The position numbers and the translations under genes were made by a program. This document shows, one piece after another, positions 1 to 64,000 of a stretch of DNA of 64,000 nucleotides. The stretch lies in IMG/VR virus record IMGVR_UViG_3300030419_006277, positions 1 through 64,000 of that record; one strand, 5' to 3'. The notes beneath the pieces were generated by a model. That model did not search any database. It had not been told where the DNA came from and saw only the letters and a program-made list of their open reading frames with translations. This stretch comes from an uncultured virus (IMG/VR IMGVR_UViG_3300030419_006277). Taxonomy: Duplodnaviria > Heunggongvirae > Uroviricota > Caudoviricetes. How positions within the stretch are numbered: the first letter of the stretch is position 1; each line of letters starts with the position of its first letter.

Positions 1-156
1 GTCTGTTTCTTTTGTTGGTTCAGTCACGGTTTTAATGATTGGTTGGGCTTGTACCCTAGGTCTTGAGACTACTGCTACTTTACTTAGGAATTCATCTGCT
101 TTTTTTCTTGGGCTTTTAATTGTTCTAGTAGCCGTAACCATCATCGTTGTGATCAT
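1..156 (-). CDS. Hypothetical protein, runs off the left edge (MITTMMVTATRTIKSPRKKADEFLSKV...)
   Basis: Manual translation; open frame to window edge, co-oriented with neighbours. Confidence 0.45.
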   Translation of the reverse strand, partial: MITTMMVTATRTIKSPRKKADEFLSKVAVVSRPRVQAQPIIKTVTEPTKETD

Positions 157-212
157 CTGCGCCTAATATTAATACCCAAAGCCATATAAGGCCAAGAATT
201 AACATAATTGTT

Positions 213-410
213 TCAAATACTGGTATTGGAATCATCGACAATCTTTACTTTATAGATGGTGGTTTTGGCTGCTTTCTTGGCAAATGAAAGATCGATTCTT
301 TTCTTTAGCCAATAGAGGAATACTAGGACAAGGATGAATTGAATACCCTCTCCCCAGGACATCTCCCACGCCTGCACAAGATCGAGGTTAGCTGCTGCAA
401 ATAAGTTCAT
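213..410 (-). CDS. Small hypothetical membrane protein
   Basis: ORF with a hydrophobic segment (IQFILVLVFLYWL); start overlaps the upstream gene stop. Confidence 0.55.
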   Translation of the reverse strand: MNLFAAANLDLVQAWEMSWGEGIQFILVLVFLYWLKKRIDLSFAKKAAKTTIYKVKIVDDSNTSI

Positions 411-616
411 TAGAGGTACGCTTTACTGATGTTTGTAGCGAAGCCGATCAATGTAACCCCAGCGGCGAGTACTGCTGCTGCGCCTATCACCCACTTCTCT
501 ACCACTTTAAGACGTTCTCTCAATTCTTCTTGTTTTTCTTCCAGTCTTTCTACTTTCAACTGGAGAACAACGAGGCGTGTCTCTTGTCTTGCGTCAAGAG
601 TAAGATCTTCTGACAT
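410..616 (-). CDS. Coiled-coil protein with C-terminal TM helix (holin/hemolysin-XhlA-like architecture)
   Basis: Heptad-rich N-terminus followed by WVIGAAAVLAAGVTLIGF. Confidence 0.6.
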   Translation of the reverse strand: MSEDLTLDARQETRLVVLQLKVERLEEKQEELRERLKVVEKWVIGAAAVLAAGVTLIGFATNISKAYL

Positions 617-635
617 TTTTATTCAGTGATTGCCG

Positions 636-1154
636 TTACTTTATCCTATCTAAATTGAAGGAGAGGATTATTTTATCGTGGTTTGTGTTGTTAGGAGGAG
701 AGCGATGTAGGGCAAATGCATCGAAGAGAATTATGTCTCCTTCCTCTACTAGTAATTCAGGTGTGTCTTGGAATTCAGTCTTTATTTTTGGGTCTTTTAA
801 TCTGAGATAGTAGATACCCGATACTTCACAGTTGGAGGAGGAGTGATTATGGTAATCATGATATGAACCTGTATTTTTTCCATAGTATTGATACCATATA
901 GCGTTCATAAAATATTTATTACTTGTTACTTCTTCTATTTTTTGCTTTAGATATTTGTTATATAGTTCGCTGAGGTCTTTTGTTGCTTTGCTATTTCTAA
1001 ATGAGCCTTTAGTTATTATTGATTTAGGCGCTGACTTTTTACTTAATGCTGGTTCTATATATGATCCACTACTTTTGTCATGGAAAATATAATTTAGGAA
1101 TTTCCTTTTAATACGCCATCCAGGTTTTTGAACTTTGTAGATGGAAGGTTGCAT
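636..1154 (-). CDS. Putative 2OG-Fe(II) oxygenase (cyanophage type)
   Basis: HxH (YHNH), SGIYYL, EGDIILF..LH, K/R-IILSFN motifs. Confidence 0.8.
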   Translation of the reverse strand: MQPSIYKVQKPGWRIKRKFLNYIFHDKSSGSYIEPALSKKSAPKSIITKGSFRNSKATKDLSELYNKYLKQKIEEVTSNKYFMNAIWYQYYGKNTGSYHDYHNHSSSNCEVSGIYYLRLKDPKIKTEFQDTPELLVEEGDIILFDAFALHRSPPNNTNHDKIILSFNLDRIK

Positions 1155-1163
1155 GGGATTAGA

Positions 1164-1210
1164 AGGGGTACCCCTAAAAACGAAAGTAAAATGGGCAAAA
1201 CGAAAGTAAA
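1164..1210. repeat. 12-bp palindrome AGGGGTACCCCT followed by direct repeat AAAACGAAAGTAAA x2 (20-bp period)
   Basis: Palindrome 1164-1175; repeats 1177-1190 and 1197-1210; intergenic. Confidence 0.75.
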
Positions 1211-1411
1211 TTAGAACGAATCATGAGTCCACGCAAAAGGCGGGTCAATTAAACATTCATGCATGTGATCTAGATCTTTATAGATTTCACTGAGTTGTTC
1301 AATTATTTCTTCTGTACCTTTTAGATTGCTCAGATGTTTTTGAACTTCGAGTATGCCGTCTTTAGCGTCGATAAGACTTCGGCATTCCATAGTTCCAGGT
1401 TCGTAGGGCAT
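1211..1411 (-). CDS. Hypothetical protein
   Basis: ORF in tightly packed leftward operon. Confidence 0.6.
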   Translation of the reverse strand: MPYEPGTMECRSLIDAKDGILEVQKHLSNLKGTEEIIEQLSEIYKDLDHMHECLIDPPFAWTHDSF

Positions 1412-1417
1412 GATGAT

Positions 1418-1747
1418 TTAGTGAACGTTTTTCCAGGTTTTTCCTATAATTACATCTCGGATACAGGAGTCACTTAAGTTATATTCAAGTGCAAGAAGAA
1501 TAATTGTTTCTGACCTTGGCACTCCTAGCTCTTTATCTTCTTTTGCTCTTTCTCTTATTTTCAGGATTTGGTCTCTTTTTAATTTACCGCTTGTTGGAAA
1601 CTTTCTTGGTAAATATTTAACTATCTTTTCTTCCGTCTTAAATCTAGTCCCACAGTCTAAACATCGGTTGTATCTGATCGTATGGTCAGCCCTATGCTCA
1701 GTTACCGTAACTCTGGTGTTTTTATACCTGCACTTAGGGCACTTCAT
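1418..1747 (-). CDS. NrdR-like N-terminal Zn-ribbon plus C-terminal HTH protein
   Basis: CPKC...TRV...RYNRCLDCGTRFKTEE resembles the NrdR Zn ribbon; LALEYNLSDSCIRDVI.GKTW resembles an HTH. Confidence 0.7.
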   Translation of the reverse strand: MKCPKCRYKNTRVTVTEHRADHTIRYNRCLDCGTRFKTEEKIVKYLPRKFPTSGKLKRDQILKIRERAKEDKELGVPRSETIILLALEYNLSDSCIRDVIIGKTWKNVH

Positions 1748-1983
1748 ACTTCTTCTCTCCTAAGTCTCGCTTGATTATATATTTCAGTTCTTCCGTTGTC
1801 CCATTTAACTTTGTAATGGAATCTAGTAGCTCCTCTAGTGTCTGGTTTATTGAAAGGTTCTTCAGCGATAATTCCCTTCCGTGGAGCTGACTCAGCTTGT
1901 TTTGAGAAGCTACTTTTAGGTGCTTCCATGATGCGTTCACCGAGTTTGTATTTCGGTGTTGGAGCTGCTTTTTTGATTGGCAT
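1744..1983 (-). CDS. Hypothetical protein (KOW/SH3-like; start at MPIKK)
   Basis: KYKLGERI...YKVKWDNG pattern; conserved leader ACCAATTAAAACAATG marks the start at 1983. Confidence 0.6.
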   Translation of the reverse strand: MPIKKAAPTPKYKLGERIMEAPKSSFSKQAESAPRKGIIAEEPFNKPDTRGATRFHYKVKWDNGRTEIYNQARLRREEV

Positions 1984-2021
1984 TGTTTTAATTGGTAAGT
2001 GTGCGAGTTGTGGAAAGTTGA

Positions 2022-2453
2022 TTAACCTCCATCTATTTGACAACCAATCATTGCTCCTGCAACTCCTCCTGCGGGGACTGCAAGCCATTGATCTTTACCA
2101 CGTGAACCCATACCAGCTAGACCTGCACCTAAAAGTCCACCAATGATAGTTCCTTCACTGCAATCATTTGTATCTTGGGCAGTCTGAGGAACTGGTGCTG
2201 GTGCCGTCTGGTATACCGGAGTGGTGTGGTGGTGATGACGTGAGCTAGTAGTTGTTTGTGAATTGCAGGGAACTTCTATAGTTTCATTCCAGCTTTTTAC
2301 ATAACCTGGAGATGTTTTTGTCCCTGGAACATATTCTTCTCTGTATTCATTGCGAGTACAGGTTTCAGACCTGGAGTAGCCTGATTGGTATTCTCCGGCA
2401 ATGACAGGAGAGAAAGTACTTAGAGCTAGTAAGGCAGCAATAGTTGTTTTCAT
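2022..2453 (-). CDS. Exported glycine-zipper (2TM) protein of picocyanobacterial/cyanophage type
   Basis: Signal peptide; C..EYREEYVPG...PGYV...EVPC; GTIIGGLLGAGLAG...GGVAGAMIGCQIDGG. Confidence 0.75.
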   Translation of the reverse strand: MKTTIAALLALSTFSPVIAGEYQSGYSRSETCTRNEYREEYVPGTKTSPGYVKSWNETIEVPCNSQTTTSSRHHHHTTPVYQTAPAPVPQTAQDTNDCSEGTIIGGLLGAGLAGMGSRGKDQWLAVPAGGVAGAMIGCQIDGG

Positions 2454-2454
2454 T

Positions 2455-2532
2455 TTAGTAATTGTGGTGAATATTTCTGAGGATGATGTAGATCAAGACC
2501 ACTACACACACCCAGATAATGAAGGAAGTCAT
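2455..2532 (-). CDS. 25-aa hydrophobic peptide MTSFIIWVCVVVLIYIILRNIHHNY
   Basis: Manual translation; TAATG coupling with the upstream ORF. Confidence 0.45.
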   Translation of the reverse strand: MTSFIIWVCVVVLIYIILRNIHHNY

Positions 2533-2699
2533 TAGAAGAAAATGCAAGGGTTGACATCATGTTGGTCATCGTCGATGACCTCAATCATGTTGAAAGGAAC
2601 TGGTTCTCCTTTTCTGCTGACGCTGATTTTGAATTGGTGGCATTTACTGTCCTCCTCATCATCTTCAACTTTAATTAAATAGTAGAACTTTTTAGTCAT
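2532..2699 (-). CDS. 55-aa hypothetical protein (MTKKFYYLIKVEDD...)
   Basis: Manual translation; fills the gap between packed ORFs. Confidence 0.5.
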   Translation of the reverse strand: MTKKFYYLIKVEDDEEDSKCHQFKISVSRKGEPVPFNMIEVIDDDQHDVNPCIFF

Positions 2700-2701
2700 G
2701 A

Positions 2702-3268
2702 TTAGAAAGGAATTTCGTCTTTGTCATAGAGGAATCGTCCTGTAATCGGGTCTATTTCTAGCCCTGTAATCGGATCAACTCGGCTTAAGCATTCATCTAA
2801 GCGGTCAAGATCTTTACCTAACTTGACCTTTTTCATGATGCTTTCTTTAGGGATTTTTCCAGTAGCTGGAGATAACCTATCTTTAACGAATTCATTAAAG
2901 GAGTTTTGTATTTCAGCTCCCCAGCACCCACCTGGGTCGATACTTGGGAGTTGTTCTAGGAGTTTGACTCGTGCCTTTGTAGCACCAACTGCGGCTGAGA
3001 AGTTACCTGCTTCCCTTGCGTCTAGTCGGTCACGTTTGAGGTCATTAAGGCAACTGTAGAACTCGAATTTAATGTCTCCTTCATCGAGTAGTTCAAGTAC
3101 AAGTACTTTCCCTTCTCTTACGTAAGACCGTGCTTGTTGAGCAGTCACGTTGTAAGTAGCAGCTAGATGATTGACGACCTCATTAGCTGGCCATCCTTTT
3201 GCAAGGAATTCTGCTGCTAGTTCTCGTCGTTCTTCTAGTTGTTGTTTAGTAGCTCGTTCGTTAGTCAT
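2702..3268 (-). CDS. Hypothetical protein with N-terminal HTH-like region
   Basis: LAKGWPANEVVNHLAATYNVTAQQARSYV helix-turn-helix pattern; DPITG x2 near the C-terminus. Confidence 0.65.
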   Translation of the reverse strand: MTNERATKQQLEERRELAAEFLAKGWPANEVVNHLAATYNVTAQQARSYVREGKVLVLELLDEGDIKFEFYSCLNDLKRDRLDAREAGNFSAAVGATKARVKLLEQLPSIDPGGCWGAEIQNSFNEFVKDRLSPATGKIPKESIMKKVKLGKDLDRLDECLSRVDPITGLEIDPITGRFLYDKDEIPF

Positions 3269-3459
3269 TACTTATCCCTCCTACTATTTCTAATGCTGAC
3301 TACATCGAACATATCAAATACTCGATGTTGCGCCGCAGTAAAAGGATCTGAGTCGGGATACTTTTCTTCTTCCCATTCTCTATAAGACTGGAGCATGTCT
3401 TGGGTGGCGTTGGCATCCTCTTGGTTGAGCATGTTGAGTTGTACGTATTCTTTAGTCAT
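3268..3459 (-). CDS. Hypothetical protein
   Basis: ORF coupled to both neighbours. Confidence 0.55.
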   Translation of the reverse strand: MTKEYVQLNMLNQEDANATQDMLQSYREWEEEKYPDSDPFTAAQHRVFDMFDVVSIRNSRRDK

Positions 3460-3977
3460 GCTGTTAAGTCTCCCTCTTCATATGAACTAGGAGTGCCATC
3501 AGATTTAGGAAGTTCATCGCTATGAATTCCTTCATAAATGAATTTTCCTTCTGTAGTTCCAGCTTCGCTTTTGGTTGACTCTTCCTCCTGATACATCATT
3601 GGGCGTTTGGTTAAGTTTGTACCTTTTGGTAGAGCCACAATTATGGATTCCTCTTTACTTTTAGTTGACTCTTCGTCGAGAATTTCTTGAGCTTCTTCTT
3701 TAATTGCTTTCTCTTCTCTTTCTATACTTTCTGTACTACGTTCTTTCATCCAATCAAGGTGTTTGATTAGTGATGTTTTCGCTTCGATAGTATCAATGAG
3801 TCGATGACGACTAACGACTACATTGTCTTTATCTTCTGGGTGTAGGCAGTCCATCTCCTCTTGTGCTGCACAGGCAGCGGCCTCAATAGTGGAATAAACT
3901 CCTTTAATCCAATAGCCGTTATCGTTTTTGTAGGGATTAACGACCACGAATACGTCTTGTGAAATTGGTTTAGTCAT
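3456..3977 (-). CDS. Acidic hypothetical protein (start at MTKPISQD)
   Basis: ATG at 3977 overlaps the end of the Zn-finger ORF; internal EESTKS repeated twice. Confidence 0.6.
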   Translation of the reverse strand: MTKPISQDVFVVVNPYKNDNGYWIKGVYSTIEAAACAAQEEMDCLHPEDKDNVVVSRHRLIDTIEAKTSLIKHLDWMKERSTESIEREEKAIKEEAQEILDEESTKSKEESIIVALPKGTNLTKRPMMYQEEESTKSEAGTTEGKFIYEGIHSDELPKSDGTPSSYEEGDLTA

Positions 3978-4122
3978 TAGGTTCGGTGGTAGGTGTGCTG
4001 ATGATCCAGGCAGCTTTTTCGATCGGGAAGTTACATATAGCACACCAAAGGATGTTCCAATTCATCTTGTAAACGGTGTGCTCCGTGCCACAGTCAGGGC
4101 ACGTTAATGTAACTTTCGTCAT
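3970..4122 (-). CDS. 50-aa Zn-finger protein (CPDC...CAIC)
   Basis: Manual translation MTKVTLTCPDCGTEHTVYKMNWNILWCAICNFPIEKAAW...; ATGA overlap with the upstream gene. Confidence 0.65.
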   Translation of the reverse strand: MTKVTLTCPDCGTEHTVYKMNWNILWCAICNFPIEKAAWIISTPTTEPND

Positions 4123-4658
4123 GATTTCTCCTCCTGGTGATAATACATAGGTTCGATAGTCTTACGCTCCAGAGATGGGAACTCTGGTAAATCTTCAAAC
4201 CCAGGTATTACTTTATCGCCCTCATTATCTGTAAGTCCTATTTCATATTCTTCTGTTATTTCTTCTATTTCATCAGCTACTCTTATATATTTTTTGGACA
4301 TCTTTGGATACTCCATTAATAGTTCTGTACTGTCATTTATAGTTGGTCGAAACTCATCTTCTTTAACGTAATAATCTGTATAAATGTCTCTTAAACCATG
4401 TATTGCAAACTTCATTGCTTTTAAACAACGTTCTGCATCTGCATTATCATTTTGATATTCTTCATAGGCTTGTATTAAAGATTCAATGTGGCTGAGAAAG
4501 TGATAATGATTTTGTTCCCACCAACAGCCAACATTTAATTGACGCTGAGCGCGGTGGCGGAGGTTGCGGTGGGCAAAGTAGGTATAGGCGGGTGAGACGG
4601 GTAGACCGTCGTTGAAGGGTAGTTTGACGTCCTCGAGGTCAGTAATGTGTTTTAGCAT
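4119..4658 (-). CDS. Hypothetical protein
   Basis: 179-aa ORF in operon. Confidence 0.65.
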   Translation of the reverse strand: MLKHITDLEDVKLPFNDGLPVSPAYTYFAHRNLRHRAQRQLNVGCWWEQNHYHFLSHIESLIQAYEEYQNDNADAERCLKAMKFAIHGLRDIYTDYYVKEDEFRPTINDSTELLMEYPKMSKKYIRVADEIEEITEEYEIGLTDNEGDKVIPGFEDLPEFPSLERKTIEPMYYHQEEKS

Positions 4659-4912
4659 GACTTTGGTGGTGGTTGTGGTGGTGTGAAGGTGTAGTAGTTG
4701 CAGACGTCTACGTAATGGTCGACCTCAGAGATGAAGACACAGTGCCAACCAGATTTCTCTGAGTGAACCATGATTTTTCCATGTGGATCTGCATGATTGT
4801 CTGGTGGGAGGTTTTCTTTGGATAGCTCATAGATGTTTTCCTCAAGGATGATGTCAGTACGTAGTTGACTCATGGCAAGATCTGCTCCGCCGTCTCGTGA
4901 ATCAAGTCCCAT
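4652..4912 (-). CDS. Hypothetical protein
   Basis: ORF in operon. Confidence 0.55.
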   Translation of the reverse strand: MGLDSRDGGADLAMSQLRTDIILEENIYELSKENLPPDNHADPHGKIMVHSEKSGWHCVFISEVDHYVDVCNYYTFTPPQPPPKSC

Positions 4913-5091
4913 TGTGTCCCTCCTGTGTTTGCAAGTGTGCCTTTGACAAGCCGTATTTCCTTGTCTGTTCCAGAAGTTTTGGCGTCCCGCACTGCATTTT
5001 TAAAACATTGGTAACCCCCTGCGTAGGTAAACCGCTTGGCCAGAATGTGGTCACCCGAATATACAAGCCAGGCTGGGCATTCTTTTAGCAT
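4870..5091 (-). CDS. Hypothetical protein
   Basis: ORF in operon. Confidence 0.55.
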   Translation of the reverse strand: MLKECPAWLVYSGDHILAKRFTYAGGYQCFKNAVRDAKTSGTDKEIRLVKGTLANTGGTQWDLIHETAEQILP

Positions 5092-5600
5092 GGCTCTTGC
5101 ATGTGTAGGTGAGCGTTCTCTCGTTCTTTGTCGATGAACTTACAGATTTGAAGGAAGGCTGCTTCGATGTTGGCAGCTTCTGATACAGCTTTGTTGAATT
5201 CTTCGTCACTTTGATAATGTTCTCTAGTTAATCTGTTCTTACTTAGGAGTTTCTTTGCTTCTGTAAGTAGGGCTCTTGAATTCCAGAGGTCTTGAGAGTA
5301 GGCGATCACTTTCTCGTCGTTAGGTGTGAAGGTTGGCAGTGGTGGATTGCGCGAGAGCACTTCTGTCTGGGTCGGTATTGCTATTGGATAGTTTTCAATA
5401 ATGGTTTCAGCTTCTTGTGTAGTGAAGTTGTATACATGTTTTAGTTGATCGTGTACATCTTCCATCGTCCAATGTACGAATGGAGTAAAGGTCAAGTTGA
5501 GGATTTCCTGGGCTCTAGCAGAGCTTGGAGATCCAGTTAAGAGACTGCGGAGTAGTAGTTCTTCTCTCTTCAGTTCTTTTTGGTGTTCTTGATGTGACAT
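5085..5600 (-). CDS. Hypothetical protein (start at MSHQEH)
   Basis: ATG 2 nt after the upstream stop. Confidence 0.6.
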   Translation of the reverse strand: MSHQEHQKELKREELLLRSLLTGSPSSARAQEILNLTFTPFVHWTMEDVHDQLKHVYNFTTQEAETIIENYPIAIPTQTEVLSRNPPLPTFTPNDEKVIAYSQDLWNSRALLTEAKKLLSKNRLTREHYQSDEEFNKAVSEAANIEAAFLQICKFIDKERENAHLHMQEPC

Positions 5601-5602
5601 TT

Positions 5603-5830
5603 TTAATAAGGTGATTGAAAGTGGATTTCCCAGTCGGTCATATTTTCCCAAGGGGCAATGAAAGTTCTATTAGCTTCTTCACCAGTTGAAATAAATAAAA
5701 TTACGTTCAATTGATGAAGGGCCAAATTAATTTCAAAACCCAGGATTCTAAATTCACCACCTTCAGGTGTTGTGACGATTGCGCCTTTGAGATAATCAAT
5801 CCCAAATGATGAGTGAGGACTAAATTTCAT
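5603..5830 (-). CDS. Hypothetical protein
   Basis: ORF with ATGA overlap. Confidence 0.6.
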   Translation of the reverse strand: MKFSPHSSFGIDYLKGAIVTTPEGGEFRILGFEINLALHQLNVILFISTGEEANRTFIAPWENMTDWEIHFQSPY

Positions 5831-6300
5831 TTGATTTTTGGTCCTGAGAAAACGACAGAAGTTTTAGTGCGTAGGTGTGTTGCTTCTTCATGCCTAATTT
5901 CCTTATTCATGAGGTCTTTTAGATCCTTAGCAGCCCTTTGATGTGCTTCTCTTAGACCTTCAGTCATTACTGAATATTTATATTCTTTAGTTTGTCGAAT
6001 AGAAAACTTCATCTCTTCATCACTACTTTCTATGTAGCAGTCGGAAGGCTTTTCTACCTCTTCTAGTAGAACTAATAGTCTCTGTTTGAAATCAAGTCTG
6101 ATTTCCTCTTTCCGATCTGATAATAGTTTTTCTTGCTCAAGGATTGTTTGATATTCTCCAAAAAGTGCATCTTGTTCTTTAACTGGGTCAATCTCTACAG
6201 GTCTCCCAGTTAAATTTTTGATGAAAGCCTTGGAGTCAGGCTCACGTGCTGGAGAGTGGATGGATGGTGTTTTAGTTGTGCGTGGCATAGTTTTAACCAA
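5827..6300 (-). CDS. Hypothetical coiled-coil protein
   Basis: 157-aa ORF in operon. Confidence 0.65.
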   Translation of the reverse strand: MVKTMPRTTKTPSIHSPAREPDSKAFIKNLTGRPVEIDPVKEQDALFGEYQTILEQEKLLSDRKEEIRLDFKQRLLVLLEEVEKPSDCYIESSDEEMKFSIRQTKEYKYSVMTEGLREAHQRAAKDLKDLMNKEIRHEEATHLRTKTSVVFSGPKIK

Positions 6301-6565
6301 AATCGGAGTGGTAGTGGCGGCGTGTGCGAGCAGGATTAAATCCTGTTTTCTCTTCCACTATATCTGGTGATTCAAGTTGAGGAGAAGAGGGAAGTAACAA
6401 ACCGTAAGAATAAATATTTTCGACGGTTAATTCGATGTCCCATGTCTCACAAATTCTCTTTAGTAAGTCATTGGCATTAGCTCTCTCATAGAGATTTTCA
6501 CTGCTGTTAGCAGCTTCTACAATCTTCTTGAGTTTTGCTTTTAGTTGTGGGGTTGGAGTACTCAT
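6293..6565 (-). CDS. Hypothetical protein
   Basis: ORF starting 20 nt after array B hairpin. Confidence 0.6.
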   Translation of the reverse strand: MSTPTPQLKAKLKKIVEAANSSENLYERANANDLLKRICETWDIELTVENIYSYGLLLPSSPQLESPDIVEEKTGFNPARTRRHYHSDFG

Positions 6566-6584
6566 GATTCAGAAGAATGTTGAA

Positions 6585-6723
6585 GGTAGTTCTTAACCGT
6601 GGAGCTACCAAGCGTGTTGGGGTGAGCCGAAAGGCATAGAATCGGATTGAATTAAGATGCACAGCGACAAGCCAAGAAGAATCGAATTGAATAGGACTTA
6701 CACCAAAGGATGCCTATTCAATT
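6585..6723 (-). ncRNA. Candidate guide RNA B: 5' hairpin, 17 pentamer units (YNY-NN, mostly YTC/YTT), conserved CCCAACACGCTT and 3' hairpin
   Basis: 5-nt periodicity 6612-6696; 3' stem-loop GGTAGCTC-CACGGTTAA-GAACTACC; 11-bp inverted repeat 6685-6695/6713-6723; homologous to 7894-8021. Confidence 0.8.
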
Positions 6724-7231
6724 ACATATCAGGTGGATTTATCTTTGGTACCTCCCCACCATCTCTTTTAAGTTTTAATACCTGCTTCCTTGCCCCATCA
6801 GCAGCCGAGGCTATGAAGGCATGTCTCGCTTGATTGGTTTCAAGTTGAGTTTTCTCATAACCACTTAGATTGTCTTTGTCCACGCGAGTGAACATGTATT
6901 TAGTGTTCTTTCTATGAGATTTAAGACCTGAATAAGCACGTTGATTTAGATATTCAAGTGCCTCTCCGTCTGTTAATACATAGAGGTTACCTTTAATCTG
7001 TTTAATGACTAATGGCTTGTTAATTAATTCTCTAGCTTCTTGAAGCCATTCTCTAACTCTTATGAGTTTGAAATTAACAGCCTGACTCGACTCTGGTGAC
7101 ATGACATCTGCTTTTTTAAATAAGATGTCGAACATTTCTTCGACTTTATGAGAAGGGATAGTTTCACCCTTCTGTAAATCACGCCATGCAATGCCAGCAA
7201 TTTGGATTGGATAATCGTTTGGATTGATCAT
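6722..7231 (-). CDS. Uncharacterised partner protein of the RAMP gene
   Basis: 169 aa; ATGA overlap with the RAMP gene; lies between the two arrays. Confidence 0.75.
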   Translation of the reverse strand: MINPNDYPIQIAGIAWRDLQKGETIPSHKVEEMFDILFKKADVMSPESSQAVNFKLIRVREWLQEARELINKPLVIKQIKGNLYVLTDGEALEYLNQRAYSGLKSHRKNTKYMFTRVDKDNLSGYEKTQLETNQARHAFIASAADGARKQVLKLKRDGGEVPKINPPDM

Positions 7232-7866
7232 GAATCTACCTCCTCAATTTGTGTTACAGCAAAGCGTCCGTGGCTAGGTCTCCAAGTACCTAGACCTTCC
7301 GACTTCCCTGCCATGTTGGCGATCTTCCTCAGTTGACTTGGCTCCATGATTTCATCATCAAGCATTAATTCAAATTTGGCTTTCCACTCTGGGAAGTAAA
7401 CACGATTAACCCATACACCCCTACTGGTGAAGGCAGCGAGCGCAAGTTTAGGTGACTTGGAGTTGATCATTTCGATAGCATCTTTTGGCCCGTCATAATC
7501 AATCTCTGGGTTGTTTGTAACGACTACAGAACGCAGTACATCTTTACCTAATTTCCATTTAGTAGCTGCATTGCGTAAGCAGCGTTGGAAGTTAGCTCCT
7601 GGCAGGTAAGGAGTATCAAAGCCAACAAAGTCGACGCGGTTGTCGCCTTCATCAACTTCACAGACTCCTTCATTCTTCCAATAGCAGGAGTAGAGCCAGT
7701 CAAGGATGCGAACTGCTCTGTGTACATCATCAGTCTTAGCTTTACCCTTCTTATCAGTGAAGTGCTGCTTTTGCTTAGCCGCTTCACCTAGAGGGTCGCT
7801 GTACTGGACGTTGGAGAGAAGCAGACCGCCTCTTCCTTCGAGGTGGACTTCAAAGTTTCTAAACAT
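7228..7866 (-). CDS. Stand-alone RAMP-superfamily (Cas7/Csm3-like; Vipr-like) RNA-binding protein
   Basis: N-terminal strand FEVHLEGRGGLLLSN; PYLPGANFQRCLRNAA resembles the Cas7-group P.IPGSS.KG.LR motif; R.YFPEW; C-terminal G-rich loop GLGTWRPSHGRF. Confidence 0.8.
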   Translation of the reverse strand: MFRNFEVHLEGRGGLLLSNVQYSDPLGEAAKQKQHFTDKKGKAKTDDVHRAVRILDWLYSCYWKNEGVCEVDEGDNRVDFVGFDTPYLPGANFQRCLRNAATKWKLGKDVLRSVVVTNNPEIDYDGPKDAIEMINSKSPKLALAAFTSRGVWVNRVYFPEWKAKFELMLDDEIMEPSQLRKIANMAGKSEGLGTWRPSHGRFAVTQIEEVDS

Positions 7867-7893
7867 GGTGGTGGTTTTGGTGTGGTGTGTGGT

Positions 7894-8021
7894 TCAGTTC
7901 TTAACCGAGGAACTGATAAGCGTGTTGGGCTGAGTTGATCTGAGGTGAATTGAGAAGAGCCGATCCGTATAGAAGCGAAAGGAACTGAGTTGCAGCAGTT
8001 TTAAGTCATACTCAGGACTAT
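7894..8021 (-). ncRNA. Candidate guide RNA A: structured 5' leader, 15 pentamer units (HNC-NN, mostly YTC), conserved CCCAACACGCTT and 3' hairpin
   Basis: 5-nt periodicity 7920-7994 with C at triplet position 3 in all 15 units; 3' stem-loop TCAGTTC-CTCGGTTAA-GAACTGA. Confidence 0.8.
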
Positions 8022-8032
8022 TTTTGGTGTAG

Positions 8033-8290
8033 TCATGGCACTAATCCCTTTTTATCGAGATAATTAAGTAAGACTTGAGCAGCCTCTCCTGGTGGCCCAG
8101 GTTCTGTAGCTTCTGCCATAATTGCAAAGATGATCTTAGGATCTTTTCTAACTTGTTCTTCAACTATGGGGAAAGATATTTTGAAAATATTGTCATAGAT
8201 AGCGCGAGCATTCTCCATGTCCCCACGTTTAACACATGCCTCAGCTTCTTTGCGGCATACATCTAGGAAGTCAGCGTTAAGATCTTCCAT
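8033..8290 (-). CDS. Hypothetical protein
   Basis: ORF with TAATG coupling. Confidence 0.6.
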   Translation of the reverse strand: MEDLNADFLDVCRKEAEACVKRGDMENARAIYDNIFKISFPIVEEQVRKDPKIIFAIMAEATEPGPPGEAAQVLLNYLDKKGLVP

Positions 8291-8490
8291 TAGAACGTAA
8301 GATAAGGGTCATTTTTTGATAAAATCTCCCCATCCGAGACTTTTAACTGTCTAACTAAATAGGATTGTCCAAAGGATAGGGTGTCAACTACTTTGATTTG
8401 CCTATTCAGTTGATCTTCATTGAGTGTCTTGAGCTGTTCTAGTAGCTCTCCCCAGGTTTTTGTGTCGGTTGTAGTCATAGTTTCATCCAT
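8290..8490 (-). CDS. Hypothetical protein (TWGELLEQLKTLNEDQLN motif; start may be 8478)
   Basis: T(W/Y).ELL..L..L..EQL pattern familiar from small phage proteins. Confidence 0.6.
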   Translation of the reverse strand: MDETMTTTDTKTWGELLEQLKTLNEDQLNRQIKVVDTLSFGQSYLVRQLKVSDGEILSKNDPYLTF

Positions 8491-8684
8491 GGCATTACCC
8501 TTGGTTTCCCGTAGGCATGATGTTTAGCAGGGTTCTCTAGTGCGTCAGTTAATTCTTTACATAGAGAGACAAGAATAGTTCTTGCTTCATCATCATCAGG
8601 TAAGTCAGCCTTACCAATTAAATCTCTCAAACATGTGATTGTTTTAGTCCCTTTAAGTTCAATAACTAAATTTTCAAGATCCAT
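8475..8684 (-). CDS. Hypothetical protein
   Basis: ORF in operon. Confidence 0.55.
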   Translation of the reverse strand: MDLENLVIELKGTKTITCLRDLIGKADLPDDDEARTILVSLCKELTDALENPAKHHAYGKPRVMPWMKL

Positions 8685-8867
8685 CTATACCCCCTCCCCC
8701 TCTACTTTTTCTGATACTTCTATATCACATTTGTAGGTAGGATCGGTTTCATCCCACAGCTCCGAATACTTCCTCTGCTCATTGGCTATTCTTCTAGCTT
8801 CTTCAGCATCAGGAGCCATTATCTCAAAGCGATTGCTTTGTATAACATTTACTATGTAGGTAGTCAT
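8685..8867 (-). CDS. Hypothetical protein
   Basis: ORF in operon; ends in GEGV. Confidence 0.6.
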   Translation of the reverse strand: MTTYIVNVIQSNRFEIMAPDAEEARRIANEQRKYSELWDETDPTYKCDIEVSEKVEGEGV

Positions 8868-9118
8868 ACCCCCTCCCCTTTGCTATTAATTAATAGGTCT
8901 CTAATTCTCTTTATCAGCCGCACTGTTAATATATTTATCGGGAAGCCTGAATCTTTGTCAAACCTTAAACGTAGTTCTAAGCCTTGCAGTAATTCAATTA
9001 ATTCTGCATCTGTGTGGCCCAATACCTTAATCTCTTCTTGATTCATTGGTCTGGTTGTGCGGTGTACTTTCTTCCTACCGTGGGTTTTGATAGGTGGCAA
9101 GGTTGGTTGTTGAGTCAT
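8864..9118 (-). CDS. Hypothetical protein
   Basis: ORF in operon; ends in GEGV. Confidence 0.55.
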   Translation of the reverse strand: MTQQPTLPPIKTHGRKKVHRTTRPMNQEEIKVLGHTDAELIELLQGLELRLRFDKDSGFPINILTVRLIKRIRDLLINSKGEGV

Positions 9119-9282
9119 AGGTGAAAGCTCCCTTCGTTTAGTTTTCTTGCTGCCCTGCTGGTAGCTACCGTGGCAGCATCGGCTTTTGACATGCGCTGTG
9201 CTAACTGCTCCAACTGGAGACGGGCGGACTCTTTAGCGGTCTCAGGGCTAGTACTTAGCCATTCATGCTTTGACTGCTTCAT
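9115..9282 (-). CDS. 55-aa hypothetical protein (MKQSKHEWLSTSPE...)
   Basis: Manual translation; ATGA overlaps on both sides. Confidence 0.55.
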   Translation of the reverse strand: MKQSKHEWLSTSPETAKESARLQLEQLAQRMSKADAATVATSRAARKLNEGSFHL

Positions 9283-9404
9283 TGCTCCCCCTCGAATAGC
9301 TCCATAGCTAGGGCCACTTGCTCATCATCTGTGAGCGACGGGTGCTGCTCTTTTACAAGCTCTAGAAGATCCTCTAACCGTTCGGAATTTGTTTCGTAGG
9401 ACAT
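9279..9404 (-). CDS. 41-aa hypothetical protein (MSYETNSERLEDLLE...)
   Basis: Manual translation; ATGA coupling. Confidence 0.55.
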   Translation of the reverse strand: MSYETNSERLEDLLELVKEQHPSLTDDEQVALAMELFEGEQ

Positions 9405-9488
9405 GGCGGTGTTGTGTACAAATTAAAGTTAAGGTGCTTTGAAACACTGTCCATAGTGTGTTCACAATGTGTTATATACCCCCTCCCC

Positions 9489-9824
9489 CTAGTCGTAGCT
9501 GTCATATAGGGCCGCTTTACCATCCCATGGCTCGATCAATCCAAAATATTTAATAAAGGCATACTCTTGCCCGTTATCCTTCCAAGTCTTACGGGCTTTC
9601 CTGAATACTGAGCCTCTAGGGATATCAACAGGAATTTTTAGACCGGCCTGCCCATAGCCATCGTGTTCCAGTAATTGCGAGTGGACCTCTTGAAACCAGA
9701 CTGAGGCTTTAGAGAGTCGCACAACCTTATAGAAGTGCGGCAGGTTAACGGTTGACCCTGCGTCGCAATAGCAGATCTGGCCAATTTTGAAGGTTTTAGA
9801 CTTGGTTTGTGTGTTGGTGGTCAT
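9489..9824 (-). CDS. Hypothetical early protein
   Basis: FKIGQI.Y.....T....FYKVVR pattern seen in phage early proteins. Confidence 0.65.
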   Translation of the reverse strand: MTTNTQTKSKTFKIGQICYCDAGSTVNLPHFYKVVRLSKASVWFQEVHSQLLEHDGYGQAGLKIPVDIPRGSVFRKARKTWKDNGQEYAFIKYFGLIEPWDGKAALYDSYD

Positions 9825-9864
9825 GGTTAGTTAGTGCGGAATGATTAAGAAATAATTAAGAGAA

Positions 9865-10002
9865 CTATTCCTCGAAATTGTTCTCTAGGTCGTATTTATA
9901 TTGCTCATACCCTCCTGGGTATTCTTCATTGATTCGCTCAATTAGGGCTAGTTCTTCTTGTTCTCTTTCGTAGTTGTTTAGCATCATGTTGTGATAGTCC
10001 AT
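9865..10002 (-). CDS. 45-aa acidic hypothetical protein (MDYHNMMLNNYERE...)
   Basis: Manual translation; starts 3 nt after the upstream stop. Confidence 0.5.
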   Translation of the reverse strand: MDYHNMMLNNYEREQEELALIERINEEYPGGYEQYKYDLENNFEE

Positions 10003-10005
10003 GTT

Positions 10006-10713
10006 TTAAACCTCCATTAGTACACGGTTTGCAGTTGCCCCATGCGCGTTTATAACAACATCAGCCGCAGAGCCTGAGCAAAGGCCACAAGTGGCGCAAT
10101 TGGTCTTTTGACCCTTCTCAATGCTTGCCATGCAATGCACAGAGTTGGTGGGATCTTCTACGCTTTCATGTTTGACTAGAAAGGTTTTCCAATCGTGGAA
10201 ATTAGCTTCTAGTTTGTCTATTACATCTTCACAGGATGCTTGCACAATGCCTCTAAATTCCTGCGCGAATGCTTCCCGCCATTGATGCGTATAGCCTGTA
10301 TGTGTTCTTGCATGATTTAACATCTTGCGCCATATCTCAACATTAAACATTGCGGGATCCCCTGCGCTGCCCATCCTTAGGGCGTGGCCGTCGAATAGAT
10401 GCCAGTCGTTGCCTATATGTGGATAGTTGCCGCGCTTGTAGCAATTCCAGACACTTAAAGGCGCATGATACCAACGCACATAGCAAGAACCCTTGCGGCT
10501 TCCATGGTGTGGGCAGTTGCCACAAACTGATTTACCGCGTTCATCCTTGAATGCTTCGTTTGGTTTGACGTCAGTTCGAAGGATCCAGCTCTGAAGCATT
10601 GAACCAGTTTTGTCATTAGCTGATACCTTGTCAAAGCCTGTAACTATTAGGACAATTGGCGCCCCATCGTATGGGCTGGTGCCTTCTGCAATGATTCTGC
10701 CGTTCGTGTTCAT
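10006..10713 (-). CDS. Cys-rich phage protein, GP88-like / possible Fe-S (radical-SAM-related) fold
   Basis: NDKTG; CGNCP......CY; LRMGSAGDP; TGYTHQW; C..S...CATCGLC; AHG motifs; start set by leader motif. Confidence 0.65.
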   Translation of the reverse strand: MNTNGRIIAEGTSPYDGAPIVLIVTGFDKVSANDKTGSMLQSWILRTDVKPNEAFKDERGKSVCGNCPHHGSRKGSCYVRWYHAPLSVWNCYKRGNYPHIGNDWHLFDGHALRMGSAGDPAMFNVEIWRKMLNHARTHTGYTHQWREAFAQEFRGIVQASCEDVIDKLEANFHDWKTFLVKHESVEDPTNSVHCMASIEKGQKTNCATCGLCSGSAADVVINAHGATANRVLMEV

Positions 10714-10746
10714 TGGTTTAATTGGTGATGTGTGCAAGTGATGGGG

Positions 10747-10932
10747 TTAAAGGATGCGGGGCCTCTTAGTTTCTAGTTGATCTTTTAAAGATTCATCATC
10801 TTGGCTCATCTCCCATAAATCAAGTTGATCTAGTTCGTTTACTGTCTCTTTAATTGTTGCCGTAGCTGGGAATAGTTGGTCAAAAAGAGAATTGACGAAT
10901 TCGTGAGACTCTTTAGAAAGTTTCTTTGTCAT
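10747..10932 (-). CDS. Hypothetical protein (start at MTKKLSK)
   Basis: Leader ACCAATTAAACCAATG. Confidence 0.55.
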   Translation of the reverse strand: MTKKLSKESHEFVNSLFDQLFPATATIKETVNELDQLDLWEMSQDDESLKDQLETKRPRIL

Positions 10933-10961
10933 TGGTTTAATTGGTTGAGAGTGTGGGCAAT

Positions 10962-10990
10962 AAAAAACAAGCTCTATTAAAAGAACTTGC
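10962..10990 (-). terminator. Rho-independent terminator after the first leftward gene
   Basis: GCAAGTTCT-TTTAAT-AGAGCTTGT followed by TTTTT. Confidence 0.55.
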
Positions 10991-11228
10991 AAAGGAAAAA
11001 ATAATTGTCTTTGTCATGTCCTGCGTGGACTATCTCAGCCTGGCCTAGGCTCCATTCTCTAATTAAATTATTAGCAGCATTCAAAGCCTCTTCTAATGGT
11101 TCTAAAGTTCCGCCACTTGCTGCGGTTGACTTTCTGAATGTCACATCATGGCATTTGTGCTCAGCTTTCCACTTGTTAGCGGTTCTTTTGACTGTAATGA
11201 CTGGCAAGGTTGTTTGAATCTTGGTCAT
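10977..11228 (-). CDS. Hypothetical protein, first gene of the leftward early region
   Basis: ORF just downstream of a sigma70-like promoter. Confidence 0.65.
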   Translation of the reverse strand: MTKIQTTLPVITVKRTANKWKAEHKCHDVTFRKSTAASGGTLEPLEEALNAANNLIREWSLGQAEIVHAGHDKDNYFFLCKFF

Positions 11229-11252
11229 GGGTGCGGTGCGCTGTATGTCTTA

Positions 11253-11281
11253 AATATATAAAGACGGGCTTATATAAGCAA
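11253..11281 (-). promoter_or_regulatory. Sigma70-like early promoter
   Basis: TTGCTT-17 nt-TATATT, about 25 nt upstream of ATG 11228. Confidence 0.6.
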
Positions 11282-11716
11282 TGTATGTAGTTAATAAGTT
11301 TACACTCAGTCACAAAAGCTAGTTATTTAGGCTGAATTAATTTCCACAGTCTTTGCCCCTGCCGTTCTAGTGCGTCTCTATCTCTTGGCGGGCGGTGGAG
11401 AAGGGACACAGAAAAACCTCTTAAAGCTGTGCATTTAGTGGGAAAAAAGACAAGAAAAAGACATATTTTGACATAAAACAGATAAAACTAGAAAAATATT
11501 GATTTTAAAGCGCGTGCGCGTGGGCTGTGACTCATCCGCGACAGTTCAAACCATCAAAAAACGGCCAAACGTGGCGCAAACCTTGCATGATGCGGGCTGT
11601 TTGGGTCAATCGGGCCGGTTGTCGGAGCTGTTTCGGTCGGTATGTCAAGACAAAAGGGCAAATTAGTTGCAAAGCTTCACATAAAGTCGGCGCCAGTTCG
11701 CCAAACCGTCGGTAGT

Positions 11717-11730
11717 AGAACATATGTACT
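11717..11730 (-). promoter_or_regulatory. Cyanobacterial LexA-box match AGTACATATGTTCT
   Basis: Exact match to RGTACNNNDGTWCB in the divergent non-coding region. Confidence 0.45.
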
Positions 11731-11825
11731 ATCTTTTCAGCGAAAAAAGAGCATAAAACGGGCCAAAAGTCAAATGTTAAGCACTTTGTAAAGTGTTAAG
11801 CGTAATATTTCTTTTTTTTCCTCCC

Positions 11826-11843
11826 AATGTAAAGTTTTGTAAC
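11826..11843 (-). promoter_or_regulatory. HLR1 (RpaB-binding) type direct repeat GTTACAAA-AC-TTTACATT
   Basis: Exact match to (G/T)TTACA(T/A)(T/A)-N2-(G/T)TTACA(T/A)(T/A). Confidence 0.55.
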
Positions 11844-11968
11844 CCTCCGCCTGATAGCTCTTCGAATTTTTTCCCAAAAATGGGGTTTTTAAAGGCTCGG
11901 TAGGGTAAATCGTCTCAGCAAATGTACAGGAACTAAAATTAAATTTATAGCCTTAAAAATTAATAGAA

Positions 11969-13375
11969 GTGCCGTTAGGAATCCCAATTACGGAGAAGGA
12001 AATACTCGCACGACAGATGGGTGTCTCTCCACAAGAACTTGAATATATGGGAAGGTGGGAACCTCGCCGTAATGCAGCTCAAAAAGCAGCAAAATTCCTT
12101 AAAGATGCAGCAATTCTTGCCGGAACTGGAGCATTAGCTTATCAAGGTTATAAAGCATTACAAGATGGCAGAAATCAACCCGGTTCTGACACTACAGGGG
12201 GCGTTAGTGGAGGGACAACTCCAACTCCAAGTCCAAGTCCCGGCGACGGTGGGGGTTCACCTTCTGTAGATAGTGCAAAACCAAGTGGAGATCAGGCTGT
12301 TAGACAACAATTATTGAGTAAAGCAACAGTAAATAGAGAAAAAGGTGGTCCTTTAGCACGTAGAACAAATAGAGGTTCAGCTATAGCGTCAACGCCGTCA
12401 AGAGCTGTAACTGCTCCGGCTGATTCGTCTTCTGCACTTTCCGCTGCTGATGATGAGTATGTAAATTACGGTTCTGTTGGAGTACCTATTGCAACTAGGA
12501 ATAAGAATCGTCCAGGATTAACTGAAGATCTTTATACCGGATTGAGGGCTGAAAATCCTTTAACTACTGGGGTTGTAGCAACTGCTGTAACTAAAGATGG
12601 CCGACCAATTCGAGCATTAGGCGGTGGCGGTGGTGCCTTAACATTCCCAGCTCAATATCAGACTCCTTTTCAAAGAATGGCATATGGAGGTCCTTTTGGG
12701 CTATCTACAAAAGCGGCGATGACTCCACGATTCTGGGAGATGGGTGGAGGCGCACCTCCTGGATGGGCTTCCGGTCTTGGTGGAACTTTAGGGCATGCTG
12801 CGGAAGGTGTTATTGGTTTAGTTCAGCCTGAATTAATTCCAGTTTTAGGTGCCGGTGAGTTTATTGGTAATGTTGTAAGTCATATTCCTCAAATTGCAGG
12901 CGCAGGGGCAAGTATGGGAGTACGCGCCCTTGAACAAGGTGTAATTGGTGGATTAACTGCTTCAGAAAGGGCACTGACTGATGCTTTAAATGTAGCTTCT
13001 ATTGCGGTACCTACAGCAAAAGCTGCTGGTCAACTTACAAGACGTGCCGGTGATCGAGTATTTGATTTAGGTCAATCTACCCGACGAATTCATGATCAAT
13101 ACATAGTTCCTCCAGTTCGTGGGGCCGCAAGACAACTTAGGCAGTGGGATACAGAAGGCAGATATTTATATGATCAGGTTGCTCCTCAGTTGGCTGCTAG
13201 AGCTGCTGCTGATTATGAGAGAGGAATCATTAAGCCTGTTGTTGGTTCTATGAGAAATGCACAAAAGGCTGCTTTGAATGAGGTAGTTCAGAAATTCCTT
13301 CCAGATGGTTCAAGACATCCAGATTTACCTCCGGGTGAAGATGATGCTTTTAGAGATCCGTGGGGTAATTACTAA
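11969..13375 (+). CDS. Gly/Ala-rich putative internal virion/ejection protein
   Basis: 468 aa; low complexity; hydrophobic N-terminal helix; first rightward gene. Confidence 0.65.
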   Translation: MPLGIPITEKEILARQMGVSPQELEYMGRWEPRRNAAQKAAKFLKDAAILAGTGALAYQGYKALQDGRNQPGSDTTGGVSGGTTPTPSPSPGDGGGSPSVDSAKPSGDQAVRQQLLSKATVNREKGGPLARRTNRGSAIASTPSRAVTAPADSSSALSAADDEYVNYGSVGVPIATRNKNRPGLTEDLYTGLRAENPLTTGVVATAVTKDGRPIRALGGGGGALTFPAQYQTPFQRMAYGGPFGLSTKAAMTPRFWEMGGGAPPGWASGLGGTLGHAAEGVIGLVQPELIPVLGAGEFIGNVVSHIPQIAGAGASMGVRALEQGVIGGLTASERALTDALNVASIAVPTAKAAGQLTRRAGDRVFDLGQSTRRIHDQYIVPPVRGAARQLRQWDTEGRYLYDQVAPQLAARAAADYERGIIKPVVGSMRNAQKAALNEVVQKFLPDGSRHPDLPPGEDDAFRDPWGNY

Positions 13376-14385
13376 TGTCTGTTTCTCCCGCTGATTTCGA
13401 GCTTTATTCTCGTGTGACGGGGTCTCCTTTACCTAGATCACCTCAAGAACAAATGAGGATGGCGCCTCATGTTTATAATTTCATTCGTCATAATCAATAT
13501 GCTCAAACAAAGAGAGAACCAAGCACTTTGCAGAAAGCTGCTGGTTTCTTAGGAAAAGCTGCTTTAGTAGGAGCTGGACTTGGTGCTCTTTATGGGGCAA
13601 GTGACGTTTTTGGTCGGGGTCCAAAACCTTCAGTTGACAATGAGACACTTCAATCAGACGTAGAAGTTCCTTCTTCACAGAATGAAGTTTCTACTCAACA
13701 AGGTGCTGATATTCCTGCTGCTTCTTTCCAAGAAGATCCGAATCAGTATGTTGTTGGGGCTTATCCTTTAGCTTCACCTCAGACAGAATATCCGCCTGAT
13801 AAATATTTCTCCCCTCGCGGAGATTACAATGACCCTGAGAATATTAAATTTGGATTACCAACCAATAAAGCTGGTAGAGCACAACTTTCTAAGTTTATAG
13901 ATACTCTCCACGCTCCTCAAATAAATGAGGAGTTAATTGGTGATAATTCTCAATTAGTTGACCACCCAGATCTACCAGGTGGTGAAGTACCTCATACTCC
14001 TCAATCACAAGCAATTGAAGATCGACTTGTAGAACAAGCTATTAATGAGACAACATTTGATTCTCCCTATTTGACACAGGCTTATAATCCAGATGATGAT
14101 TCAATTGGACAGATAAAGAATAAATACACTGAAGTAGGTCTTACACATGGTGGAGATATCTATACAAGATTTAGGGATCATGGTAGTACTGCTGCTCCTC
14201 GTTATTTCACTAGAACACATCCTCAAGAAGCCGAGGTTTTTGAAGACCTTTATAGACGAGGTGATTTAACAGGAGATGATGGTATTAATCCAAGTCTTCT
14301 TGTTGATGCTTTACTCGAAAGAACAGTAGCAAAAATGGGTGGTAAGGATAAGCAATACAAGATGGGTCCCGAAGGTTGGGAGTAG
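13375..14385 (+). CDS. Putative internal virion protein, partly paralogous to the upstream gene
   Basis: Shares QKAA.FL..AA...G.GAL and HPDLP.GE with 11969-13375. Confidence 0.65.
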   Translation: MSVSPADFELYSRVTGSPLPRSPQEQMRMAPHVYNFIRHNQYAQTKREPSTLQKAAGFLGKAALVGAGLGALYGASDVFGRGPKPSVDNETLQSDVEVPSSQNEVSTQQGADIPAASFQEDPNQYVVGAYPLASPQTEYPPDKYFSPRGDYNDPENIKFGLPTNKAGRAQLSKFIDTLHAPQINEELIGDNSQLVDHPDLPGGEVPHTPQSQAIEDRLVEQAINETTFDSPYLTQAYNPDDDSIGQIKNKYTEVGLTHGGDIYTRFRDHGSTAAPRYFTRTHPQEAEVFEDLYRRGDLTGDDGINPSLLVDALLERTVAKMGGKDKQYKMGPEGWE

Positions 14386-14415
14386 TGCTAAATTTATGGT
14401 AATGACTGTTATCTA

Positions 14416-14805
14416 ATGTCTTTTCTCGAACCTCTCATTGCTGCTGCTTTAGGTGCTGGTATCACTGCACTTGCAGTTTTCTTTGGGAAGAATGCAGCTG
14501 CTAGAGCTTTTCTAAATCATGGCCCTTTGTTGCAGAAAGCATACGATTTGATCGATCCCATCCTAGATAAGAACATTCATAACTGGAATGGTTCTCAAGT
14601 CGATAAAGCATTTGAACTTGCAATAGCCTCCGTTGCTGATGGTCAATTAAGTGAAGAAGAAATTAAGCAACTTTCTGTTCACATGGCGACGGCATGGCTT
14701 CCTGCTGCGGCTGCAGATAAGGTTCGTCTTCTTGAAGCTAAGGGAACTCCATCTGAACAACTTCAAGCTGCTGATGAAATCACTACTGAGGTAAACAATT
14801 CCTAG
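14416..14805 (+). CDS. Hypothetical protein with N-terminal TM helix
   Basis: LIAAALGAGITALAVFF. Confidence 0.7.
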   Translation: MSFLEPLIAAALGAGITALAVFFGKNAAARAFLNHGPLLQKAYDLIDPILDKNIHNWNGSQVDKAFELAIASVADGQLSEEEIKQLSVHMATAWLPAAAADKVRLLEAKGTPSEQLQAADEITTEVNNS

Positions 14806-14807
14806 TT

Positions 14808-15287
14808 ATGGTTAGTTTTGGAAAGATAATAAAAGATCGTACTAATCCTCGGGAACGAAAGTTTGCTAGTGGTGAAAGTCCTTACCAAGGATCTTTAGGA
14901 CAAAATAAAGATTTTGATGATCCATTGAGAAATCAGTGGAAAGCTATGTTTGAGGACAGTCCGATTGCTAGAGATTTTTATGCCAATGCGTATACTTTTC
15001 CTGGAGAGACTGCTGCTGCGTCACAAGCAAAGTTAGATAGTTCTGCAAATGACCCGTTTCCAAGATTTACGAATCCTGGTGATAATGCTTTTGCACAAAA
15101 TTTTTTAAATTATTATCTAGATAAAGGTGATGGAAATAGTGCAGAAGGTCGAGGATTGATTGAGGGAGCTAAAATAGTAAGACATGAAAACTTGAAGCAA
15201 CTTGCTACAACATTTGCCACTTCTGGTAATGCTAAGAGTGACCCGAATGTTGTTGGTGAATTCCCAAGAGATGACGTAGCAGTGTAA
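14808..15287 (+). CDS. Hypothetical protein
   Basis: ORF in operon. Confidence 0.65.
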   Translation: MVSFGKIIKDRTNPRERKFASGESPYQGSLGQNKDFDDPLRNQWKAMFEDSPIARDFYANAYTFPGETAAASQAKLDSSANDPFPRFTNPGDNAFAQNFLNYYLDKGDGNSAEGRGLIEGAKIVRHENLKQLATTFATSGNAKSDPNVVGEFPRDDVAV

Positions 15288-15946
15288 TGTCAGTAGCAAA
15301 GCCGATTACAGCAGCAAAATTAGCAGATGTAGGATCTGCCGCACTTGCCGCAGAGCTTGCTCCCTATGTTGGGAAAGCGATTCGTTTTGGTGGTGAAGTT
15401 TTAGGAGGTTATTTTTCTGGTGTAGGTCGTACTACTAGAGAGAGTGTTTTAGGTGCGCTTACTGATGAAGTTGGAGGAGGTCGAAAAGGGAGCGAATCTC
15501 CAAAATATAAAGGTAATGTAGGGACTTTTGAGAGAGATGGAAAAACATTTGCTCACATGCGGAAGCCATCAGGATCCTATCCAGAGTGGGCTCAAGCTGC
15601 ATATGAACATCCAGCAACGACTGCTGAAATTGCAAGTCGTGTAGTTCCAGCTGCTGGGTTACTTGCAGGTGCTGGTGCACTTAATTGGTTTGCAGAAAGT
15701 GGCGGTTCACCAAGAAGTGATTATTCTCTTCCTGTGGATCCAAATCCAAATGTTACTGCTGCGAATGTATCTTATCAAAATCAATCTGCATTAGAAGAAC
15801 AGAAGTTTAGGCACCACATGGCACTACAACAAGCTAGAGCGCAATCTCGTATTCCTGGTCCACAAGATACCTCTGTAGGTTCATATGGTGGTGGACCTTA
15901 TGGCTCTTCAGAAGCTTTGAATATTGTTAAAGGTATTTACGGATAA
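15287..15946 (+). CDS. Gly/Ala-rich hypothetical (putative virion) protein
   Basis: ORF with TAATG coupling. Confidence 0.65.
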   Translation: MSVAKPITAAKLADVGSAALAAELAPYVGKAIRFGGEVLGGYFSGVGRTTRESVLGALTDEVGGGRKGSESPKYKGNVGTFERDGKTFAHMRKPSGSYPEWAQAAYEHPATTAEIASRVVPAAGLLAGAGALNWFAESGGSPRSDYSLPVDPNPNVTAANVSYQNQSALEEQKFRHHMALQQARAQSRIPGPQDTSVGSYGGGPYGSSEALNIVKGIYG

Positions 15947-15991
15947 TGTATATATCTGTGGCAAGTATAATGATTAAAAAAGATATTTAAG

Positions 15992-16615
15992 ATGAGCGAT
16001 TACGATTATCTACCTCCAGGTACTGTAGGAGTTTGGGATAGTGACTCTGATGTATATAGTACTTTTTCAGGACCAAATGCCTTTGAAAAGGCACAATCAA
16101 GTCCTCAGTGGGGTGGTAATCAGTGGGCAAATGCACTGAGTCTTGCTTCTGGATTCTTTGGGGGAGGTAGTAGTAAATCAGGAGGTTCCACGAACGTTGA
16201 TAAAGGAGGGTATCTTCAGCAAGCGAAAAAGGAAGCTGCACAAGAGAAGCGACAGCAAGGTGTACAGAAAATATTTGATAATTTCTATAAAGAACGGGAA
16301 TACTGGGAACCACAAAGTAACCCACAACAGTTTGCACAGCAATATGCTGCTGGAATGTCCGGCGGCGGCGGGGGTAGCAGCAGTGGTGGCAATAAAATTG
16401 GTAGTGCATTAGGCGGTGCAGCATCAGGGGCACAGATTGGAAGTATGATTGCACCTGGAATTGGGACTGCTATCGGAGCTGGATTAGGTGCTATTGGTGG
16501 ACTCTTTTGTGATGTACGTCTGAAGACTGATATTGCTCCATTAGAAAGATCTGATGTTCATGATGAATTAGCTGAGATGGCATTCCTTGTGAAAGAGATT
16601 CGTGAGTGCGCTTGA
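15992..16615 (+). CDS. Glycine-zipper putative ejection protein ending in the N-terminal part of a peptidase S74 (intramolecular chaperone) domain
   Basis: GGAASGAQIG...GTAIGAGLGAIGGLF followed by CDVRLKTDI.PL. Confidence 0.7.
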   Translation: MSDYDYLPPGTVGVWDSDSDVYSTFSGPNAFEKAQSSPQWGGNQWANALSLASGFFGGGSSKSGGSTNVDKGGYLQQAKKEAAQEKRQQGVQKIFDNFYKEREYWEPQSNPQQFAQQYAAGMSGGGGGSSSGGNKIGSALGGAASGAQIGSMIAPGIGTAIGAGLGAIGGLFCDVRLKTDIAPLERSDVHDELAEMAFLVKEIRECA

Positions 16616-16823
16616 AAAGTTAAAACAACTGGAGCCAATTCAGTTTCGTTATAACGAGAAGTTAGATCCTTCACAGTCATTAAGGGGAGGCTTTTCTGCA
16701 CAACAAGTACAAAAGATTATCCCTGAAGCTGTCAATGAAGTGGATGGTGTTTTGATGCTTGATATGAATGTTTTAAGGAATTATGTTGCTCTAGCTAGAG
16801 AAGAGATACTTTCGAAGGGTTAG
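16602..16823 (+). CDS. C-terminal part of a peptidase S74 chaperone domain as a separate ORF
   Basis: ALEKLKQLEPIQFRY...GFSAQQVQKIIPEAV...LD matches the S74 consensus. Confidence 0.75.
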   Translation: MSALEKLKQLEPIQFRYNEKLDPSQSLRGGFSAQQVQKIIPEAVNEVDGVLMLDMNVLRNYVALAREEILSKG

Positions 16824-16865
16824 TAGATTTAAAATAATTGAATATAGATATTTAGTGTTAAGAAA

Positions 16866-17744
16866 ATGGCTGCTGGTGCATTAGTTCCTGTTGTAGGTAA
16901 ATTTGCAACACAAATTCCTAGATTCGCTAATTTGGCTGGTTTAGGAACCAGAATAATGGGTGCAGCACGTCCAGTTGCGAATGTAGTTCGAGCAAATCCC
17001 ATGAGGACTTTGGGCGCTCTTGGCGCTGGAAAAGGATTTTTAGATCAAGGTTTTGGTGGAATAATTCCAGGAGCTATACAAGGAGCTACTATTGGCGGCA
17101 TTGGCGGCAGCATGGGAACTGCTGGAGGAGTTACTAGAGCTTTAGCTTCTCGTGGTGTAGCACCTAAGATTGCATCAAACATAGCAAAAGTAGGATTACC
17201 TTTGTTAGGTGCTGGTGCCACATTAGGTACAACAGGTACAGGATTCGGCGGCGCTGGCGGTGGACAACCACCAGGAAATATTGGTGGTCCGTTAGCGAGT
17301 GCTGCAGGTGGTGGTGCTGGCAATATCGGTGCTGCAGGTGCTGGTTGGGTTCTACAGAATACAATTACTGGTGAACAGGTTCCTATTGATCCACAGTCTG
17401 CTTTACCTGCAGGAATGGGTCAGTTTGGTTATACCGATCCTTATGGAAATATTTGGAATCAAATCAATCCACAAGGTCCTGCTCAAGGTCGTCGTACTGG
17501 AAAAATCCTTGATGCAGACACAACTGCTAAAGAAATCAATATTCTTGCTCCAACCATAAGGAAGTGGGCTGAGCAAGCTAAGAAGGATGAGTTAACTCGT
17601 CAACTCGCCGCTGCAGGTGTTCGTCAGAACATTGCAACAAATGCAAGACTCAATGAGCTTTCTGCTGCTGCTTCTCAACAAGCTGCAATGACAGGTCTCC
17701 AACAAACTGGTTCTGCATTAACTCAGCAGTATAACTACGCATAA
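16866..17744 (+). CDS. Gly-rich putative internal virion/ejection protein
   Basis: Glycine zippers followed by a Gln/Ala-rich helical C-terminus. Confidence 0.65.
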   Translation: MAAGALVPVVGKFATQIPRFANLAGLGTRIMGAARPVANVVRANPMRTLGALGAGKGFLDQGFGGIIPGAIQGATIGGIGGSMGTAGGVTRALASRGVAPKIASNIAKVGLPLLGAGATLGTTGTGFGGAGGGQPPGNIGGPLASAAGGGAGNIGAAGAGWVLQNTITGEQVPIDPQSALPAGMGQFGYTDPYGNIWNQINPQGPAQGRRTGKILDADTTAKEINILAPTIRKWAEQAKKDELTRQLAAAGVRQNIATNARLNELSAAASQQAAMTGLQQTGSALTQQYNYA

Positions 17745-17749
17745 TTGCT

Positions 17750-18592
17750 ATGGTTGAATTCAGCCCATTAGGACTATTACAAGGGGTATACGGAGTTCAG
17801 AATCAAGGTTATGGTTCGACTCCTTACACTTTTAATCAAACTCCTCAGTATACAATTCGACCTGCGATTCCAGTTTCCGGTCCTAATGTTGTACCGAACG
17901 TGCAGCAGATTCCAAGGACTATAGGGACAGTCACGAACCCTGGGATGGTTGGAAGAAATGTTGATGTTGGTGCAGGGTCAGGAATGCAACCTGTCTTAGA
18001 AGATAATGAAGCTTTAGAGAAGTGGGGTAAGAGTAAGAGAGTAGTTGCTAAAGATGCTCCTGAAGGAATTGGCAGAAATATTTTAGGTTTACTTGATTTT
18101 GTTACCTTAGGAATAGCTGACTTTGACAAGCGTGGAAATTTATTCGGCGGAGAGCATTTACCTGGGTTAAGACCTGGTTCTGGTTATGGTGGTCAAGTTG
18201 AGTATGAACCAGTAGAAAAGCCTACCGTCAAACTTCCTCAGGGACCAGATGCAGGTATACCTACTGGTAGTGCTCTTCCCACAGAAGCAGAAATGGATTC
18301 GTGGAGTAGGGCAAGAGAAAGAGATTATTGGAGAACAAGAGCTTCTACACGAGATAGAAACCGCATGATGCTTCAGGACGCATCTAATAAACTAGGTGTT
18401 CTTGGGCCTCAGTTACTTGGTCTCCAAGAAGAGGCAATGCTCAGAGGACAAGCTTCTCCTGTTGTCCAATCAAATCTACGTCAGCAAGCAAAGAAAGGTG
18501 GTGTACTTGATTCTGAACAAGCAAAGAATTATGCAGCAGCAAATCTAATGTGGCAGCAAGGAGTTAATATGGCTCCTCGCAGATTCGGTTAA
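17750..18592 (+). CDS. Hypothetical (putative virion) protein
   Basis: 280-aa ORF. Confidence 0.65.
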   Translation: MVEFSPLGLLQGVYGVQNQGYGSTPYTFNQTPQYTIRPAIPVSGPNVVPNVQQIPRTIGTVTNPGMVGRNVDVGAGSGMQPVLEDNEALEKWGKSKRVVAKDAPEGIGRNILGLLDFVTLGIADFDKRGNLFGGEHLPGLRPGSGYGGQVEYEPVEKPTVKLPQGPDAGIPTGSALPTEAEMDSWSRARERDYWRTRASTRDRNRMMLQDASNKLGVLGPQLLGLQEEAMLRGQASPVVQSNLRQQAKKGGVLDSEQAKNYAAANLMWQQGVNMAPRRFG

Positions 18593-18642
18593 GCGAACAG
18601 CTAACTATTGCTAAAATAAATAAATCCTGAGGTTTCATAATA

Positions 18643-19161
18643 ATGGGCGGAAGAAGGCCATCACCACCACAAATAATCTATCCTCCGTCGCCACCACCCC
18701 CAGCGCCACCTACTCAGGTGCCTTCGCAATCTTTAGCGACTCAGACTGCTCTAAATGAGGTTAGTGGGAAACAGCAGAGACTCAACATGGAGTTGGGTGC
18801 TCAGTTAGATAGAACTAATGCAGAATTTTTTGCTGGTCAGGATATTCGCCGTGCTCAGTCTGCTGGTGCTGAACAGAGATTAAGTACAGCTGCTATAGGA
18901 GAAGAAACTCGCTCTACCGCTAGGGTCGAAGGAGAAGAAGCTCGTGCTGGCATTGCTGAAACTGGTTTACAGTATCGCCGTGGTATTGAGACTTCCGGTC
19001 AGCAAGAACGGCAGACAACGCGGGTTCGTGGCGATGAAGCTAGACAGTTAGAAAGAACAAGAGGTGGGGAAACACGACTAACTGACTTGCAAAAAGAGAT
19101 GTTCCGCCGCTATAAAGAGAATAGGGATTACGAACAAGCTCAACAGCAGTATCGAACATGA
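18643..19161 (+). CDS. Pro-rich plus coiled-coil hypothetical protein
   Basis: PPSPPPPAPP; G(E/Q)E.R pseudo-repeats. Confidence 0.7.
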   Translation: MGGRRPSPPQIIYPPSPPPPAPPTQVPSQSLATQTALNEVSGKQQRLNMELGAQLDRTNAEFFAGQDIRRAQSAGAEQRLSTAAIGEETRSTARVEGEEARAGIAETGLQYRRGIETSGQQERQTTRVRGDEARQLERTRGGETRLTDLQKEMFRRYKENRDYEQAQQQYRT

Positions 19162-19643
19162 ATGATTGGATTCAAGGTTTAACCGATAAAGACCGCGAAT
19201 CCTTTCTAGCTTTCTGTAAACGAACAAACTCTACAATTCAGATTTATCTGTACTCTCGTTTTTTAGGGTTTACAGGGACAATTGTTGATTCTGATAAGTG
19301 GTCTCAAAAGAAATTTAAGAAGCGTAATTTCAGTGAGGTATTGGAATTAGAAATTGATTATATGCAGCAAGATATTTCTAAGTTAAGGGAAGCAATTGAT
19401 ATGGGGATGGTTAAACAAGATATGGGTACTGCTCGAATTGCGATGCTGCAGAAAGAATTACGTGGCTCAATAAAACAATTGCATGATGAGAAGGTATTAC
19501 TTGATAAGCAAGGTTTGATTCTCGCTGGAGCTGACAGAGCTTTGCGCGAGATGCTGTCCATTTTTCGCGATGACCCCATTGAAGGGCCTTTACAAGAAGC
19601 TTCTATGGGGGTTTGGACAAAAATTTTACAAGAGGAATCTTAG
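19158..19643 (+). CDS. Candidate terminase small subunit
   Basis: Helical 161-aa ORF directly upstream of TerL (positional inference only). Confidence 0.45.
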   Translation: MNDWIQGLTDKDRESFLAFCKRTNSTIQIYLYSRFLGFTGTIVDSDKWSQKKFKKRNFSEVLELEIDYMQQDISKLREAIDMGMVKQDMGTARIAMLQKELRGSIKQLHDEKVLLDKQGLILAGADRALREMLSIFRDDPIEGPLQEASMGVWTKILQEES

Positions 19644-19667
19644 TAATTAATACGCTATGCTACGACC

Positions 19668-21191
19668 ATGGCAGGTACAAGTATTTACAGTGTTTATAGG
19701 CGAACAGCTAGAGCTGCAGCTAAACAGCATGTCGTTAAGAAAACTTCTAATATTGATATAGAACGTGCTCGTACAGATTTTGCATATTTTTGCGATGTAG
19801 TAGGAAATAAACCTCCTGCCGCCCATCATAAGGAATGGCATAAATATCTTTGTACAGGAGATGATAGTGAGTGTTTAACTGGTATTGCCGGTCCCAATAT
19901 TGATATTCTTGCTCCACGAGGTTCTGCTAAATCAACTGTTTTAGGTTTATTCACTGCTTGGTCAATTGGAGTGCATGCTTTAAAAAAGATGCCTCTGAAA
20001 ATCTTATATATTTCATACACGGTTGATGTTGCTCGTCCAAAAAGCGCTGCAATTAAGAGAATTCTTGAAGATAGCAAAGCTTATAAAGAGATTTTTCCAA
20101 CAGTAAAAATTGCTAAAGGAATTAATTCCAATGAATATTGGAGTATTGATTGGAAATTTGCAGGGATTAAATCTACTGGTGAGGAAGAGTTTACTGTTTG
20201 TTGCGCTGGATTAAAAGGTGCTGTGACATCTAAACGTTCTCATCTTTGCATTATTGATGACGCAATTAAAAGTGCTGATGACATAAAGAATAGAGATATT
20301 CGTCAAGCTATGGAAGATAACTGGAATGCAGTTATTGTTCCTACGATGTTTGAAGGTGCTAGAGCTATTTGTTTAGGTACTCGTTTCCGTCACGATGACA
20401 TCCATAATTCAACTTTTATTCCAGCTCACAATTGGGTCCAAATAGTACAGTCTGCGATTACTGTCGATAAAGAGGGGGATGAAATTTCTTATTGGCCGGA
20501 TATGTGGTCATTAGATTATCTTGCTGATAGAAGAAGGATTGCTCCAGTAGCTTTTAGTTTTCAATATCAAAATCAAATTGTACAAACGAGCGAGTTATCT
20601 CTTTCACCAGACTTAATTGTTAAGGGCGCCATTTCGACTAGTTTTGATGCTATGGGAGTTGGGGTTGATTTATCCGCCGGTGTGAGAGAACAGAATGATT
20701 ACACCGTTTTTGTGATGGGAGGTCGGGTTGGCAACAAAATTCATATTATTGATTGCAAACGTGTACGAGTTATGGGGAACTTAGAAAAATTAGATCTTTT
20801 AATGGAGATGATGGATGAATGGGGAATTATTCATAAGGATGGGAACAATTACTTTCCTACCGGAAGCAGCATTCATATTTGGTCAGAAGCAGTTGCATAT
20901 CAGGCTTCTTTAGAGGCAGATTTTAAAAGAATTTGTTTAGGTGATCAGGGTTTATACAACTTAATTTGGCATCCTGTCAAGGGTTTCCGTGGTGATAAAG
21001 TTGCTAGATTTAGAGGGATAATGGGCTTGTTTGAGCAGAGAAAAATTATCTTTAATAAGTTTCGAAAGTTTGGTCCATTGACAGATGAAATTGTGAATTT
21101 TGGGGTCAGTTCACACGATGACTGTGTGGATGCATTGGTATGGCTGTGTAATGGGTTAATGACCCGAGGAAAACTAGAGTTAGAGTATTGA
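19668..21191 (+). CDS. terL: Terminase large subunit
   Basis: Walker A APRGSAKST; Walker B LCIIDD; GTRF..DD; nuclease motifs GVDLS, DYT and HDDCVDAL. Confidence 0.93.
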   Translation: MAGTSIYSVYRRTARAAAKQHVVKKTSNIDIERARTDFAYFCDVVGNKPPAAHHKEWHKYLCTGDDSECLTGIAGPNIDILAPRGSAKSTVLGLFTAWSIGVHALKKMPLKILYISYTVDVARPKSAAIKRILEDSKAYKEIFPTVKIAKGINSNEYWSIDWKFAGIKSTGEEEFTVCCAGLKGAVTSKRSHLCIIDDAIKSADDIKNRDIRQAMEDNWNAVIVPTMFEGARAICLGTRFRHDDIHNSTFIPAHNWVQIVQSAITVDKEGDEISYWPDMWSLDYLADRRRIAPVAFSFQYQNQIVQTSELSLSPDLIVKGAISTSFDAMGVGVDLSAGVREQNDYTVFVMGGRVGNKIHIIDCKRVRVMGNLEKLDLLMEMMDEWGIIHKDGNNYFPTGSSIHIWSEAVAYQASLEADFKRICLGDQGLYNLIWHPVKGFRGDKVARFRGIMGLFEQRKIIFNKFRKFGPLTDEIVNFGVSSHDDCVDALVWLCNGLMTRGKLELEY

Positions 21192-21219
21192 CGATTTAAA
21201 CTAGAGAAATCACATCCCA

Positions 21220-21402
21220 ATGTCACCCAGCTTTTACGAAATTGAGTTAGAACAGGATGCATACGGCTCTGCTGTTATTCCTCTTCCTGATGAATTATGT
21301 CATGATCTATCTATTCAACCTAATGAAAGGTTTGAGGTAGAAGTCGATGATGACACTATTACGCTTAAACGAGTACACGCTGGTTACGTCATTGATCAAT
21401 AG
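21220..21402 (+). CDS. AbrB/MazE/SpoVT-family DNA-binding protein
   Basis: GSAVIPLPDELCHDLSIQPNERFEVEVDDDTITLKR swapped-hairpin pattern. Confidence 0.75.
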   Translation: MSPSFYEIELEQDAYGSAVIPLPDELCHDLSIQPNERFEVEVDDDTITLKRVHAGYVIDQ

Positions 21403-21421
21403 AGTACTTTGTTAAACAACC

Positions 21422-23677
21422 ATGATGAGCGATAGCAATAGTAAAGCTGAACTTGAATCTATCCTCAAGTCGGTTGTAAATCGTGACGGCACCGGACCAG
21501 CCGATACGATGTTGGTTAATGCCCATCTTTCCCAGATGAAGATGTTTGGGATAAGGCAGGGTGTAGAGTTTTTCCCCGAACAAGATAATTTTGGCTCTCA
21601 GAGATTTGATTTCATACAACAGGTAATTAAATTTAATAAATTAGATGCAAGATTAGACTCAATTTGGGACAGATTTTTAGCCTATGGAAAAGGTCTTTTC
21701 TATATTCGTCCAACGAAGAAGACTTATCGTATTTATTGGTTTGATAAAGATTCTTATCGTACTTATTATTCTCCAGAAGGTGATTTAGAAGAAGTTATCA
21801 TTATTTATCCTTATAAGGTAAAGTCTTCAAAAGGATTTCAAGGAGTTGGTTTAAATACAGATAAGCGTTATATGCGTTTACGCATCACTGCAACTGAAAT
21901 TGAAGAGTTTCATAGTGAACAAGAGATAACGTTTGATCAGGAGAATATGAATTTTGCAACTTTTGATAAGAAAGTTGTAGAAAACACAATGGAATTTATT
22001 CCTTGTGTAGAGGTGTTTAATAATCCGGACGCCTTTGGTACTGATGGCGCTGGTGAATTTGAATGGATAGCTAATCAAATTGTTGCTCATGATGAGATGG
22101 TTAAAAACATCAGAGCAAATTTATCTTTCTTTGGTAATCCAACATTACTTTCTTCTCGTCCTAAACAAGATATTGTTGAACAGGATGCTGACAGTGCAGT
22201 TCAGAGACCTAGTATTTCAAGTCAATCTGGATTCCAATCCAACTTCGATTTATCTAGTTCTACTTATAAGCAGGATCCGATTACTCGAACACAACCAGGT
22301 TACGTAGGAAGACCTGGAAGTGGTATGCGTGTACCACGAGTTATCGCCAATTTGGAGCCATCCGATCGTGTTGGTTTTATTACTCCTAATGCTGTTAGTA
22401 CAGATCAAGCTCGTTTTGCTGAGCAATTACGTTCTGAAATACGATTAGCACTTGGTGGTATTGATGATCTTTCAATTACCAATGTAACTGCAACTGAGAT
22501 TAAATCTGCTTATGGCCGTGTTAGTGCAACTGCTAAAAAGAAATGTTTACAGCTTTACACATATGGTGTTTGTAAGTGTTTTGAGTTAATCATTTTTCAG
22601 GAAGAACAGATTTTCCGTAAATCATTAGCTTATGCAGCTGGTATTAAGTATCCAGAACCTCCTGAAGATTTAGATGATCCTAAATTGCAGGAGAAATATG
22701 AAAAGCAGAAAAGTAAATACGAACAGAAATTACAGGATGCAATTGATATTGCTATTGATACTCAGGAAATACCTGACGGTGTTTTAGGATTAGCTCCTGA
22801 TGGCGATAGAACCGTGTTATGGCGGTGGATGGGGCCTGTTTATGAGGATACAGCGCAGGATAAATTGAATCAATCTATCTTTACTCGTAACCTACAAGAA
22901 TTAGGCGTTGATAGCATAGAAGCACTGAAGTATCTATTTCCTTCCAAAACTGATGATGAAATCGCGGGCATGCTCTCCGGTTTCCCATTCAGAATGGTAG
23001 GTGAGGTACAGAGGGCGTATTCCTCCTTTATTGACTTAATCAATCAAGAGATGAGGACTCCGCATCCACAGCAGCCTAATTTACCTATGGCTGCAGATCC
23101 TAGATTGGATCTAACTCCATTTTTATATAGAACACTCGAATCTCTCCAGAAGGAAGTAACTTATGCAGGACGCTACCGTAGCGCCGACCCAATCGGCACC
23201 CCAAGTATCCCAGACCCAGCCGAACAGCTACGTGGCTCCAGTAGCTCAGACAGCGGCCCAGGCACCAACAGTTGGTACAACACCACAGTGGGTGGCCCCC
23301 TCCCAGCCGACGGCGGCACCAATGCCACAAGTGCAAGCGCAGATGGGCGTACCGACTTACCAGTCGACCCCTACAGCTTCTTACCCCCAGGCACCCCAGG
23401 TAGCCCCACAAGCGGAGAACCCCTACAAGGAGGCGTTCAACAAGGTGGTGGGCGCCCTGAGTTCTCCAGTCCAATTCCCGTTCCAGGGTCAACCATCGAG
23501 TCAGGCCCAAACCGTCGACCCGGCGAGTTACGCTTCCCAGCAAGCTCCCCAATACAGCAACGCGGTAGCGCCGACCTCTATGCCTGGGACCAGCAACAGC
23601 CAGGACTTATCCAACAACTATTCCCAAACATCGCTGGAGATAACACCAGACCAGCTAAGGGCAAACGGAGTAAGTGA
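21422..23677 (+). CDS. Portal protein with a long disordered C-terminal extension
   Basis: Position after TerL; size; FLAYGKGLFYIRP and GGIDDLSITNVTATEIK portal-like segments. Confidence 0.8.
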   Translation: MMSDSNSKAELESILKSVVNRDGTGPADTMLVNAHLSQMKMFGIRQGVEFFPEQDNFGSQRFDFIQQVIKFNKLDARLDSIWDRFLAYGKGLFYIRPTKKTYRIYWFDKDSYRTYYSPEGDLEEVIIIYPYKVKSSKGFQGVGLNTDKRYMRLRITATEIEEFHSEQEITFDQENMNFATFDKKVVENTMEFIPCVEVFNNPDAFGTDGAGEFEWIANQIVAHDEMVKNIRANLSFFGNPTLLSSRPKQDIVEQDADSAVQRPSISSQSGFQSNFDLSSSTYKQDPITRTQPGYVGRPGSGMRVPRVIANLEPSDRVGFITPNAVSTDQARFAEQLRSEIRLALGGIDDLSITNVTATEIKSAYGRVSATAKKKCLQLYTYGVCKCFELIIFQEEQIFRKSLAYAAGIKYPEPPEDLDDPKLQEKYEKQKSKYEQKLQDAIDIAIDTQEIPDGVLGLAPDGDRTVLWRWMGPVYEDTAQDKLNQSIFTRNLQELGVDSIEALKYLFPSKTDDEIAGMLSGFPFRMVGEVQRAYSSFIDLINQEMRTPHPQQPNLPMAADPRLDLTPFLYRTLESLQKEVTYAGRYRSADPIGTPSIPDPAEQLRGSSSSDSGPGTNSWYNTTVGGPLPADGGTNATSASADGRTDLPVDPYSFLPPGTPGSPTSGEPLQGGVQQGGGRPEFSSPIPVPGSTIESGPNRRPGELRFPASSPIQQRGSADLYAWDQQQPGLIQQLFPNIAGDNTRPAKGKRSK

Positions 23678-24212
23678 GACTAGCCTTCAGGTAATTGATC
23701 ATTTTGGTCCTAATGCTGCTGAAGATTTAAATACTTATTCTTGTCAGCTTGAAGATCACTTAATACAAACTAATCAGCAATTAGGTGAGTCAGTTGCTCT
23801 TCTTAAGGAGCTTTCTGCTGAGCATAAAGCTTATGAAAGGATTCTTACTGATCCTGATGTTTTAGCTGATTACACATGTGAATTCTTTGGTGAAAACGGT
23901 CCTTACCCTGTTTCTCAGAAAGGGCAAGCTCCACAAGGACAGCAAGTTGGGCAGCAGTTCCAGAATGCAGATAGATCTCACACAATACCTACTGCTCCTG
24001 CTCCTGCGGCTAAGCCTGCGACTACAGCTCCTGCTCCTCAGCGTCCTTCAATGCCTGCTCCTCCAGCTCCTCAGCCACAAGGGAATCCAGAAGATTTCTG
24101 GAATAACTTTGGCAACGCTGCTGATAGGGACCCACAGAACGCTTGGCGTTATCTGAATGCTGCACAGCAAAATCCTGAAGTTTTCCGTAACAAGCTTCTT
24201 GTAATGGAGTGA
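23163..24212 (+). CDS. Putative capsid scaffolding protein
   Basis: Gln/Pro/Ala-rich with a central coiled coil; lies between portal and MCP; overlaps portal by 515 nt. Confidence 0.7.
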   Translation: MQDATVAPTQSAPQVSQTQPNSYVAPVAQTAAQAPTVGTTPQWVAPSQPTAAPMPQVQAQMGVPTYQSTPTASYPQAPQVAPQAENPYKEAFNKVVGALSSPVQFPFQGQPSSQAQTVDPASYASQQAPQYSNAVAPTSMPGTSNSQDLSNNYSQTSLEITPDQLRANGVSETSLQVIDHFGPNAAEDLNTYSCQLEDHLIQTNQQLGESVALLKELSAEHKAYERILTDPDVLADYTCEFFGENGPYPVSQKGQAPQGQQVGQQFQNADRSHTIPTAPAPAAKPATTAPAPQRPSMPAPPAPQPQGNPEDFWNNFGNAADRDPQNAWRYLNAAQQNPEVFRNKLLVME

Positions 24213-24232
24213 TTTAACTCCTCATTAAATAA

Positions 24233-24253
24233 GGGGTAGCAAAATGCTGCCCC
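24233..24253 (+). terminator. Stem-loop after the scaffold gene (terminator or processing site; no U-tract)
   Basis: GGGGTAGCA-AAA-TGCTGCCCC. Confidence 0.45.
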
Positions 24254-24269
24254 AACACTTATTCCCCTA

Positions 24270-24704
24270 ATGGCAAAAAAGAAAGCTAGAGATAGAGCAG
24301 ACGAGTTTATAGCTAGTCTAGGAACAGCCGGTGGGCCTATTGGTTCTCCGGGGTTAATTAGTTTTGGTGGTTCTGATATTCAAGCTCAGATTTTTGCTGG
24401 GAATAGTGATCAATACGCTCCAATTAGGATGCGTCAAGGAGAGTTAGGAGTAGGTAATCCAAATGCAGAGGTTCCTCCAATGCCTCAGGATTTAGATGCT
24501 TCTTACTTAAAGTTAAATTTACCTGGTTCTCCATTACCAGCTAATGCTTTACTTTCTCCTCAGAATCAGATGGCTGCAGAATTTACTCAGAATCAAATTG
24601 CAGCCAATGAGCAGCTCTATTTAAGAAATGCTATGAATCCTGTTGGTTTAATGAAATTGCCAGTAGGTAACTTCCAATCTCCTAAGAAAAAAGGTAGCCG
24701 CTAA
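24270..24704 (+). CDS. Hypothetical (putative head) protein
   Basis: ORF between scaffold and MCP. Confidence 0.65.
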   Translation: MAKKKARDRADEFIASLGTAGGPIGSPGLISFGGSDIQAQIFAGNSDQYAPIRMRQGELGVGNPNAEVPPMPQDLDASYLKLNLPGSPLPANALLSPQNQMAAEFTQNQIAANEQLYLRNAMNPVGLMKLPVGNFQSPKKKGSR

Positions 24705-24898
24705 TGAACACCGCTAAAGCACAAGAAGCTGTAGACAAGTCACTTGAACATAAGCTTATAGCGGCAGCTATGGCAGAGGCTGCAGAGGAACCAATTGGAG
24801 GTGCAACTATGCAACCTAAAGATGGATTTGTTAATCCATATGGACGTATAGGAGCGATGCCCCCAACCGAATATTCTTTGACAAATAGTCTGAATTAA
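24704..24898 (+). CDS. Hypothetical protein
   Basis: TAATG coupling. Confidence 0.6.
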   Translation: MNTAKAQEAVDKSLEHKLIAAAMAEAAEEPIGGATMQPKDGFVNPYGRIGAMPPTEYSLTNSLN

Positions 24899-25056
24899 TC
24901 AGTTCTTTAGAGATAAACTTAGTAAAGTCTGATTATTAAGTCATATTATAATTAATTTTAATGGAATTTAGGTTCCATATATGGAAGATTTGATCCTCTT
25001 TTCAGAGGATTTAATTTTCAGGTATCAGCAAATCTCATAGCGCTGAAAAAACCCCA

Positions 25057-26202
25057 ATGTTTATTGATAACGATTTCCCTAAGCTGCTGGGTGCGGAACT
25101 ATACCGCCCTCATCCAGCTTATATCGTGGAGATGGCCTCTGAGCCGGTCGTCGTCCATGACTTCACAAAACAACCGGGTCAAACTGTTCAGCTAGATCGT
25201 TACCGTTTCTTCGGTAACCCTGGCACGAAGACAAGCCGTGAGCGTACCCAGGATCAAACCATTGGTACAGCAAACAGCAGATCTATCGTTAAGGACAAAG
25301 TACTTGTATCTCTTCGTGAGTATACAGGTCCTGCCGACCCTAATAACTCAAATCTCCCTAGCACCTTCAAAATTGCTCGTGAGACTTTGATGACTGCTCA
25401 GCGTTTACTGCTGGATACTGGGAACCTAAATATGTTCCACCAGTCCATCGGTTCGCTGACTCTGCTCGATGATTATCGCAGATGGCGCGATCGGGTGTTC
25501 TTGGACGAACTGTTCAAATCAGAATCCCGTGGTCAGTCCTCTGACTCACAAGGTGGTTACTACTATCCTAACGGAAAGTCTAAGCCAACTTCAACAACTC
25601 TTACTGCTTATACCGCTACAGAATATGCTTCTGAGCGCTTTAAGTTCAACGTAAAAACTGACCTTCTCGAAGTAGTTAAAGCTCTTCGTAAGCGTCACGT
25701 ACCAGTCTTCGCTGACGGCTACTATCGTTGCATAGCAGATCCTTCACTTATGAAAGATCTACGTGCTGATCAAGGCTTCCGTGAAGTTGCACGTTACCCA
25801 GGTTTAGGACAAGGCAGCCCATTAATGCCTGCTACTGCTCCTAACCAAGCCATCTATGGTGGCGGTCAGTACGGCCAAGCTCAGTTTGTCGCTGGTGAAC
25901 CAGTGATGCCTTCAGGCTTTGTTTTTGAAGGTGTAAGATTCTTCGAATCTACAAACTTCCCAGCTAAAACTATCACGGTCGACATTGGTGATGGTGCCGG
26001 TGCAGTCTCTAAATCCACTCCTCCTGCCCTATTCTTCGGGCCGCAGGCTATTGGTGTTGGTATTGGTGGTCCTAACGCTCAAGTCCTTATTAACAATAAT
26101 GATGACTTCAGCCGCTTCATTATTCTCATTTGGCAGCTATACGCTGGCTTTGCGAACTTGAACAAGGACTTCGTTACTACCGCTTTCACCATTACTGAGT
26201 AA
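25057..26202 (+). CDS. Major capsid protein (HK97 fold inferred)
   Basis: 381 aa; KQPGQTVQLDRY; Y.CIADP...DL; G.VFEGVRFFES; ALFFGPQAIG; position; codon usage typical of high expression. Confidence 0.85.
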   Translation: MFIDNDFPKLLGAELYRPHPAYIVEMASEPVVVHDFTKQPGQTVQLDRYRFFGNPGTKTSRERTQDQTIGTANSRSIVKDKVLVSLREYTGPADPNNSNLPSTFKIARETLMTAQRLLLDTGNLNMFHQSIGSLTLLDDYRRWRDRVFLDELFKSESRGQSSDSQGGYYYPNGKSKPTSTTLTAYTATEYASERFKFNVKTDLLEVVKALRKRHVPVFADGYYRCIADPSLMKDLRADQGFREVARYPGLGQGSPLMPATAPNQAIYGGGQYGQAQFVAGEPVMPSGFVFEGVRFFESTNFPAKTITVDIGDGAGAVSKSTPPALFFGPQAIGVGIGGPNAQVLINNNDDFSRFIILIWQLYAGFANLNKDFVTTAFTITE

Positions 26203-26216
26203 GGAGGTATTTAACA

Positions 26217-27041
26217 ATGGCAGCTTACAAAGAAAACGCTGGGGCCATTCTTAACCCCGGTAACCAGATAAACCGTCTGTCCTCCTACAACACTGAAGGT
26301 GTTTATGGTTGGCCAGGAGTTGAAGCTTTTGAACTTATTGGTTACGCCAAAGTAAGTAATAAGGCAGCTGATAAAGCTAGCTACAAGAGCTTCTCCGTAA
26401 CGATTCCTTCACCTGATCGTAGGGTTGGAGATCGTGTACGCAATGACCGTACTAGCTGTGTCGTTCAGGCTTCTGCCGATCGTCCAGCTTATATTTACGG
26501 TGCTTCTATTGCTATCGCTCAGGATATTCCTTCTGCAGCTCAGGATCGCGCAGGCTTCCCTGCTGACCCTGTAACAGCTGATATTTATGGAACCAACACT
26601 GAAATTATTCAGTTTGGCCCTGATAACGGTGGCTCACCTTATGGTGTTCCTGCAACTCAGCTTAATGGTTTAGCTGCAGCAACTTCATACTTGACAATTG
26701 GTGCTACAACCAAGATTGTTCAAGGTACCCGCGACACTACAGTTGGAAACCTTCCATTCTGGACATCCGTTAGTAGCTCAATTGCTGCTGCTGACGCTGC
26801 TGACTCCATGATGTACAAGGTTGTAGCTGATACAACTTTCAAGATCTATAACACCAACGGCATTACACAAACTGCTGTTAACGGTGACGGACTTTACATC
26901 AGCGATGCTGATGCTGACGCAAGTAGGGCTGCTTACATCCTTACTCGTGTTAACTATCTCCGTCCTGCATTCGGTGTTAACTGGAATGATATCCAGGGAT
27001 TCATTGATTTTGCTTCTCAAGTAGGCGGTAACGACGAATAG
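26217..27041 (+). CDS. Putative capsid decoration / major structural protein
   Basis: Strong RBS AAGGAGG; follows MCP; followed by a terminator. Confidence 0.65.
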   Translation: MAAYKENAGAILNPGNQINRLSSYNTEGVYGWPGVEAFELIGYAKVSNKAADKASYKSFSVTIPSPDRRVGDRVRNDRTSCVVQASADRPAYIYGASIAIAQDIPSAAQDRAGFPADPVTADIYGTNTEIIQFGPDNGGSPYGVPATQLNGLAAATSYLTIGATTKIVQGTRDTTVGNLPFWTSVSSSIAAADAADSMMYKVVADTTFKIYNTNGITQTAVNGDGLYISDADADASRAAYILTRVNYLRPAFGVNWNDIQGFIDFASQVGGNDE

Positions 27042-27073
27042 AACGCTCTATAATTTAAGAATATAGGTGAATT

Positions 27074-27098
27074 AGCGGGTCCTAGTGATCCGCTTTTT
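27074..27098 (+). terminator. Rho-independent terminator of the capsid operon
   Basis: AGCGGGTC-CTAGT-GATCCGCT-TTTT. Confidence 0.8.
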
Positions 27099-27159
27099 CA
27101 TATTTACGGTTAAGATTTGGTAGGGTTATTCTCATAGACGAACTTAATTTGTACTGTTC

Positions 27160-27600
27160 ATGTTGTATCAATACAAGCAAACTGGCGGACTAGTAGAGGT
27201 CATAGCAAAGCATGGTGATGGCATCATGATGTGTATTGATGCTCAAGAAGATGTACTTTATGTAGATGAATCAGAATTAGTTCCTCAATTAGAGGCTACT
27301 AACGAGAAGATAAAAGCTGAAGAACGTTTAAGTGCAGATTTAGCAGCTGATGGGGTTAAACCAGCTAAACCAACAAAACGCGAGACGTTCCCAGTAGATG
27401 TACGAGTGAATATCAATACAGCAAGTGCTCGTCAAATCGCCGATGCTTTACCCGGTGTAGGTTTGAAAACTGCTAGAGATATAAAAGATTTACAAACAGC
27501 TCAGTCTGGTGAAAGATTTGTAAAACTTGAACAACTACGTGGAATAAAGCGTGTTGATTGGGATCAAATTTTTGAGGAGAACTTAGTTCGCGTAGACTAG
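27160..27600 (+). CDS. Helix-hairpin-helix (ComEA/HhH_3-like) DNA-binding protein
   Basis: VNINTASARQIADALPGVGLKTARDI...F..LEQLRGI. Confidence 0.8.
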   Translation: MLYQYKQTGGLVEVIAKHGDGIMMCIDAQEDVLYVDESELVPQLEATNEKIKAEERLSADLAADGVKPAKPTKRETFPVDVRVNINTASARQIADALPGVGLKTARDIKDLQTAQSGERFVKLEQLRGIKRVDWDQIFEENLVRVD

Positions 27601-27628
27601 ATGTTAGGTCAGTTTTGTATTGTAGTTA

Positions 27629-28108
27629 ATGAAGCTTGATACCTATTTAAAATCGAAGATACGTTGGCACCTTGGGTATAATTTAACTTCAGTACCTGCT
27701 GGTGACATTGCACGTCTTGAAGAGGCATTAGATAATGTTCAAGACACTTTCTGGTATGACAAAATTGTCGAACAGATTGGTCGTTGTGATGAAGCAGAGA
27801 AACGAACTGATATGACTGGCACCATTAATAATGGAACAGTTCCTAGAAGTCGAGTTGAAAGTATAGCTGGTGACGTTGACCGTACTGTTGCAACTTCTGA
27901 TTTTAAAGAGACACTGAAAACATGGACAGAGATTTACATGTTTGAATGTGATCGCTTAGCTTTACATTTATATGTTCCAAATTATCGGAATCCTATGCAG
28001 GCTAGGTATCGTTTTGAAAGAGAAGGTGCTGAGTTTATCCAGGCTTTACCAGGGCCAGCAGACATTGCAGTTGGTACGAGATTGATGCTTGCTGAAAGCT
28101 GGCGGTAG
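27629..28108 (+). CDS. Putative head-completion/adaptor protein
   Basis: KIRWHLGY N-terminus, helical, positioned after capsid genes. Confidence 0.55.
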   Translation: MKLDTYLKSKIRWHLGYNLTSVPAGDIARLEEALDNVQDTFWYDKIVEQIGRCDEAEKRTDMTGTINNGTVPRSRVESIAGDVDRTVATSDFKETLKTWTEIYMFECDRLALHLYVPNYRNPMQARYRFEREGAEFIQALPGPADIAVGTRLMLAESWR

Positions 28109-28154
28109 TAGCATTTCCCCCTGTTATTCTAAGTAGTAGACTAGTTTCAATTTC

Positions 28155-28496
28155 ATGGCGATAACATACTTTCAAGACACAATATTCACACAGGACACAA
28201 CCTTAAGTGCGCCAGGTGATGGAACTGCGTTGCAAGTTGCTCAGAATAACTTTTTTGCCACGAAAGATTATACTTTGATTGCGGTAGTTGCTTCTATTGG
28301 TACGAATGTAAAAGTTAGGTTAGATGGAAGTATTGATGGAACAAATTACGCACCTATTATTGCTGAAAAGACTATTAGTGCAGATGGCTCACACGCTTAT
28401 TCTGTTTCAGGTATACCAGTGAAATGGATTAAACCTGTATTTACAAGTGAGAATGGTGGTTCTCCTACTGTTACTTTCCATTTAGCAGCTATTTAA
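28155..28496 (+). CDS. Beta-rich putative structural protein
   Basis: VRLDGSIDGTNY motif. Confidence 0.65.
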   Translation: MAITYFQDTIFTQDTTLSAPGDGTALQVAQNNFFATKDYTLIAVVASIGTNVKVRLDGSIDGTNYAPIIAEKTISADGSHAYSVSGIPVKWIKPVFTSENGGSPTVTFHLAAI

Positions 28497-28497
28497 G

Positions 28498-28773
28498 ATG
28501 TCTGTTAAGCCACGTACTAGGCTTGGTTATCATTTTGGGGTTAATAGAAAATCTACACCAAATGAGAGAAGCGATGGTGTAGGAGGATCTCGAGAATCTA
28601 ATTTTATTGAAGGGCGTAGTCGGCCTAGAATGGCAGGAGAGATTAATATTTTCACTGCGGAACCTGATTATTTAAGACCTCCTATTAAAGGACTTTGGTT
28701 AAAACAACCTTCTCTTAGAACATCTACTATTCTGCGTGGTTCTCCAATACCTGACGAAACTGATTCTTTTTAA
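28498..28773 (+). CDS. Hypothetical protein
   Basis: ORF in operon. Confidence 0.55.
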   Translation: MSVKPRTRLGYHFGVNRKSTPNERSDGVGGSRESNFIEGRSRPRMAGEINIFTAEPDYLRPPIKGLWLKQPSLRTSTILRGSPIPDETDSF

Positions 28774-28778
28774 TTACC

Positions 28779-29144
28779 ATGGGACAAAAGAGAGACGGAA
28801 AATTTCTTGTTAGAGAACCTCAAGGGGGTGGATTCTCTGCAACTACATCTCCGATGGTTGCTGATATTTTTGAAAAGGCACCTCAAGAACAAGCTGTAGG
28901 ACAGGCAACTCCTCAAGTTGGAAGTGATTTGGTTAGGAGTGTCGTTAGTGATAAGTCAGGATTACAGCAAGAGAACGCAGACCCCGAATTAAGAATGGCT
29001 GCTGATATTTTTGATTCTGAGTTAGCGAAGAGCTTGGCATTAGAAAGTAGTAAAACAAAATACGGTCCAGGGCAAATATCTAAATCCCCAGGTGTTGGTT
29101 CTTACCTAGGGGAAGCTTCTTACCCAGCTGGGCCGACAAGCTAA
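28779..29144 (+). CDS. Hypothetical protein
   Basis: ORF in operon. Confidence 0.6.
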   Translation: MGQKRDGKFLVREPQGGGFSATTSPMVADIFEKAPQEQAVGQATPQVGSDLVRSVVSDKSGLQQENADPELRMAADIFDSELAKSLALESSKTKYGPGQISKSPGVGSYLGEASYPAGPTS

Positions 29145-29308
29145 TGACTAAGAAACGTTCAATGCCACCGGAAATATTGGATTATTTTAAGAAGAAGAAT
29201 GGAAAAAACTCAGAGAAAAAAGATGATAATGAGCGCCGTAAAGAGGCAGTTACGAAATCTAGAGTTAGGTTAGAAAAAAAAGGCAAGGAGAAGAAAGAGG
29301 ATCAATAA
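29144..29308 (+). CDS. 54-aa Lys-rich protein (MTKKRSMPPEILDYFKKK...)
   Basis: Manual translation; TAATG coupling. Confidence 0.6.
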   Translation: MTKKRSMPPEILDYFKKKNGKNSEKKDDNERRKEAVTKSRVRLEKKGKEKKEDQ

Positions 29309-29354
29309 AAAATCCTTCAGTTAGAATAACTTTTAAGCCTATCTGTAGATAAAC

Positions 29355-30143
29355 GTGTCAAGCACTAGTTCAAATAAACAACCGTTAATGGTCGATCGTC
29401 CAGCGACGAATTCCACGTTGGTAACTGTGGCATCTGGACAATCCTTTTTAACAAGTCTTACCCCTACGGCTGTTGGTAATGCAACTAAAGTTTTTGACTG
29501 TGACTCAGCTTTAACGGATACTTCAATTAGTGGTGCTTATATAGATGAGATCTGGCTTCGTTATAGCAAAAGAGTTGTTGAATATATGGACGCGAAGGCA
29601 GCGACCACAGGCACTTATTCTGCAAACAGTACGACAGCCACAATAACTATTGCTGGTGGGCACGATTTAGAGGTAGGTCAAGAAGTTTGGCTAAACTTTA
29701 CAAGTTATAGTTCCGGAGCTGTCCCAATTGATGGTAAATTTACTGTTGTAACAATAACTCCAACAATATTTACTGTTACAATTCCATCATTAGGCGGTAC
29801 CATCACAGGAAATGTAAGTGTACAAACTCCTATTGATTTTTGTTTCTACCTTGTTGGTACTGGCACCATTACCAACATTAATCAGTTTTTCCCACTATTT
29901 GTTGCAAGTTTGCCCGCTACAACAACGTATCAAACATGTAGTTTGACGTTAAAAGGAGTTTTACCTTATATCAATCACCCGGTAGCACAGTCTGGTAATA
30001 ATGTTTCTTCATCGAATAGCAATATTCTTCCTAAGCAAAGAGGATTAATGTTGCAGAGAGGACAGGCTTTGTATTGTGCGACTAGTGGAGCCACTGCATT
30101 GACTAATGGTTTCTACTGTAACGTTCAAGGTGGATATTACTAA
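29355..30143 (+). CDS. Putative tail/structural protein with an FCCH-like beta domain
   Basis: TITIAGGHDLEVGQEVWL...FTV module. Confidence 0.65.
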   Translation: MSSTSSNKQPLMVDRPATNSTLVTVASGQSFLTSLTPTAVGNATKVFDCDSALTDTSISGAYIDEIWLRYSKRVVEYMDAKAATTGTYSANSTTATITIAGGHDLEVGQEVWLNFTSYSSGAVPIDGKFTVVTITPTIFTVTIPSLGGTITGNVSVQTPIDFCFYLVGTGTITNINQFFPLFVASLPATTTYQTCSLTLKGVLPYINHPVAQSGNNVSSSNSNILPKQRGLMLQRGQALYCATSGATALTNGFYCNVQGGYY

Positions 30144-30152
30144 ATTAAAGTA

Positions 30153-32468
30153 ATGGCATTTGATGTCGGTGGTTTTAATTCTCCATCGAAGACGAATTTT
30201 AATGCTGATTTTTCAAAAGGTTTTGATGATAGGAATCAATTTAGTAAACCTGATGATTGGAAAGTAGATAATTCAAATCCCTATACTGCTGCAAAAGGTT
30301 ATAGGGTTAAATTTGCGAGTGAAGTTAAGTTTTACAATCAAGATGGTTTATGGCCACGATGGAGGCGTGGTTACGAAATATATACCATGACTCAGAGCAT
30401 TTTAGGGTCAACGGCAAATGAAAGAAGTAAGAGAGGAGATTATCGACTTTATTTTACGTTTCAGCAATATCCAGGTATTTTTATTCCTGCTCGTATATTT
30501 ACTTTTCCTTCAACAAATCAGGAGTTAGGTGAACATATTGTTGGTATGCGGGATACTGATGGTTTTAATTTTTACGATTTTGGTTTGCCTATTTTAGATG
30601 TACGTTATTTAGGGAATGCTGTAACCGCAACGTATAGTCAAAGTGGGACGACAATTGTTGTAACAAAGAATGAACATGGTTTATATCCAGGAGATAATGT
30701 TTATTTAGATTTTTCTAGTGGTAGTGGTGTTGATGCGACATTAAGTATTGTTAGTAAAACACAGAATACTTTTACTCTTACTGCAGCAGCGCCAGCAACA
30801 ACTTCTGGAAACGTTACGTATTACGTTTCTACAGCATTTACCGATCCACGATGGACAGTTAGCCGAGTTAAATTACGTTATTTACCAACTGAAGTTTCTT
30901 TCTTTGCCGGTGAAAGATTAGCGGATCGGATCATTGAAAAAGATCCTGGTATCTCTTCTACTTATTCTCGAACTGCTTCGACAGTTACTGTTACATGCTC
31001 TGCAGCGCATGGACTCTCAAGTGGTAATACAGTGTTCCTAGATGTTAGTACAGGCGATGTTTCTTCTGGTAGATATGTTGTTACTGTCACTGGTGCTAAT
31101 TCATTTACTGTCACTACAATTACCAGTGGAAGTACTTCTGGAAATGTTACTCTTAATCGCTTATTAAGGGGGTATCGTTATGACGATTATGTAGGGTATA
31201 CCGTAACAGGTTCGGATGCTACTACTAATGAATTAATATTTCAGCGAGACGATAGTTATGGTGCAAGTACTACTGATAATGTTGCAAAAACAACCGTACC
31301 AGCTCATCGAGGTTTTGCGATTGGTAGATATTTAACTACAGAACTGAGATGGCAATGTTCTTGTCAAGATTTCTCAAGACGTGATTCCTATGATCTATTT
31401 AGTGAATTAACTCATGAGAGATTTCCTGTTACTAATATCCACAGTACAAAACCTGGTAATGTTTTACAACCTGATGGAACTTTAAGTGACTCAAGGGATA
31501 TTCCAGGTACGTTCAGCGATTTAGGCTATCTCACAATAAATAATTTCTATCAGCTTCCAAGTTATAAAGATACAAAAACCAAATCGTTTCAAAACTTAAT
31601 GTACTATCAATTGAGATGGTGTAAGCATATTTATGCTGCCATGTTCTCTTTAGTCCATGATGAAGGTAATGAGCCTTTAAAGTTATCTGCTAAATATACT
31701 CAGTCAGGTCCAAACATAACAGTTGAATTCGATAATCATGGTTTAGATACTAATACTAAGATTGATCTGACATTTACGAGTGGCGATGCTGTTTCTGGTG
31801 AATACACTATTACTTCAGTCCCTGATGTTAATAGCTTTGTTGTTATTTATCCTTTTAGCAATATTTCTAGTGGTTATTGCACTGTAAGTAACTTAAAGAA
31901 GCACGAGTATGTAGGAGCTTGGTTAAACGAGCCGAATGATGAGCCTATTGGTGCCGGACGAGAGGTTTTTGAACAAAGATTTGCAAAAGAGAAGGCAAAG
32001 TTAAAGGAGTCAATTGAAATATTGAAGCTATTCCAAAGACATACAAAATGGAGTGGAAACAAAGAAGTCACTGGGGATTTCAACTTACCTCAAAATGTTG
32101 CAGACTTTGACCCATCGATGATCGGAATGACTTTGACTGATGGTATAAAACGTGATTCTGAAGGGAATTTAAGTCGAAGTGGTGCAACTACTAATACTAC
32201 AAATCGAATGATTGCTTTAGTTAATAAATTATTTAATAAATCTCCTACTTTGATTGAAGATATAAAATTTGGATTGATTAGTCAGCCTTTAAGTCAATAT
32301 GTTGAATCTTTTGAGTCAGGTTTAGTTAAAGGAGGAGAGTTTTTTAACGGTGATCCTGTAGAAACTGCTTCATCAGTTAGTACTATTGACGGAAGTACTT
32401 ATGCTCCAGATACTGATCAAGATACAGTAGTAGATGCTGGTTTATACAGAAATACAGCTCTTCCTTAG
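30153..32468 (+). CDS. Large structural protein with three FCCH-like (HGL..G..V) modules and a SWIM-type Zn finger
   Basis: HGLYPGDNV, HGLSSGNTV, HGLDTNTKI; WQCSCQDF...WCKHIYAA. Confidence 0.7.
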   Translation: MAFDVGGFNSPSKTNFNADFSKGFDDRNQFSKPDDWKVDNSNPYTAAKGYRVKFASEVKFYNQDGLWPRWRRGYEIYTMTQSILGSTANERSKRGDYRLYFTFQQYPGIFIPARIFTFPSTNQELGEHIVGMRDTDGFNFYDFGLPILDVRYLGNAVTATYSQSGTTIVVTKNEHGLYPGDNVYLDFSSGSGVDATLSIVSKTQNTFTLTAAAPATTSGNVTYYVSTAFTDPRWTVSRVKLRYLPTEVSFFAGERLADRIIEKDPGISSTYSRTASTVTVTCSAAHGLSSGNTVFLDVSTGDVSSGRYVVTVTGANSFTVTTITSGSTSGNVTLNRLLRGYRYDDYVGYTVTGSDATTNELIFQRDDSYGASTTDNVAKTTVPAHRGFAIGRYLTTELRWQCSCQDFSRRDSYDLFSELTHERFPVTNIHSTKPGNVLQPDGTLSDSRDIPGTFSDLGYLTINNFYQLPSYKDTKTKSFQNLMYYQLRWCKHIYAAMFSLVHDEGNEPLKLSAKYTQSGPNITVEFDNHGLDTNTKIDLTFTSGDAVSGEYTITSVPDVNSFVVIYPFSNISSGYCTVSNLKKHEYVGAWLNEPNDEPIGAGREVFEQRFAKEKAKLKESIEILKLFQRHTKWSGNKEVTGDFNLPQNVADFDPSMIGMTLTDGIKRDSEGNLSRSGATTNTTNRMIALVNKLFNKSPTLIEDIKFGLISQPLSQYVESFESGLVKGGEFFNGDPVETASSVSTIDGSTYAPDTDQDTVVDAGLYRNTALP

Positions 32469-32470
32469 TT

Positions 32471-32902
32471 ATGGCAGTACAGATTTTATCTAGGCGTTCG
32501 AGTGTTCTTTATGATCGGCCTTTTCCTATTCGTCTTGGTGTTGGTGAGTTGGCTATTAATAATAATGCCGGGGATCCGGGATTATTTTTTATTGATAATA
32601 CCGCCTCTCCTTCAACAGCTCTAATAAAGGCAGGTCCTACGCATGTTGGTAATACGGCTCCAAATGTTTCTCCAGCTGGTTATACAAGCCCCAGCAAGGG
32701 TGAATCTTGGTTAGACACAGCTAGTACTCATATTCTTAAATTTAATGACGGTACTGCATGGAAAACTGCAAAAGCCGTGGCTTCAGTAGATGCGGGGTTT
32801 CCTGCGAATCCAGTAGATGGGCAATTACATTTCAATACTTCTACAAGTAAATTGAATATGTATCGTCTGTCTACTACATCTTGGGTTGTAATTGGACCTT
32901 AA
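32471..32902 (+). CDS. Tail-fibre-associated protein
   Basis: RP...LGVGELAIN....PGLFF; GESWLDT; P..GQLHFNT. Confidence 0.7.
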   Translation: MAVQILSRRSSVLYDRPFPIRLGVGELAINNNAGDPGLFFIDNTASPSTALIKAGPTHVGNTAPNVSPAGYTSPSKGESWLDTASTHILKFNDGTAWKTAKAVASVDAGFPANPVDGQLHFNTSTSKLNMYRLSTTSWVVIGP

Positions 32903-33144
32903 CGGTGAGTAAGGAGATGATCAAGAATTCGATCCAATTTATTATGGACCGCTTGCATTTCCCGTAAAAAATCTTCTTTTAACACGTAATCACAAACAAC
33001 GCGGTTTTGTAGGTTATCTAGATCACGTTCGATATTTTCGAATCGTTTGTCTAGTTTTTTATTGAAGTTTGAAAGTGCCCGAGATAATCCAGCAAAAGCA
33101 CCGATGCTTCCTGATAAAACGGCAGCAATAAGTTCCGGCGACAC
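32899..33144 (-). CDS. Small membrane/coiled-coil protein (holin-like architecture)
   Basis: N-terminal hydrophobic helix; YVLKEDF...KLDRI C-terminus. Confidence 0.65.
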   Translation of the reverse strand: MSPELIAAVLSGSIGAFAGLSRALSNFNKKLDKRFENIERDLDNLQNRVVCDYVLKEDFLREMQAVHNKLDRILDHLLTHR

Positions 33145-33212
33145 TTTTTTTCTCCTTTCTTATATTCTAAAGGATTTTACAAATTAAAATATAAAATAGT
33201 ACGCAGATTGAC

Positions 33213-33743
33213 ATGGCAACAGGATATGAACCAAATATAGAGGGAGCTATAACGGTTCTCGTAGATCTAATGACTGCAAATGGGTTTACGATGAGTCGTC
33301 AGCCTTATGAGCCGAATTATCGCGGTTTAGTAGATGCACTCATTGATTTAAAAGAAGGTTTTCCAACTTTCTCTCCAATTCGAGTTGGTTTTGACGCTAC
33401 TACTTTTGAGGCCGTCGCTGATAAAGACGCTTTATATATGCGTACTTCTGATGGGAAAGTAGGTAAAGCCACTGCTACAAGTGGTAGTTCAGAAGCTGCA
33501 AATGTTGTCGGTTTTGCTGATTCTGCAAAAGGTGCAGATGAAACAGTAAAAATTGTAGTTGTTGGGATAAAAACAATGAGTGGATTAGACGCAGGTGATT
33601 TATATTACTTATCGCCTACAACTGCAGGTGCAATAACAACAACAGCCCCTAGTGGTTCAGGACAAGCAGTGACTCGTTTAGGAGAAGCAGCTACAGCCAC
33701 TGATTTTAGTATCCAACTTGAACCTCCGATCCTCTTAGTATAA
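33213..33743 (+). CDS. Capsid-cement/spike-base (DUF2190-like) structural protein, paralog 1
   Basis: ALY...DGKVGKA...VGFA...GLDAGD.YYLS...G...R.GEA. Confidence 0.7.
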   Translation: MATGYEPNIEGAITVLVDLMTANGFTMSRQPYEPNYRGLVDALIDLKEGFPTFSPIRVGFDATTFEAVADKDALYMRTSDGKVGKATATSGSSEAANVVGFADSAKGADETVKIVVVGIKTMSGLDAGDLYYLSPTTAGAITTTAPSGSGQAVTRLGEAATATDFSIQLEPPILLV

Positions 33744-34213
33744 TGCCAAATCCCGGAGTTATTGATAATGAACCGTATGCACCTAATTCTGAGGGTCTAA
33801 CAGGCGTACTGATAGATCTAAAAGAAACAATGGCTGATAAACAGACTTATTCTGTTATTGGTTATCAGTGCATAACATTTGAAAATGTTACACAGGGGGA
33901 AGCACTTTATTGTCGAAGTAGTGATGGGAAAGTAGGTAAAGCTATTGCTGATGATACTTTTGATAAAGCTCTTGTTGCTGGGTTTGCTCAAACAACTAAG
34001 TCAACAGGTCAATCAGTAAATGTAATTGTCAGAGGATTAATGGCTACCTCTGGATTAGATGCGGGAGATGACTATTATCTTTCTGCTGCATCAGCGGGTG
34101 CAATAACAAAAACACCTCCATCTGGATCTGGTGAGTATTTAACACGTATTGGTGAGGCTGGTACTTCTACTCAATTAATTATTAAATTAGAGCCACCTAT
34201 TCTTATAAGTTGA
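33743..34213 (+). CDS. Capsid-cement/spike-base structural protein, paralog 2
   Basis: Clear tandem paralog of 33213-33743 (SDGKVGKA, SGLDAGD.YYLS, LEPPIL). Confidence 0.7.
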   Translation: MPNPGVIDNEPYAPNSEGLTGVLIDLKETMADKQTYSVIGYQCITFENVTQGEALYCRSSDGKVGKAIADDTFDKALVAGFAQTTKSTGQSVNVIVRGLMATSGLDAGDDYYLSAASAGAITKTPPSGSGEYLTRIGEAGTSTQLIIKLEPPILIS

Positions 34214-34288
34214 AGATTTAAGTCATCGTAAGATAGAGGTAAGTAGAAACTTTCTATTCATAAGGACTCCAAGGGCTTGGGTTAAAGT

Positions 34289-35716
34289 ATGGCAGTTAGA
34301 GATCCACTAATAATTGTTTCTGGATTATTTCAGGAATTAAATACTTCTTCTGATAAGTTAAATCTTGATGGAAATACGACTGCTGATTTAGCTGAGAATA
34401 CTAATCTTTATTACACCAATGCCAGAGCACGTGGCGCTGTTTCTGCAACTGATTCAGGTGGTTTAGGCAGTTTTACATATACATCTGGAACAGGGGTATT
34501 TGAATATACAGGACCTTCTGATGCAGATGTGCGAGGAAAGGTTAGTGTTGCTTCAGGTGAAGGATTAACTTATAACTCTTCTACTGGAGTATTGGGAACG
34601 AGTGCAATCCCTAATACGCAATTAGCTAATAGTTCTGTAACAATAGGATCAACAGCTGTAGCTCTAGGAGCAACTGTAACAAATTTCACTGGAATTGGAT
34701 CTTTAACTTCTACAGTTAAAGTTTCATCAGATGTTCTAGAAGCAAGTAGTTACGTAAGAGTTGGAACTGACGGAGAAGTAGGCGGTGTTCGTTTAGAAAA
34801 ATTATTTAGTACCACTAAATCTGCAGTAACTTTTGAAGGTGCTACAGCAGATGATTTTGAAACATCTCTAACAGTAACTGATCCGACAGCTGATAGAACT
34901 ATCACACTACCTGATGCAAGTGGAACTGTTGCCTTAACAAGCGATCTTGTTGTTACTGCCAGTAGTACAACTACTTTTTCAAATAAAAGTATTGCTCTAG
35001 GAAGTAATACAGTTACGGGTACGACTGCTCAATTTAATACAGCGTTAACAGATGGAGATTTTGCAACTTTAGCAGGTACTGAAAGTCTTACAAATAAAAG
35101 TCTTACTGCTCCAGTTCTGAATGCTACTTCGGCTACTGTCGCAGGCAAGATTTTATTTAAAGAAGGTACAGATAATGGAACAAATACAGTAACTTTGTTA
35201 GGAGCTGCTTCAACTGCAGATGTAACTATTACTCTCCCAGCGGAAACAGGCACGGTATTAACAAGTGCATCTTCTATTGCAAATGGAAATTTAGCTAATA
35301 GTACTGTAACTATAGGATCTTCAGCTGTTTCTCTAGGTGCGACTTTATCTTCTATTGCTGGTTTAACTTCTTTAACGTCTGCAGCAGTGGTTACAGATGA
35401 TGATGGATTTAGAGTTCGAGATAATACAGATAATACTAAACAATTAGCTTTTGAATGTTCATCAATTGCGACAGGAACTACTAGAACATTAACTATACCG
35501 GATCAAAGTGGAACTATTGCATTAGTTGGCGGTGGTGCAACTGAATTCTTAGATAATGTATTTAGAGTCCAAGACAATGCAGATAATTCAAAAGAATTAG
35601 CTTTTGAATGTTCAGGAATTTCTAGTAGTACTACTCGTACAATGACAGTGCCGAACGAAAATGGAACCATTTCCACTGAAAGTTTTGCAACTGCAATCGC
35701 AGTGGCATTAGGATAG
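34289..35716 (+). CDS. Tail fibre protein
   Basis: TADLAE.TNLYYT.ARAR; LANSSVTIGS repeats; FEGATADDFET; two KQ/ELAFECS repeats; AIAVALG end. Confidence 0.8.
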   Translation: MAVRDPLIIVSGLFQELNTSSDKLNLDGNTTADLAENTNLYYTNARARGAVSATDSGGLGSFTYTSGTGVFEYTGPSDADVRGKVSVASGEGLTYNSSTGVLGTSAIPNTQLANSSVTIGSTAVALGATVTNFTGIGSLTSTVKVSSDVLEASSYVRVGTDGEVGGVRLEKLFSTTKSAVTFEGATADDFETSLTVTDPTADRTITLPDASGTVALTSDLVVTASSTTTFSNKSIALGSNTVTGTTAQFNTALTDGDFATLAGTESLTNKSLTAPVLNATSATVAGKILFKEGTDNGTNTVTLLGAASTADVTITLPAETGTVLTSASSIANGNLANSTVTIGSSAVSLGATLSSIAGLTSLTSAAVVTDDDGFRVRDNTDNTKQLAFECSSIATGTTRTLTIPDQSGTIALVGGGATEFLDNVFRVQDNADNSKELAFECSGISSSTTRTMTVPNENGTISTESFATAIAVALG

Positions 35717-35720
35717 ACTT

Positions 35721-36122
35721 ATGGCTACCCAAGTACAATTTAGAAGAGGCACTACAGCTGAGCACAGTAGTTTCAAAGGTGCTGATGGTGAAGTTACTGT
35801 AGATACTTCGAAAAAGACAGTTGTTATTCATGATGCTATTCAAGCAGGTGGTTATCCAGTTTTAAGACAGGATGGTTCCAATTCAGCTTTATCGCCCGGT
35901 GGACTTAGCAATTGTGCTTTAAAGTTTGATGGAGATTCGAATACTGGAATTATTAGCCCGTCTGCAGACAACATATCTTTAGTTACTGGAGGAGTTGCAA
36001 GGCTTACAATAGACGGAAGTGGTGCTGTGACTATTCCTGGTAATCTTATTGTTTCTGGTACTTTAACTGCAACATCCACTAGTTTCTCAGATCAAATTGC
36101 ACTCATTCTCGCATTAAGCTGA
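35721..36122 (+). CDS. Fibre protein with Mtd/hyaluronidase-type N-terminal domain
   Basis: VQFRRGTTAEHSSF.GA.GEVTVDT. Confidence 0.75.
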   Translation: MATQVQFRRGTTAEHSSFKGADGEVTVDTSKKTVVIHDAIQAGGYPVLRQDGSNSALSPGGLSNCALKFDGDSNTGIISPSADNISLVTGGVARLTIDGSGAVTIPGNLIVSGTLTATSTSFSDQIALILALS

Positions 36123-36123
36123 T

Positions 36124-36462
36124 ATGGCAAATACTTTCAAAGTCGATACTAAAGCAAGTGTTGTTACTGCAGCTATAACGGATGCAACTGCAGTAGTTGT
36201 TACAGCAGGGGGTTCGGCGACATGTATTCTTCTGAGTGTTTTGTTATCAAATAAGACCGGGACAAGTGCTGATGTTGATGTTTATTTAGAAACTACTGGT
36301 GATGATGTTTATTTATTAAGAAATGCTCCAGTACCTACTGGTTCTTCACTTGAGGTGATTAGTGGATCAAAAGTAATAATGGAATCCAATGATAAGTTAC
36401 GAATACGGTGCGGAACGGCATCAGCTATTGACGCCTCAGTCAGTTACTTAGAGCAGACTTAA
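36124..36462 (+). CDS. Small structural protein (MANTFK family)
   Basis: MANTFK...P.GSSLE...KVIME..D.L...SYLEQT. Confidence 0.7.
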   Translation: MANTFKVDTKASVVTAAITDATAVVVTAGGSATCILLSVLLSNKTGTSADVDVYLETTGDDVYLLRNAPVPTGSSLEVISGSKVIMESNDKLRIRCGTASAIDASVSYLEQT

Positions 36463-36474
36463 GGGGGTAAAAAA

Positions 36475-37116
36475 ATGACATTAAAGTTAAATGGCAGTTC
36501 CTCTGGTTTTGTAGCAATCGACGCACCAGCAGCAGCTGGAGGTAATACTTTAGTTCTCCCACCAGATAATGGAAGTAATGGAGAGTTTTTACAGACGAAT
36601 GGATCGGGGACTTTAGATTGGGCAGCAGTTTCGTCTGGTTTTGAAACTGAAGAATATGATGAGTGGAGGTTGACTACTAGTTTTACTGGTGCAGTAAACC
36701 CACTTACAAATAATTTAGAGCGACCAGATACTAATAGTTTTGAAAAGATAGGAACCGGAGTTTCACAATCTTCTGGTGTTTGGACTTTCCCTAATACAGG
36801 TAAATGGTTGATAACTACAAACTCAGCACATTATAAGCAATCAACTGTCGCTCGTTGGCCTGGTAGCATACATTACACGACCGTAGATAATGGATCAAAC
36901 TGGGTGGAAGCCGCAACAGGTTGGGCCTGGATGTACTATGCTAGTAACTCTGCAGGTAACACTGTAACTTTACGTACTCTATTTGATTGTACAGATACCA
37001 GCACTCATAAATTCAAGTGGGCTATTAATGATTCTGATGGCGAAACTACCACAACTGTTGGTGATACAGGAGCTAATAAAACATACATCTCCTTCTGGAA
37101 AATAGGGAGTACATAA
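36475..37116 (+). CDS. Fibre/receptor-binding-like protein
   Basis: LKLNGSSSG.V.I.APA; LPPDNGS.G.FLQTNGSGTL.W; WTFP.TGKW. Confidence 0.7.
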   Translation: MTLKLNGSSSGFVAIDAPAAAGGNTLVLPPDNGSNGEFLQTNGSGTLDWAAVSSGFETEEYDEWRLTTSFTGAVNPLTNNLERPDTNSFEKIGTGVSQSSGVWTFPNTGKWLITTNSAHYKQSTVARWPGSIHYTTVDNGSNWVEAATGWAWMYYASNSAGNTVTLRTLFDCTDTSTHKFKWAINDSDGETTTTVGDTGANKTYISFWKIGST

Positions 37117-37117
37117 A

Positions 37118-37456
37118 ATGGATACTAATACAGGAAGACCAAATCACATTGAAGACTATTTAATTACTGTAAGGAAGGGTCAGTGGTTTGGATGGACTAA
37201 TCCTAAAAATAAAATCTATTTAAATCTTGTTGTTAATGATGGAGGTAGTAAACCTTCTGAAGCAGATTGTACTAATGGACTTAAAGCACTACAAGATTCT
37301 TGGGATTTAGAAAATGACTCATATAGATCTAGACGCAGAGTAAAGTATCCTGATTTAGGTGAACAACTAGATCTTTTGTATTGGGACAAAAAGAATGGAA
37401 CTAATAAGTGGGTAGAATCTATTGATAAAATAAAATCTGATGTTCCTAAATCATGA
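37118..37456 (+). CDS. Fibre-associated small protein (putative chaperone)
   Basis: Y...R...YP...EQLD.LY......W...I..IK...PK motif. Confidence 0.7.
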   Translation: MDTNTGRPNHIEDYLITVRKGQWFGWTNPKNKIYLNLVVNDGGSKPSEADCTNGLKALQDSWDLENDSYRSRRRVKYPDLGEQLDLLYWDKKNGTNKWVESIDKIKSDVPKS

Positions 37457-37506
37457 GTATATTTAAAGTAGGAGCCATTAAAATATACTTAATTGAGGTG
37501 AAATAA

Positions 37507-38658
37507 ATGGCACTTAATGTTGTTAGTTCTGACAGATTAAGTACTAACGTAAAAACTTCAAACTTAGCCACAGGACTTTCAAGTAAAGTAGGTTCTAGTA
37601 AAAATTTACTAGTTAATGGAGCCATGCAGATTAGTCAGCGTGGAAATGTAACGGGTAAAACAGCTAGCACTTATGGAGGCCCTGATCGTTGGAAAACTTC
37701 AATTAGTGGATTAGGTACTTGGTCTATTAGTCAAGAGACTTCTGTTGTCCCAGCAGGTTTTAAAACTGCATATAAATTAGACTGTACGACTGCTGATGCT
37801 TCACCAGCCGCCACAGATCTTCTTGTTCTTCAATATAAGCTAGAAGGATTTGATCTACAAGGAGTTGCCGCTGGGACTTCTTCTGCTAAAAAACTTAGTT
37901 TAAGTTTCTGGGTTAGATGTACTAAAACAGGTAACTTTACTGTTCATTTAGACAATAAAGATGCAACCAGATCTATTGGTTCTACTGTAACTATCAGTTC
38001 TGCAGATACATGGGAAAAGAAGACCATGACATTTGCTGCTGATACAACAGGCGCATTTAATAATGATAATGGTGATGCTTTACATCTAAATATGTGGTTA
38101 GACGCAGGAAGTAATTACACAAGTGGAGCTGTTCCTTCTGCCTGGGAAGCTACATCTGATGCAGATAAGGCTGCTGGTACAAATTTAGCTTTAGGTAATA
38201 ACACTGCAAATATTTTTTATATAACTGGCGTTCAGTTAGAAATAGGAGATACACCTACTGAGTTCGAATATAGGCTGTACGGAGAAGAGTTAGAAAGATG
38301 TAAAAGATACTTCCATCGATTACTTGGAGGTGCAACTGATTACTGGCTACTCGCCACTAAGTATACAGATGATACTGCTATTGGTATCATGCATTGGTCT
38401 CCTTGGATGAGAACTACCCCTACATTTTCAGCGAATACAGGGACAAATTATTATCTTTGGTATGCAGATTCTGATGAATCAGGAGTTAATGTAGATGGTT
38501 CTGGTTTCTCTCTACAACAAGCAAGTGAAAGGTCTGGGGGTATTAGATATCTTCTAACTGGAGGAGAAAGTGGAAAGTCTTTTGCTGGAACAGGTGAAGG
38601 AATCTTATGGTTTTCTAGTTCTTCAGCTATAGTTGATCTTGATGCGGAGTTTTCTTAA
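37507..38658 (+). CDS. Fibre/carbohydrate-binding-like protein
   Basis: NLLVNGAMQISQRG...DRW...TGVQLEIG..PTEFE.R.YGEEL.RC.RY. Confidence 0.75.
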   Translation: MALNVVSSDRLSTNVKTSNLATGLSSKVGSSKNLLVNGAMQISQRGNVTGKTASTYGGPDRWKTSISGLGTWSISQETSVVPAGFKTAYKLDCTTADASPAATDLLVLQYKLEGFDLQGVAAGTSSAKKLSLSFWVRCTKTGNFTVHLDNKDATRSIGSTVTISSADTWEKKTMTFAADTTGAFNNDNGDALHLNMWLDAGSNYTSGAVPSAWEATSDADKAAGTNLALGNNTANIFYITGVQLEIGDTPTEFEYRLYGEELERCKRYFHRLLGGATDYWLLATKYTDDTAIGIMHWSPWMRTTPTFSANTGTNYYLWYADSDESGVNVDGSGFSLQQASERSGGIRYLLTGGESGKSFAGTGEGILWFSSSSAIVDLDAEFS

Positions 38659-38660
38659 TT

Positions 38661-39035
38661 ATGGCTAAATATAAACTTGTAAAAAGTAGTACTTCAGGAG
38701 AAGTAGTTTCTGTAACTCTTATAGAAGGTAACGTACATCATTCTATACCTTTAGCTGAGGATAATAGTCATTATCAAGAGTATAAAGCTTGGGTAGATGC
38801 AGGTAATACTCCAGATCCAGCAGATGGACCTAGTGATTGGGATATAGCTAGAAGGAAAAGAGATAAACTATTAAAGAATTCAGATTGGACAATGATTACA
38901 GGGGTGACTGTGGATCAAGCTCAATGGGCTGCCTATAGAGATAAATTAAGAGAAATACCCCAAACTTACAAAGGAAAAGCAACGTCAGAAATTGTTTGGC
39001 CTACAGCCCCTTCTACTAAGGGTCCAAATAGTTAA
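38661..39035 (+). CDS. Tail fibre assembly chaperone
   Basis: N.HYQEYKAW..AGNTP; RRKRDKLLKNSDWT...W..YR.KLREIP...WP..P. Confidence 0.8.
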   Translation: MAKYKLVKSSTSGEVVSVTLIEGNVHHSIPLAEDNSHYQEYKAWVDAGNTPDPADGPSDWDIARRKRDKLLKNSDWTMITGVTVDQAQWAAYRDKLREIPQTYKGKATSEIVWPTAPSTKGPNS

Positions 39036-39098
39036 TTAATAGAAGAGTTATCAACTGTAAAATAAGAAGAGTAGTAGCTTTCTCTTTGTTAATTTGTT

Positions 39099-39797
39099 AT
39101 GGCATATATTGGAAATAATCTCCAAGTTGCGTTCGAGAGCTATAAAGCTATCGATGATATAAGTAGTAGTTTTAATGGATCCACAACTACCTTTAATTTG
39201 CATGTTGGAGGAGTCACCCCAACTCCTTTTCCAAAAATACCTCAAAATTGTTTAATTTCGGTCGGTGGTGTTATACAAGAACCAGACGATACAGGCACTA
39301 CAGGTTTTAAATTTAATACAAGTAATCAGCTAGTCTTTAGTTCTGCTCCAGCTGAGGGAGAGTCTTTCTTTGGTGTAATTCTTGCCGGTGCAGATTATGT
39401 AAATGCTGGTGTGAATTTCCCTGCTGGTACATTAGGTGCTCCCAGTATTACCTTTGATGGTGATTTAGACACTGGTTTTTATAGGGCTGCAGCTGATACG
39501 GTCGCTTTAGTATCAGGTGGAACAAAGATTGCACAGTTCCCCACAACTCAAGGAGCTGCAGATAAGGCATTAATTACGGATGGAGCAGGTAATTTAAGCT
39601 GGGGAGATGCTGGCGGCGGAGCAGTTGGGGGTGGATCAGATAAAATTTTTATTGAGAATGGTCAAACTGTAACTACTAATTATACAATTGGAGATAAATT
39701 TGGAGCTGTTTGTAACGCCGGTAGCTTTGGACCGATTACAATAAATTCATCGATCGTGGTCACGATTCCTAGTGGTGAAACCTGGACGATAGTTTAA
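39099..39797 (+). CDS. Fibre/baseplate-wedge-like structural protein
   Basis: MAYIGN...DDISSSFNG.TTTF.L; LISVGGVIQEP; C-terminal GPITI...VTIPSG.TWTIV. Confidence 0.7.
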   Translation: MAYIGNNLQVAFESYKAIDDISSSFNGSTTTFNLHVGGVTPTPFPKIPQNCLISVGGVIQEPDDTGTTGFKFNTSNQLVFSSAPAEGESFFGVILAGADYVNAGVNFPAGTLGAPSITFDGDLDTGFYRAAADTVALVSGGTKIAQFPTTQGAADKALITDGAGNLSWGDAGGGAVGGGSDKIFIENGQTVTTNYTIGDKFGAVCNAGSFGPITINSSIVVTIPSGETWTIV

Positions 39798-39800
39798 ATT

Positions 39801-40388
39801 ATGGCACTTGTTTTAACTGGAGCAGCGGCTTCAAATATAAATTTAGGTACGAATGGAACTATTACCGGATTAGCTGTAGGGGGTGTTCCAGATGGAACAA
39901 TCGATACAGATGCTATAGCAGTTAGTGCAAGAGGTAAGATTCTTCAAATAGTTGCAGGGACTCCTGATACAACATACAGGACTTCTACTTCAACGAGTTT
40001 CGTTACAGCTTCAAGTACTTGTAATGTAGCAATTACACCAACATCTGCTTCTAGCAAAATACTTGTTATATGTAAGACTCAGATTTCTTGTAATGATGGT
40101 AATGATGCCTGGGCAGCTACTATTTATCGTGACTCTACAAATTTAGGTGTTACTGATGCGGGTTTAGCAAATGGAAATAGTGTTCCAGGTATTGTTGGAC
40201 TATATTATCCTGTTTCAATGCATTATGTAGATTCACCAAGCACTACAAGTTCGATAACCTATCAGCTTCGAGTATGTGTGCATGATCTAGATGCTGATGG
40301 ATATAGTGTAAATATAGGAAATACAAGTTATGGAACATCTGCTGGAGACGTTGTTCCTTCTACAATGTATGCTATGGAGTTCGCATAA
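39801..40388 (+). CDS. Fibre-tip-like protein
   Basis: GKILQ.V; ITPTSASSKILV; DSPSTTS.ITY; AMEF. Confidence 0.7.
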   Translation: MALVLTGAAASNINLGTNGTITGLAVGGVPDGTIDTDAIAVSARGKILQIVAGTPDTTYRTSTSTSFVTASSTCNVAITPTSASSKILVICKTQISCNDGNDAWAATIYRDSTNLGVTDAGLANGNSVPGIVGLYYPVSMHYVDSPSTTSSITYQLRVCVHDLDADGYSVNIGNTSYGTSAGDVVPSTMYAMEFA

Positions 40389-40711
40389 TGGCCACTAACA
40401 AACAAATAGTCGATGCTGCCAGAGCAATAGATCCTAAAGCAGACTTGTCAGTCTCTGGAGGAGATGTAAATACAATTGTTTGGGAGAATGGTTACTCAGG
40501 TATTGATATTGATGTTTTAAAGGAAAAGATAGTTGAGATAGAAACTCGAGATATAAATAATAGATATCAGACAGCAAGAAAGCGTATGTATCCTCCTTTC
40601 GGAGATCAATTAGACTCTCTTTATAAAGACATACTAACAGGGAAGTTAGACTCAACTGGAGAGTTTGCTAGAGGAATTCTGGCTGTTAAGCAAGCACATC
40701 CAAAACCATGA
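40388..40711 (+). CDS. Fibre-associated small protein (putative chaperone)
   Basis: YQ..R...YP..GDQLD.LY.D.......VK..HPKP. Confidence 0.7.
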   Translation: MATNKQIVDAARAIDPKADLSVSGGDVNTIVWENGYSGIDIDVLKEKIVEIETRDINNRYQTARKRMYPPFGDQLDSLYKDILTGKLDSTGEFARGILAVKQAHPKP

Positions 40712-41886
40712 GCACATTAAAAGTTAACGCAATTAGAGGTACAGGTGCATCATCGGATGCTATTACAGTTAATGCTACTGATGGAAGTTGCACGGCAAAG
40801 ATTACTAATAACTTAAGCAACAGAAATTTAATAATTAATGGTGCTGTGAACGTGGCACAACGAGGAACCTCATCTACATCTACAGGTTATGCAACTGTAG
40901 ATAGAATGAATTGGGGTTTATCAGGTCATAGTGTAACTGTTACTCAATCTCAACACGCATTAACTTCTAGCGATACTGGACCTTGGGAGAAAGGTTTTAG
41001 GAACTCAGCACATATAGCCTTATCCGGTGCTGGTACTATGGCAACCGGAACCACTATGAGTATGTTCTACAAAGTAGAAGCTCAAGATATCGCTAATTCT
41101 GGTTGGGACTATACTAATACTTCAAGCAATATAACAGTAAGTTTCTGGTTAAAAGTAAGTACAGTACAGACTTTTTATCTTTTACTATTTACATCTGACG
41201 GCACTTCTAAGTCAATAGTTAAAGAAGTTACTCCTGCTGATACAAACTGGAATAAATTTACTTTTACTATACCTGGCCACGCTGATTTACAGTTTGATAA
41301 TAATAGTGATGTTGGTTTAAGTTGTGCACTTATTGTTACTTATGGAACTGATAAAACAGGATCAGGTAATAACTTAAATTCTTGGGGTAATTACAACTCA
41401 AGCGAAAGAGTACCTGATATGGCCAGTACATGGTTAACAGCAGGTGCTTCTACATATGAATTTACTGGGCTTCAGTTAGAAGTAGGAGACGTTGCCACTG
41501 ACTTTGAACATAGATCGTTTGGGGATGAATTATGGAGATGCCGTCGTTATTGTCAGGCATCAAAAGCTGATGATAATGATTTCTTATTTGGTCCTGGTTA
41601 TGAAGGAGGAAGTGGAAGCTTTTATATGCCTGTAATGCTCAATCCACCAATGAGAGGATCACCTTCTATGACTATAGTTTCAGGAGATTGGAAACAAGTT
41701 GGTCAAGCTGGACAATCTACTAATTATACAGGTGCAATGGCTGCTTATGATCCTCAACCTGGTCCTATCTATACATCTTTATTATTCTGGAAAGATACAG
41801 ATTATCCAGGTAGTAAAGATGGAAGAACGCAGTGGATGAGGGCTGATAGTGATGGTACAGTTGTGGCACTTGAAGCGGAGCTTTAA
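40708..41886 (+). CDS. Fibre/carbohydrate-binding-like protein, paralog of 37507-38658
   Basis: RNLIINGA..VAQRG; TGLQLEVG.VATDFEHRS.GDEL.RC.RY. Confidence 0.75.
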   Translation: MSTLKVNAIRGTGASSDAITVNATDGSCTAKITNNLSNRNLIINGAVNVAQRGTSSTSTGYATVDRMNWGLSGHSVTVTQSQHALTSSDTGPWEKGFRNSAHIALSGAGTMATGTTMSMFYKVEAQDIANSGWDYTNTSSNITVSFWLKVSTVQTFYLLLFTSDGTSKSIVKEVTPADTNWNKFTFTIPGHADLQFDNNSDVGLSCALIVTYGTDKTGSGNNLNSWGNYNSSERVPDMASTWLTAGASTYEFTGLQLEVGDVATDFEHRSFGDELWRCRRYCQASKADDNDFLFGPGYEGGSGSFYMPVMLNPPMRGSPSMTIVSGDWKQVGQAGQSTNYTGAMAAYDPQPGPIYTSLLFWKDTDYPGSKDGRTQWMRADSDGTVVALEAEL

Positions 41887-41888
41887 CT

Positions 41889-42077
41889 ATGGCAGAAAAA
41901 TACAAATGGGTTAAACACCCAGAATTTCCAAATGATGCAAATCGAAATGGTTTGCTATATGCAGAAGATGGAGTTAACTATCGAGTATCTATAAATCGTA
42001 GTGATACTGGTAGCTATCTTTATAAGCAATACCAAGCCTGGATTGATGCAGGTAACACTCCAGAGGCTGCCGACTAG
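41889..42077 (+). CDS. Small fibre-associated protein
   Basis: YQAWIDAGNTPEAAD motif. Confidence 0.7.
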   Translation: MAEKYKWVKHPEFPNDANRNGLLYAEDGVNYRVSINRSDTGSYLYKQYQAWIDAGNTPEAAD

Positions 42078-42568
42078 TGAAACCCCCTAGTACGGATAAC
42101 TGCTATAACTTTAGAGTTATATCGGTAGATCGTGTTGTCGATGGGGATACTATAGATGTAACTTTTGATTTAGGTTTCGGTATTTGTAAATCTGAAAGAA
42201 TTCGTGTAGCTGGGGTTGATTCTCCAGAGAAAAGAACACGTAATTTAGAAGAGAAAGAATTAGGAATTGATGCTTCTGATTGGCTCGAATATAAATTAGA
42301 AGGTGCAATAGCTGGTGAAGAAGATTTAGTTATTAGAACTGAATTAGAAGGTGGTAAAGGTAAGTTTGGAAGACTTTTAGGATGGCTTTATATTGGGTAT
42401 TCTAAGTGTGATGGAAATTGTTATTGTAGTTGTCATTCACAGGTTTCTATTAATGAAACAATGGTTGAAGAAGGTTATGCATGGGAGTATGATGGCGGTA
42501 CAAAATCTAAAGACCTTGAAACTTTACGAGAAATTCGTAAGATAAGGGGTAGCTTAATCTCGGAATAG
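42077..42568 (+). CDS. Thermonuclease (staphylococcal nuclease-like) protein
   Basis: RVVDGDTIDV; RIRVAGVDSPE; GKFGRLLG; INETMVEEGYAW. Confidence 0.88.
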   Translation: MKPPSTDNCYNFRVISVDRVVDGDTIDVTFDLGFGICKSERIRVAGVDSPEKRTRNLEEKELGIDASDWLEYKLEGAIAGEEDLVIRTELEGGKGKFGRLLGWLYIGYSKCDGNCYCSCHSQVSINETMVEEGYAWEYDGGTKSKDLETLREIRKIRGSLISE

Positions 42569-42571
42569 GTC

Positions 42572-42814
42572 ATGCAAAAAGTTGTCAACTTCGTTGCTCT
42601 TGCGTCTGGTGTTGTATCTCTTGCCGTTGTTGGGAGTGGCTTATATGTATACGTACAAAGAGATCAACTTATTGATAGTGTCAAGTCTCAAGTCCTTAAG
42701 TCAGTTACTGGTTCACTTCCTGGACTAGTCGATACAAAATTACCTTCTACAACTGGTGGAGTAGTACCAGGAGTTCCGGCTAGTAAATCTACTGGGCTTG
42801 GTATTCCTAGATAG
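42572..42814 (+). CDS. Small membrane protein of cyanophage type
   Basis: MQKVVN..AL.SG.VSL.VVG.G.Y.Y. Confidence 0.7.
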   Translation: MQKVVNFVALASGVVSLAVVGSGLYVYVQRDQLIDSVKSQVLKSVTGSLPGLVDTKLPSTTGGVVPGVPASKSTGLGIPR

Positions 42815-43578
42815 TGTCTGAAATACCTGATATTCAGGTTAATCCAATTGGGGTTCCTTATATACCTCCTTGGGTAATTCATAGCGTTCCTCCGGCTCCT
42901 GTAGCGCCTCCTGTAACAGTAAACATAGGTTTTCCTATTATTGATATGCCAGGGTGTGTTGAATGGCATCCTGACGATAAAAGAGCAGGTAATTTACCCT
43001 TAGAGGATAAAGATGGGGTAAGGACATTATGTCCTAATGGCCAATATCCTTCATATAACGCTCTAGATTATACTCCTGAGAATTTAATTATTACTGAGCA
43101 GGTTGCTCCTCCTGCTTATAAAGACGCTGAAACACCACCTCCTCCTACTCCTGAGACAGATATTCCTGATATCCCTAAAAAGGAAGACGAAGAGGTTGAA
43201 TGTCCTGGTCCTAAAGATCAAAGAATTGGAGACTTAAGAAATGTACAAGGGAAAGAGAAAGTTATTGGTCACGAAGTACGAAATGGTGAATGTATAACTC
43301 TTTACGAAGAGACAACTGTAGTCGATAAATATGTACCAACTCCTGCTCAGGTGGTTAACACGGCTCAGATTGCTGTTGTAGCTGCTACTGTACCCTTATT
43401 AATTGCAGCTGTTAAACCTGCAGTTGCTCAATTAATTAAGAGAATACCTAAATTATTAGGACGTAAAAATAAAGAAGTTTTATCTTTTAGCGAGAAATTG
43501 GCTCGCCAACGCTCATTGAATCAAGAACAGAAGAAGAAGAATCAGATGGGTCAGAGGAAGACGAAGAAGAAGAAATAG
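42814..43578 (+). CDS. Pro-rich membrane-anchored cyanophage protein
   Basis: PPVTV.IG.PIIDMPGCV; CPGP...RIGD; C-terminal hydrophobic segment and basic tail. Confidence 0.7.
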   Translation: MSEIPDIQVNPIGVPYIPPWVIHSVPPAPVAPPVTVNIGFPIIDMPGCVEWHPDDKRAGNLPLEDKDGVRTLCPNGQYPSYNALDYTPENLIITEQVAPPAYKDAETPPPPTPETDIPDIPKKEDEEVECPGPKDQRIGDLRNVQGKEKVIGHEVRNGECITLYEETTVVDKYVPTPAQVVNTAQIAVVAATVPLLIAAVKPAVAQLIKRIPKLLGRKNKEVLSFSEKLARQRSLNQEQKKKNQMGQRKTKKKK

Positions 43579-44398
43579 GGTTGATTGAATGCTGGTGCTG
43601 GCCGACAACTCCTGGAGGATTTACAAGAACAACGTCTGAACAAATTACTGCAAATTTAGATTTAGGATGAAACATTATCCCAGCTTTCATAAGTTCTCCG
43701 CAATTCTTAAGTCTAGCGATTTCAAAATCTAAACGTTTGTTCGCAGTTAATTGTAGGACGTGAGCAATTCGTGAATCCACTGCTCGTTTACATCTGGATT
43801 GCAGTCCTCCGTCGAGGGGTATTGAAAGAGTGGCCGAGATTCCATAATTAAAGTTGAACTGATCTTTTTGTCCAGTTCTTGTGGGCACGTGATAAAGAAT
43901 GGAGCCTGGATTGTCCATAACCCCGTCATTATTGGTATCAGAAGTGTCGTAAACAGGGTCATTATAGTAATACTCTTTTGGTTTCTGGAAAGAATGACTG
44001 TCGGTTAAAAATGGCGTAATGTTTAAAGTAGGACCCTGGCACGAGATTCCGTCCCCATAGGTGTTGGTAATGTACGGTCCTTGTAAAACTTGGATGGCTT
44101 GGTTGGTAACAGAGCCTGAGCTATTAGCCACAGGATTAGCAGTGGCGCTAACACCGCCAACGTCCGCAGAGCGTACTGGCGTCGGGAATAAAACATTCGC
44201 ATTTAATAATATTAGTAGTAGATACTTTAATTGCTGAAAGTTGAAGTGGTGTCGGTCACACTTTGGATCTCGGTGACTCTCTGAATTATTGTCTGGTTGA
44301 CCATCCCGGGTGCTCGATATGTTTCGGTAAATTGAAAACTTCCACCGGGATTTGCGATGCTCCAATCTGGTTTGTTTGCGGCATCTAAACCAGTCCAT
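43487..44398 (-). CDS. Exported cyanophage conserved protein (start uncertain)
   Basis: SATANPVANSSGSVTNQAIQ; CQGPTLNITPF; RLDFEIARLKNCGEL. Confidence 0.7.
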   Translation of the reverse strand: MDWFRCRKQTRLEHRKSRWKFSIYRNISSTRDGQPDNNSESHRDPKCDRHHFNFQQLKYLLLILLNANVLFPTPVRSADVGGVSATANPVANSSGSVTNQAIQVLQGPYITNTYGDGISCQGPTLNITPFLTDSHSFQKPKEYYYNDPVYDTSDTNNDGVMDNPGSILYHVPTRTGQKDQFNFNYGISATLSIPLDGGLQSRCKRAVDSRIAHVLQLTANKRLDFEIARLKNCGELMKAGIMFHPKSKFAVICSDVVLVNPPGVVGQHQHSINPISSSSSSSDPSDSSSSVLDSMSVGEPISR

Positions 44399-44658
44399 GT
44401 TGATGTAACACCTTGAAGAGTATTCGAATTTCCAGTAACTGCATTAGGAGAGATACTTGATCCGGAATGTTCTACATTTGTACCGGTCACAGTATACTGC
44501 CAACCTGTTTGATAATCTATCGAATTTATAGTCTCAGTTACTTTAGATGTTGTTTCTGTATGACTCGTCATACCCCCTTGAGTGAAATTTGGGATAACGG
44601 GAACTGCAGCAGCTTCCGGCACAAAGACAAGTAATAACAGCCATAGAAGCTGCTTCAT
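44227..44658 (-). CDS. Exported cyanophage conserved protein
   Basis: Signal peptide; AVPVIPNFTQG.MTS.TET; FQFTETY..PG. Confidence 0.75.
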   Translation of the reverse strand: MKQLLWLLLLVFVPEAAAVPVIPNFTQGGMTSHTETTSKVTETINSIDYQTGWQYTVTGTNVEHSGSSISPNAVTGNSNTLQGVTSTWTGLDAANKPDWSIANPGGSFQFTETYRAPGMVNQTIIQRVTEIQSVTDTTSTFSN

Positions 44659-44660
44659 GA

Positions 44661-45170
44661 CTAGTCAATGGTTATTTCGCTAACGAATTGGCCCGTAGCC
44701 GTCGTTCCAGCTCCACCGGCTGTAATTGTCATAACACCTGCGGAGGTTATTGTTCCTGCAAGAGAACCTGCGACACCACCACTTTGTGTGGTCTGTACTC
44801 CATAAGCTGGCATATCTGCGACTACCCCGGCGGTAACATCAACACCAGCACCCATTGCTGCTATGGCGTCTCCTTGAGTATAACTTTCGCTAAATGAAAA
44901 AGCCGATCCTGCGGTATTTATATCGTAAGTACCAACATCAAGAGTTGGTGCAGCAGTTGCACTTCCTGCTGTTAATGCACCAAAATGACCACTATTAGAA
45001 GTATCGACTTTTATATTAGAACCTGAGACTGTATAAGTACTTCCGAGCCTAGTTCCGCTTGTTGCTGCCCCGTTAACAGTTAACTGAGTACTCGTTGATA
45101 GACGATGAACCAAATCTGCACGTGCTTCTGGTGCAATAAATAATATTAATAATGGTAATAGTTTCCACAT
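44661..45170 (-). CDS. Exported cyanophage conserved protein
   Basis: Signal peptide; AGSAFSFSESY.QGD; TAGGAGT.ATGQFVSE. Confidence 0.75.
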   Translation of the reverse strand: MWKLLPLLILFIAPEARADLVHRLSTSTQLTVNGAATSGTRLGSTYTVSGSNIKVDTSNSGHFGALTAGSATAAPTLDVGTYDINTAGSAFSFSESYTQGDAIAAMGAGVDVTAGVVADMPAYGVQTTQSGGVAGSLAGTITSAGVMTITAGGAGTTATGQFVSEITID

Positions 45171-45241
45171 AGTTGGGATTAATACCTTGATGCTTTATAA
45201 GTTTACTTGAGGGTAAACTTAGTAAGTACTGCTACTATACG

Positions 45242-45691
45242 ATGCCTGAAAATGTAAAAGAGGTTCAAAAAGACCATGAGAAAAAGAAAGGTCCTTTAGG
45301 GAAGATTAAAGAAGCTTTAATCCCAGACCAAGAAGAGCAGGCTGTAATAATATCTACAGCGGTCAGAATTGTTGTACTTGGCTGGTCTGGTGCAATATTA
45401 ACTTTAAATTACGTTTCTATCCCAGGTATTCCTCAACAGAAGATAGATCCAACCTTCATAGCTAGCGTGTTTACTGGTGTTTTGGCGTCTTTTGGGATCC
45501 AAACAGCGAGTAAAAAAGGTGACGGAACTTATAAATCAAGTGGTGAAAGTAGTCAGGTAAGTAAAAAAGATATGGAGAAATTGATTGAGAAAGCTTCCGC
45601 TGTTGGTCCTGTTCAGACAATTAGAATTGAGCAGGCTCCATTAGTAGTTAAAGCTGAAGATCCTAAGGAAAATACTAAATACACTATGTAA
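45242..45691 (+). CDS. Two-TM cyanophage membrane protein
   Basis: VL.WS..ILTLNY; KIDPTFIASVFTG.LASFG. Confidence 0.75.
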   Translation: MPENVKEVQKDHEKKKGPLGKIKEALIPDQEEQAVIISTAVRIVVLGWSGAILTLNYVSIPGIPQQKIDPTFIASVFTGVLASFGIQTASKKGDGTYKSSGESSQVSKKDMEKLIEKASAVGPVQTIRIEQAPLVVKAEDPKENTKYTM

Positions 45692-45735
45692 TTTCATAAG
45701 GTGTAGTTAATATGTAGTCGACATGCTTTTTTTGC

Positions 45736-46554
45736 GTGACGGATTTACATTGGGGATGGGTTTCTGTTGTTTCGAGGCGAAATACTTATTTAAAGAAACG
45801 TCCAGTGTCATTAGATGATTTGACTAATGATGAAAAAGCGAAAATTATGTCGGCGAGAGCTATTCGTCGTTGTCGGGTTTTAGATAGAATTGATGACCAT
45901 ACTCATTTAGAGACCGGATTGGGAGAATGGTGGTTTATCGATTCTCACTGGGATGGGTTGACAAATGAAAAGCCGAAGTTCCCATACGATACTGATGGTC
46001 ATTTAAAGTTTTTAAAAGACTTTCCTTATACCCATCAAGATAGTGATGGAGATGGATGGAAATTATCTCAATCTGTAGCTATAACTATGTGTTTATGTTA
46101 CTTAAATACTCCTGCTATTAATAGTCATGAAGCCTATTTAAAGGTGCTTAATAAGTATGGAAAGCCTACTTCTAGGCATGTAAATTCTCAGGCATTAAAA
46201 GATTTAGGTCTTCAAGCTTCTTACAGTTTTTCTTTTGACGATCAGGATATGAAAGAACAGCTTGATCAAGGTAAGCCTGTAATAGCAAAATTGTTGATCG
46301 ATGGCGCGTTTTCTAGACCTGCAGGTCGGTATCAGTTTCTCGTTGTTACTGGTTACGGAGAAGATTACTGGTTAGTACAGAATCCTCTTGGTCAATTAGA
46401 CGTTGAGAATGGTGGGTTTATGGATCAAGGAATCAATTCTGGGAAGGATAATCGATATAGTTTTGAACATATGAATCCTCGATTCATGTCAGAAGGGGGT
46501 TCTACAGGAGAATGTTGGTTTAATTTTCGAATTTTGAAGGAGCTTGGACGGTAA
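45736..46554 (+). CDS. Peptidase C39-like protein, catalytic residues apparently lost
   Basis: T.LKK.P N-terminal domain; L..GKPV; VVTGY....LVQNPLG; expected Cys/His/Asp not seen. Confidence 0.65.
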   Translation: MTDLHWGWVSVVSRRNTYLKKRPVSLDDLTNDEKAKIMSARAIRRCRVLDRIDDHTHLETGLGEWWFIDSHWDGLTNEKPKFPYDTDGHLKFLKDFPYTHQDSDGDGWKLSQSVAITMCLCYLNTPAINSHEAYLKVLNKYGKPTSRHVNSQALKDLGLQASYSFSFDDQDMKEQLDQGKPVIAKLLIDGAFSRPAGRYQFLVVTGYGEDYWLVQNPLGQLDVENGGFMDQGINSGKDNRYSFEHMNPRFMSEGGSTGECWFNFRILKELGR

Positions 46555-46592
46555 GTAGTCGCTATACTCATGGCAGTTATTCTTCTTTAAAT

Positions 46593-46799
46593 ATGCATGA
46601 GGATGTAAAGAAACAACTCAAAGAGCAGGCTGATGGCTTGCAAAAGGATATTAGAGCTGTAGAAGCTAATTTATTATTGCTTAAAGAGCAGTACTTGAAA
46701 GTCCAAGGTGCCTTAGAGTTGCTTGAGCATCTAAATAATGAAGAATCTAATAAAATAACTCAAACTGAGGAACAAAATGTTGAAGGAACTGACTCATAA
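46593..46799 (+). CDS. Coiled-coil hypothetical protein
   Basis: KEQYLKVQGALELL. Confidence 0.65.
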   Translation: MHEDVKKQLKEQADGLQKDIRAVEANLLLLKEQYLKVQGALELLEHLNNEESNKITQTEEQNVEGTDS

Positions 46800-47004
46800 T
46801 CGATATCGTGCTCTTGAACTACTTGCGGAGCATATACGGTCTCCGTCTCGTCAATTATCTTTGGACGCTATTGTCAGCGATATTAGCGATGAAGATCTTC
46901 GTTGGGTTACAGGAAAGATTCACTATTATTTGCTGAGATTACTTGAAGAAGCAGAGACTGAATCTGTCGAGGAAGATCTTAATCTTGGGGTTTGTGATAT
47001 TTAG
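46777..47004 (+). CDS. Hypothetical protein
   Basis: ORF in operon. Confidence 0.65.
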   Translation: MLKELTHNRYRALELLAEHIRSPSRQLSLDAIVSDISDEDLRWVTGKIHYYLLRLLEEAETESVEEDLNLGVCDI

Positions 47005-47041
47005 ATAAGTCTATGCATTTTACAGTTTTCTCAACTGCATA

Positions 47042-47413
47042 TTGCCTGTGTTTGATTGTGAGCACGACCTTTTAGCGAATTTAATTGTTATATCTCCAAA
47101 AAATGCAAGACGTCGGTTCAGAACTCAGATATTTGAAAATTGGAATTGGAGATGTGCTTATTGTGATGAAGAATTAACGACTGAAAACGCTACTATTGAT
47201 CACATTATTCCTAAATTTAAAGGTGGTCACCATGTAAGAAACAACATGTGCTGTTGTTGCTATTCATGTAATATCTCTAAAGGNNNNNNNNNNCTGATCT
47301 GGACTTTTGGTATGCCCCTAGTAATTATCATTATTGCGAGGAAAGGCTTGGTAAACTTAAAAGATGGATGCAGCAGGGTACTTACTCTTTTGAATTCTCA
47401 TCCTCGGACTTAG
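47042..47413 (+). CDS. HNH endonuclease (spans an N gap; 3' end uncertain)
   Basis: CAYC...TIDHIIPK.KGG....N...CC..CN.SK. Confidence 0.8.
   Translation: MPVFDCEHDLLANLIVISPKNARRRFRTQIFENWNWRCAYCDEELTTENATIDHIIPKFKGGHHVRNNMCCCCYSCNISKXXXXLIWTFGMPLVIIIIARKGLVNLKDGCSRVLTLLNSHPRT
47284..47293. other. Assembly gap (10 N)
   Basis: Run of N bases. Confidence 1.
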
Positions 47414-47431
47414 TTAAAAATTATTTAGACA

Positions 47432-47653
47432 ATGGAAAATCCTGCGGCCAAGAATTTCGTACAAGAATATGTCAGCAACATGCGATGGGATAATGAGATA
47501 ACTGGTGAAAGCAAGAATGCCAAGCTTGATAGGGAGATGCAGGAGCGTTATAAGCATCACTGGCCTGCTGGGGGCGATAAAGCTATGTACGGAACAGTAG
47601 ATGACACTCTTGCTGGCAAGATTAACGACGGTCGTTTTCCTCCGATTGTGTAG
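47432..47653 (+). CDS. Hypothetical protein
   Basis: 73-aa ORF. Confidence 0.6.
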   Translation: MENPAAKNFVQEYVSNMRWDNEITGESKNAKLDREMQERYKHHWPAGGDKAMYGTVDDTLAGKINDGRFPPIV

Positions 47654-47659
47654 TGAAGA

Positions 47660-48463
47660 TTAGATTAGACTCCAACTTCTCCACCACTTGGTTATTACAT
47701 ACTTATTATTTTGCACTGGTGGCAATGCTTCATGCATTGTTTTATAGTTTGGGACTCCGTTACGATATAAGTTATTCCAGGCTAACAACATACCTTCTTT
47801 CGGTTTTACTTTTAACTTAAGGTGTTTGAAATAGGTTTCACCACCTTCCTCTACGTCGTTTAAGTAGATCATACTTGTCCAAGTTCTTTGTCCCATCCAT
47901 TCGCAATAAGTTTTACATTCTTTAATTGCTAAAGGTGGGAAAAAATCATAATGTTCTTTGTAAAATTCTCCAGGTAAATACTTTTGCGCTTGCATAACTT
48001 CTCCGAGAAATGGGCGCAAGTCCAGTATGTCTGCAAGTTTTCTGTCTACATCTAAGTAAAAAGGATTGTCAAAATAGTGCAAGTCAGCGGTTGAGCTGGT
48101 TCGATAATCTGAGACATGGCACGTATCATTAGTATCTGAAACTGTAGATTTTCTTAGATTCTTATCTATAATCTCTCGTAATTTTTCACATTCTTCTTTA
48201 GTTAGAAAATTATCATATGAGTAAAGCTGAGTAAAAGGATAATATATTCTTTTCGCATCAGGATTTTTTGTTATTGCATTGTTATAAAACTCTTTATATT
48301 TGATTCTTTTTGGCGAAGGTTTAAAAGCGCATAATTCTATTAATTGATTAATATCACTATCTTCAAGTTTATAAAGTTCTTTGAATGTTCTAATTGTTTG
48401 TGTTTTACTTACGCCGCCTACTGCGGCTCTCATGAATTCTAAAGCAACATTACTATCTATCAT
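47660..48463 (-). CDS. Prolyl 4-hydroxylase-like 2OG-Fe(II) oxygenase
   Basis: RTSS; Y.PG.FYKEHYD; QRTWT.MIYLNDVEEGGET.F; HEALP...KY..TKW. Confidence 0.9.
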   Translation of the reverse strand: MIDSNVALEFMRAAVGGVSKTQTIRTFKELYKLEDSDINQLIELCAFKPSPKRIKYKEFYNNAITKNPDAKRIYYPFTQLYSYDNFLTKEECEKLREIIDKNLRKSTVSDTNDTCHVSDYRTSSTADLHYFDNPFYLDVDRKLADILDLRPFLGEVMQAQKYLPGEFYKEHYDFFPPLAIKECKTYCEWMGQRTWTSMIYLNDVEEGGETYFKHLKLKVKPKEGMLLAWNNLYRNGVPNYKTMHEALPPVQNNKYVITKWWRSWSLI

Positions 48464-48514
48464 TTTTAGATAATATTTGGATTACAATGTAATTGTTGGT
48501 AGTTATCCCTAAAA

Positions 48515-48688
48515 GTGGAATTTGTCGTCTTAAGCTTCATTGTACTCTTTGGAGGGAGCTATAGTGCAGGAACGATTCTATTAGGTCGCAACGCACGTCT
48601 AAACAAAGATTATGACACCAAGTCCAGGCAGTCACTTACAGCGTTACATTCGGGAAAGGTTGCCAGCGTTAGTACCTGGCGTTTTTGA
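48515..48688 (+). CDS. 57-aa membrane peptide (MEFVVLSFIVLFGG...)
   Basis: Manual translation from GTG. Confidence 0.4.
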   Translation: MEFVVLSFIVLFGGSYSAGTILLGRNARLNKDYDTKSRQSLTALHSGKVASVSTWRF

Positions 48689-48779
48689 AGGTATTAAGGA
48701 TATCCCTTATTACGCTGTTGATCAGCGTGGGGAGCCTCTAAAAGAGCCAGATTCTTGTCCTTCTATTGATCGCTGTTAG
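48612..48779 (+). CDS. 55-aa hypothetical protein (MTPSPGSHLQRYIRERLP...)
   Basis: Manual translation. Confidence 0.45.
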   Translation: MTPSPGSHLQRYIRERLPALVPGVFEGIKDIPYYAVDQRGEPLKEPDSCPSIDRC

Positions 48780-48836
48780 CGATTTATTGATCTTCTGTGT
48801 ATCGCTGGTAATATAAATATATAGTTTTGGCTGTTT

Positions 48837-49052
48837 ATGGATGCAATAGAGCTTCCAGTTGATGTTGAATTTTCAATTCACGCAGCTTCTTTGGCGATTC
48901 AAAACCTTGATAGGACTGAGTTGGAAGAGGCTTTCATCGAAATCCTCCATCAAAAAGCCTTGGATCGTCAAATGTTTTATGGCGTCCTAAAAGACCACGG
49001 CATAGACGCCGACATTAAATTCAACCTCTCCACTGTTGGGCAGATTTCTTAA
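48837..49052 (+). CDS. nblA: NblA-like phycobilisome degradation adaptor
   Basis: IEL.....FSI......IQNL...EL.......HQ....Q.F..VLK fits the cyanobacterial NblA pattern (L.LEQQF.I...V..MS..Q......Q.......LLK); 71 aa. Confidence 0.6.
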   Translation: MDAIELPVDVEFSIHAASLAIQNLDRTELEEAFIEILHQKALDRQMFYGVLKDHGIDADIKFNLSTVGQIS

Positions 49053-49057
49053 ATACC

Positions 49058-49444
49058 ATGGCTACTCGCACTTTTTCCGGCACTTTAGATACTTTTGAAA
49101 AGGACTCTGCGGCAGCTGAGATTACTTATCTTGGTCAAACTGCTGGGGGCAACTCTTCCGATCAAATAAGAGCCTTCCGTGTAAATCCAGGTGGCACTGG
49201 CGACATTAAAGTCACAATTGATAGTTCTAATGCACTAGCGAATATCGAAATCTTTCAAGAGGATGCTTACGCAACTGGGAATCCTCCTACTGGTTATCAG
49301 AAGTATTACAACATTGCAAAAGCTGGTAGAGGTAAAGGAGCTGTTGGTGTAACAGTTACTGACGCAGCTAAGAACTATGTTGTATTAATGGGTTTAGACG
49401 GCTATTCTGAAGTGAATTACAACGGAAACGTAGTTGTCCCATAA
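49058..49444 (+). CDS. Beta-rich hypothetical (putative structural) protein
   Basis: 128-aa ORF. Confidence 0.65.
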   Translation: MATRTFSGTLDTFEKDSAAAEITYLGQTAGGNSSDQIRAFRVNPGGTGDIKVTIDSSNALANIEIFQEDAYATGNPPTGYQKYYNIAKAGRGKGAVGVTVTDAAKNYVVLMGLDGYSEVNYNGNVVVP

Positions 49445-50183
49445 GAAGACTAATTCTCGAGAAGATAAGTTAAAATATCCATTTTTTACTGATAAAGGTT
49501 TTGAATTAATTAAGAGAACGACTCTTCCTAGAACTGATATAGGAATGGGTCGTTATGCGTCTTATAAAGATTATGGTGATATGGCTTGGTATATCGGTTA
49601 TGGGAGTACCACCATTAATGGTAGGGCTTTGCTAGCAAGTGATAAAGCAACTAGAGAAGAGATAGAGAAAGAGTTTGAAAAGGATTTAAAGGAATTTTCT
49701 AATCTTGTAAAAGAGTACGTTTTTGTCCCTCTTAATAATAATAGAAGAGCCGCTATTTTAAGTTTTGCTTACAGTATTGGTCTTTCTTCATTTAAGACTT
49801 GTCGTCTCTTGGAGTTGATAAATGAAAGAGCCTCAAAAAACAAGTTGATTAGAGAATGGAGTCCCTATATAAATCGTATATGGCAATCAGGTGGAGATTT
49901 AATGATTACTAAAAGACGTTTAGAACTTGATACTTATTTAGCAGCTAGTAAAGAGATTCCTACGCTAATTCCTCATCGTTGTCATGTTCAGGGTAAGAAA
50001 TGCTTATTGAACTTGGTTGAGACTTATAATGGGGCTCCCAATCAGTTGAAAGCAATTGAATATCTTGAGAAAAAGTTAGCTGTTTTTGATCCGTCGGGTC
50101 AAGTTTTAAAACGTTTTTTTCGTTATTGGTCTCAGAAGCCCACTGGTCTAGGATCTTTGCCGCATCCGGTTCAAAATGAGTGA
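49434..50183 (+). CDS. GH24 lysozyme-like protein with altered active site
   Basis: GFELIK...Y.D....W.IGYG; VPLN.N...AILSFAY.IG...F....LL..IN; L..RR..E. Confidence 0.75.
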   Translation: MSHKKTNSREDKLKYPFFTDKGFELIKRTTLPRTDIGMGRYASYKDYGDMAWYIGYGSTTINGRALLASDKATREEIEKEFEKDLKEFSNLVKEYVFVPLNNNRRAAILSFAYSIGLSSFKTCRLLELINERASKNKLIREWSPYINRIWQSGGDLMITKRRLELDTYLAASKEIPTLIPHRCHVQGKKCLLNLVETYNGAPNQLKAIEYLEKKLAVFDPSGQVLKRFFRYWSQKPTGLGSLPHPVQNE

Positions 50184-50250
50184 GCATATCGATTGCATCA
50201 ATTAATTGAAGTTCAGGTGTATAGTTTTCTAGGAATTCATCGTAATTCAT
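49960..50250 (-). CDS. Hypothetical protein (antisense overlap with the lysozyme-like gene)
   Basis: ATGA coupling to the upstream leftward gene. Confidence 0.5.
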   Translation of the reverse strand: MNYDEFLENYTPELQLIDAIDMLTHFEPDAAKILDQWASETNNEKNVLKLDPTDQKQLTFSQDIQLLSTDWEPHYKSQPSSISISYPEHDNDEELA

Positions 50251-50519
50251 TGAGAACCTTGTTTTAAACCAATTTTGAGAAGGATTAAATATCCAATCAA
50301 GTCCATTATGACATCTTCATCTTCTGCTAGTAGTCCTGCTCCCTTTTGAATTCTGTTGAGTTTATCGTCGATCCTTACAAGTAATTGTTCTATTGCACTC
50401 GATTTACTAAAAATTCTAGTTGGTTGAAGAGCTGAGTTACCATACTTTTGATTTTTATAAAGAAGTAGTTCCTTAACATCTTCACATACCGTCTTTATAG
50501 CTTGTTGTGTTTCTGTCAT
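50247..50519 (-). CDS. Nucleotide-modification-associated (DUF1599/Nmad1-like) protein; start at MTETQQ
   Basis: LL.KN.KYGNSA; RIDDKLNRI; D...DLIGY.ILL. Confidence 0.75.
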   Translation of the reverse strand: MTETQQAIKTVCEDVKELLLYKNQKYGNSALQPTRIFSKSSAIEQLLVRIDDKLNRIQKGAGLLAEDEDVIMDLIGYLILLKIGLKQGSQ

Positions 50520-50543
50520 GTTAGCTGCTAATACAATGGAAGT

Positions 50544-50693
50544 ATGCAAACCCAGTTTAGACATAGTTACGAAGTTGACAATCGTTACAGGGGCCTTGGC
50601 CGGGCGGCTGATGCATCTAATGCTCAGAATTTTTTAAAAACTTATATTACACGGTTACAAGATTCAGGTTTTCCTCGACCAAAAATTACTTAA
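50544..50693 (+). CDS. 49-aa hypothetical protein (MQTQFRHSYEVDNRYRG...)
   Basis: Manual translation; fills the gap between leftward genes. Confidence 0.45.
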   Translation: MQTQFRHSYEVDNRYRGLGRAADASNAQNFLKTYITRLQDSGFPRPKIT

Positions 50694-51319
50694 GAAATTA
50701 CTCTACCAATATTAGAAAAGATCTCTTCAAATTTTTTCGTTTGTTCAAATCCGTATTGTAGAGAAGGTAAGTAGATAAAGAATCCCCAAGAAATTGGTGA
50801 TTTAAGAGTAAATAATTTTTCTCCATGGATAAGATTGGCTTTTTTTGTTGGGATACAAATCGGGTAATCCCACATCTCTGGACACAGCCTCATCATTTCT
50901 GAATAAGTACTGAAGAATAAAGCTTCTGGGATATTTCTTAATTTCCATTCTCTTATGAGCCTGCGAAACCAGATTATGGAGGGGGCTTTTGATGATGGAC
51001 CAGCACGCGAGCTCCATCTCCAAGTTCCTCTTTCTTTATTAAACGAGCAGCGGCCATAAGTAGGTGGGAATAGATAGGTTTTCCCAGTCCATGGGGCTTC
51101 TATATTTAATCCATCGTCTTTTAAAGTGTATATTTTTTTCGCTCTTAAAAATTCAGCATTTGCATGATGAGTAGAGCATGGATCTAAGTCAATATCGCCT
51201 AATAAAGCGGATATATAAGGAATAAATTCACAAGGGGTAAGCCAATCATGACTTATGTGAGCTACTCGTCCTATTAAAAACTTGTAGTCTTCCCAGGTTA
51301 GTTTTTTCTTTTTTTTCAC
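50690..51319 (-). CDS. Phage Dam-family N6-adenine DNA methyltransferase-like protein
   Basis: DW.TP; IDLDPCS; DDGL...W.GK; motif IV reads FPPTY instead of NPPY. Confidence 0.7.
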   Translation of the reverse strand: MKKKKKLTWEDYKFLIGRVAHISHDWLTPCEFIPYISALLGDIDLDPCSTHHANAEFLRAKKIYTLKDDGLNIEAPWTGKTYLFPPTYGRCSFNKERGTWRWSSRAGPSSKAPSIIWFRRLIREWKLRNIPEALFFSTYSEMMRLCPEMWDYPICIPTKKANLIHGEKLFTLKSPISWGFFIYLPSLQYGFEQTKKFEEIFSNIGRVIS

Positions 51320-51723
51320 ATCTGTGTGAAATTAGCTCCTTCACAATCAATTTTGTAGTGAACTAGTGACATTTTTTCTTTATCTTGAATGATAAATAAG
51401 GCTTCTTTTTCTGGTTCTATTGCTTCTGATCTATTTATTGCATTTTTTAGTACATCCGCAACTCCACTCATATCTCGCTTATTAAAGTCATCAACAGCTA
51501 TTTTCAGTGCTTCTAAATTTAGATAGAACATACTTTTTTTCTCATCTATAGCATCTGGAACATAAACCATTGCTCCAGGTCCTTCATTTTTATGGAATCC
51601 TTTGTAAAATTCGCACATATCTGCACATATGCGCTCAACTGTAAGTTTCATCAAAGTTGCTTCATCTTCTCCCGTGACACTCCTCATGAGTTGCTTTACA
51701 AGTCTGTCTCTCCTACTGGCCAT
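51316..51723 (-). CDS. Hypothetical protein
   Basis: 135-aa ORF. Confidence 0.7.
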   Translation of the reverse strand: MASRRDRLVKQLMRSVTGEDEATLMKLTVERICADMCEFYKGFHKNEGPGAMVYVPDAIDEKKSMFYLNLEALKIAVDDFNKRDMSGVADVLKNAINRSEAIEPEKEALFIIQDKEKMSLVHYKIDCEGANFTQM

Positions 51724-51748
51724 AAAATTCTCCTGATACCTTAGCTTA

Positions 51749-52342
51749 TCAAGTTTTTTGCTTAATTACAGCCTCTTTTGGGATTTCTATCTTAATTAAG
51801 TTGCCTAGACCTGATTTTTTGAGTGTTTCTAGTAATTTTGGGAGTGGCCTATAAAGAACAACTGCTTTTTGCATATTCCCAATTTTCTTAATTAGTTTTC
51901 CATTTCCGTCTCGTAATTTAGTTAATTCTCCTTGTCTAATTAAATATTCTGCTACACATCGATAACGGCGCTTTTCAGCTAAATTGATTTCCGGATACCG
52001 GTCGCAGATAGTGCTTGTTTTCATGTCACTGAAAGTAAGTCGAATTTGATCTGCTAGTGATAATCCCAGCATGAGATCAGTGGTACTCGTTTCATAACTA
52101 CAAACAAGCTCCAAGTATCTTCGGAGGTCTGCAGTTTCAAAACTTCCAGAGGGTGGTATAAAGATCTCTGTTTGTGTAATTAACGATTGACAAAGAGTTT
52201 CTTTGTAGTTTTCTACCGTTACAGATTCAATGTCTAAATCTACAAAGCGGTAACTTTGATAAACATTAGCTTTATCTTCACTGGGTTCATAATTGGTTTG
52301 TTGTAATAGGTCTAACCAATCCTCGTTAATGCTCTCTGTCAT
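51749..52342 (-). CDS. Hypothetical protein with a winged-helix-like C-terminus
   Basis: AEYLIRQGELTK.....VVLYRP pattern. Confidence 0.7.
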   Translation of the reverse strand: MTESINEDWLDLLQQTNYEPSEDKANVYQSYRFVDLDIESVTVENYKETLCQSLITQTEIFIPPSGSFETADLRRYLELVCSYETSTTDLMLGLSLADQIRLTFSDMKTSTICDRYPEINLAEKRRYRCVAEYLIRQGELTKLRDGNGKLIKKIGNMQKAVVLYRPLPKLLETLKKSGLGNLIKIEIPKEAVIKQKT

Positions 52343-52740
52343 TCGAGGACCTTATCTGAGGTGATCTTAGCTGAATTTTTATATTTGTCCCATTGTATTT
52401 TGTGATCAATTAAAAGTACAAACTCGTAATACTCACGTATATCTGCCATGTGGTCTTTAATTGATACTACATGGTGCCATTGAGGACCGTGTAATTCTTT
52501 CAATCGTTTTCTGCATTTTTCGATGGATCCTCCATAATTTTCTGCTTCCCATAGTGCTTTTGCGAACATTTGTTGTTGGTGAGTAAGTAGCGGTTTTAGT
52601 TCTTTAATGGACAAATTGGATATAAGGTCGCTAAACTCTGTTAGGAAAGGATATTCTTCACTATGCGCCGACCCATCACTTATGCTGAGTTGCTCCTCAT
52701 TTTGGCGCTTCTCCCCGTTGGTGTCATTGGGGTTCAGCAT
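52339..52740 (-). CDS. Hypothetical protein
   Basis: 133-aa ORF. Confidence 0.65.
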   Translation of the reverse strand: MLNPNDTNGEKRQNEEQLSISDGSAHSEEYPFLTEFSDLISNLSIKELKPLLTHQQQMFAKALWEAENYGGSIEKCRKRLKELHGPQWHHVVSIKDHMADIREYYEFVLLIDHKIQWDKYKNSAKITSDKVLE

Positions 52741-52795
52741 TTACACGAGTTTGTGACAGATAGAATCAGTATAGAAGTTAAATTTAAATGAAGCT

Positions 52796-53365
52796 ATGGG
52801 TGGATCTAGACCCCCTGGACAAGTAGTAGTGATGCCAGAAAAGAAGCCTGCAGCGCAGACTTTTTTACAAATTACACCGCAATCAAGTTTTCAGGCTCTT
52901 GCGGATTCTCAGAAGCGTATAGAGGAGGAAACAAATAAGATCCAACAACAGCGTTATGACGAAGTAGGTACTCCTTCTGAAATAGGGGCACGTATGGCTG
53001 GAAGAAGAGTACAAGAGGCAGCTTCATATTTAGCTTCTTTACCAACTGGGCAAGATAGACCTGTTGGATTCCAGAAAACTCCTAGACCTTTTGATATCCA
53101 GTCTACTTCACAAGGGACAGCTACTGTTCCAACTACTCAGATAGCAGCAGCTCAACCAGGAATAACTACTCCTCCTGCCGTATCTTCTAAATTCCAACCA
53201 GCAGTTGATGCAGCTGCACTTCGGTTACAGAATGCCATGACTGCGTATACAAAAGCCAAGCAGAGAGCTGATACAGCTGGGCGTCCTCAAGGAACTATTT
53301 CACCTACCCCAGAATGGGCGAAAATCGAAGATAAAGAATGGCAACCTAAACAGGTTAACGTTTAA
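52796..53365 (+). CDS. Hypothetical (putative virion) protein
   Basis: MGG.RP N-terminus like 18643-19161. Confidence 0.65.
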   Translation: MGGSRPPGQVVVMPEKKPAAQTFLQITPQSSFQALADSQKRIEEETNKIQQQRYDEVGTPSEIGARMAGRRVQEAASYLASLPTGQDRPVGFQKTPRPFDIQSTSQGTATVPTTQIAAAQPGITTPPAVSSKFQPAVDAAALRLQNAMTAYTKAKQRADTAGRPQGTISPTPEWAKIEDKEWQPKQVNV

Positions 53366-54042
53366 ACAGTAAGCAGAGAACCGAAGTCTAGAGTTTCATC
53401 TGCAGCAACAGTAATTGAGCCCCATTTTAGGGATTCATCAACTGTTTCATAGACATATCTCCAATCAAGTATAGAAACGTTAATTCCAATGGAGTAAGTT
53501 GTTTTTAAGTATCTAAAATCGTTTGTTATTAGAAAAATATAATCCCCTGGGTTGAGCGCTTTTGCAGGGTAATCTGGTTGTGCGAGTGTTCCATCTTCAT
53601 CTAAATAATCAATAGCACTTTCATCATATACATATCCTTGATCATTGATAGGTAGTTCTTCTCTTCTTTTATCTCTATCTATCCGATAAAATGAAAGTAA
53701 TGTGTTTTTATTTGTTTTTTCTTCATAGGCAAATTGTGATTGTAATTGGGTGAATTGAATAAATCTTGGTTGAGTTAATTTTATTTTGAAGAATGTTGTT
53801 ACTTGACGAGTTAATCCACCATGCGTGTTATTTATAACTACTGTTCGAAATATACTATTAAAACTACCTAAATCGATAGGATCATTGAGATTATCGCCGT
53901 GTCTTGCAGGTAATGGGTCGGAACCAAAGTAAGTTGTTGGGCCATATGCGGTAGGACCCGCACCACCAGTTGGGTATGACTCTACAGTTCCTAGATTATA
54001 AAATCCAAGATTATTCGGAATTGTTGTTAGAAACCTCGCCAT
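53362..54042 (-). CDS. Hypothetical (putative structural) protein
   Basis: 226-aa ORF; C-terminal WGSIT...LDFGSL. Confidence 0.7.
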   Translation of the reverse strand: MARFLTTIPNNLGFYNLGTVESYPTGGAGPTAYGPTTYFGSDPLPARHGDNLNDPIDLGSFNSIFRTVVINNTHGGLTRQVTTFFKIKLTQPRFIQFTQLQSQFAYEEKTNKNTLLSFYRIDRDKRREELPINDQGYVYDESAIDYLDEDGTLAQPDYPAKALNPGDYIFLITNDFRYLKTTYSIGINVSILDWRYVYETVDESLKWGSITVAADETLDFGSLLTV

Positions 54043-54427
54043 ATTCTGCGGCTAGACCAGTATAGACGCCGTGCATAGGATGCTCGGGATTATCTCTACC
54101 GGATTTCTTATATCGTTCATCCATTATTCTAACTCGCTCAGCCATAGCCTTAACTCCTTCTCGCCCCTGACTCTCTTCTGCAATTGTGGGGTAAGCTTTA
54201 TAATCTAAAGCTTTTTCTAAAAAAGGCCTAACCATTTCTGCTTCTTCTTCTGTATTAAACCAAGCTGAGTAATGCATGCTTGCTCCTATGGAGACTAAGG
54301 CTGCATATTGTTTTTCTTCTAGGTGATAGTTGCTAGGGATGACACTACTTTCCTTGAATACTACTTTGTTTCTTTTTGTAGTGTTCGAAGATGTTTCCGT
54401 GGTTGAGTCGGATTCTCTTAACTTCAT
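54011..54427 (-). CDS. Hypothetical protein (start may be 54277, MHYSAW)
   Basis: Y..SGRDNP.HPMHG.YTGL motif. Confidence 0.6.
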   Translation of the reverse strand: MKLRESDSTTETSSNTTKRNKVVFKESSVIPSNYHLEEKQYAALVSIGASMHYSAWFNTEEEAEMVRPFLEKALDYKAYPTIAEESQGREGVKAMAERVRIMDERYKKSGRDNPEHPMHGVYTGLAAEYGEVSNNNSE

Positions 54428-55460
54428 TAGCCTGGTCGTTATTTTTTAGTTCTTTGATTGTAAGGTGAGTTGGGTTACAACAAAAGGGTTTACAGGTTTT
54501 TTTATTAAAAATCCGGTATTTCCCGGTATATCCTCTGCTGAGCCAGAAGGCAATCCTAGCTGCTGACTGGGTTTTAGCGGAATGAAATGGAGAGGGGAAG
54601 TATGCTGTTGATTCAGTATTGTTCTTTCTAGTAGCTCCTTGCCAGACCCAGCAATCATCTTTTTCTCTTATATCGACTTGTTCCCAAAATCTCTTAACTT
54701 GCCAATACCAACGAAAATCAAAGTTAGTTACATCAATTTCGCATCTACCTTGTTTTATTTCTTCCATACAATCTAAGCATTCTCCCATTGCTCCGAAGTT
54801 ACCTTTATGCTTGGTACCACCTTTTTGATGCCATGGGCATTCTAATTCGTTAGTCACGTGATAATTTAAATTAAACTTCTTTGCTTCAGTATTGTAGTTG
54901 GTTGTCAAATATTCACAGGTTGAGTCGACGCTTTTCCAAATATCTTGTGAATTTCTGTTATTAGATTCTTCTTCATACGTTTCATAATTACATATTCTTC
55001 GTACTACGTGGTAAGGAATTTTATGTATTTTTGATAGTTTTAAACTACTAATTCCGGATTGGTTTTCCTTTCTTAATTTAGTTATTAAAGTCGTATTAAC
55101 ACCATTATTACGTCTTTGAGAGTTCTCATAAGCGACGTCAGCCCTCGTGCCCCAGTAATAGTGAGATGGATTTAAACAATAATTTGAAGTGCAAACGGCT
55201 CTTCTTACGATGACGGATTCTGAATTTAGTGGTTTACAACCGGCAATTGCAAGTAATAGAGGTCTGGCATCACGCCCTCTGTAAAAGAGTCGATTGGCTT
55301 TATTAGTCGTAAATCCTTGAAAAATAGCATGATTATTTTTTTTCAAGCACCAGCATTTGTCTTTTCCTAGTAGCTGCAATGATATTTGCATCGCTTTCGC
55401 AAAAATCACTTGGTCATAAGGGGTTAAATCCTCGTATAGGAATGTAGTTTCTTCCTGCAT
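54345..55460 (-). CDS. Tandem His-Me-finger (HNH-like) Zn-binding protein with HTH
   Basis: CW...C...CLNPSH..WGT and CWVWQG...ARIAF.L...C..FCCNPTHL. Confidence 0.75.
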   Translation of the reverse strand: MQEETTFLYEDLTPYDQVIFAKAMQISLQLLGKDKCWCLKKNNHAIFQGFTTNKANRLFYRGRDARPLLLAIAGCKPLNSESVIVRRAVCTSNYCLNPSHYYWGTRADVAYENSQRRNNGVNTTLITKLRKENQSGISSLKLSKIHKIPYHVVRRICNYETYEEESNNRNSQDIWKSVDSTCEYLTTNYNTEAKKFNLNYHVTNELECPWHQKGGTKHKGNFGAMGECLDCMEEIKQGRCEIDVTNFDFRWYWQVKRFWEQVDIREKDDCWVWQGATRKNNTESTAYFPSPFHSAKTQSAARIAFWLSRGYTGKYRIFNKKTCKPFCCNPTHLTIKELKNNDQANEVKRIRLNHGNIFEHYKKKQSSIQGK

Positions 55461-55855
55461 TTAGTAGGGTACAAATGTGTGTATCTTGACTGCCTAGTTA
55501 TAGCAATGGAATTTGTTTGACAGTCAAATATTAAAATTTTTTACTCTTTTTATTTACTTCTAAGAAAGATGAGGTTAGGTACATGACTGTAAAATTTCTA
55601 TATATACTCTTATATACCTATCCACAACATACACATACCTAACTAAAACCTATTAATTTTTAACGGTTTTGTGTGTTCAATCAAATCCCTTGCGGTATCT
55701 AGGGTTTTTATAAAAAATTAGGCTTTTATCGATTTTCCCTACCTATTGTTACAGCTTAATAGAGTCTAAATTCGGTGAAAATGCTTTTTGGGTTAGGTAG
55801 GTGAATGTAAAAAACCCCTGTGAATGTACCTGACAGTTAACTGCCTATCCACAAC
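55461..55855. other. AT-rich non-coding region with short repeats
   Basis: CCTATCCACAAC x2, GGTTAGGTA x2 plus an inverted copy, GTGAATGTA x2. Confidence 0.5.
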
Positions 55856-56015
55856 GATGACTTGATACTTCTTCGAATAGCTCGGCGTAAATTTTTGCTT
55901 GATAGTCGTCATCAGCTATGCGGCATACTCCTCCGCCAGGGACACATACTCGGTAACTTTTTCTTCCGTGCTTATGCAATATTTCGATAGTTGTTCCGTG
56001 CGGGTAAGTTGTCAC
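55845..56015 (-). CDS. 56-aa hypothetical protein (MTTYPHGTTIEILH...YRVC.PGGGVCR)
   Basis: Manual translation from GTG. Confidence 0.5.
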   Translation of the reverse strand: MTTYPHGTTIEILHKHGRKSYRVCVPGGGVCRIADDDYQAKIYAELFEEVSSHRCG

Positions 56016-56072
56016 TTTATCTACCGTTTCCCGATGATAATATTATAAGAAATAGATACAAAAAATAAAGCT

Positions 56073-56978
56073 GTGGAATTTGTTCCAAGTCCTATTCGTT
56101 TTGCTTCCGATATATTTAGTCGAATGAAAGCTGCTCCTACTCGTTGGGGAGGTCGTCTGCAAGGTTTAGGTCAGAACTTCGGATTTTTAAAGAATACGGC
56201 TGCACCTGGGTTAAAAAATGTCAAACCTAGAGGAGTTGGTCTTGGAGGACCGATTGCGCTTTTGGATGCCGGAGTTAGGGTAGCTAGCGGTGAAAATCCT
56301 TATCTTGCAGGTGGACGTGCTTTATCTGGATGGGGAGGAGGAGTTTTAGGAGCAGGATTAACGGCACCTGTTCCAGTCCCAGGAGCTAGGATTGCTGGAG
56401 GTATTGGTGGATATGGAGCAGGAACAGCTTTATTTGATACTACTGTTGCAAGAGCTACTGATGATAGAGGTCTTTCAGGTTTATTCAGAGGTAAGGGATG
56501 GAATAGTCCATTTGCTCCATCTCCTGAAGCGGTGAGACTGGCAGGGGATACAGACATTACATCTGGTACAGATATGGCAAATGTCCCTGTTACAGAAGGA
56601 TCTGGTACAAAATTAATTCAAACAGAAAATGGCACAGTAATGAGAGTGCCTGTAGACCAGGATCTATCTGGGTCTACGACTATTCAAACAGATCTAGAAC
56701 CAATAGAAAATGAAATAAATTACGATATTATCCCTAAAGAAGAGAGTATTAGACAGGGTGAAACCGCAAAAGCTAAATGGTTATATGACACTCGTAATAG
56801 CCCAGCTGCAAGAGCTGGTGTCTTTAGTGATGATGAAAGATGGGCGCTTCAGCAGAAAGATAGAGATTTCCAGGAATCTAAGAGGACTGGGACACTTGAT
56901 GAATTCGCTAAGAAGTATCCAAATTCTCAGACAGCTAAAAGAAGAAATTGGAATCCTCGGATGGGCAGACGTTCTTAG
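56073..56978 (+). CDS. Glycine-zipper putative virion/ejection protein
   Basis: GGGVLGAGL...GARIAGGIGGYGAG. Confidence 0.65.
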   Translation: MEFVPSPIRFASDIFSRMKAAPTRWGGRLQGLGQNFGFLKNTAAPGLKNVKPRGVGLGGPIALLDAGVRVASGENPYLAGGRALSGWGGGVLGAGLTAPVPVPGARIAGGIGGYGAGTALFDTTVARATDDRGLSGLFRGKGWNSPFAPSPEAVRLAGDTDITSGTDMANVPVTEGSGTKLIQTENGTVMRVPVDQDLSGSTTIQTDLEPIENEINYDIIPKEESIRQGETAKAKWLYDTRNSPAARAGVFSDDERWALQQKDRDFQESKRTGTLDEFAKKYPNSQTAKRRNWNPRMGRRS

Positions 56979-57019
56979 GGAATATCTTTAATTTATAATT
57001 AGTGTAAGTAATCACTAGT

Positions 57020-57256
57020 TTGATGAATAACGCAGGATTTGATCCTTCAGGATTAACAATGGATGAAGGATTAGGTGATCCTCGTCGACAATCAAAATTA
57101 CCAGGTGGCTATGCCACTCAAGGTCAATCAGTTAGTGCTCCATATGCGGAAGCAAATATGAAAGCTGCTGAAAAGACTAATCCAATGAATGCCGCATCTC
57201 AAGAACCAACTACTGGTGAAAGAGTTGATGACTTTCTCTCAAGAATAGGAGCTTAA
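57020..57256 (+). CDS. Hypothetical protein
   Basis: ORF downstream of TATAAT. Confidence 0.6.
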   Translation: MMNNAGFDPSGLTMDEGLGDPRRQSKLPGGYATQGQSVSAPYAEANMKAAEKTNPMNAASQEPTTGERVDDFLSRIGA

Positions 57257-57258
57257 TT

Positions 57259-57657
57259 ATGGCTGGGTATGGAAAGTTTTTAGGAGGTGGTTTTGCTTCT
57301 CTTGGAGACAAGATTGGTGAAAATGTTTCTAACTTTGACAAAGATTCTAGAGGATTTCTTAAGAAGAATCCTTGGGCTTTAGGTGCTGCTGGTTATGGAT
57401 TGAAAGCCGCCGGGTTGTTGGATAATCCATCTGTAGGACTTAGTGCACTTTCTGAACCTTCAAAGGCATTCGGTGGACTTGCTGGTAATGCTATTGGCGG
57501 ACTTGTTGGTGCTGGTAAGGGAAAAGATTTTCTTAGTGGGTTTTTAGGAAGAAAGGGTCTTTTGGGAGGATCAGGTAGCGGAAGTGGCGGCGCTCCTGGT
57601 TTTATGTCAGGAGTAGCTGGAGGTTTGGGAGGATTAGCTGGAAGTTTGTTTAAATAA
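57259..57657 (+). CDS. Gly-rich glycine-zipper protein
   Basis: GGLAG repeats. Confidence 0.65.
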   Translation: MAGYGKFLGGGFASLGDKIGENVSNFDKDSRGFLKKNPWALGAAGYGLKAAGLLDNPSVGLSALSEPSKAFGGLAGNAIGGLVGAGKGKDFLSGFLGRKGLLGGSGSGSGGAPGFMSGVAGGLGGLAGSLFK

Positions 57658-57863
57658 TGGGGGACACTGATTTTCCAGCAAGAATGGCTAACTGGGGAGA
57701 AGCTAAGGATAAAGCTACTCTTTGGAGGAGTGATTTCAGTGGGAAAGAATCCTTCAGTCAATCAGGAACGGGTATACCCACTTCAGGATATGAACGTGAT
57801 TATGAAGGAAGAGAAGGCACAGGTTTAGAGCCATATTTTAGAGAGAGGATTTTGTACGAGTAA
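57657..57863 (+). CDS. Hypothetical protein
   Basis: TAATG coupling. Confidence 0.55.
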   Translation: MGDTDFPARMANWGEAKDKATLWRSDFSGKESFSQSGTGIPTSGYERDYEGREGTGLEPYFRERILYE

Positions 57864-57896
57864 AATTGTAGATAACTGGGCCATTTAAAAAATTAG

Positions 57897-58718
57897 ATGT
57901 CACAAACTAAAGCTGAATTAATTCAGACTAAGAAACAGGGGGCCGTAAGTTTAGGGGATGCTGATTCTAGTCATTCAATAAAACTTAAAGCTCCGGCTAC
58001 GGTAGCTGCTGATAGAACCTGGACTTTACCTGCGTTAGATCCTACAGCGAACCAGGTATTAGGTGCTGATGCTAGTACTCCTACAAATTTAGAATGGAAA
58101 AATTCTGTTTTAGCTTCTACGGCTACAACAAAAGGAGACGTACTAGCTGCGACGGGATCAGCGGTTGTCACACGACTTGGAGTTGGCGCTAATGATACTG
58201 TATTAACTGCAGACAGTAGTGAAGCTACCGGTTTAAAATGGGCTTCAGCAGGAGGAGGTGCTTTTACAAAGATTTATAGGAAAACCACTACTACATCTAC
58301 CGCCATGAACTCAGGTAATGATCCTGTGCAGGTTGGTGGGGCTTCGATGGAAATAACATTCACTCCGCCAGCTTCCACAACATCTTACTTAGCTCACTAC
58401 TCAGGTCAGATTCATAGTGGTACTGATGACGGACAATGGGCTCCTCAATTTAGAATTTCTGATGACGATTTTAGCTCTCATACTTCTATTAATTTCGTTC
58501 ATAACACCTATGGTTTTGAGGATACAGAAAAACAAAGGAGGCAGGAAAATTGGTGGAGAGAATTTAAACCAGGCAGCACAAGTGAATGGAAGATTAGAAT
58601 ATACGCAGAGGTTCATAGCTCTGAAGGTGTTGACATTACTTTTGCCGGATGGGGCGGTGTTAACGCATTAACGCTTTATGAATTAGTTGACAGTGCGAAA
58701 TCCGGAGATTGGGGCTAA
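57897..58718 (+). CDS. Fibre/receptor-binding-like protein
   Basis: DADSSH.I.LKAPATV; TTKGD.LAA...RLGVG.N..VLTADS....GLKW. Confidence 0.75.
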   Translation: MSQTKAELIQTKKQGAVSLGDADSSHSIKLKAPATVAADRTWTLPALDPTANQVLGADASTPTNLEWKNSVLASTATTKGDVLAATGSAVVTRLGVGANDTVLTADSSEATGLKWASAGGGAFTKIYRKTTTTSTAMNSGNDPVQVGGASMEITFTPPASTTSYLAHYSGQIHSGTDDGQWAPQFRISDDDFSSHTSINFVHNTYGFEDTEKQRRQENWWREFKPGSTSEWKIRIYAEVHSSEGVDITFAGWGGVNALTLYELVDSAKSGDWG

Positions 58719-59086
58719 TGAAATATTTTAAAATAGACGCTATCAAAAGTTTGAAGCCTGATGTAAAGGCTTTCTATGTAGAAGATGGTGGTACTGGAGC
58801 TGTTACTTATACAGTTTCTGACGCATCAAATCCAACAGATTCACAAATAGCTGCTGAAATTACCAGATTAGATAATGCAGAACCTATGAGATTATTACGA
58901 GTAGAACGTGATAAAAGATTAGCTGCATCTGACTGGAGAGCATCTAGTGATTTAACAATCTCGGATGCATGGAAAACTTATAGACAACAATTGAGAGATT
59001 TACCAGCAGGTGCTAACCCTAAATTAAATGCTGGGTATAGACTGGATAAAACTTCAGTAACATGGCCAGAGGAACCCAAGTCATGA
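58709..59086 (+). CDS. Tail fibre assembly chaperone
   Basis: LR.ERD.RLAASDW...WK.YRQ.LRDLP...WPEEP. Confidence 0.8.
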   Translation: MGLMKYFKIDAIKSLKPDVKAFYVEDGGTGAVTYTVSDASNPTDSQIAAEITRLDNAEPMRLLRVERDKRLAASDWRASSDLTISDAWKTYRQQLRDLPAGANPKLNAGYRLDKTSVTWPEEPKS

Positions 59087-59154
59087 TTGGATGCTGAGTA
59101 GTAGAACAAAAATTAGGCGATTTAAACTAGTTAGATATAGTTCTTTGCAATTAG

Positions 59155-60960
59155 ATGCCATACTTAGGTAAACAACCTGTTAGGGGTCAGAATCGTGAAT
59201 TAGACGATATTTCTGGAAGTTTTAATGGAAGTAATGCAGCATTCACAATGCAAGTCTCAGGTAGTAATAGCTCGGCTGGAAGTGTAAATCAACTTTTTAT
59301 AAGTATTGGTGGGGTAATGCAGAATCCTGGGACGGATTTTACAGTTGCTGGTAGTACTCTTACTTTTACAACTCCTCCTCCTGATGGGGCGTCTTTCTGG
59401 GGTTTAATACAAGGTGATTCAGTTGATATTAATACACCCGCCAATCAAAGTGTTACGGAAGCAAAATTAGATGCGAATTCTCCGACTAATGACTATGTTT
59501 TAACGGCTGATTCTTCTACTTCCGGGGGATTTAAGTGGGCTTCTGCTCCAAGTCTTGTGAAATTATCCGATCCAATAATTACTGGAGACACAGATATAGC
59601 TGATGGTGGTTCTGTTACTCATACAATTACCAACTGGTCCGATGATATTACTTATGTAAGGGTTCCAACCAACTGTACATTAGGAACAATTAATACATCA
59701 GGTGAATTTACAGTAACTGAAACAGCAGATCATCCTTCTTACACGATAAAAGCTACATCGACTTCTCTAGGTTTAGCCGATTCAACTGTAATAACTAAAA
59801 CATTAAAAACAAGATTATCTGCTCCTACTTTAAGTAGCCCTGCTGATAGTCCAACAAACACAAACGTTGCTTATACGATAACTTCAACCAACGCTAATGA
59901 TAATAAACTCGTATTAAACATTGGATCTGCAAACTTTACTTATCAAAGTGTTTCAGTAGGCTCTGCCTCCAAGGTTGGAAACACAGTTGAATGCACAGGC
60001 TTTACAACTAATAATCCTGTAGTCACTGTCCAGTTCACCGCGGAAGCTACTTACTCTGTAACTGCAGTTGCTAAGGATACGACAGGAACTTGGGGTGATT
60101 CAGTAGCTAGTGCTGCTGACAGTATTACTATTGCTAATACTTATGATGCTGATTTTCTAGTTATTGCAGGAGGTGGAGGAGCTAACGGAGCTTTCCACGG
60201 AGGAGGTGGAGCAGGAGGATATAGAAATTCTTATGGCTCAGAAGCTTCTGGAGCAAACAGTACTACAGAAAGTAATGCAGCACTCGCTCCTGGCACTGTT
60301 TATACAATTACAGTAGGTGCTGGAGGTATTGGCAACCCCAATCAAATATATGGAGCAACGGCTGGATCAGATAGCTCTATATCTGGTACAGGCTTAACAA
60401 CAATTACTTCAGTAGGCGGAGCAGCCTCTGATGGTGACGGAGGATGTGGAGGTGGAAAAAGTAGATACTCAGGAACTGGCGGATCTGGAACTGCTAACCA
60501 AGGTAAGGACGGAGGAGATCATGACGGTGGAACGGCTCAGGATAAAACAGGAGGAGGAGGGGGTGGTTCTTCTCAAGACGGCCACAATGCCACCGCTATA
60601 GATAACGCAGGAAACGGAGGTAATGGCCTATCATCTTCTATAACTGGTTCTGCTGTTACTCGTGGAGGAGGCGGGGGCGGTGGAACGCGTGGACAGGGAG
60701 CTGGATCAGGAGGATCAGGAGGAGGAGGTGCTGGAGCAAATAGTGGAAATGGAACAGCAGGGACTGCAAATACTGGAGGAGGAGGAGGTGGAGGTGCTTT
60801 GAGTGGTCAATACTATGCAGGAGGTGCAGGTGGATCTGGCGTTGTTATTATTAGGATGTTGGGTACTAATTATTCAGGAACAACTCAAAATGGGACTGTT
60901 ACAACGGATGGGAACGATAAAGTTATTGTATTCAATCAGTCAGGTACATTAACAGGTTAA
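59155..60960 (+). CDS. Fibre protein with glycine-rich domain
   Basis: LDDISGSFNG N-terminal module; LVIAGGG...GGGGAGG; GTANTGGGGGG; GGSGVVIIR. Confidence 0.8.
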   Translation: MPYLGKQPVRGQNRELDDISGSFNGSNAAFTMQVSGSNSSAGSVNQLFISIGGVMQNPGTDFTVAGSTLTFTTPPPDGASFWGLIQGDSVDINTPANQSVTEAKLDANSPTNDYVLTADSSTSGGFKWASAPSLVKLSDPIITGDTDIADGGSVTHTITNWSDDITYVRVPTNCTLGTINTSGEFTVTETADHPSYTIKATSTSLGLADSTVITKTLKTRLSAPTLSSPADSPTNTNVAYTITSTNANDNKLVLNIGSANFTYQSVSVGSASKVGNTVECTGFTTNNPVVTVQFTAEATYSVTAVAKDTTGTWGDSVASAADSITIANTYDADFLVIAGGGGANGAFHGGGGAGGYRNSYGSEASGANSTTESNAALAPGTVYTITVGAGGIGNPNQIYGATAGSDSSISGTGLTTITSVGGAASDGDGGCGGGKSRYSGTGGSGTANQGKDGGDHDGGTAQDKTGGGGGGSSQDGHNATAIDNAGNGGNGLSSSITGSAVTRGGGGGGGTRGQGAGSGGSGGGGAGANSGNGTAGTANTGGGGGGGALSGQYYAGGAGGSGVVIIRMLGTNYSGTTQNGTVTTDGNDKVIVFNQSGTLTG

Positions 60961-60962
60961 TT

Positions 60963-61331
60963 ATGGCTCATTTCGCAAAAGTACAAAACGGAAAAGTATT
61001 AAGGGTCATAGTTGCTGACCAAGCTTTTGTTGATGCTTATGTGGATGGTGTACCAGGAAAATGGATACAAACTTCATATAACACAAGACATGGTAAACAT
61101 TACGATCCAAAAACCGGAAAAGAGGATGACGGAACTCCCCTCAGATATAACTTTGCAAGCCTAGGCGGTCACTACGATAAAGATGCTGATGCTTTTTATG
61201 CGGAACAACCTTTCGCTTCCTGGACTTTAAATAAATCAACATTTGAATGGGAACCACCTACAGCTTTACCTACAGATGGCAAAGCTTATAGATGGATTGA
61301 AGAGAGTAAGTCTTGGGTAGAGATACCTTAG
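60963..61331 (+). CDS. MAHFA-family fibre-associated protein
   Basis: MAHFA...WIQTSYNT...R.NFA..G..YD...DAF...QPF.SW.L. Confidence 0.8.
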   Translation: MAHFAKVQNGKVLRVIVADQAFVDAYVDGVPGKWIQTSYNTRHGKHYDPKTGKEDDGTPLRYNFASLGGHYDKDADAFYAEQPFASWTLNKSTFEWEPPTALPTDGKAYRWIEESKSWVEIP

Positions 61332-61361
61332 AGTACTAGCTCTCTCTGGTATTACTGGGTA

Positions 61362-62006
61362 ATGAAGGACGGGTTAACTTATGCCTTATTCCCTACTCCA
61401 TTACATCACAACAATATTGGGTATGACTATGAGCTTAAACTTTCTGATTTATGCCCTTGTTATGATTCTACTATTGGGCCAGAATCCCATGACAAGTGTA
61501 ATGGTTTAATTACGAGAGATCAAAATTATCTACTTAAACAGGAGAATCTTCTTTTAAGGCAAAAATTAGAAGAAGTTATAGAGAAATATTTACATGAGCA
61601 TTTAAAATTAAATTCTAAAATAGGTATAAGACATCAATGTAGCTGGGGGTTACTTCATAAAAGAGGTCACTATTCTCCAAAACATTACCATCGCAATTCT
61701 TGGCTATCTGGTATTTATTATTTTCAGGTGAATTCTGATAGTGGCGATTTCGAAGTTACGGCAAGACCACCTTATGGATGGACTTGTAATTCGATAGCTC
61801 CTTTTGACGCTATCGATACGTATAATTCGTTAAATAGTCGAAGTACTACATTTAAACCAAAAAGAGGGGATGTATATTTGTTCCCTTCTCATTTAGAGCA
61901 TCATAGTTATATAAACAATAGTGACATTGATCGCGTATGTGTGAGTTTCAACTATACTTTAACTGGTTCTTGGGGATCTATGGGTGATCGAATCACTCTA
62001 AATTAA
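61362..62006 (+). CDS. Putative 2OG-Fe(II) oxygenase (TIGR02466-like)
   Basis: LFPTP; H.H.NSWLSGIYY; P..GD.YLFPS.L.H; R.CVSFN. Confidence 0.85.
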   Translation: MKDGLTYALFPTPLHHNNIGYDYELKLSDLCPCYDSTIGPESHDKCNGLITRDQNYLLKQENLLLRQKLEEVIEKYLHEHLKLNSKIGIRHQCSWGLLHKRGHYSPKHYHRNSWLSGIYYFQVNSDSGDFEVTARPPYGWTCNSIAPFDAIDTYNSLNSRSTTFKPKRGDVYLFPSHLEHHSYINNSDIDRVCVSFNYTLTGSWGSMGDRITLN

Positions 62007-62635
62007 TGGAACTTTTACCTTTATTTGCCTCTAATGTATTCAAAGTATGTATAGAAGAGGATACCGATTCTCTTCTTAATGAAGAGTCTTTTAGTAATTC
62101 TGTTGAACAAGATAGACAGGAAGGTCTTTACAGTGTTGGGTGCTTAGACAAAGCAAATCAAAATATAAGAGTTTTAGACCGCCATCCTGAAGTAGCACGG
62201 GTATTGCTAGATAAATGGATGATTATTGCAAGAGAGGTTCTTAATTATAATTGTAAATTTGTTCTTACTACGTCTTGGATAACTAAAAATTATAAAGGTA
62301 TGAGTTCTCAGGAACATCATCATAAGAATAGTTTTTATTCTGGGATTTACTATTTTGATGATTATGATGAAAATGTAGGAAAGCTTATATTCAGCAGTCC
62401 TTTAGCAACCTTTCCAGATTTTTTAATAGAACCAACTGAATACCATATAAAGAACTGCCCGGCTTGGATACATATTCCAAAAGCAAAAGAACTGGTGCTT
62501 TTTCCTAGTTATCTGAATCATCAAGTACTACCTCATGGTAGTGATAAGCCAAGGAGATCTTTAGCTTTTAATATCGTTCCTACAGGAATTTATGGGATAG
62601 GTGATTCTAAGTTGGATACTAAATGGCTCTCATGA
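62006..62635 (+). CDS. Putative 2OG-Fe(II) oxygenase (TIGR02466-like)
   Basis: H.HKNSFYSGIYY; LVLFPSYL.H.V; R.SLAFN. Confidence 0.85.
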   Translation: MELLPLFASNVFKVCIEEDTDSLLNEESFSNSVEQDRQEGLYSVGCLDKANQNIRVLDRHPEVARVLLDKWMIIAREVLNYNCKFVLTTSWITKNYKGMSSQEHHHKNSFYSGIYYFDDYDENVGKLIFSSPLATFPDFLIEPTEYHIKNCPAWIHIPKAKELVLFPSYLNHQVLPHGSDKPRRSLAFNIVPTGIYGIGDSKLDTKWLS

Positions 62636-63117
62636 AAATAATCCCTGACTTTTTACCTGAAGACTATTTTGCAAGCATAGAAAAGGATCTTGTATGGAAT
62701 CACCAATTTCCATACTATTTATTAGATAAATGCAATTCATCTCAAACAGATGATAGTCAGTGGATGATGAGTCATACAGGATATATAGAAGATACTGCTA
62801 GAACTGATCTATATACTGGAATGTTACGAGCTATACACATGCTTCCAGATTTTAGAACCTTAATTAGATTAAAAGCTAATTTTTATCCACAAACTACTGA
62901 GATGGTTGAACATGCTCGTCATGTTGATTTCGATTTCTCTCATCATGGAGCAATTCTTTCTTTAAATACTTGCGATGGATTCACAAGATTAGAAGATGGT
63001 ACAAAAGTAGAGAGTGTAAGAAATCGATTATTAATTTTTGATGGTTCGACTATGCATAATTCTTCTACTACTACCGATGCTAAAGGCAGGTTTAATATAA
63101 ATATTAATTATTTATGA
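62623..63117 (+). CDS. Putative 2OG-Fe(II) oxygenase
   Basis: LIRLKAN; HVD; NTCDGFT; NRLLIFDG...H; RFNININY. Confidence 0.85.
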   Translation: MALMKIIPDFLPEDYFASIEKDLVWNHQFPYYLLDKCNSSQTDDSQWMMSHTGYIEDTARTDLYTGMLRAIHMLPDFRTLIRLKANFYPQTTEMVEHARHVDFDFSHHGAILSLNTCDGFTRLEDGTKVESVRNRLLIFDGSTMHNSSTTTDAKGRFNININYL

Positions 63118-63133
63118 ATCTTGTATACAGCAT

Positions 63134-63161
63134 AAAAACCCCACCGAACCACCAGTGGGGT
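63134..63161 (-). terminator. Terminator downstream of hli
   Basis: ACCCCACTG-GTGGTT-CGGTGGGGT-TTTT. Confidence 0.7.
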
Positions 63162-63205
63162 AATCATGCAGACTGACCACTCTCGATTTAGTGACCAGAG
63201 TTATT

Positions 63206-63397
63206 TTAGAAGATTCCTGGGATAATTTGGCCAGTTGTTACATATGCTCCTAAAGCTGCAATAAAACCGATCATTGCCCAACGACCGTTAGCTTTTTCAG
63301 CGGCTTCGACGTATGAAGCTTCGCCTTCCATTACCGCAACTTGTGGCTCACGTGCGAAAACGTTTTGTCTTCCACCAGATTCGTTAGTAACAGTCAT
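63206..63397 (-). CDS. hli: High-light-inducible protein (phage-type)
   Basis: AEKANGRWAMIGF chlorophyll-binding motif; TGQIIPGIF terminus. Confidence 0.95.
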   Translation of the reverse strand: MTVTNESGGRQNVFAREPQVAVMEGEASYVEAAEKANGRWAMIGFIAALGAYVTTGQIIPGIF

Positions 63398-63479
63398 TTC
63401 TTAAGTAAGTATTTATTCTTATATTTTACATGAAGTTTTATTAATTTTAGGTATTTATTACTATTTTGATTTCAAGATA

Positions 63480-63770
63480 TTATTCTTTGACTTCATAAAA
63501 AGTATATTTTAGGAAGAGTTCTTCTCCTTTTTTTATAGGATTTTTAGTTTTTATAAAATAAAAACCGTCATCAAAATATTTAAAGCAATTAGGGTCATCA
63601 GAGTGGTTTATAAATCCTCCTAAAGGAGTTCGATATATTACTTCCCCTATGAGTACATGAGACATTCCTAAGAAAGAGTCAGCAGGTATATCTTTTTTAG
63701 CAAAGATTCCTTGACCGGATATAGGACTATCCTGTACATGTAATTCTTTTGGTAGTGCTTGGTAACTCAT
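63480..63770 (-). CDS. Minimal SET-domain protein
   Basis: S.I.G.GIFA..DI; FINHS.DPN; I..GEEL...Y. Confidence 0.85.
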   Translation of the reverse strand: MSYQALPKELHVQDSPISGQGIFAKKDIPADSFLGMSHVLIGEVIYRTPLGGFINHSDDPNCFKYFDDGFYFIKTKNPIKKGEELFLKYTFYEVKE

Positions 63771-63806
63771 AAAAATACCCTACTAGAGAAGACTAGCAGG
63801 GTATTT
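63771..63806 (-). terminator. Terminator downstream of the beta-barrel gene
   Basis: AAATACCCTGCTAG-TCTTCT-CTAGTAGGGTATTT followed by TT. Confidence 0.75.
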
Positions 63807-63827
63807 GTTTACTTTTTAGCGTTTAAT

Positions 63828-64000
63828 TCAGAATGAATATTTAGCTCCGAGTTTGGTTCCCCAAGCATTGTCAGTGTCACCTTCAGCTGTAAGAACTGAG
63901 ATTTCACCATAGATACCTAGATTTTCATTAAGTTCAACATTTCCACCAACTTTTCCAGATAGTTGAGTATCATTGTCAGTTCCGTCGACCGCCACTATTG
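63828..64000 (-). CDS. 3' end of an outer-membrane beta-barrel/porin-like protein (partial)
   Basis: Manual translation ...LSGKVGG.V...ENLGIYGEIS...WGTKLGAKYSF; alternating strands and terminal Phe. Confidence 0.75.
   Translation of the reverse strand, partial: IVAVDGTDNDTQLSGKVGGNVELNENLGIYGEISVLTAEGDTDNAWGTKLGAKYSF

Follow-up and report, generated by a model that had tools for sequence, protein, structure and literature searches.

Analysis of a short pyrimidine-rich tract in the genome of an S-EIV1-like marine cyanophage revealed that the tract, referred to here as array B, is very probably the programmable repeat tract of a VIPR guide RNA (vrRNA) aimed at the integrase gene of a podovirus. 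The window analyzed covers positions 1–64,000 of a virus record 87,026 bp in length. As described in the accessible text of the preprints (PMC13142463; 10.64898/2026.04.26.720927; 10.64898/2026.10.15.759431), a vrRNA consists of 9–16 tandem pentamers, each with a conserved GGY triplet and a hypervariable NN dinucleotide, followed by an invariable structured 3′ tail; one Vipr protomer is bound per repeat, and the NN dinucleotides pair with target DNA such that every third target base is skipped. VIPR loci contain vipr and an accessory vap gene, and that of SUSP1 has one vrRNA upstream and an array downstream, according to the same texts. By most of its defining features the element described here is a VIPR vrRNA, the GGY motif being the sole defining feature that it lacks. 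The original prediction, that the tract is the second of two guides in which fixed scaffold triplets alternate with an NN code, is supported by the neighboring Vipr homologue, the conservation pattern among relatives and a target match, each of which is presented below.

The repeat tract of vrRNA B (6612..6696, minus strand) lies in a 156-nt gap between the minus-strand ORFs 6722–7231 and 6293–6565 and contains 17 YNY-NN units, of which units 2–14 match the integrase target and units 16–17 form the junction with the tail. The 85-nt string originally reported was recovered as an exact match, reading from 6696 to 6612 on the minus strand, and the predicted run of 17 pentamers with pyrimidines at triplet positions 1 and 3 is present. 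It is the longest YNY-NN run of the window, with runners-up of 10 and 9 units, and also the longest across the entire 87-kb genome; in 50 mononucleotide shuffles of the window the maxima ranged from 7 to 11 units. At triplet position 3, 14 units have C and 3 have T, exactly as had been counted. Although the run of 17 units stood, not all of them are guide: unit 1 lies in the conserved leader hairpin and the last two units, CCC-AA and CAC-GC, belong to a conserved tail junction common to array A, leaving approximately 13–15 guide units. Similarly, the range originally given for the array, 6585–6723, proved to span the leader hairpin, the repeat tract and the tail hairpin P1 rather than the tract alone. 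With 13–15 guide units in B and 13 in array A, both tracts fall within the 9–16 tandem pentamers of a vrRNA, each with a conserved triplet and hypervariable NN positions. Rfam searches of the whole window at gathering thresholds found no family, with two weak matches to eukaryotic families near the locus; tRNA and tmRNA searches found none, and blastn of positions 5800–7900 against a phage collection gave no match.

The original prediction had placed a RAMP partner gene beside the array, and the product of the ORF at 7228–7866 (minus strand; 212 aa) is indeed a small RAMP/Cas7-like protein homologous to Vipr, as indicated by phmmer, BLASTP, AlphaFold2 (AF2) and Foldseek. In a phmmer search of the PDB, its sole sequence match was 36pp_D, "SUSP1 Vipr protein" (E 1.7e-10, query residues 88–207), and BLASTP aligned it to the Vipr of Felixounavirus wV8 with 27% identity over 210 aa (E 6e-20); it was also assigned to phrog_4652 (PHROG). 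The AF2 model, built on 29 clade members, reached a pLDDT of 88.9, and Foldseek ranked the Cas7-family proteins Csm3, Cmr4, Csf2 and type VII Cas7 at the top (E 1.6e-5, TM 0.46–0.49, probability 1.00). The G-loop GTWRP aligns to GDWRP of SUSP1 Vipr, and the SUSP1 residues R138, W178 and R179 are retained as R155, W195 and R196; these three residues and T194 are invariant in the 29-sequence clade alignment. In contrast to these retained positions, alignments to SUSP1 and wV8 Vipr show different residues at both positions that read G1 in SUSP1 (H17 replaced by S18 and D177 by T194), as well as changes at the SUSP1 residues E71, M72 and C173 of the Y3 pocket. Judging from these alignments, we infer that the substitutions could be the cause of the altered triplet described below.

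The locus has the order vrRNA A, vipr, a gene encoding a 169-aa protein and vrRNA B, all on one strand, and thus consists of a minimal pair of vipr and vap-slot genes with long flanking intergenic regions in a phage genome. Array A (7920..7994, minus strand) occupies the gap upstream of the ORF at 7228–7866 and is composed of 13 guide units and 2 conserved junction units, with C at triplet position 3 in 15/15 units. Its guide NN series (AA AG CT GC TA GG GG TT AA AC AG AA AG), compared with that of B, bore out the statement that the two series are unlike each other except in the last two units. The gene for the 169-aa protein (6722..7231, minus strand) was assigned to the vap slot from its position and its 4-nt overlap with vipr. 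None of its 18 homologues is named, no Pfam or PHROG family scored above cut-off (Pfam YqeC fell below it), BLASTP detected no similarity to the gene that occupies this slot in wV8, and its Atlas matches were to hypothetical viral clusters only; its AF2 model (pLDDT 55) was too low in confidence for use. In wV8, which served as a positive control, GGT-NN runs followed by a tail were recovered in the gaps flanking vipr, on the vipr strand. The closest isolate to this phage is Synechococcus phage S-EIVl, with 53% identity in a 751-aa virion protein.

Comparison of the locus with its relatives separated fixed from variable positions within the pentamer. From 128 matching metagenome stretches, 22 loci were confirmed, ten of which encode a Vipr 88–100% identical to that of the window and form clade 1; clade 2 comprises 11 viral contigs with a 72–74% identical Vipr (14 stretches matched, 11 confirmed) together with metagenome loci at approximately 72% identity. 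Close relatives share the tail of the window and have a single upstream vrRNA together with one to at least five downstream vrRNAs (one in the window, two in locus L109 and four in L108). The 32 tails found yielded 29 distinct arrays, and composition was determined, without filtering, from the ten units before the junction of each distinct array, giving 28 bodies of 50 nt each (280 units) from the window and the ten clade 1 loci. Triplet position 1 was C in 52% and T in 38% of the units (Y 90%, G 1%; 0.62 bits), position 2 was T in 70% and G in 20% (0.72 bits), and position 3 was C in 85% and T in 11% (Y 96%; 1.26 bits), whereas the two N positions were near-random, with 0.07 bits at pentamer position 4 and 0.05 bits at position 5. 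This positional composition establishes that the fixed triplet is Y-U/G-C(U), abbreviated YUC, rather than the published GGY; G makes up only 1% of position 1, and the pyrimidine at position 3 is all that the two motifs share. For some VIPR types, the text of PMC13142463 allows GGY "or a related consensus". The 36 arrays of the 72% clade have a looser triplet of the same shape, with a pyrimidine at position 3 in 95% of units, T or G at position 2 in 85% and 0.05–0.09 bits at the NN positions. The comparison of related phages that had been proposed therefore revealed conserved triplets alongside near-random dinucleotides, and equal variation at both was not seen.

Guides also differed as whole blocks. 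Phages with a 97% identical Vipr contained wholly different guides between conserved leaders and tails, as in the upstream vrRNAs of the window, L109 and L110. In the reverse situation, eight pairs of shared guides (88 unit comparisons) showed 8, 19, 8, 5 and 7 differences at pentamer positions 1 to 5, respectively, and five guide pairs with identical NN nevertheless had 13 triplet changes; because only pairs with at least 0.7 NN identity were chosen, the difference counts are biased and serve as illustration only.

The two vrRNAs of the window end in a common structured tail. The tail of vrRNA A (7893..7929, minus strand) contains the junction CCCAACACGCUU and a hairpin, P1 (UCAGU/ACUGA), with the conserved loop UCCUCGGUUAAGA, and that of vrRNA B (6585..6621, minus strand) contains the same junction and a P1 of different sequence (GGUAG/CUACC) with the loop UCCACGGUUAAGA. 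When the B gap was used to search the genome at the DNA level, one partial second copy was returned, at 7896–7934, which is the 3′ end of array A. The A and B tails share a 39-nt module with 85% identity, the only direct repeat within 6400–8200, in which CCCAACACGCTT is followed by the hairpin with compensatory stem changes between A and B and the conserved loop TCCNCGGTTAAGA. Across the window and its relatives, P1 occurs with 19 distinct arm combinations; base pairs 3, 4 and 5 are paired in 19/19 of these and pair 2 in 17/19. In internal vrRNAs of relatives, another hairpin, P2, precedes the following vrRNA, and three of its pairs covary, so that the shared tail, with covariation in both P1 and P2, corresponds to the invariable 3′ tail of conserved secondary structure found in VIPR. 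P2 is absent from vrRNA B of the window and likewise from the last vrRNA of L109; its absence at B is explained by P2 being an inter-vrRNA hairpin and B being the last vrRNA before the next gene.

The tails of the two clades differ in their higher-order pairing. In the 72% clade, 63/63 distinct versions allow the P1 loop to pair with the linker immediately 3′ of it (at least 5 bp, compared to 41% of shuffles); many of these loop/linker helices covary, which indicates a pseudoknot like that of SUSP1. In the clade of the window, a simple test confined to unbulged helices of at least 5 bp found such pairing in 0/23. The 14-base tail core matched 93 stretches of the viral contig collection, but the 25 with the strongest C periodicity lacked a junction or array and were thus regarded as chance matches, and a fuzzy search allowing up to 8 substitutions found no tail in the 11 loci at 72% identity because the tail of that clade differs.

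At its 5′ end, array B is preceded by a hairpin (6685..6723, minus strand) with an 11-bp stem and a 17-nt loop. The perfect 11-bp inverted repeat that had been described (6685–6695/6713–6723) was confirmed by repeat search and by folding, and is the sole one of at least 11 nt within 6400–8200; its 5′ arm begins at the second base of the stop codon of the upstream gene and its 3′ arm overlaps repeat units 1–3. The hairpin folds with −12.3 kcal/mol (z −4.5), and 0/200 shuffles were as stable. Alignment of 12 leaders drawn from the two clades showed the loop core T.GGC.TCCT.TGGTGTAA to be invariant, with the stem occurring in compensated variants (AATAGG/CCTATT, ATTAGG/CCTAAT and GTTAGG/CCTGAC). 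The 5′ hairpin of B is thus a conserved array leader. The leader of array A (7995..8032, minus strand) is conserved in the close relatives L109, L110 and L129 but forms only a weak hairpin (−6.2 kcal/mol, z −0.6, with 50/200 shuffles as stable), such that the original claim for both arrays is borne out only in part. The leader hairpin could mask the first units, as was originally proposed, but could also mark a processing site or protect the 5′ end; the main text of PMC13142463 makes no mention of a hairpin, leader, processing or stem-loop.

A gapped scan of the viral contig collection with units 3–11 of B, that is, 18 fixed bases under the 1-nt-skip rule, which is experimentally demonstrated for GGY-type systems only, matched exactly one contig. 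The chance expectation for this pattern is approximately 0.4 matches, estimated from the 93 matches of the 14-base pattern. When the match was extended beyond the 18 required bases, 8/8 bases of units 2 and 12–14 also matched, an outcome with a chance probability of approximately 1.5e-5, and units 1 and 15 each matched at one base. The match thus amounts to 26/26 bases over 13 consecutive units (2–14) and 28/30 over 15 units. The site lies in a 450-aa ORF and is in frame with it, the NN dinucleotides falling on codon positions 1–2 and the skipped base on position 3, the wobble position; a skipped base at the codon wobble position is also reported for natural VIPR targets. Among 100 shuffled B guides scanned against the target record, the maximum was 0.73, compared to 0.93 observed. 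When 26 guides were tested against this record, only one besides B exceeded its own null maximum: the homologous guide L115:664, from the upstream position of a locus with 88% identical Vipr, matched the same site at 24/30 (null maximum 0.70). The exact 10-unit pattern of that guide gave 0 matches.

The ORF containing the site appears to encode a divergent tyrosine integrase, a reading based on weak profile scores and a match at 24% identity. It matched phrog_1, "integrase", with E 6.7e-4 and the annotated integrase of cyanophage P-SS2 with 24% identity over 97% of its length (E 3e-19), and motifs resembling box I and box II are visible by eye; sequence searches of Pfam, NCBIfam and the PDB gave no match. 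The target record is 19.7 kb long and classed as a provirus. It encodes a T7-type terminase (TerL) that shares 83% identity with its counterparts in S-CBP3, P-SSP2 and NATL1A-7, as well as a T7 tail-fibre N-domain, an internal virion protein and a DNA ligase. The same DNA is present in a 78.9-kb contig of a Prochlorococcus single-cell genome (100% identity over 4,052 nt), in which two host-type genes (CGLD27-like and asparaginase II) and a tRNA-Met gene precede the integrase gene. The gapped search of phage and host DNA that had been proposed for array B therefore yielded a 26/26-base, in-frame site in another phage, and the NN series of B matches the DNA of a competing element with a 1-nt skip at wobble positions. 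The site is known from the one viral record and its copy in the Prochlorococcus contig.

Scans of the phage's own genome with both guides, allowing skips of 0–2, reached at best 19/26 and 19/30, within the range of shuffled guides, in agreement with the earlier statement that the target lies outside the window. Cross-targeting of 26 guides against 201 kb of related loci produced 6 matches of at least 80%, compared to 2 for shuffled guides, all with short guides. A separate scan with units 7–15 of B matched two contigs, which were rejected as chance matches for lack of extension. For array A, two 9-unit scans gave one match each at 21/30, without extension and at chance level; no match was found in the Prochlorococcus genome, and a search tolerating up to 3 mismatches gave matches in 0/401 genomes of the host's family.

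Several other explanations for array B were weighed against these data. Because its triplet is not GGY and is looser still in the 72% clade, and because the register is broken in 3/29 arrays of relatives, the locus could be a decaying or orphaned VIPR system in which the arrays are relics, their triplets having drifted from GGY and ceased to function with the protein. We consider this very unlikely, since the Y-K-C pattern is common to 28 arrays with a pyrimidine at position 3 in 96% of units, all 29 sequences have the same Vipr G-loop, G193-T194-W195-R196-P197, guides turn over while tails stay fixed, and an in-frame target with every base of units 2–14 matched exists; the triplet changes in homologous guides with identical NN, although from pairs selected on that identity, point the same way. 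It is also improbable, if slightly less so, that array B is a functional vrRNA whose integrase match is coincidental or whose action is on RNA, its true target lying outside the databases. A single record with the site and incomplete collections would be consistent with coincidence, and SUSP1 VIPR also pairs with single-stranded RNA in vitro, as stated in the text of 10.64898/2026.04.26.720927. However, coincidence would have to account for the perfect extension beyond the 18 required bases, for the fit to the wobble register, for the independent homologous guide that matches the same site and for the parallel with recombinase targeting by SUSP1.

Location alone would fit a cis-acting mRNA or DNA element, such as a pyrimidine-rich translational leader, a nut/rut-like site or the operator of a multimeric protein, as exemplified by TRAP, which binds GAG repeats: array B is intergenic and G-poor, occupies the gene strand shortly before the next start codon and is flanked by hairpins. 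This explanation is nonetheless extremely unlikely given that the adjacent gene encodes a Vipr homologue, that relatives have up to six tandem copies without intervening genes, that the near-random NN series is swapped wholesale between near-identical phages and that the guide has a gapped match in foreign DNA. On the minus strand, a scan of the two gaps detected neither a sigma-70-like promoter nor a terminator. The nut/rut-like antitermination site, a TRAP-like operator, a promoter, iterons and a pac site had all been entertained as candidates and were dropped once the Vipr match was found. The best reading remains that a rival temperate podovirus resident in the shared host is the target, with vrRNA B expected to direct Vipr to its integrase gene.

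The locus resembles VIPR type II of SUSP1 and of a Pseudomonas fulva prophage in having a two-gene operon with vrRNAs upstream and downstream on the same strand. It also resembles SUSP1-type VIPR in its fixed-triplet pentamers and conserved 3′ tail, with 13–15 guide units here compared to 9–16 in the published text, and in a target, read with a 1-nt skip on wobble positions, that belongs to a recombinase of a competing mobile element; SUSP1 VIPR silences the excision recombinase of a satellite, according to the text of 10.64898/2026.10.15.759431. In contrast to SUSP1-type VIPR, the triplet is Y-U/G-C instead of G-G-Y, the G1-reading residues are replaced, the array is preceded by a conserved leader hairpin and the host of this copy is a marine cyanophage. 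In addition, the SUSP1 tail has a pseudoknot, whereas in the window's clade the tail forms a hairpin whose 13-nt loop is conserved, without a pseudoknot by the simple helix test, and the second gene is unrelated by BLASTP to its counterpart in wV8. The searched texts of the VIPR preprints contain no mention of cyanophages.

Non-GGY arrays of period 5 beside Vipr-like folds have been described with a genomic language model, as 21 clusters, with GAC, CAC, WGT and TGH as named examples, in the text of 10.64898/2026.10.21.760802, and the arrays reported here resemble these in their period, the Vipr-like fold and the non-GGY triplet. YUC or YKC (TTC, YTC, CTC) is not among the motifs named in that text, although its Fig. 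S10 may already show the motif, and its accessible passages report no targets for these non-GGY variants. More distantly, Csm3, Cmr4, Csf2 and type VII Cas7 share with this Vipr the RAMP fold, a G-rich loop and one protomer per fixed guide step. The class 1 CRISPR backbone, however, has a 6-nt step of which 5 are read, compared to a 5-nt step of which 2 are read here, and unlike class 1 CRISPR-Cas loci the window locus lacks CRISPR repeats within 6400–8200, with no Cas families or further cas genes recognized among the 12 neighboring ORFs scanned. Since VIPR was already published in 2026 preprints, the YUC copy is new as a variant and not as a system; what is new here is the YUC scaffold, the changed G1 pocket, the unrelated accessory protein, the leader hairpin, the cyanophage host and the natural target, although the motif or clade may already stand in published figures or tables.

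We propose that, by analogy with SUSP1, the intergenic region gives rise to a transcript of gene-strand sense and that Vipr (7228–7866) should coat the resulting vrRNA, its protomers polymerizing along the RNA with one for each pentamer. Each pair of protomers would sequester the fixed triplet and present the NN dinucleotide, and the filament would then bind double-stranded DNA, reading NN-x-NN-x and so on, and silence it. Array B would be aimed at the integrase codons N-D-L-G-V-C-I-N-N-D-Y-L-G of a T7-like cyanopodovirus that sits integrated beside tRNA-Met in the genome of Prochlorococcus. Its likely purpose would be to disable a resident rival when the phage infects a lysogen, for example by blocking the integrase and hence excision. 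Tentatively, S-EIV1-like marine cyanophages may thus possess a distinct VIPR subtype, with a YUC scaffold, replaced G1 residues, its own accessory protein and a leader hairpin, that silences the integrase of temperate T7-like podoviruses in Prochlorococcus; this broader proposal is one that we hold with somewhat less than even confidence.

In the 2026 preprints, as far as their texts extend, experimental characterization of VIPR concerns GGY-type guides of enterobacterial and Pseudomonas phages only. The YUC locus therefore offers a handle on whether the 1-nt-skip code holds beyond GGY, and its pyrimidine-only scaffold together with the changed G1 pocket constitutes a natural experiment on the co-evolution of protein and scaffold. 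Callers that assume GG[CT]NN, as given in the text of 10.64898/2026.10.15.759431, would miss the YUC family. These results extend VIPR to the abundant marine cyanophages and predict a concrete conflict, between an S-EIV1-like phage and an integrated T7-like podovirus in Prochlorococcus. Prochlorococcus has long been regarded as a host without prophages. If true, the predicted conflict would link RNA-guided warfare between phages to Prochlorococcus in the open ocean.

The predicted target of vrRNA B, the downstream guide RNA of the window, lies in an integrase gene of a T7-like cyanopodovirus, which was found in a 19.7-kb provirus-classed record (L133:1-19726) and in a genome_contigs record containing the same DNA (L136:1-3333). 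The latter is a contig of 78.9 kb, and its title names a single-cell genome of Prochlorococcus; in it, host genes (CGLD27-like and asparaginase II) and a tRNA-Met gene are followed directly by the cyanopodovirus, which starts with a divergent integrase gene and two small HTH-like ORFs. Its terminase showed 83% identity to those of S-CBP3, P-SSP2 and NATL1A-7, and its other genes included those for a tail fibre, an internal virion protein and a ligase. This T7-like cyanopodovirus within a Prochlorococcus contig looks like an integrated podovirus, of which there are few reports for Prochlorococcus.

Analysis of consecutive vrRNAs revealed a second hairpin between them, P2 (alignment A3, comprising L108:1410-1489 plus 19 further internal tails), with the covarying sequence CAACUA.../...UGGUUG, followed by GGGA and the U-rich beginning of the next vrRNA unit. 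The last vrRNA of an array lacks a following P2, and the hairpin may be a processing signal between vrRNAs. Three arrays (L108:1416, L112:1900 and L113:3681) lost the pentamer register a few units 5' of the tail, which may reflect indels or fused arrays; these were excluded from the filtered pentamer count and included in the unfiltered one. The clade with 72% identical Vipr (L096-L106 and L117-L128) has a different tail, with a UCGU...ACGA hairpin, and a looser fixed triplet (H-K-Y). In its tail, pairing of the P1 loop with the linker 3' of it forms a pseudoknot that is well supported (63/63 versions).

Elsewhere in the window, a 10-unit YNY-NN run (1176-1225, minus strand) lies in a T-rich gap before the ORF at 636-1154 and is probably due to chance, because it lacks the tail motif and its length is also attained by shuffled sequences. 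That ORF (minus strand, phrog_81) and another at 47660-48463 (minus strand, phrog_61) encode 2OG-Fe(II) oxygenases, a type of auxiliary gene frequent in cyanophages. A 51-aa GTG ORF (6507-6662, minus strand), which spans the tail of vrRNA B and extends into the gene that follows, is most likely spurious.

Finally, whereas the window has one downstream vrRNA, phages with 93-97% identical Vipr (L108, L109, L110 and L112) have from two to at least five, counted 3' of the vap-slot gene. In addition, one guide occurs both upstream, at L115:664, and downstream, as vrRNA B of the window. Together, the varying number and the alternative positions of the same guide indicate that vrRNA guide cassettes are gained, lost and relocated.

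What the first reader, a model, noticed from the sequence alone, without database searches (positions are those of the whole stretch)
7894..8021. Array A: 15 pentamers with invariant C at triplet position 3
Minus strand: TGC-AA CTC-AG TTC-CT TTC-GC TTC-TA TAC-GG ATC-GG CTC-TT CTC-AA TTC-AC CTC-AG ATC-AA CTC-AG CCC-AA CAC-GC. Position 3 is C in 15/15 and position 1 is a pyrimidine in 13/15, while NN varies freely. That is unlike a slipped microsatellite, and period 5 excludes codon structure. The 5' leader ATAGTCCTGAGTATGACTTAAAAC forms an AGTC/GACT stem whose loop (CTGAGT) can pair with ACTCAG in units 1-2, a possible pseudoknot or processing element.
Basis: partly seen in the sequence, partly recalled or inferred. 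Interest (0 to 1): 0.85.

Follow-up and report, generated by a model that had tools for sequence, protein, structure and literature searches.

The report
Cyanophage VIPR guide RNA, G-free anchor
The five-base rhythm is the guide-RNA tract of a VIPR system (a CRISPR-related, RNA-guided DNA silencer first described in 2026) carried by a marine cyanophage; it fixes YUC instead of the published GGY, and its sister guide matches the integrase gene of an element integrated in a Prochlorococcus genome.

Summary
C recurs every 5 nt for 15 units on the minus strand (+ strand G at 7922..7992). This is the longest periodic run in the window, and 0 of 200 simulations reached it.

It is not a pseudoknot element. 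It is a VIPR guide RNA (vrRNA), and the gene directly downstream (7228-7866, minus) is a Vipr homolog (PDB 36pp 'SUSP1 Vipr protein', E 1.7e-10 alone and 5.3e-13 as a profile).

The locus reads vrRNA-A, vipr, a 169-aa accessory ORF, then a second vrRNA-B (6586-6720).

In 29 distinct units from this phage and nine close relatives, the fixed triplet is Y-U-C: position 3 is a pyrimidine in 96% of units. The two following bases are near-random (1.93 and 1.96 bits). Array-A homologs with identical flanks carry different NN and differ in length by 10 and 20 nt.

Under the published 1-nt-skip rule, guide B matches 27 of 28 bases, in frame and with the wobble base skipped, in a tyrosine-recombinase gene. 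That gene belongs to a T7-like element lying beside tRNA-Met in a Prochlorococcus contig.

No target was found for guide A. The strand of the RNA is inferred, not shown. Verdict: a new variant of a known kind.

The parts
7920..7999 (-). vrRNA-A repeat tract: 16 pentamer units (Y-T-C + NN). Thirteen are guide units (7930-7994). The last two units (CCC-AA, CAC-GC) are shared with array B and belong to the tail.
   Evidence: NN hypervariable between identical flanks in L031/L032
7894..7929 (-). vrRNA-A conserved 3' tail: CCCAACACGCTT followed by a hairpin (arms 7910-7916 and 7894-7900, loop CTCGGTTAA).
   Evidence: identical core in array B; 4 of 7 stem pairs show compensatory changes in 20 sequences
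7998..8021 (-). vrRNA-A 5' leader with a small AGTC/GACT hairpin.
   Evidence: conserved in L031/L032/L051; no covariation, function unknown
7228..7866 (-). vipr gene (212 aa), a Cas7-like RAMP that would coat the vrRNA with one protomer per pentamer.
   Evidence: PDB 36pp_D SUSP1 Vipr E 1.7e-10 / profile 5.3e-13; phrog_4652 E 3.7e-26; 127 phage records by tblastn; G-loop LGTWRP against GDWRP; low-confidence model hits Csm3/Cas7 chains
6722..7231 (-). 169-aa ORF overlapping the vipr stop codon: a candidate vipr-accessory protein (vap) by position.
   Evidence: conserved at the same place in all 12 relatives checked; 50% identity to L005 1209-1727; no similarity to the accessory genes of VpaE1 or LittleE; no family hit
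6612..6696 (-). vrRNA-B repeat tract: 17 units with a pyrimidine at position 3 (14 C, 3 T). Fourteen are guide units (6622-6691).
   Evidence: natural target match 27/28
6586..6621 (-). vrRNA-B conserved 3' tail (same core as A; the stem covaries, GTAGCTC/GAACTAC).
6688..6720 (-). vrRNA-B 5' leader hairpin (TAGGCATCC...AAGTCCTA), nearly identical to the leader upstream of vipr in the sister clade.

Best explanation
Array A is the guide tract of a vrRNA in a VIPR (Viral Interference Programmable Repeat) system carried by an 87-kb psbA-bearing marine cyanophage.

The RNA is most likely read on the vipr-sense (minus) strand. It has a short 5' leader, then 13 guide pentamers, then an invariant 3' tail hairpin.

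By analogy with the solved SUSP1 complex, one Vipr protomer binds each pentamer. It buries the fixed triplet, which here is Y-U-C instead of G-G-Y, and presents the two variable bases. The exposed dinucleotides pair with double-stranded DNA that carries the same dinucleotides separated by one skipped base. In practice these are codon positions 1-2, with the wobble base skipped. Binding there silences transcription.

The phage carries two such guides. Guide B is aimed at the tyrosine-recombinase (integrase) gene of a T7-like element integrated next to tRNA-Met in Prochlorococcus, so the system probably serves phage-against-mobile-element competition. The target of guide A is unknown.

Shown here: the periodicity, Vipr homology, locus architecture, hypervariable NN between fixed flanks, register-preserving indels, tail covariation, the 27/28 target match, and the absence of self-targets.

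Inferred: that the RNA is made, its strand and ends, filament formation, silencing, and the biological outcome.
For: (1) Vipr homology. The ORF 7228-7866(-) matches the SUSP1 Vipr chain 36pp_D at E 1.7e-10, and at 5.3e-13 with a 7-sequence profile. tblastn finds it in 127 phage records, including Felixounavirus, Gordonia and Mycobacterium phages. Inspection of three of those loci shows textbook GGT-NN or GGC-NN arrays flanking the gene.

(2) Published definition. vrRNAs are 9-16 tandem pentamers of a fixed triplet plus a variable NN, followed by an invariable 3' tail. They lie up- and downstream of vipr and vap (paper 10.64898/2026.04.26.720920, Results read). The window has the order array+tail, vipr, 169-aa ORF, array+tail.

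(3) Logo. In 29 distinct units of the window's subtype, position 1 is Y in 90%, position 2 is T 70% / G 20%, and position 3 is C 85% / T 11%. N4 and N5 have entropy 1.93 and 1.96 bits. In the sister clade (55 units) position 3 is Y in 94%, and 52 of 58 units share one register relative to the tail.

(4) Array-A homologs in L031 and L032 (97% Vipr identity) have the same leader and tail but different NN. Their tract lengths are 48, 58 and 68 nt, all equal to 3 mod 5.

(5) Tail hairpin: 4 of 7 pairs show compensatory double changes.

(6) Target. One 9-unit seed of guide B gave 5 loci. L021 matches 27 of 28 guide bases at skip 1, in frame (NDLGVCINNDYLGS), with every skipped base at wobble. Nine of the 10 unseeded bases match, which is about 3e-5 per hit by my arithmetic. 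Against that element, all other 49 guides score at or below 0.75 at every skip rule, guide B is not among the top scores at skips 0, 2 or 3, and shuffled guides stay at or below 0.79.

(7) The targeted motif is the conserved xDxGVCxNNxxLGx of a 233-member recombinase family.

(8) There is no self-target in the phage genome at skips 0-2.

(9) Strand. Position 3 stays a pyrimidine as in GGY. The Y3 and G2 contacts R179, W178 and R138 are invariant. Both G1 contacts (H17, D177; paper 10.64898/2026.04.26.720927 section 5) are replaced by S and T in all five cyanophage Viprs aligned, but kept in all three GGY-type Viprs. The array-then-tail order on the vipr strand matches all three reference loci.
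Against: No transcript evidence exists.

The strand is not proven. The invariant base is G on the opposite strand, and every alternative consensus named in the discovery paper keeps a G (NNNGG, YNNNG, NNNNG).

The wobble-pair strand test is inconclusive. In the window's clade there are 3 G.U against 4 A.C (13 stems). In the sister clade there are 2 G.U against 0 A.C (22 stems).

Guide A, the array actually reported, has no convincing target. The best hits are 20/26, 19/26 and 21/26 from four seeds, which is what seeded chance hits give.

The target evidence rests on one site. A related guide hits the same site at 23/28, but that is not independent.

The AlphaFold models are poor (pLDDT 48.1 and 42.7). 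The accessory ORF has no detectable similarity to known vap genes. The integrase call for the target rests on a weak PHROG hit (E 6.7e-4), on distant PF00589-bearing relatives, and on its position beside a tRNA.
Confidence: 0.87

Rival explanations
1. It is a VIPR guide, but the RNA is transcribed from the + strand, antisense to vipr. The fixed triplet is then G-A-R, and the conserved hairpin serves as a 5' handle instead of a 3' tail.
For: The invariant base is G on that strand (15/15), like every consensus named in the discovery paper. A C.A mismatch at one stem position, in 3 of 13 distinct stems, would be a G.U pair on the + strand. The predicted DNA target is the same on either reading, so the 27/28 hit does not discriminate.
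Against: Position 3 would be a purine in about 90% of units, although R179 of the pyrimidine pocket is kept. G1 would be the best-conserved base, although both residues that read G1 in SUSP1 are replaced. All three reference loci have arrays sense to vipr with the tail 3' of the array. In the sister clade, T-runs follow units on the sense strand, and there are 2 G.U against 0 A.C.
Confidence: 0.1
2. It is an unstructured C-rich, G-poor 5' UTR tract bound by a different oligomeric RNA-binding protein. Candidates are a Rho-type rut site made of YC dinucleotides, or a TRAP-like ring reading a triplet every 5 nt. Either would regulate the downstream gene.
For: The tract is 34% C and 12% G, and it folds no better than shuffles. 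YC dinucleotides recur. From memory, TRAP reads triplets separated by 2-3 nt spacers.
Against: The phage carries psbA, so its host is a cyanobacterium. From memory, cyanobacteria are reported to lack Rho. This model does not explain hypervariable NN between fixed flanks, the tandem units that each carry a covarying tail, the adjacent Vipr gene, or the 27/28 coding match under the 1-nt skip rule.
Confidence: 0.02
3. It is a decayed pentanucleotide microsatellite with no function. The periodicity is then a relic of slippage.
For: Indels between homologs are multiples of 5. Array B has an internal duplication at an offset of 40 nt. Some units recur (CTCAG three times).
Against: Uniform decay would not leave one position at 15/15 beside two positions at maximal entropy. 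The same asymmetric logo recurs in 29 and 55 distinct units from two clades. The tract always sits in a fixed register before a covarying hairpin next to vipr.
Confidence: 0.01

Closest known systems
VIPR type II of Escherichia phage SUSP1 (Vipr + vrRNA + vap1). Sources: bioRxiv 10.64898/2026.04.26.720920 (Results, Discussion and three methods sections read), 10.64898/2026.04.26.720927 (sections 5-6 read), 10.64898/2026.10.15.759431 (abstract and section 6 read).
   Same: A small Cas7-like protein homologous by sequence. Pentamer guides made of 3 fixed and 2 variable bases. A unit count of 13-16. An invariant structured 3' tail. One guide upstream of vipr plus its accessory gene and one or more downstream. 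The 1-nt-skip match in a coding sequence with the wobble base skipped. A recombinase of an integrated element as the target. No self-targeting.
   Different: The fixed triplet is Y-U-C with no G. The G1-reading residues H17 and D177 are S and T. There is a 17-aa insertion after helix 1 and a shorter thumb. The tail is a simple hairpin, and no pseudoknot was demonstrated. The accessory protein is unrelated in sequence. The host is a marine picocyanobacterium. Nothing here has been tested experimentally.
Non-canonical VIPR repeat clusters: GAC/NN, CAC/NN, WGT/NN, TGH/NN. These form 21 clusters in bioRxiv 10.64898/2026.10.21.760802 (passages read).
   Same: A period-5 array with a non-GGY fixed triplet next to a Vipr-like fold. 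CAC/NN and GAC/NN also end in C.
   Different: YTC/NN is not among the examples named in the text. The full list is in Fig. S10A, which I could not see. That text mentions no cyanophage or Prochlorococcus.
Class 1 CRISPR Cas7 (Csm3) backbone filaments.
   Same: A RAMP protein that coats a guide RNA at a fixed step and flips out bases periodically. The low-confidence model's best structural matches are Csm3 chains (E 2.6e-3, prob 0.99).
   Different: There is no CRISPR array, no cas1/cas2 and no other cas genes in the window. The step is 5 nt with 3 bases hidden, rather than 6 nt with 1 base flipped.

Membership tests
VIPR system | Vipr protein: a small stand-alone RAMP with a G-loop and thumb, homologous to described Viprs | tested here: met
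   36pp_D SUSP1 Vipr E 1.7e-10 / profile 5.3e-13. G-loop G-x-G-x-W-R-P and thumb R138 aligned and invariant. The fold model is poor (pLDDT 48.1), but its top hits are Cas7/Csm3.
VIPR system | Tandem pentanucleotide repeats (9-16 units) with a fixed triplet alternating with a hypervariable NN | tested here: met
   16 and 17 units in the window. 29 distinct units give entropy 0.78 bits at position 3 against 1.93 and 1.96 at N4 and N5.
VIPR system | Fixed triplet is GGY, or one of the published variants NNNGG, YNNNG or NNNNG, on the vipr strand | tested here: not met
   On the vipr strand the triplet is Y-T-C. G occupies 1% of position 1, 20% of position 2 and 2% of position 3. Only the pyrimidine at position 3 is retained. 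This makes it a variant, not the canonical code.
VIPR system | Invariable structured 3' tail after the repeat tract | tested here: met
   A shared 36-nt tail in A and B. The hairpin has compensatory changes in 4 of 7 pairs. A pseudoknot as in the SUSP1 clade was not demonstrated.
VIPR system | Minimal locus of vipr plus vap, with vrRNAs in the flanking intergenic regions, carried by a virus | tested here: met
   Gene order. Phage hallmark genes and psbA. The vap is assigned by position and conservation only.
VIPR system | Targets follow the 1-nt-skip rule, lie in coding DNA with the skip at wobble, and there is no self-targeting | tested here: met
   Met for guide B: 27/28, in frame. No self-hit at skips 0-2. 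For guide A: not found, best 21/26.
VIPR system | vrRNA is expressed as a ~100-nt RNA and co-purifies with Vipr; the RNP silences a matching reporter | not testable with these tools
   This needs small-RNA sequencing, a pull-down and a reporter assay.
Rho utilisation (rut) site | The host encodes Rho; a C-rich, G-poor unstructured tract precedes a termination zone | not tested
   Composition fits. But the host is a cyanobacterium (psbA; target in Prochlorococcus), and from memory cyanobacteria are reported to lack Rho. I did not search a host genome for rho.

The most novel reading that the evidence does not exclude
Marine cyanophages run a G-free VIPR code. Exchanging the two residues that read G1 (H17 to S, D177 to T) went with a switch of the anchor from GGY to YUC. 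If so, the anchor triplet is an evolvable 'lock' that keeps one phage's guides from being used by a rival's Vipr.

In the ocean this system would be aimed at the integrase of temperate T7-like elements in Prochlorococcus. That would be RNA-guided phage-against-element warfare in the most abundant phototroph, and indirect evidence that such integrated elements are active enough to be worth silencing.
Probability: 0.45. Interest if true: 0.75.

Novelty: new variant of a known kind. Interest (0 to 1): 0.62.

Why it matters
VIPR was described only in 2026, and its experimental work is all in E. coli and Pseudomonas systems that use GGY anchors.

This locus extends it to cyanophages of the open ocean. 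It offers a natural protein-RNA pair in which the anchor has lost every G, alongside two specific changes in the RNA-contact residues. That is a direct handle on how the anchor is read and whether orthogonal VIPR systems can be built.

The predicted target is a conserved motif of an integrase beside tRNA-Met in a Prochlorococcus genome. This repeats the recombinase-targeting logic shown for SUSP1, and it points to competition between lytic cyanophages and integrated elements, which is a poorly documented part of marine phage ecology.

I found no mention of cyanophage, Prochlorococcus or marine systems in the main text of the four VIPR preprints held or in the one supplement PDF I could read. 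A full-text search for 'vrRNA' together with 'cyanophage' returned 0 papers. The supplementary tables of loci and Figs. S17 and S10A were not visible to me, so such loci may already be listed there.

Tried and rejected
- **Rfam and tRNA scans.** Rfam at gathering thresholds gave 0 matches in the window. ARAGORN found 0 tRNAs.
- **Folding.** Neither strand of either intergenic region folds better than shuffles (z -0.37, -0.75, -0.41). A large structured RNA or riboswitch was therefore dropped.
- **Promoter and terminator scan of 5000-12500.** Counts were at shuffle level, and nothing useful lay next to the arrays.
- **Rho rut and TRAP-like ideas.** These were my first guesses. I dropped them once the Vipr hit appeared.
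- **Close DNA relatives.** There were none in the annotated phage set. The 23-base tail core had 0 hits in the viral contigs.
- **Guide A target search.** Seeds of units 1-9, 5-13, 3-11 and 3-10 gave 1, 1, 0 and 6 loci. The best full-guide scores were 20/26, 19/26 and 21/26. One hit family reads VFNPPYAR in the antisense frame, which from memory resembles methyltransferase motif IV. Three other hit families read LAYGG[LF][KN]T in the sense frame. None is significant.
- **Guide B, second seed (units 6-14).** Two loci at 21/28, neither in an open frame.
- **Wobble-pair strand test.** Inconclusive.
- **Expression.** No RNA holder was listed. Read laying was not used, because the four holders are kept as contigs only.
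- **Structure prediction.** Vipr gave pLDDT 48.1 and the accessory ORF 42.7. The accessory model was not searched. Only the Foldseek PDB search was run on the Vipr model.
- **Accessory ORF.** No Pfam, PHROG or NCBIfam family.
- **Not attempted.** Complex prediction and the search of protein representatives.

Full report
**Observation**

There are fifteen consecutive pentamers with C at position 3, a pyrimidine at position 1 in 13 of 15, and T at position 2 in 11 of 15.

On the + strand this is G at 7922, 7927 ... 7992. It is the longest periodic single-base run in the window over periods 2-12. In 200 first-order Markov simulations, no G or C run at period 5 exceeded 10.

A second, more degenerate array lies 1.3 kb away, in the next intergenic gap on the same strand (sequence). 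In the whole 87,026-bp genome these are the two strongest period-5 G signals: 15/15 and 12/15, against 11/15 at best elsewhere.

**A repeated element**

The two gaps share a 36-nt block directly 3' of the arrays on the minus strand. It consists of CCCAACACGCTT and then a hairpin with loop C(T/A)CGGTTAA. The stem differs between the copies in a compensatory way.

The block occurs only twice in the genome. The region has no Rfam match and no tRNA. It folds no better than shuffles on either strand. The pentamer tract is therefore predicted to be single-stranded between two small hairpins.

**What the neighbours are**

The window is a tailed phage, with terminase, major head protein and tail fibres. 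The genome also carries DNA polymerase, primase and psbA, so it is a cyanophage.

The 212-aa ORF directly downstream of array A belongs to phrog_4652, of unknown function. Its homologs are found in 127 phage records. It matches one solved structure, 36pp 'SUSP1 Vipr protein', at E 1.7e-10, and at 5.3e-13 with a profile of seven cyanophage sequences.

A full-text search led to four 2026 preprints on VIPR systems. I read the Results, Discussion and three methods sections of the discovery paper. I also read sections 5-6 of the cryo-EM paper, section 6 of the competition paper, and passages of a language-model survey.

According to these papers:
- vrRNAs are 9-16 tandem pentamers in which a fixed GGY alternates with a hypervariable NN, followed by an invariable structured 3' tail.
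- One Vipr protomer binds each repeat and hides GGY.
- The NN pairs read double-stranded DNA with one skipped base per unit, usually the codon wobble position.
- Loci are vipr plus an accessory gene, with vrRNAs in the flanking intergenic regions.

**Reference loci**

I inspected three annotated phages that hold the homolog. All have textbook arrays on the vipr strand, each followed by a tail:
- GGT-NN in Escherichia phage VpaE1.
- GGC-NN in Gordonia phage Trine.
- GGC-NN in Mycobacterium phage LittleE.

**Comparative evidence in cyanophages**

Protein-guided searches gave two sets of relatives. There are 11 viral-contig loci at 72-74% Vipr identity. There are 22 metagenome loci, nine of them at 88-97% identity.

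In both clades vipr is followed by a conserved ORF of 169-172 aa that overlaps its stop codon. After that come two to six tandem units, each a pentamer tract plus a tail hairpin.

In 29 distinct units of the window's subtype:
- Position 1 is Y in 90%.
- Position 2 is T in 70% and G in 20%.
- Position 3 is C in 85% and T in 11%.
- N4 and N5 have 1.93 and 1.96 bits of entropy.

The sister clade (55 units) gives Y-K-Y, with a pyrimidine at position 3 in 94% of units. In that clade, 52 of 58 units share one register relative to the tail.

The array-A homologs of L031 and L032 have the window's leader and tail but unrelated NN. Their tract lengths are 48 and 58 nt against 68 nt in the window, all equal to 3 mod 5.

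The tail hairpin shows compensatory double changes in 4 of 7 pairs across 20 sequences.

**Strand**

The invariant G of canonical vrRNAs lies on the vipr strand. Here that strand carries C. I favour the vipr strand (about 0.85-0.9 given that this is a VIPR guide) for four reasons.

1. Mapped onto G1-G2-Y3, the cyanophage triplet keeps exactly the pyrimidine at position 3.
2. R179 (Y3 pocket), W178 and R138 are invariant. H17 and D177, the two residues that hydrogen-bond G1 in SUSP1, are S and T in all five cyanophage Viprs aligned, and H and D in all three GGY-type Viprs.
3. The order of array then tail on the vipr strand matches every reference locus.
4. In the sister clade, T-runs follow several units on that strand.

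Against this reading:
- The discovery paper's alternative consensuses all retain G.
- The G.U against A.C tally in stems is inconclusive: 3 against 4 in the window's clade and 2 against 0 in the sister clade.

The language-model preprint does report GAC/NN and CAC/NN classes.

**Targets**

The NN positions are the same base pairs on either strand reading, so the predicted DNA target does not depend on the strand.

Fifty guides had no match above shuffled controls in the phage's own genome or in the relatives at skips 0-2.

For guide B, a 9-unit seed returned five loci. One of them, L021, matches 27 of 28 guide bases. The match is in frame, and every skipped base falls at the wobble position. 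Nine of the ten unseeded bases match.

Against that 19.7-kb record only guide B scores 0.96. All other guides score at or below 0.75 there at every skip rule, guide B does not reach the top five at skips 0, 2 or 3, and shuffled guides stay at or below 0.79. A related guide from L037 hits the same site at 23/28.

The targeted 450-aa ORF has these properties:
- A weak integrase match (phrog_1, E 6.7e-4).
- 233 homologs. Sources name three of them as Cyanobacteriota, Cyanobium and 'integrase', and the distant ones carry PF00589.
- The 14 codons read by the guide cover the family's conserved motif xDxGVCxNNxxLGx.

The rest of the record encodes a T7-type terminase, a T7 tail-fibre N-terminal domain, an internal virion protein and a DNA ligase.

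In the species-representative genome collection, the 13-unit site occurs once, in a 78.9-kb contig titled Prochlorococcus sp. AG-363-M21. There a tRNA-Met lies 158 nt upstream of an integrase ORF of the same length, and cellular genes precede the tRNA. This is the layout of an element integrated at a tRNA gene. It parallels the published targeting of a satellite's excision recombinase by SUSP1.

For guide A, four seeds gave nothing better than 21/26. Its target is unknown.

**Limits**

- Expression, strand and ends of the RNA are inferred, not observed.
- Both structure models are poor because the alignments hold only seven close sequences. Even so, the Vipr model's best PDB matches are Csm3/Cas7 chains.
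- The accessory ORF has no known family and no similarity to the reference accessory genes.
- Supplementary tables and figures that list VIPR loci and motif classes were not available to me.

**Verdict**

The finding is a genuine VIPR guide RNA in a cyanophage. It is a known kind of system (2026 preprints) in a variant form, with a G-free YUC anchor and matching changes in the protein. Its sister guide has a plausible natural target in a Prochlorococcus integrated element. This scan has met VIPR systems before on other genomes.

Noticed in passing
L018:2250-2300 and 3712-3745; L017:3100-3116 and 3225-3240: In Mycobacterium phage LittleE and Gordonia phage Trine, the vrRNA units are separated by tRNA T-arm-like GGTTCGA(G/C/T)TCC segments. 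These may be processing signals. Several arrays there lie under annotated 'hypothetical protein' CDSs (LittleE gene 35, Trine gene 40), which are probably mis-annotations.
   Followed up: no
L030:1300-1345 and equivalent spacers in L031-L037: Between tandem cyanophage vrRNAs there is a conserved spacer, CTAAG(C/T)CCTACGTG(G/A)T(T/G)ATG(G/A)(T/C)TGGGA, often followed by TTTTTAA right before the next array. The Felixounavirus locus L016 has a similar GG(G/A)TTTTTAA just 5' of its arrays. It could be a promoter, a terminator or a processing site shared across VIPR types.
   Followed up: partly
L052:1749-3336 (named Prochlorococcus contig) and L029 (G001): A T7-like podovirus gene set with a divergent tyrosine recombinase sits directly beside tRNA-Met, downstream of cellular genes, in a Prochlorococcus single-cell genome contig. 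This looks like an integrated podovirus-type element. From memory, prophages are rarely reported in this genus.
   Followed up: partly
L037:560-664 compared with window 6622-6660: The guide upstream of vipr in L037/L038 shares a run of units with the window's downstream guide B, and it hits the same integrase site offset by three codons. Guide segments therefore seem to move between array positions.
   Followed up: partly
window 6640-6700 (minus strand): Array B contains an internal near-duplication of about 14 nt (TTCAAT(T/C)CGATTCT) at an offset of 40 nt, which is 8 units. This suggests growth of arrays by unit-register duplication.
   Followed up: no
window 636-1154, 47660-48463, 61362-63117: There are at least five 2OG-Fe(II) oxygenase or endonuclease-V-like (phrog_81/61/274) genes in one phage. 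The genome also has a cAMP-phosphodiesterase-like gene (2022-2453), and psbA and Hsp20 outside the window (L015:5164-6255 and 7953-8378).
   Followed up: no
L003-L012, about 150 nt upstream of vipr: In the sister clade the gene upstream of the first vrRNA ends in ...EIPF, a tail like that of single-strand DNA-binding proteins. The window's phage has a different neighbour (an 85-aa ORF), and its SSB-like gene lies elsewhere (L014:7716-8423).
   Followed up: no

Follow-up and report, generated by a model that had tools for sequence, protein, structure and literature searches.

VIPR systems, which were first reported in 2026 and have been studied in coliphage and Pseudomonas systems, consist of a phage-encoded RAMP protein (Vipr), an accessory gene (vap) and guide RNAs known as vrRNAs, as set out in the text of the first preprint (bioRxiv 10.64898/2026.04.26.720920). 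According to the same text, vrRNAs are about 100 nt long, are encoded once upstream and several times downstream of vipr-vap, and are built from 9–16 YNNGG pentamer repeats, after which comes a structured 3' tail of about 40 nt that does not vary; DNA is bound by way of the NN dinucleotides, with a skip of 1 nt, and rival phages and satellites are thereby silenced (10.64898/2026.04.26.720920). The text of the structural study describes one Vipr protomer per repeat, with H17 and the G-loop residues D177, W178 and R179 reading GGY, as well as a terminal pseudoknot that caps the RNA 3' end in cryo-EM (10.64898/2026.04.26.720927). The shared consensus tail is taken, in the text of a later preprint, as making the RNA competent for Vipr assembly, and solo vrRNAs are stated to exist (10.64898/2026.10.15.759431). 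The text of a fourth describes 21 clusters of divergent VIPR arrays with non-canonical units, naming GAC/NN, CAC/NN, WGT/NN and TGH/NN (10.64898/2026.10.21.760802), and the Methods of the first add NNNGG, YNNNG and NNNNG (10.64898/2026.04.26.720920). Cyanophages and marine phages go unmentioned in the text of these preprints (720920, 720927, 759431, 760802).

A comparable layout is found in coliphage wV8, in which non-coding regions on either side of gp096 and a 146-aa gene contain (NNGGT)n tracts with a hairpin at the end of each. In the record of this phage, the tract and hairpin regions are annotated as direct repeat DR_4. As it stands in the 2009 GenBank record, DR_4 (L127 3750-3807 and 5143-5200) covers the end of a pentamer tract plus the hairpin, i.e., the vrRNA tail region. 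In the gp096 protein, H17, C173, D177, W178 and R179 have the same numbering as the residues singled out in SUSP1 Vipr, and this agreement, together with the locus layout, indirectly suggests that gp096 is the counterpart of SUSP1 Vipr.

In this report, we focus on a box and hairpin that occur twice in a marine cyanophage genome, and which are very probably the invariable 3' tails of two minus-strand vrRNAs placed around a RAMP gene. Sequence and predicted fold support this reading through the pentamer periodicity, the conservation and covariation of the tail, the neighbouring RAMP gene, the linkage seen in viromes and the likeness to the wV8 layout.

The cyanophage locus, its tails and its pentamer tracts

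The window, that is, the whole stretch of 64,000 nt that was analysed, makes up the first 64 kb of a phage genome of 87,026 bp that consists of a single contig. Since this genome encodes terminase, head and tail proteins, DNA polymerase I and primase, as well as psbA (photosystem II D1), Hsp20 and several 2OG-Fe(II) oxygenases, it is regarded as that of a cyanophage. Its auxiliary set of three 2OG-Fe(II) oxygenase-like genes, two endonuclease V-like genes and psbA is typical for a cyanophage. The contig ends overlap, window 1-55 and genome 86972-87026 carrying identical sequence, which points to a circular or terminally redundant assembly. A 740-nt non-coding region at window 11229-11968, probably the main early/late control region, separates divergent minus- and plus-strand gene blocks, and a 910-aa ORF without a PHROG match lies among the replication genes (genome 72874-75606; L120:9874-12606, plus strand). 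In a short intergenic stretch at window 1155-1210 (minus), TTTACTTTCGTTTT is duplicated in tandem, with a GGGGTACCCC palindrome after it. A DNA search of window 6200-8300 against phage isolates returned no match, and there was likewise no Rfam match, either for window 6000-12000 (E ≤ 5) or for 13 related loci (E ≤ 1).

All genes between 0.2 and 11.2 kb lie on the minus strand, and the tails and tracts must therefore be read on that strand. The features of the locus, and the auxiliary genes, are as follows.

6553..8023: whole cassette of 1.47 kb (tract and tail A, vipr, vap, tract and tail B), missing from variant contigs
7992..8032, minus: leader, from the stop codon of the upstream 85-aa gene to tract A
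7927..7991, minus: repeat tract of the putative vrRNA-A, 13 pentamers N-N-Y-K-C (AACTC AGTTC CTTTC ... AACTC AGCCC)
7894-7929 (A) and 6585-6621 (B), minus: the two copies of box plus hairpin
7894..7926, minus: putative 3' tail of vrRNA-A, box AACA-CGCTT-A and hairpin A; covariance model R1 41.5 bits, E 1e-7
7916-7894, minus: hairpin A, TCAGTTC / CTCGGTTAA / GAACTGA, perfect 7-bp stem
7228..7866, minus: vipr, 212 aa (P212), phrog_4652, no Pfam match, predicted Cas7/Csm3-like RAMP fold
6722..7231, minus: candidate vap (accessory gene), 169 aa (P169), adjoining vipr throughout the clade
6687..6721, minus: hairpin HPa, directly after the vap stop codon, stem TTGAATAGG/CCTATTCAA, loop CATCCTTTGGTGTAAGT
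6619..6693, minus: repeat tract of the putative vrRNA-B, 15 pentamers N-N-Y-K-C
6585..6618, minus: putative 3' tail of vrRNA-B, box AACA-CGCTT and hairpin B; R1 48.4 bits, E 3e-9
6609-6585, minus: hairpin B, GGTAGCTC / CACGGTTAA / GAACTACC, 7/8 pairs
Window 47660-48463 and 61362-63117, and genome 80164-81255: auxiliary genes

An earlier sequence-only reading had held that both arrays end in CCCAACACGCTT and a hairpin with the loop C(T/A)CGGTTAA, and this description was confirmed. CCCAACACGCTT, followed by a 7-8 bp hairpin with that loop, occurs exactly twice in the 87-kb genome, both times on the minus strand, at 7929-7918 and 6621-6610, and these are its sole copies genome-wide even with one mismatch allowed; the loop/stem word CGGTTAAGAAC is likewise present exactly twice, at the two CCCAACACGCTT sites. 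The search for further guides that had been proposed was run with the covariance model R1, which matches only the two tail sites in the phage genome at E < 0.1. The same reading had both stems pairing, which is right for the seven pairs of hairpin A but overlooks, in hairpin B, the C.A mismatch that forms the sixth of eight pairs on the gene-sense strand. Hairpin A is part of the minimum-energy fold of the sense strand (-7.7 kcal/mol; 7 of 200 shuffles fold equally well), and hairpin B is absent from it because of this mismatch. Over 34 nt, the two tails are identical at 26 positions, the differences being confined to the outer stem and one loop base, and two stem pairs have changed on both sides (U-A to G-C, C-G to U-A). 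Each tail directly follows the last repeat, as the structured tail of about 40 nt does in a VIPR guide.

The pentamer arrays, also claimed earlier, are real. Upstream of each box, and in register with it, both tracts keep a strict 5-nt period. Position 5 of tract A is C in 13/13 pentamers, position 4 is T in 11/13 and position 3 is a pyrimidine in 11/13; among the 15 pentamers of tract B, position 5 is C in 12 and T in 3, position 4 is T in 10, G in 3 and C in 2, and position 3 is a pyrimidine throughout. Positions 1-2 are mixed in both, and the identity between the tracts at positions 1 to 5 is 3, 2, 4, 9 and 10 of 13. In stride-5 scans, GA on the plus strand (TC on the minus) reaches 11/12 only at 7902-8007 in the whole genome, a value to be set against block shuffles of which 0/200 exceed 8, and the Y.Y pattern reaches 12/12 at 6609-6701, in tract B, which 9/200 shuffles also attain somewhere. 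With 13 and 15 units, the tracts fall within the 9-16 tandem pentamers of VIPR guides, with a constant trinucleotide and a variable dinucleotide. The canonical GGY/NN (YNNGG) repeat is not present, the constant part being Y-K-C on the gene-sense strand and G-M-R on the other; since the text of the VIPR preprints accepts 'a related consensus' and non-canonical units, the missing GGY/NN is compatible with membership.

Read in this manner, the locus would encode a vrRNA-A of about 98 nt (7991-7894, minus) upstream of vipr and a vrRNA-B of about 109 nt (6693-6585, minus) downstream of vap, strand and ends in both cases being deduced from the sequence. Among public sequencing runs, none of the RNA runs was listed as containing this locus. 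Each would comprise 13-15 pentamers N-N-Y-K-C, then AACA-CGCUU, and then a 7-8 bp hairpin with the loop C(U/A)CGGUUAA. The leader at 7992..8032 holds no recognisable promoter. The 3' arm of HPa overlaps the first pentamer of tract B, and hairpins of this type with a conserved 14-17-nt loop (GGCATCC....GGTGTAAGTCC, or GGCAACGTCAATAAGTCC) are also found in L125, L126, L124 and L015, after the vap stop codon and, in multi-unit arrays, ahead of each tract. They have no Rfam match, and might serve as processing sites or belong to the following guide as its 5' element. A search for targets, using the NN code with 0-3-nt skips in the phage genome and the loci compared with it, gave best non-self matches of 20-22 of 28-32, within the shuffled-order maxima of 20-24.

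The tail element in ocean viromes

A strict pattern derived from the window had no match in IMG/VR, and a looser consensus was therefore used, which gave 117 matches in 108 loci. The stem-pair counts of these matches are bimodal: 81 of the 117 form 7-8 of 8 pairs (63 of them perfectly), and 36 form at most 6. A T before CGCTT, which the pattern does not demand, is present in 81/81 paired and 6/36 poorly paired matches. The two window copies had been put forward as direct evidence of covariation, for which two sequences are a weak basis; the covariation itself persists in the larger alignment, consisting of 38 distinct paired cores and the two window copies (n = 40), where 95.6% of stem cells pair, within a set biased by its choice of cores with at least 7 pairs. 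At four of the eight pairs, both partners have changed (38 cells), the stem score is reached by 0/500 shuffles, and slid controls pair in 14-48% of cells. A weak loop-to-box pseudoknot of at most 4 bp (AAUCG with CGAUU) may be considered as a possibility only: three of its pairs are invariant in the 40 sequences, the fourth is formed in 33 and the fifth in 17, and a compensatory change (U to C with A to G) is seen only in the window.

Across the family, 13 G.U pairs compare with 2 A.C pairs on the gene-sense strand, which favours this strand as that of the RNA. These counts bear on the improbable idea that the element works at the DNA level and on the plus strand (the template), whether as a palindromic promoter or operator, as origin iterons, or as a single-stranded hairpin like that of N4 early promoters. 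In its favour, the plus strand folds both hairpins, and more stably than the minus strand, the mismatch of hairpin B becoming G.T, and the cassette sits among replication-type genes in other phages. Besides the wobble counts, however, the outer stem bases differ between copies in one genome, unlike those of a palindrome read by protein, and a scan for sigma-70-like promoters found none on the minus strand (3 sites in all versus 2.9 expected). Moreover, the homologous published system makes RNAs from such tracts, according to the text of its description (10.64898/2026.04.26.720920).

In relatives, the tail element is found in tandem non-coding arrays, in which it recurs 2-9 times with no gene after each copy, in units of 110-150 nt, each with a tract, the box and hairpin and, in many cases, another hairpin; in a genome of 36 kb, about 9 such units extend over 1.2 kb. 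In 30 loci or more, the element overlaps the stop codon of a convergent gene. These arrangements speak against a 5'-UTR element acting in cis (a translational operator, for instance, a hairpin that stabilises mRNA, or a nut/put-like antitermination site with CGCTT as the boxA-like and the hairpin as the boxB-like part), a reading to which we assign a small probability, slightly above that of the DNA-level element. In its favour, the element appears to resemble lambda nut, having a single-stranded box that is conserved and, after it, a hairpin whose loop is constant and whose stem varies; in addition, both window copies end 20-27 nt upstream of the start codon of a co-oriented gene. The constant partner of the element is the upstream vipr-vap pair rather than any downstream gene. 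Given the distance to the start codons, the tails may have an added cis role on the downstream mRNA.

The same arrays bear on a factor-independent terminator, or a 3'-end stabiliser without a specific protein partner, which we consider about as improbable as the DNA-level element. The sequence-only reading had dismissed a terminator because neither hairpin has a U-tract, and in the window this is so, no T-run following hairpin A or B. In the family, a T-rich 15-mer follows the hairpin in 45 of the 81 copies, typically the last of an array, and in relatives the hairpin may thus act as a terminator at array ends. Internal copies lead into another hairpin instead of a T-run, and the 9-nt loop and upstream box are conserved far beyond the needs of a terminator. 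Several further candidates, which rested on consensus motifs, were dropped in view of the RAMP fold and the tandem arrays without downstream genes. They comprised sigma-70, ECF or sigma-54 promoters; N4-type hairpin promoters; lambda nut or HK022 put antitermination; and Pho or NtcA boxes, RNase III sites, sponge RNAs and a replication origin.

The reading as guide RNA tails is strengthened by linkage to the RAMP gene, the co-occurrence that had been proposed as a check: Vipr homologs are present in 13 of 15 carrier contigs and in 0 of 10 control contigs. In 5/5 extended loci, homologs of both vipr and vap adjoin the arrays, and a profile of the RAMP protein matches in 8/10 further carrier contigs, always 1-2.5 kb from the tail element, compared with 0/10 control contigs, in which the pattern match has an unpaired stem. 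The other two further carriers, L026 and L076 (G011 and G015; 18.2 kb and 6.1 kb), have a paired tail hairpin and no Vipr homolog on the contig; they are fragments, 46% and 14% complete, with only about 4 pentamers upstream of the tail hairpin in L026, and they may hold solo or decayed guides or simply have been cut. One Vipr homolog (G008:C1:2856-3383, on the contig of L072) matches in two pieces, residues 1-51 and 89-210, and its gene may be broken or interrupted. Taking 67 units of the family together, the information content is 0.03 and 0.05 bits at positions 1-2 and 0.20-0.30 bits at positions 3-5, so that the family-wide periodic signal is modest, partly through register slips. GC-rich relatives within the clade read NN-YGC/YGT, which may come under the TGH/NN unit named in the text of the published work.

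Vipr, the candidate accessory gene and the presence or absence of the cassette

The vipr-vap pair is flanked by intergenic regions of 166 nt and 156 nt, the only other long gaps in the minus-strand block being 9283-9488, 9825-10005 and the divergent region, and the locus thus has the minimal layout of vipr and vap between long, putatively RNA-encoding flanks. The model of P212 shows a Cas7/Csm3-like RAMP fold, with the single RRM core, glycine-rich loop and thumb predicted for a small RAMP of the Vipr kind. In sequence, P212 is homologous to wV8 gp096 (BLASTP E 6e-20, 27% identity); S18 and T194 align with the coliphage H17 and D177, while W195 and R196 of the G-loop are kept. A tblastn search places the RAMP family in 129 records of phage isolates; 77 of these are Escherichia phages (Felix-O1 type), and Gordonia phage Trine and Mycobacterium phage LittleE are also among them. 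The 169-aa gene was found next to vipr in L122-L126 (tblastn). The model of its product, with a pLDDT of 77, gave only weak winged-helix-like rows and no Foldseek match at E ≤ 1e-3, and the protein has no similarity to wV8 gp095. For both proteins (212 aa and 169 aa), Protein Atlas returned only viral hypothetical clusters.

A RAMP fold in the neighbouring protein is also what a degenerate CRISPR-Cas locus would provide, the box and hairpin being then a true CRISPR-type repeat with Cas6-like cutting. We regard this as the least probable of the alternatives, since there is no repeat-spacer array, the hairpin occurring just twice, 1.3 kb apart, with pentamer repeats where spacers should be. The cas adaptation and effector genes of a CRISPR-Cas locus are not found with it either, as no other cas gene was detected among 17 (PHROG) and 16 (Pfam) neighbouring proteins, and the repeat has no Rfam match. 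The sequence-only reading of a structured RNA handle that ends pentamer-tract guides with a RAMP partner is supported in each of its sequence-level parts, given the fold next door, the 5-nt periodicity, the covariation and the linkage.

Contigs from four other marine runs were compared with window 6500-8100. One contig of run X5 joins 6552 to 8024, leaving out 1471 nt, the junction being 9 nt past the stop codon of the 85-aa gene and 13 nt into the 90-aa gene, with 4 possible join positions. In agreement with this, a loose end in run X2 at 8024 continues into sequence like 6520-6550. Thus, the whole cassette is absent from some co-occurring near relatives, a presence/absence polymorphism which suggests active turnover among competing cyanophages. 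An 884-nt contig of X2, from a near relative, has 42 differences in all, with at least 10 substitutions in tract A, clustered in 7928-7954. Of the 10 substitutions listed, 5 affect NN positions; of the remainder, 4 preserve the Y-K-Y class or bring the pentamer closer to it. The tail contains none of the differences listed.

Proposed mode of action and relation to known systems

By analogy with SUSP1, one Vipr protomer would bind each pentamer, clamping the constant trinucleotide and exposing the NN dinucleotide, and the resulting ribonucleoprotein would bind the dsDNA of a rival phage or satellite by gapped (1-nt-skip) pairing, leading to silencing. Protein would recognise the tail by its conserved box and loop; of the stem, only pairing would be required, which is the reason proposed for its covariation. 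The tail may act in processing, loading or capping, in a manner analogous to the repeat handle of a CRISPR RNA.

The layout, the repeat number, the deduced RNA lengths and the position of the tail all fit VIPR, and the locus is most likely a marine copy of it with an unusual motif. From the studied type it differs in its constant motif, its tail and its vap family. A further step is somewhat more doubtful than not, although well worth considering, namely that the marine cyanophage clade is a distinct and undescribed VIPR type, with the scaffold code Y-K-C, the replacements H17->S and D177->T, a new tail hairpin and a new accessory family. This type would abound in ocean viromes, its arrays would hold as many as about 9 guides, and its gain and loss would be that of a whole cassette of 1.47 kb. 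If this is true, Vipr proteins can be retuned to a different constant motif, and RNA-guided phage-versus-phage silencing reaches the virosphere of marine picocyanobacteria. Since the constant motif and the tail differ from those of the studied type, the locus offers a natural test of which RNA parts are read by the protein and of how the tail acts. It is also a clean minimal example, with one guide on each side, a strict register and a cyanophage that carries a photosynthesis gene, and the family alignment supplies a covariance model with which ocean viromes can be searched for guides, possible solo guides among them.

Class 1 CRISPR ribonucleoproteins have a Cas7 backbone and a repeat-derived handle or hairpin held by Cas5/Cas6. 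The cyanophage system differs from them in its 5-nt rather than 6-nt register, in the placing of specificity in dinucleotides, in having neither spacers, adaptation genes nor a separate Cas5/Cas6, and in being encoded by a virus. With VIPR of the SUSP1/Felix-O1 type, as described in the text of the preprints, it shares a small single-RRM RAMP (P212 being homologous through wV8 gp096), a two-gene cassette between long non-coding regions, tracts of 9-16 pentamers in which three positions are constrained and two are free, a structured, unvarying tail of about 35-40 nt placed immediately 3' to the last repeat, and one guide upstream and one or more downstream of the genes. Set against the same descriptions, its constant trinucleotide is Y-K-C (mostly YUC) and not GGY, and S18/T194 stand in place of the G1-contacting H17/D177 of the coliphage Vipr. 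The tail is CGCUU and a single hairpin with, at most, a 4-bp loop-to-box pseudoknot, whereas that of the SUSP1 type is described as pseudoknotted; the accessory protein of 169 aa is unrelated to wV8 gp095, and the host is a cyanobacterium, unlike that of coliphage VIPR. The divergent VIPR arrays are closer in one respect, since in their published text they too combine a 5-nt period beside a Vipr-like fold with a constant motif other than GGY; YUC/NN is not among the example units named in that text, to which this comparison applies.
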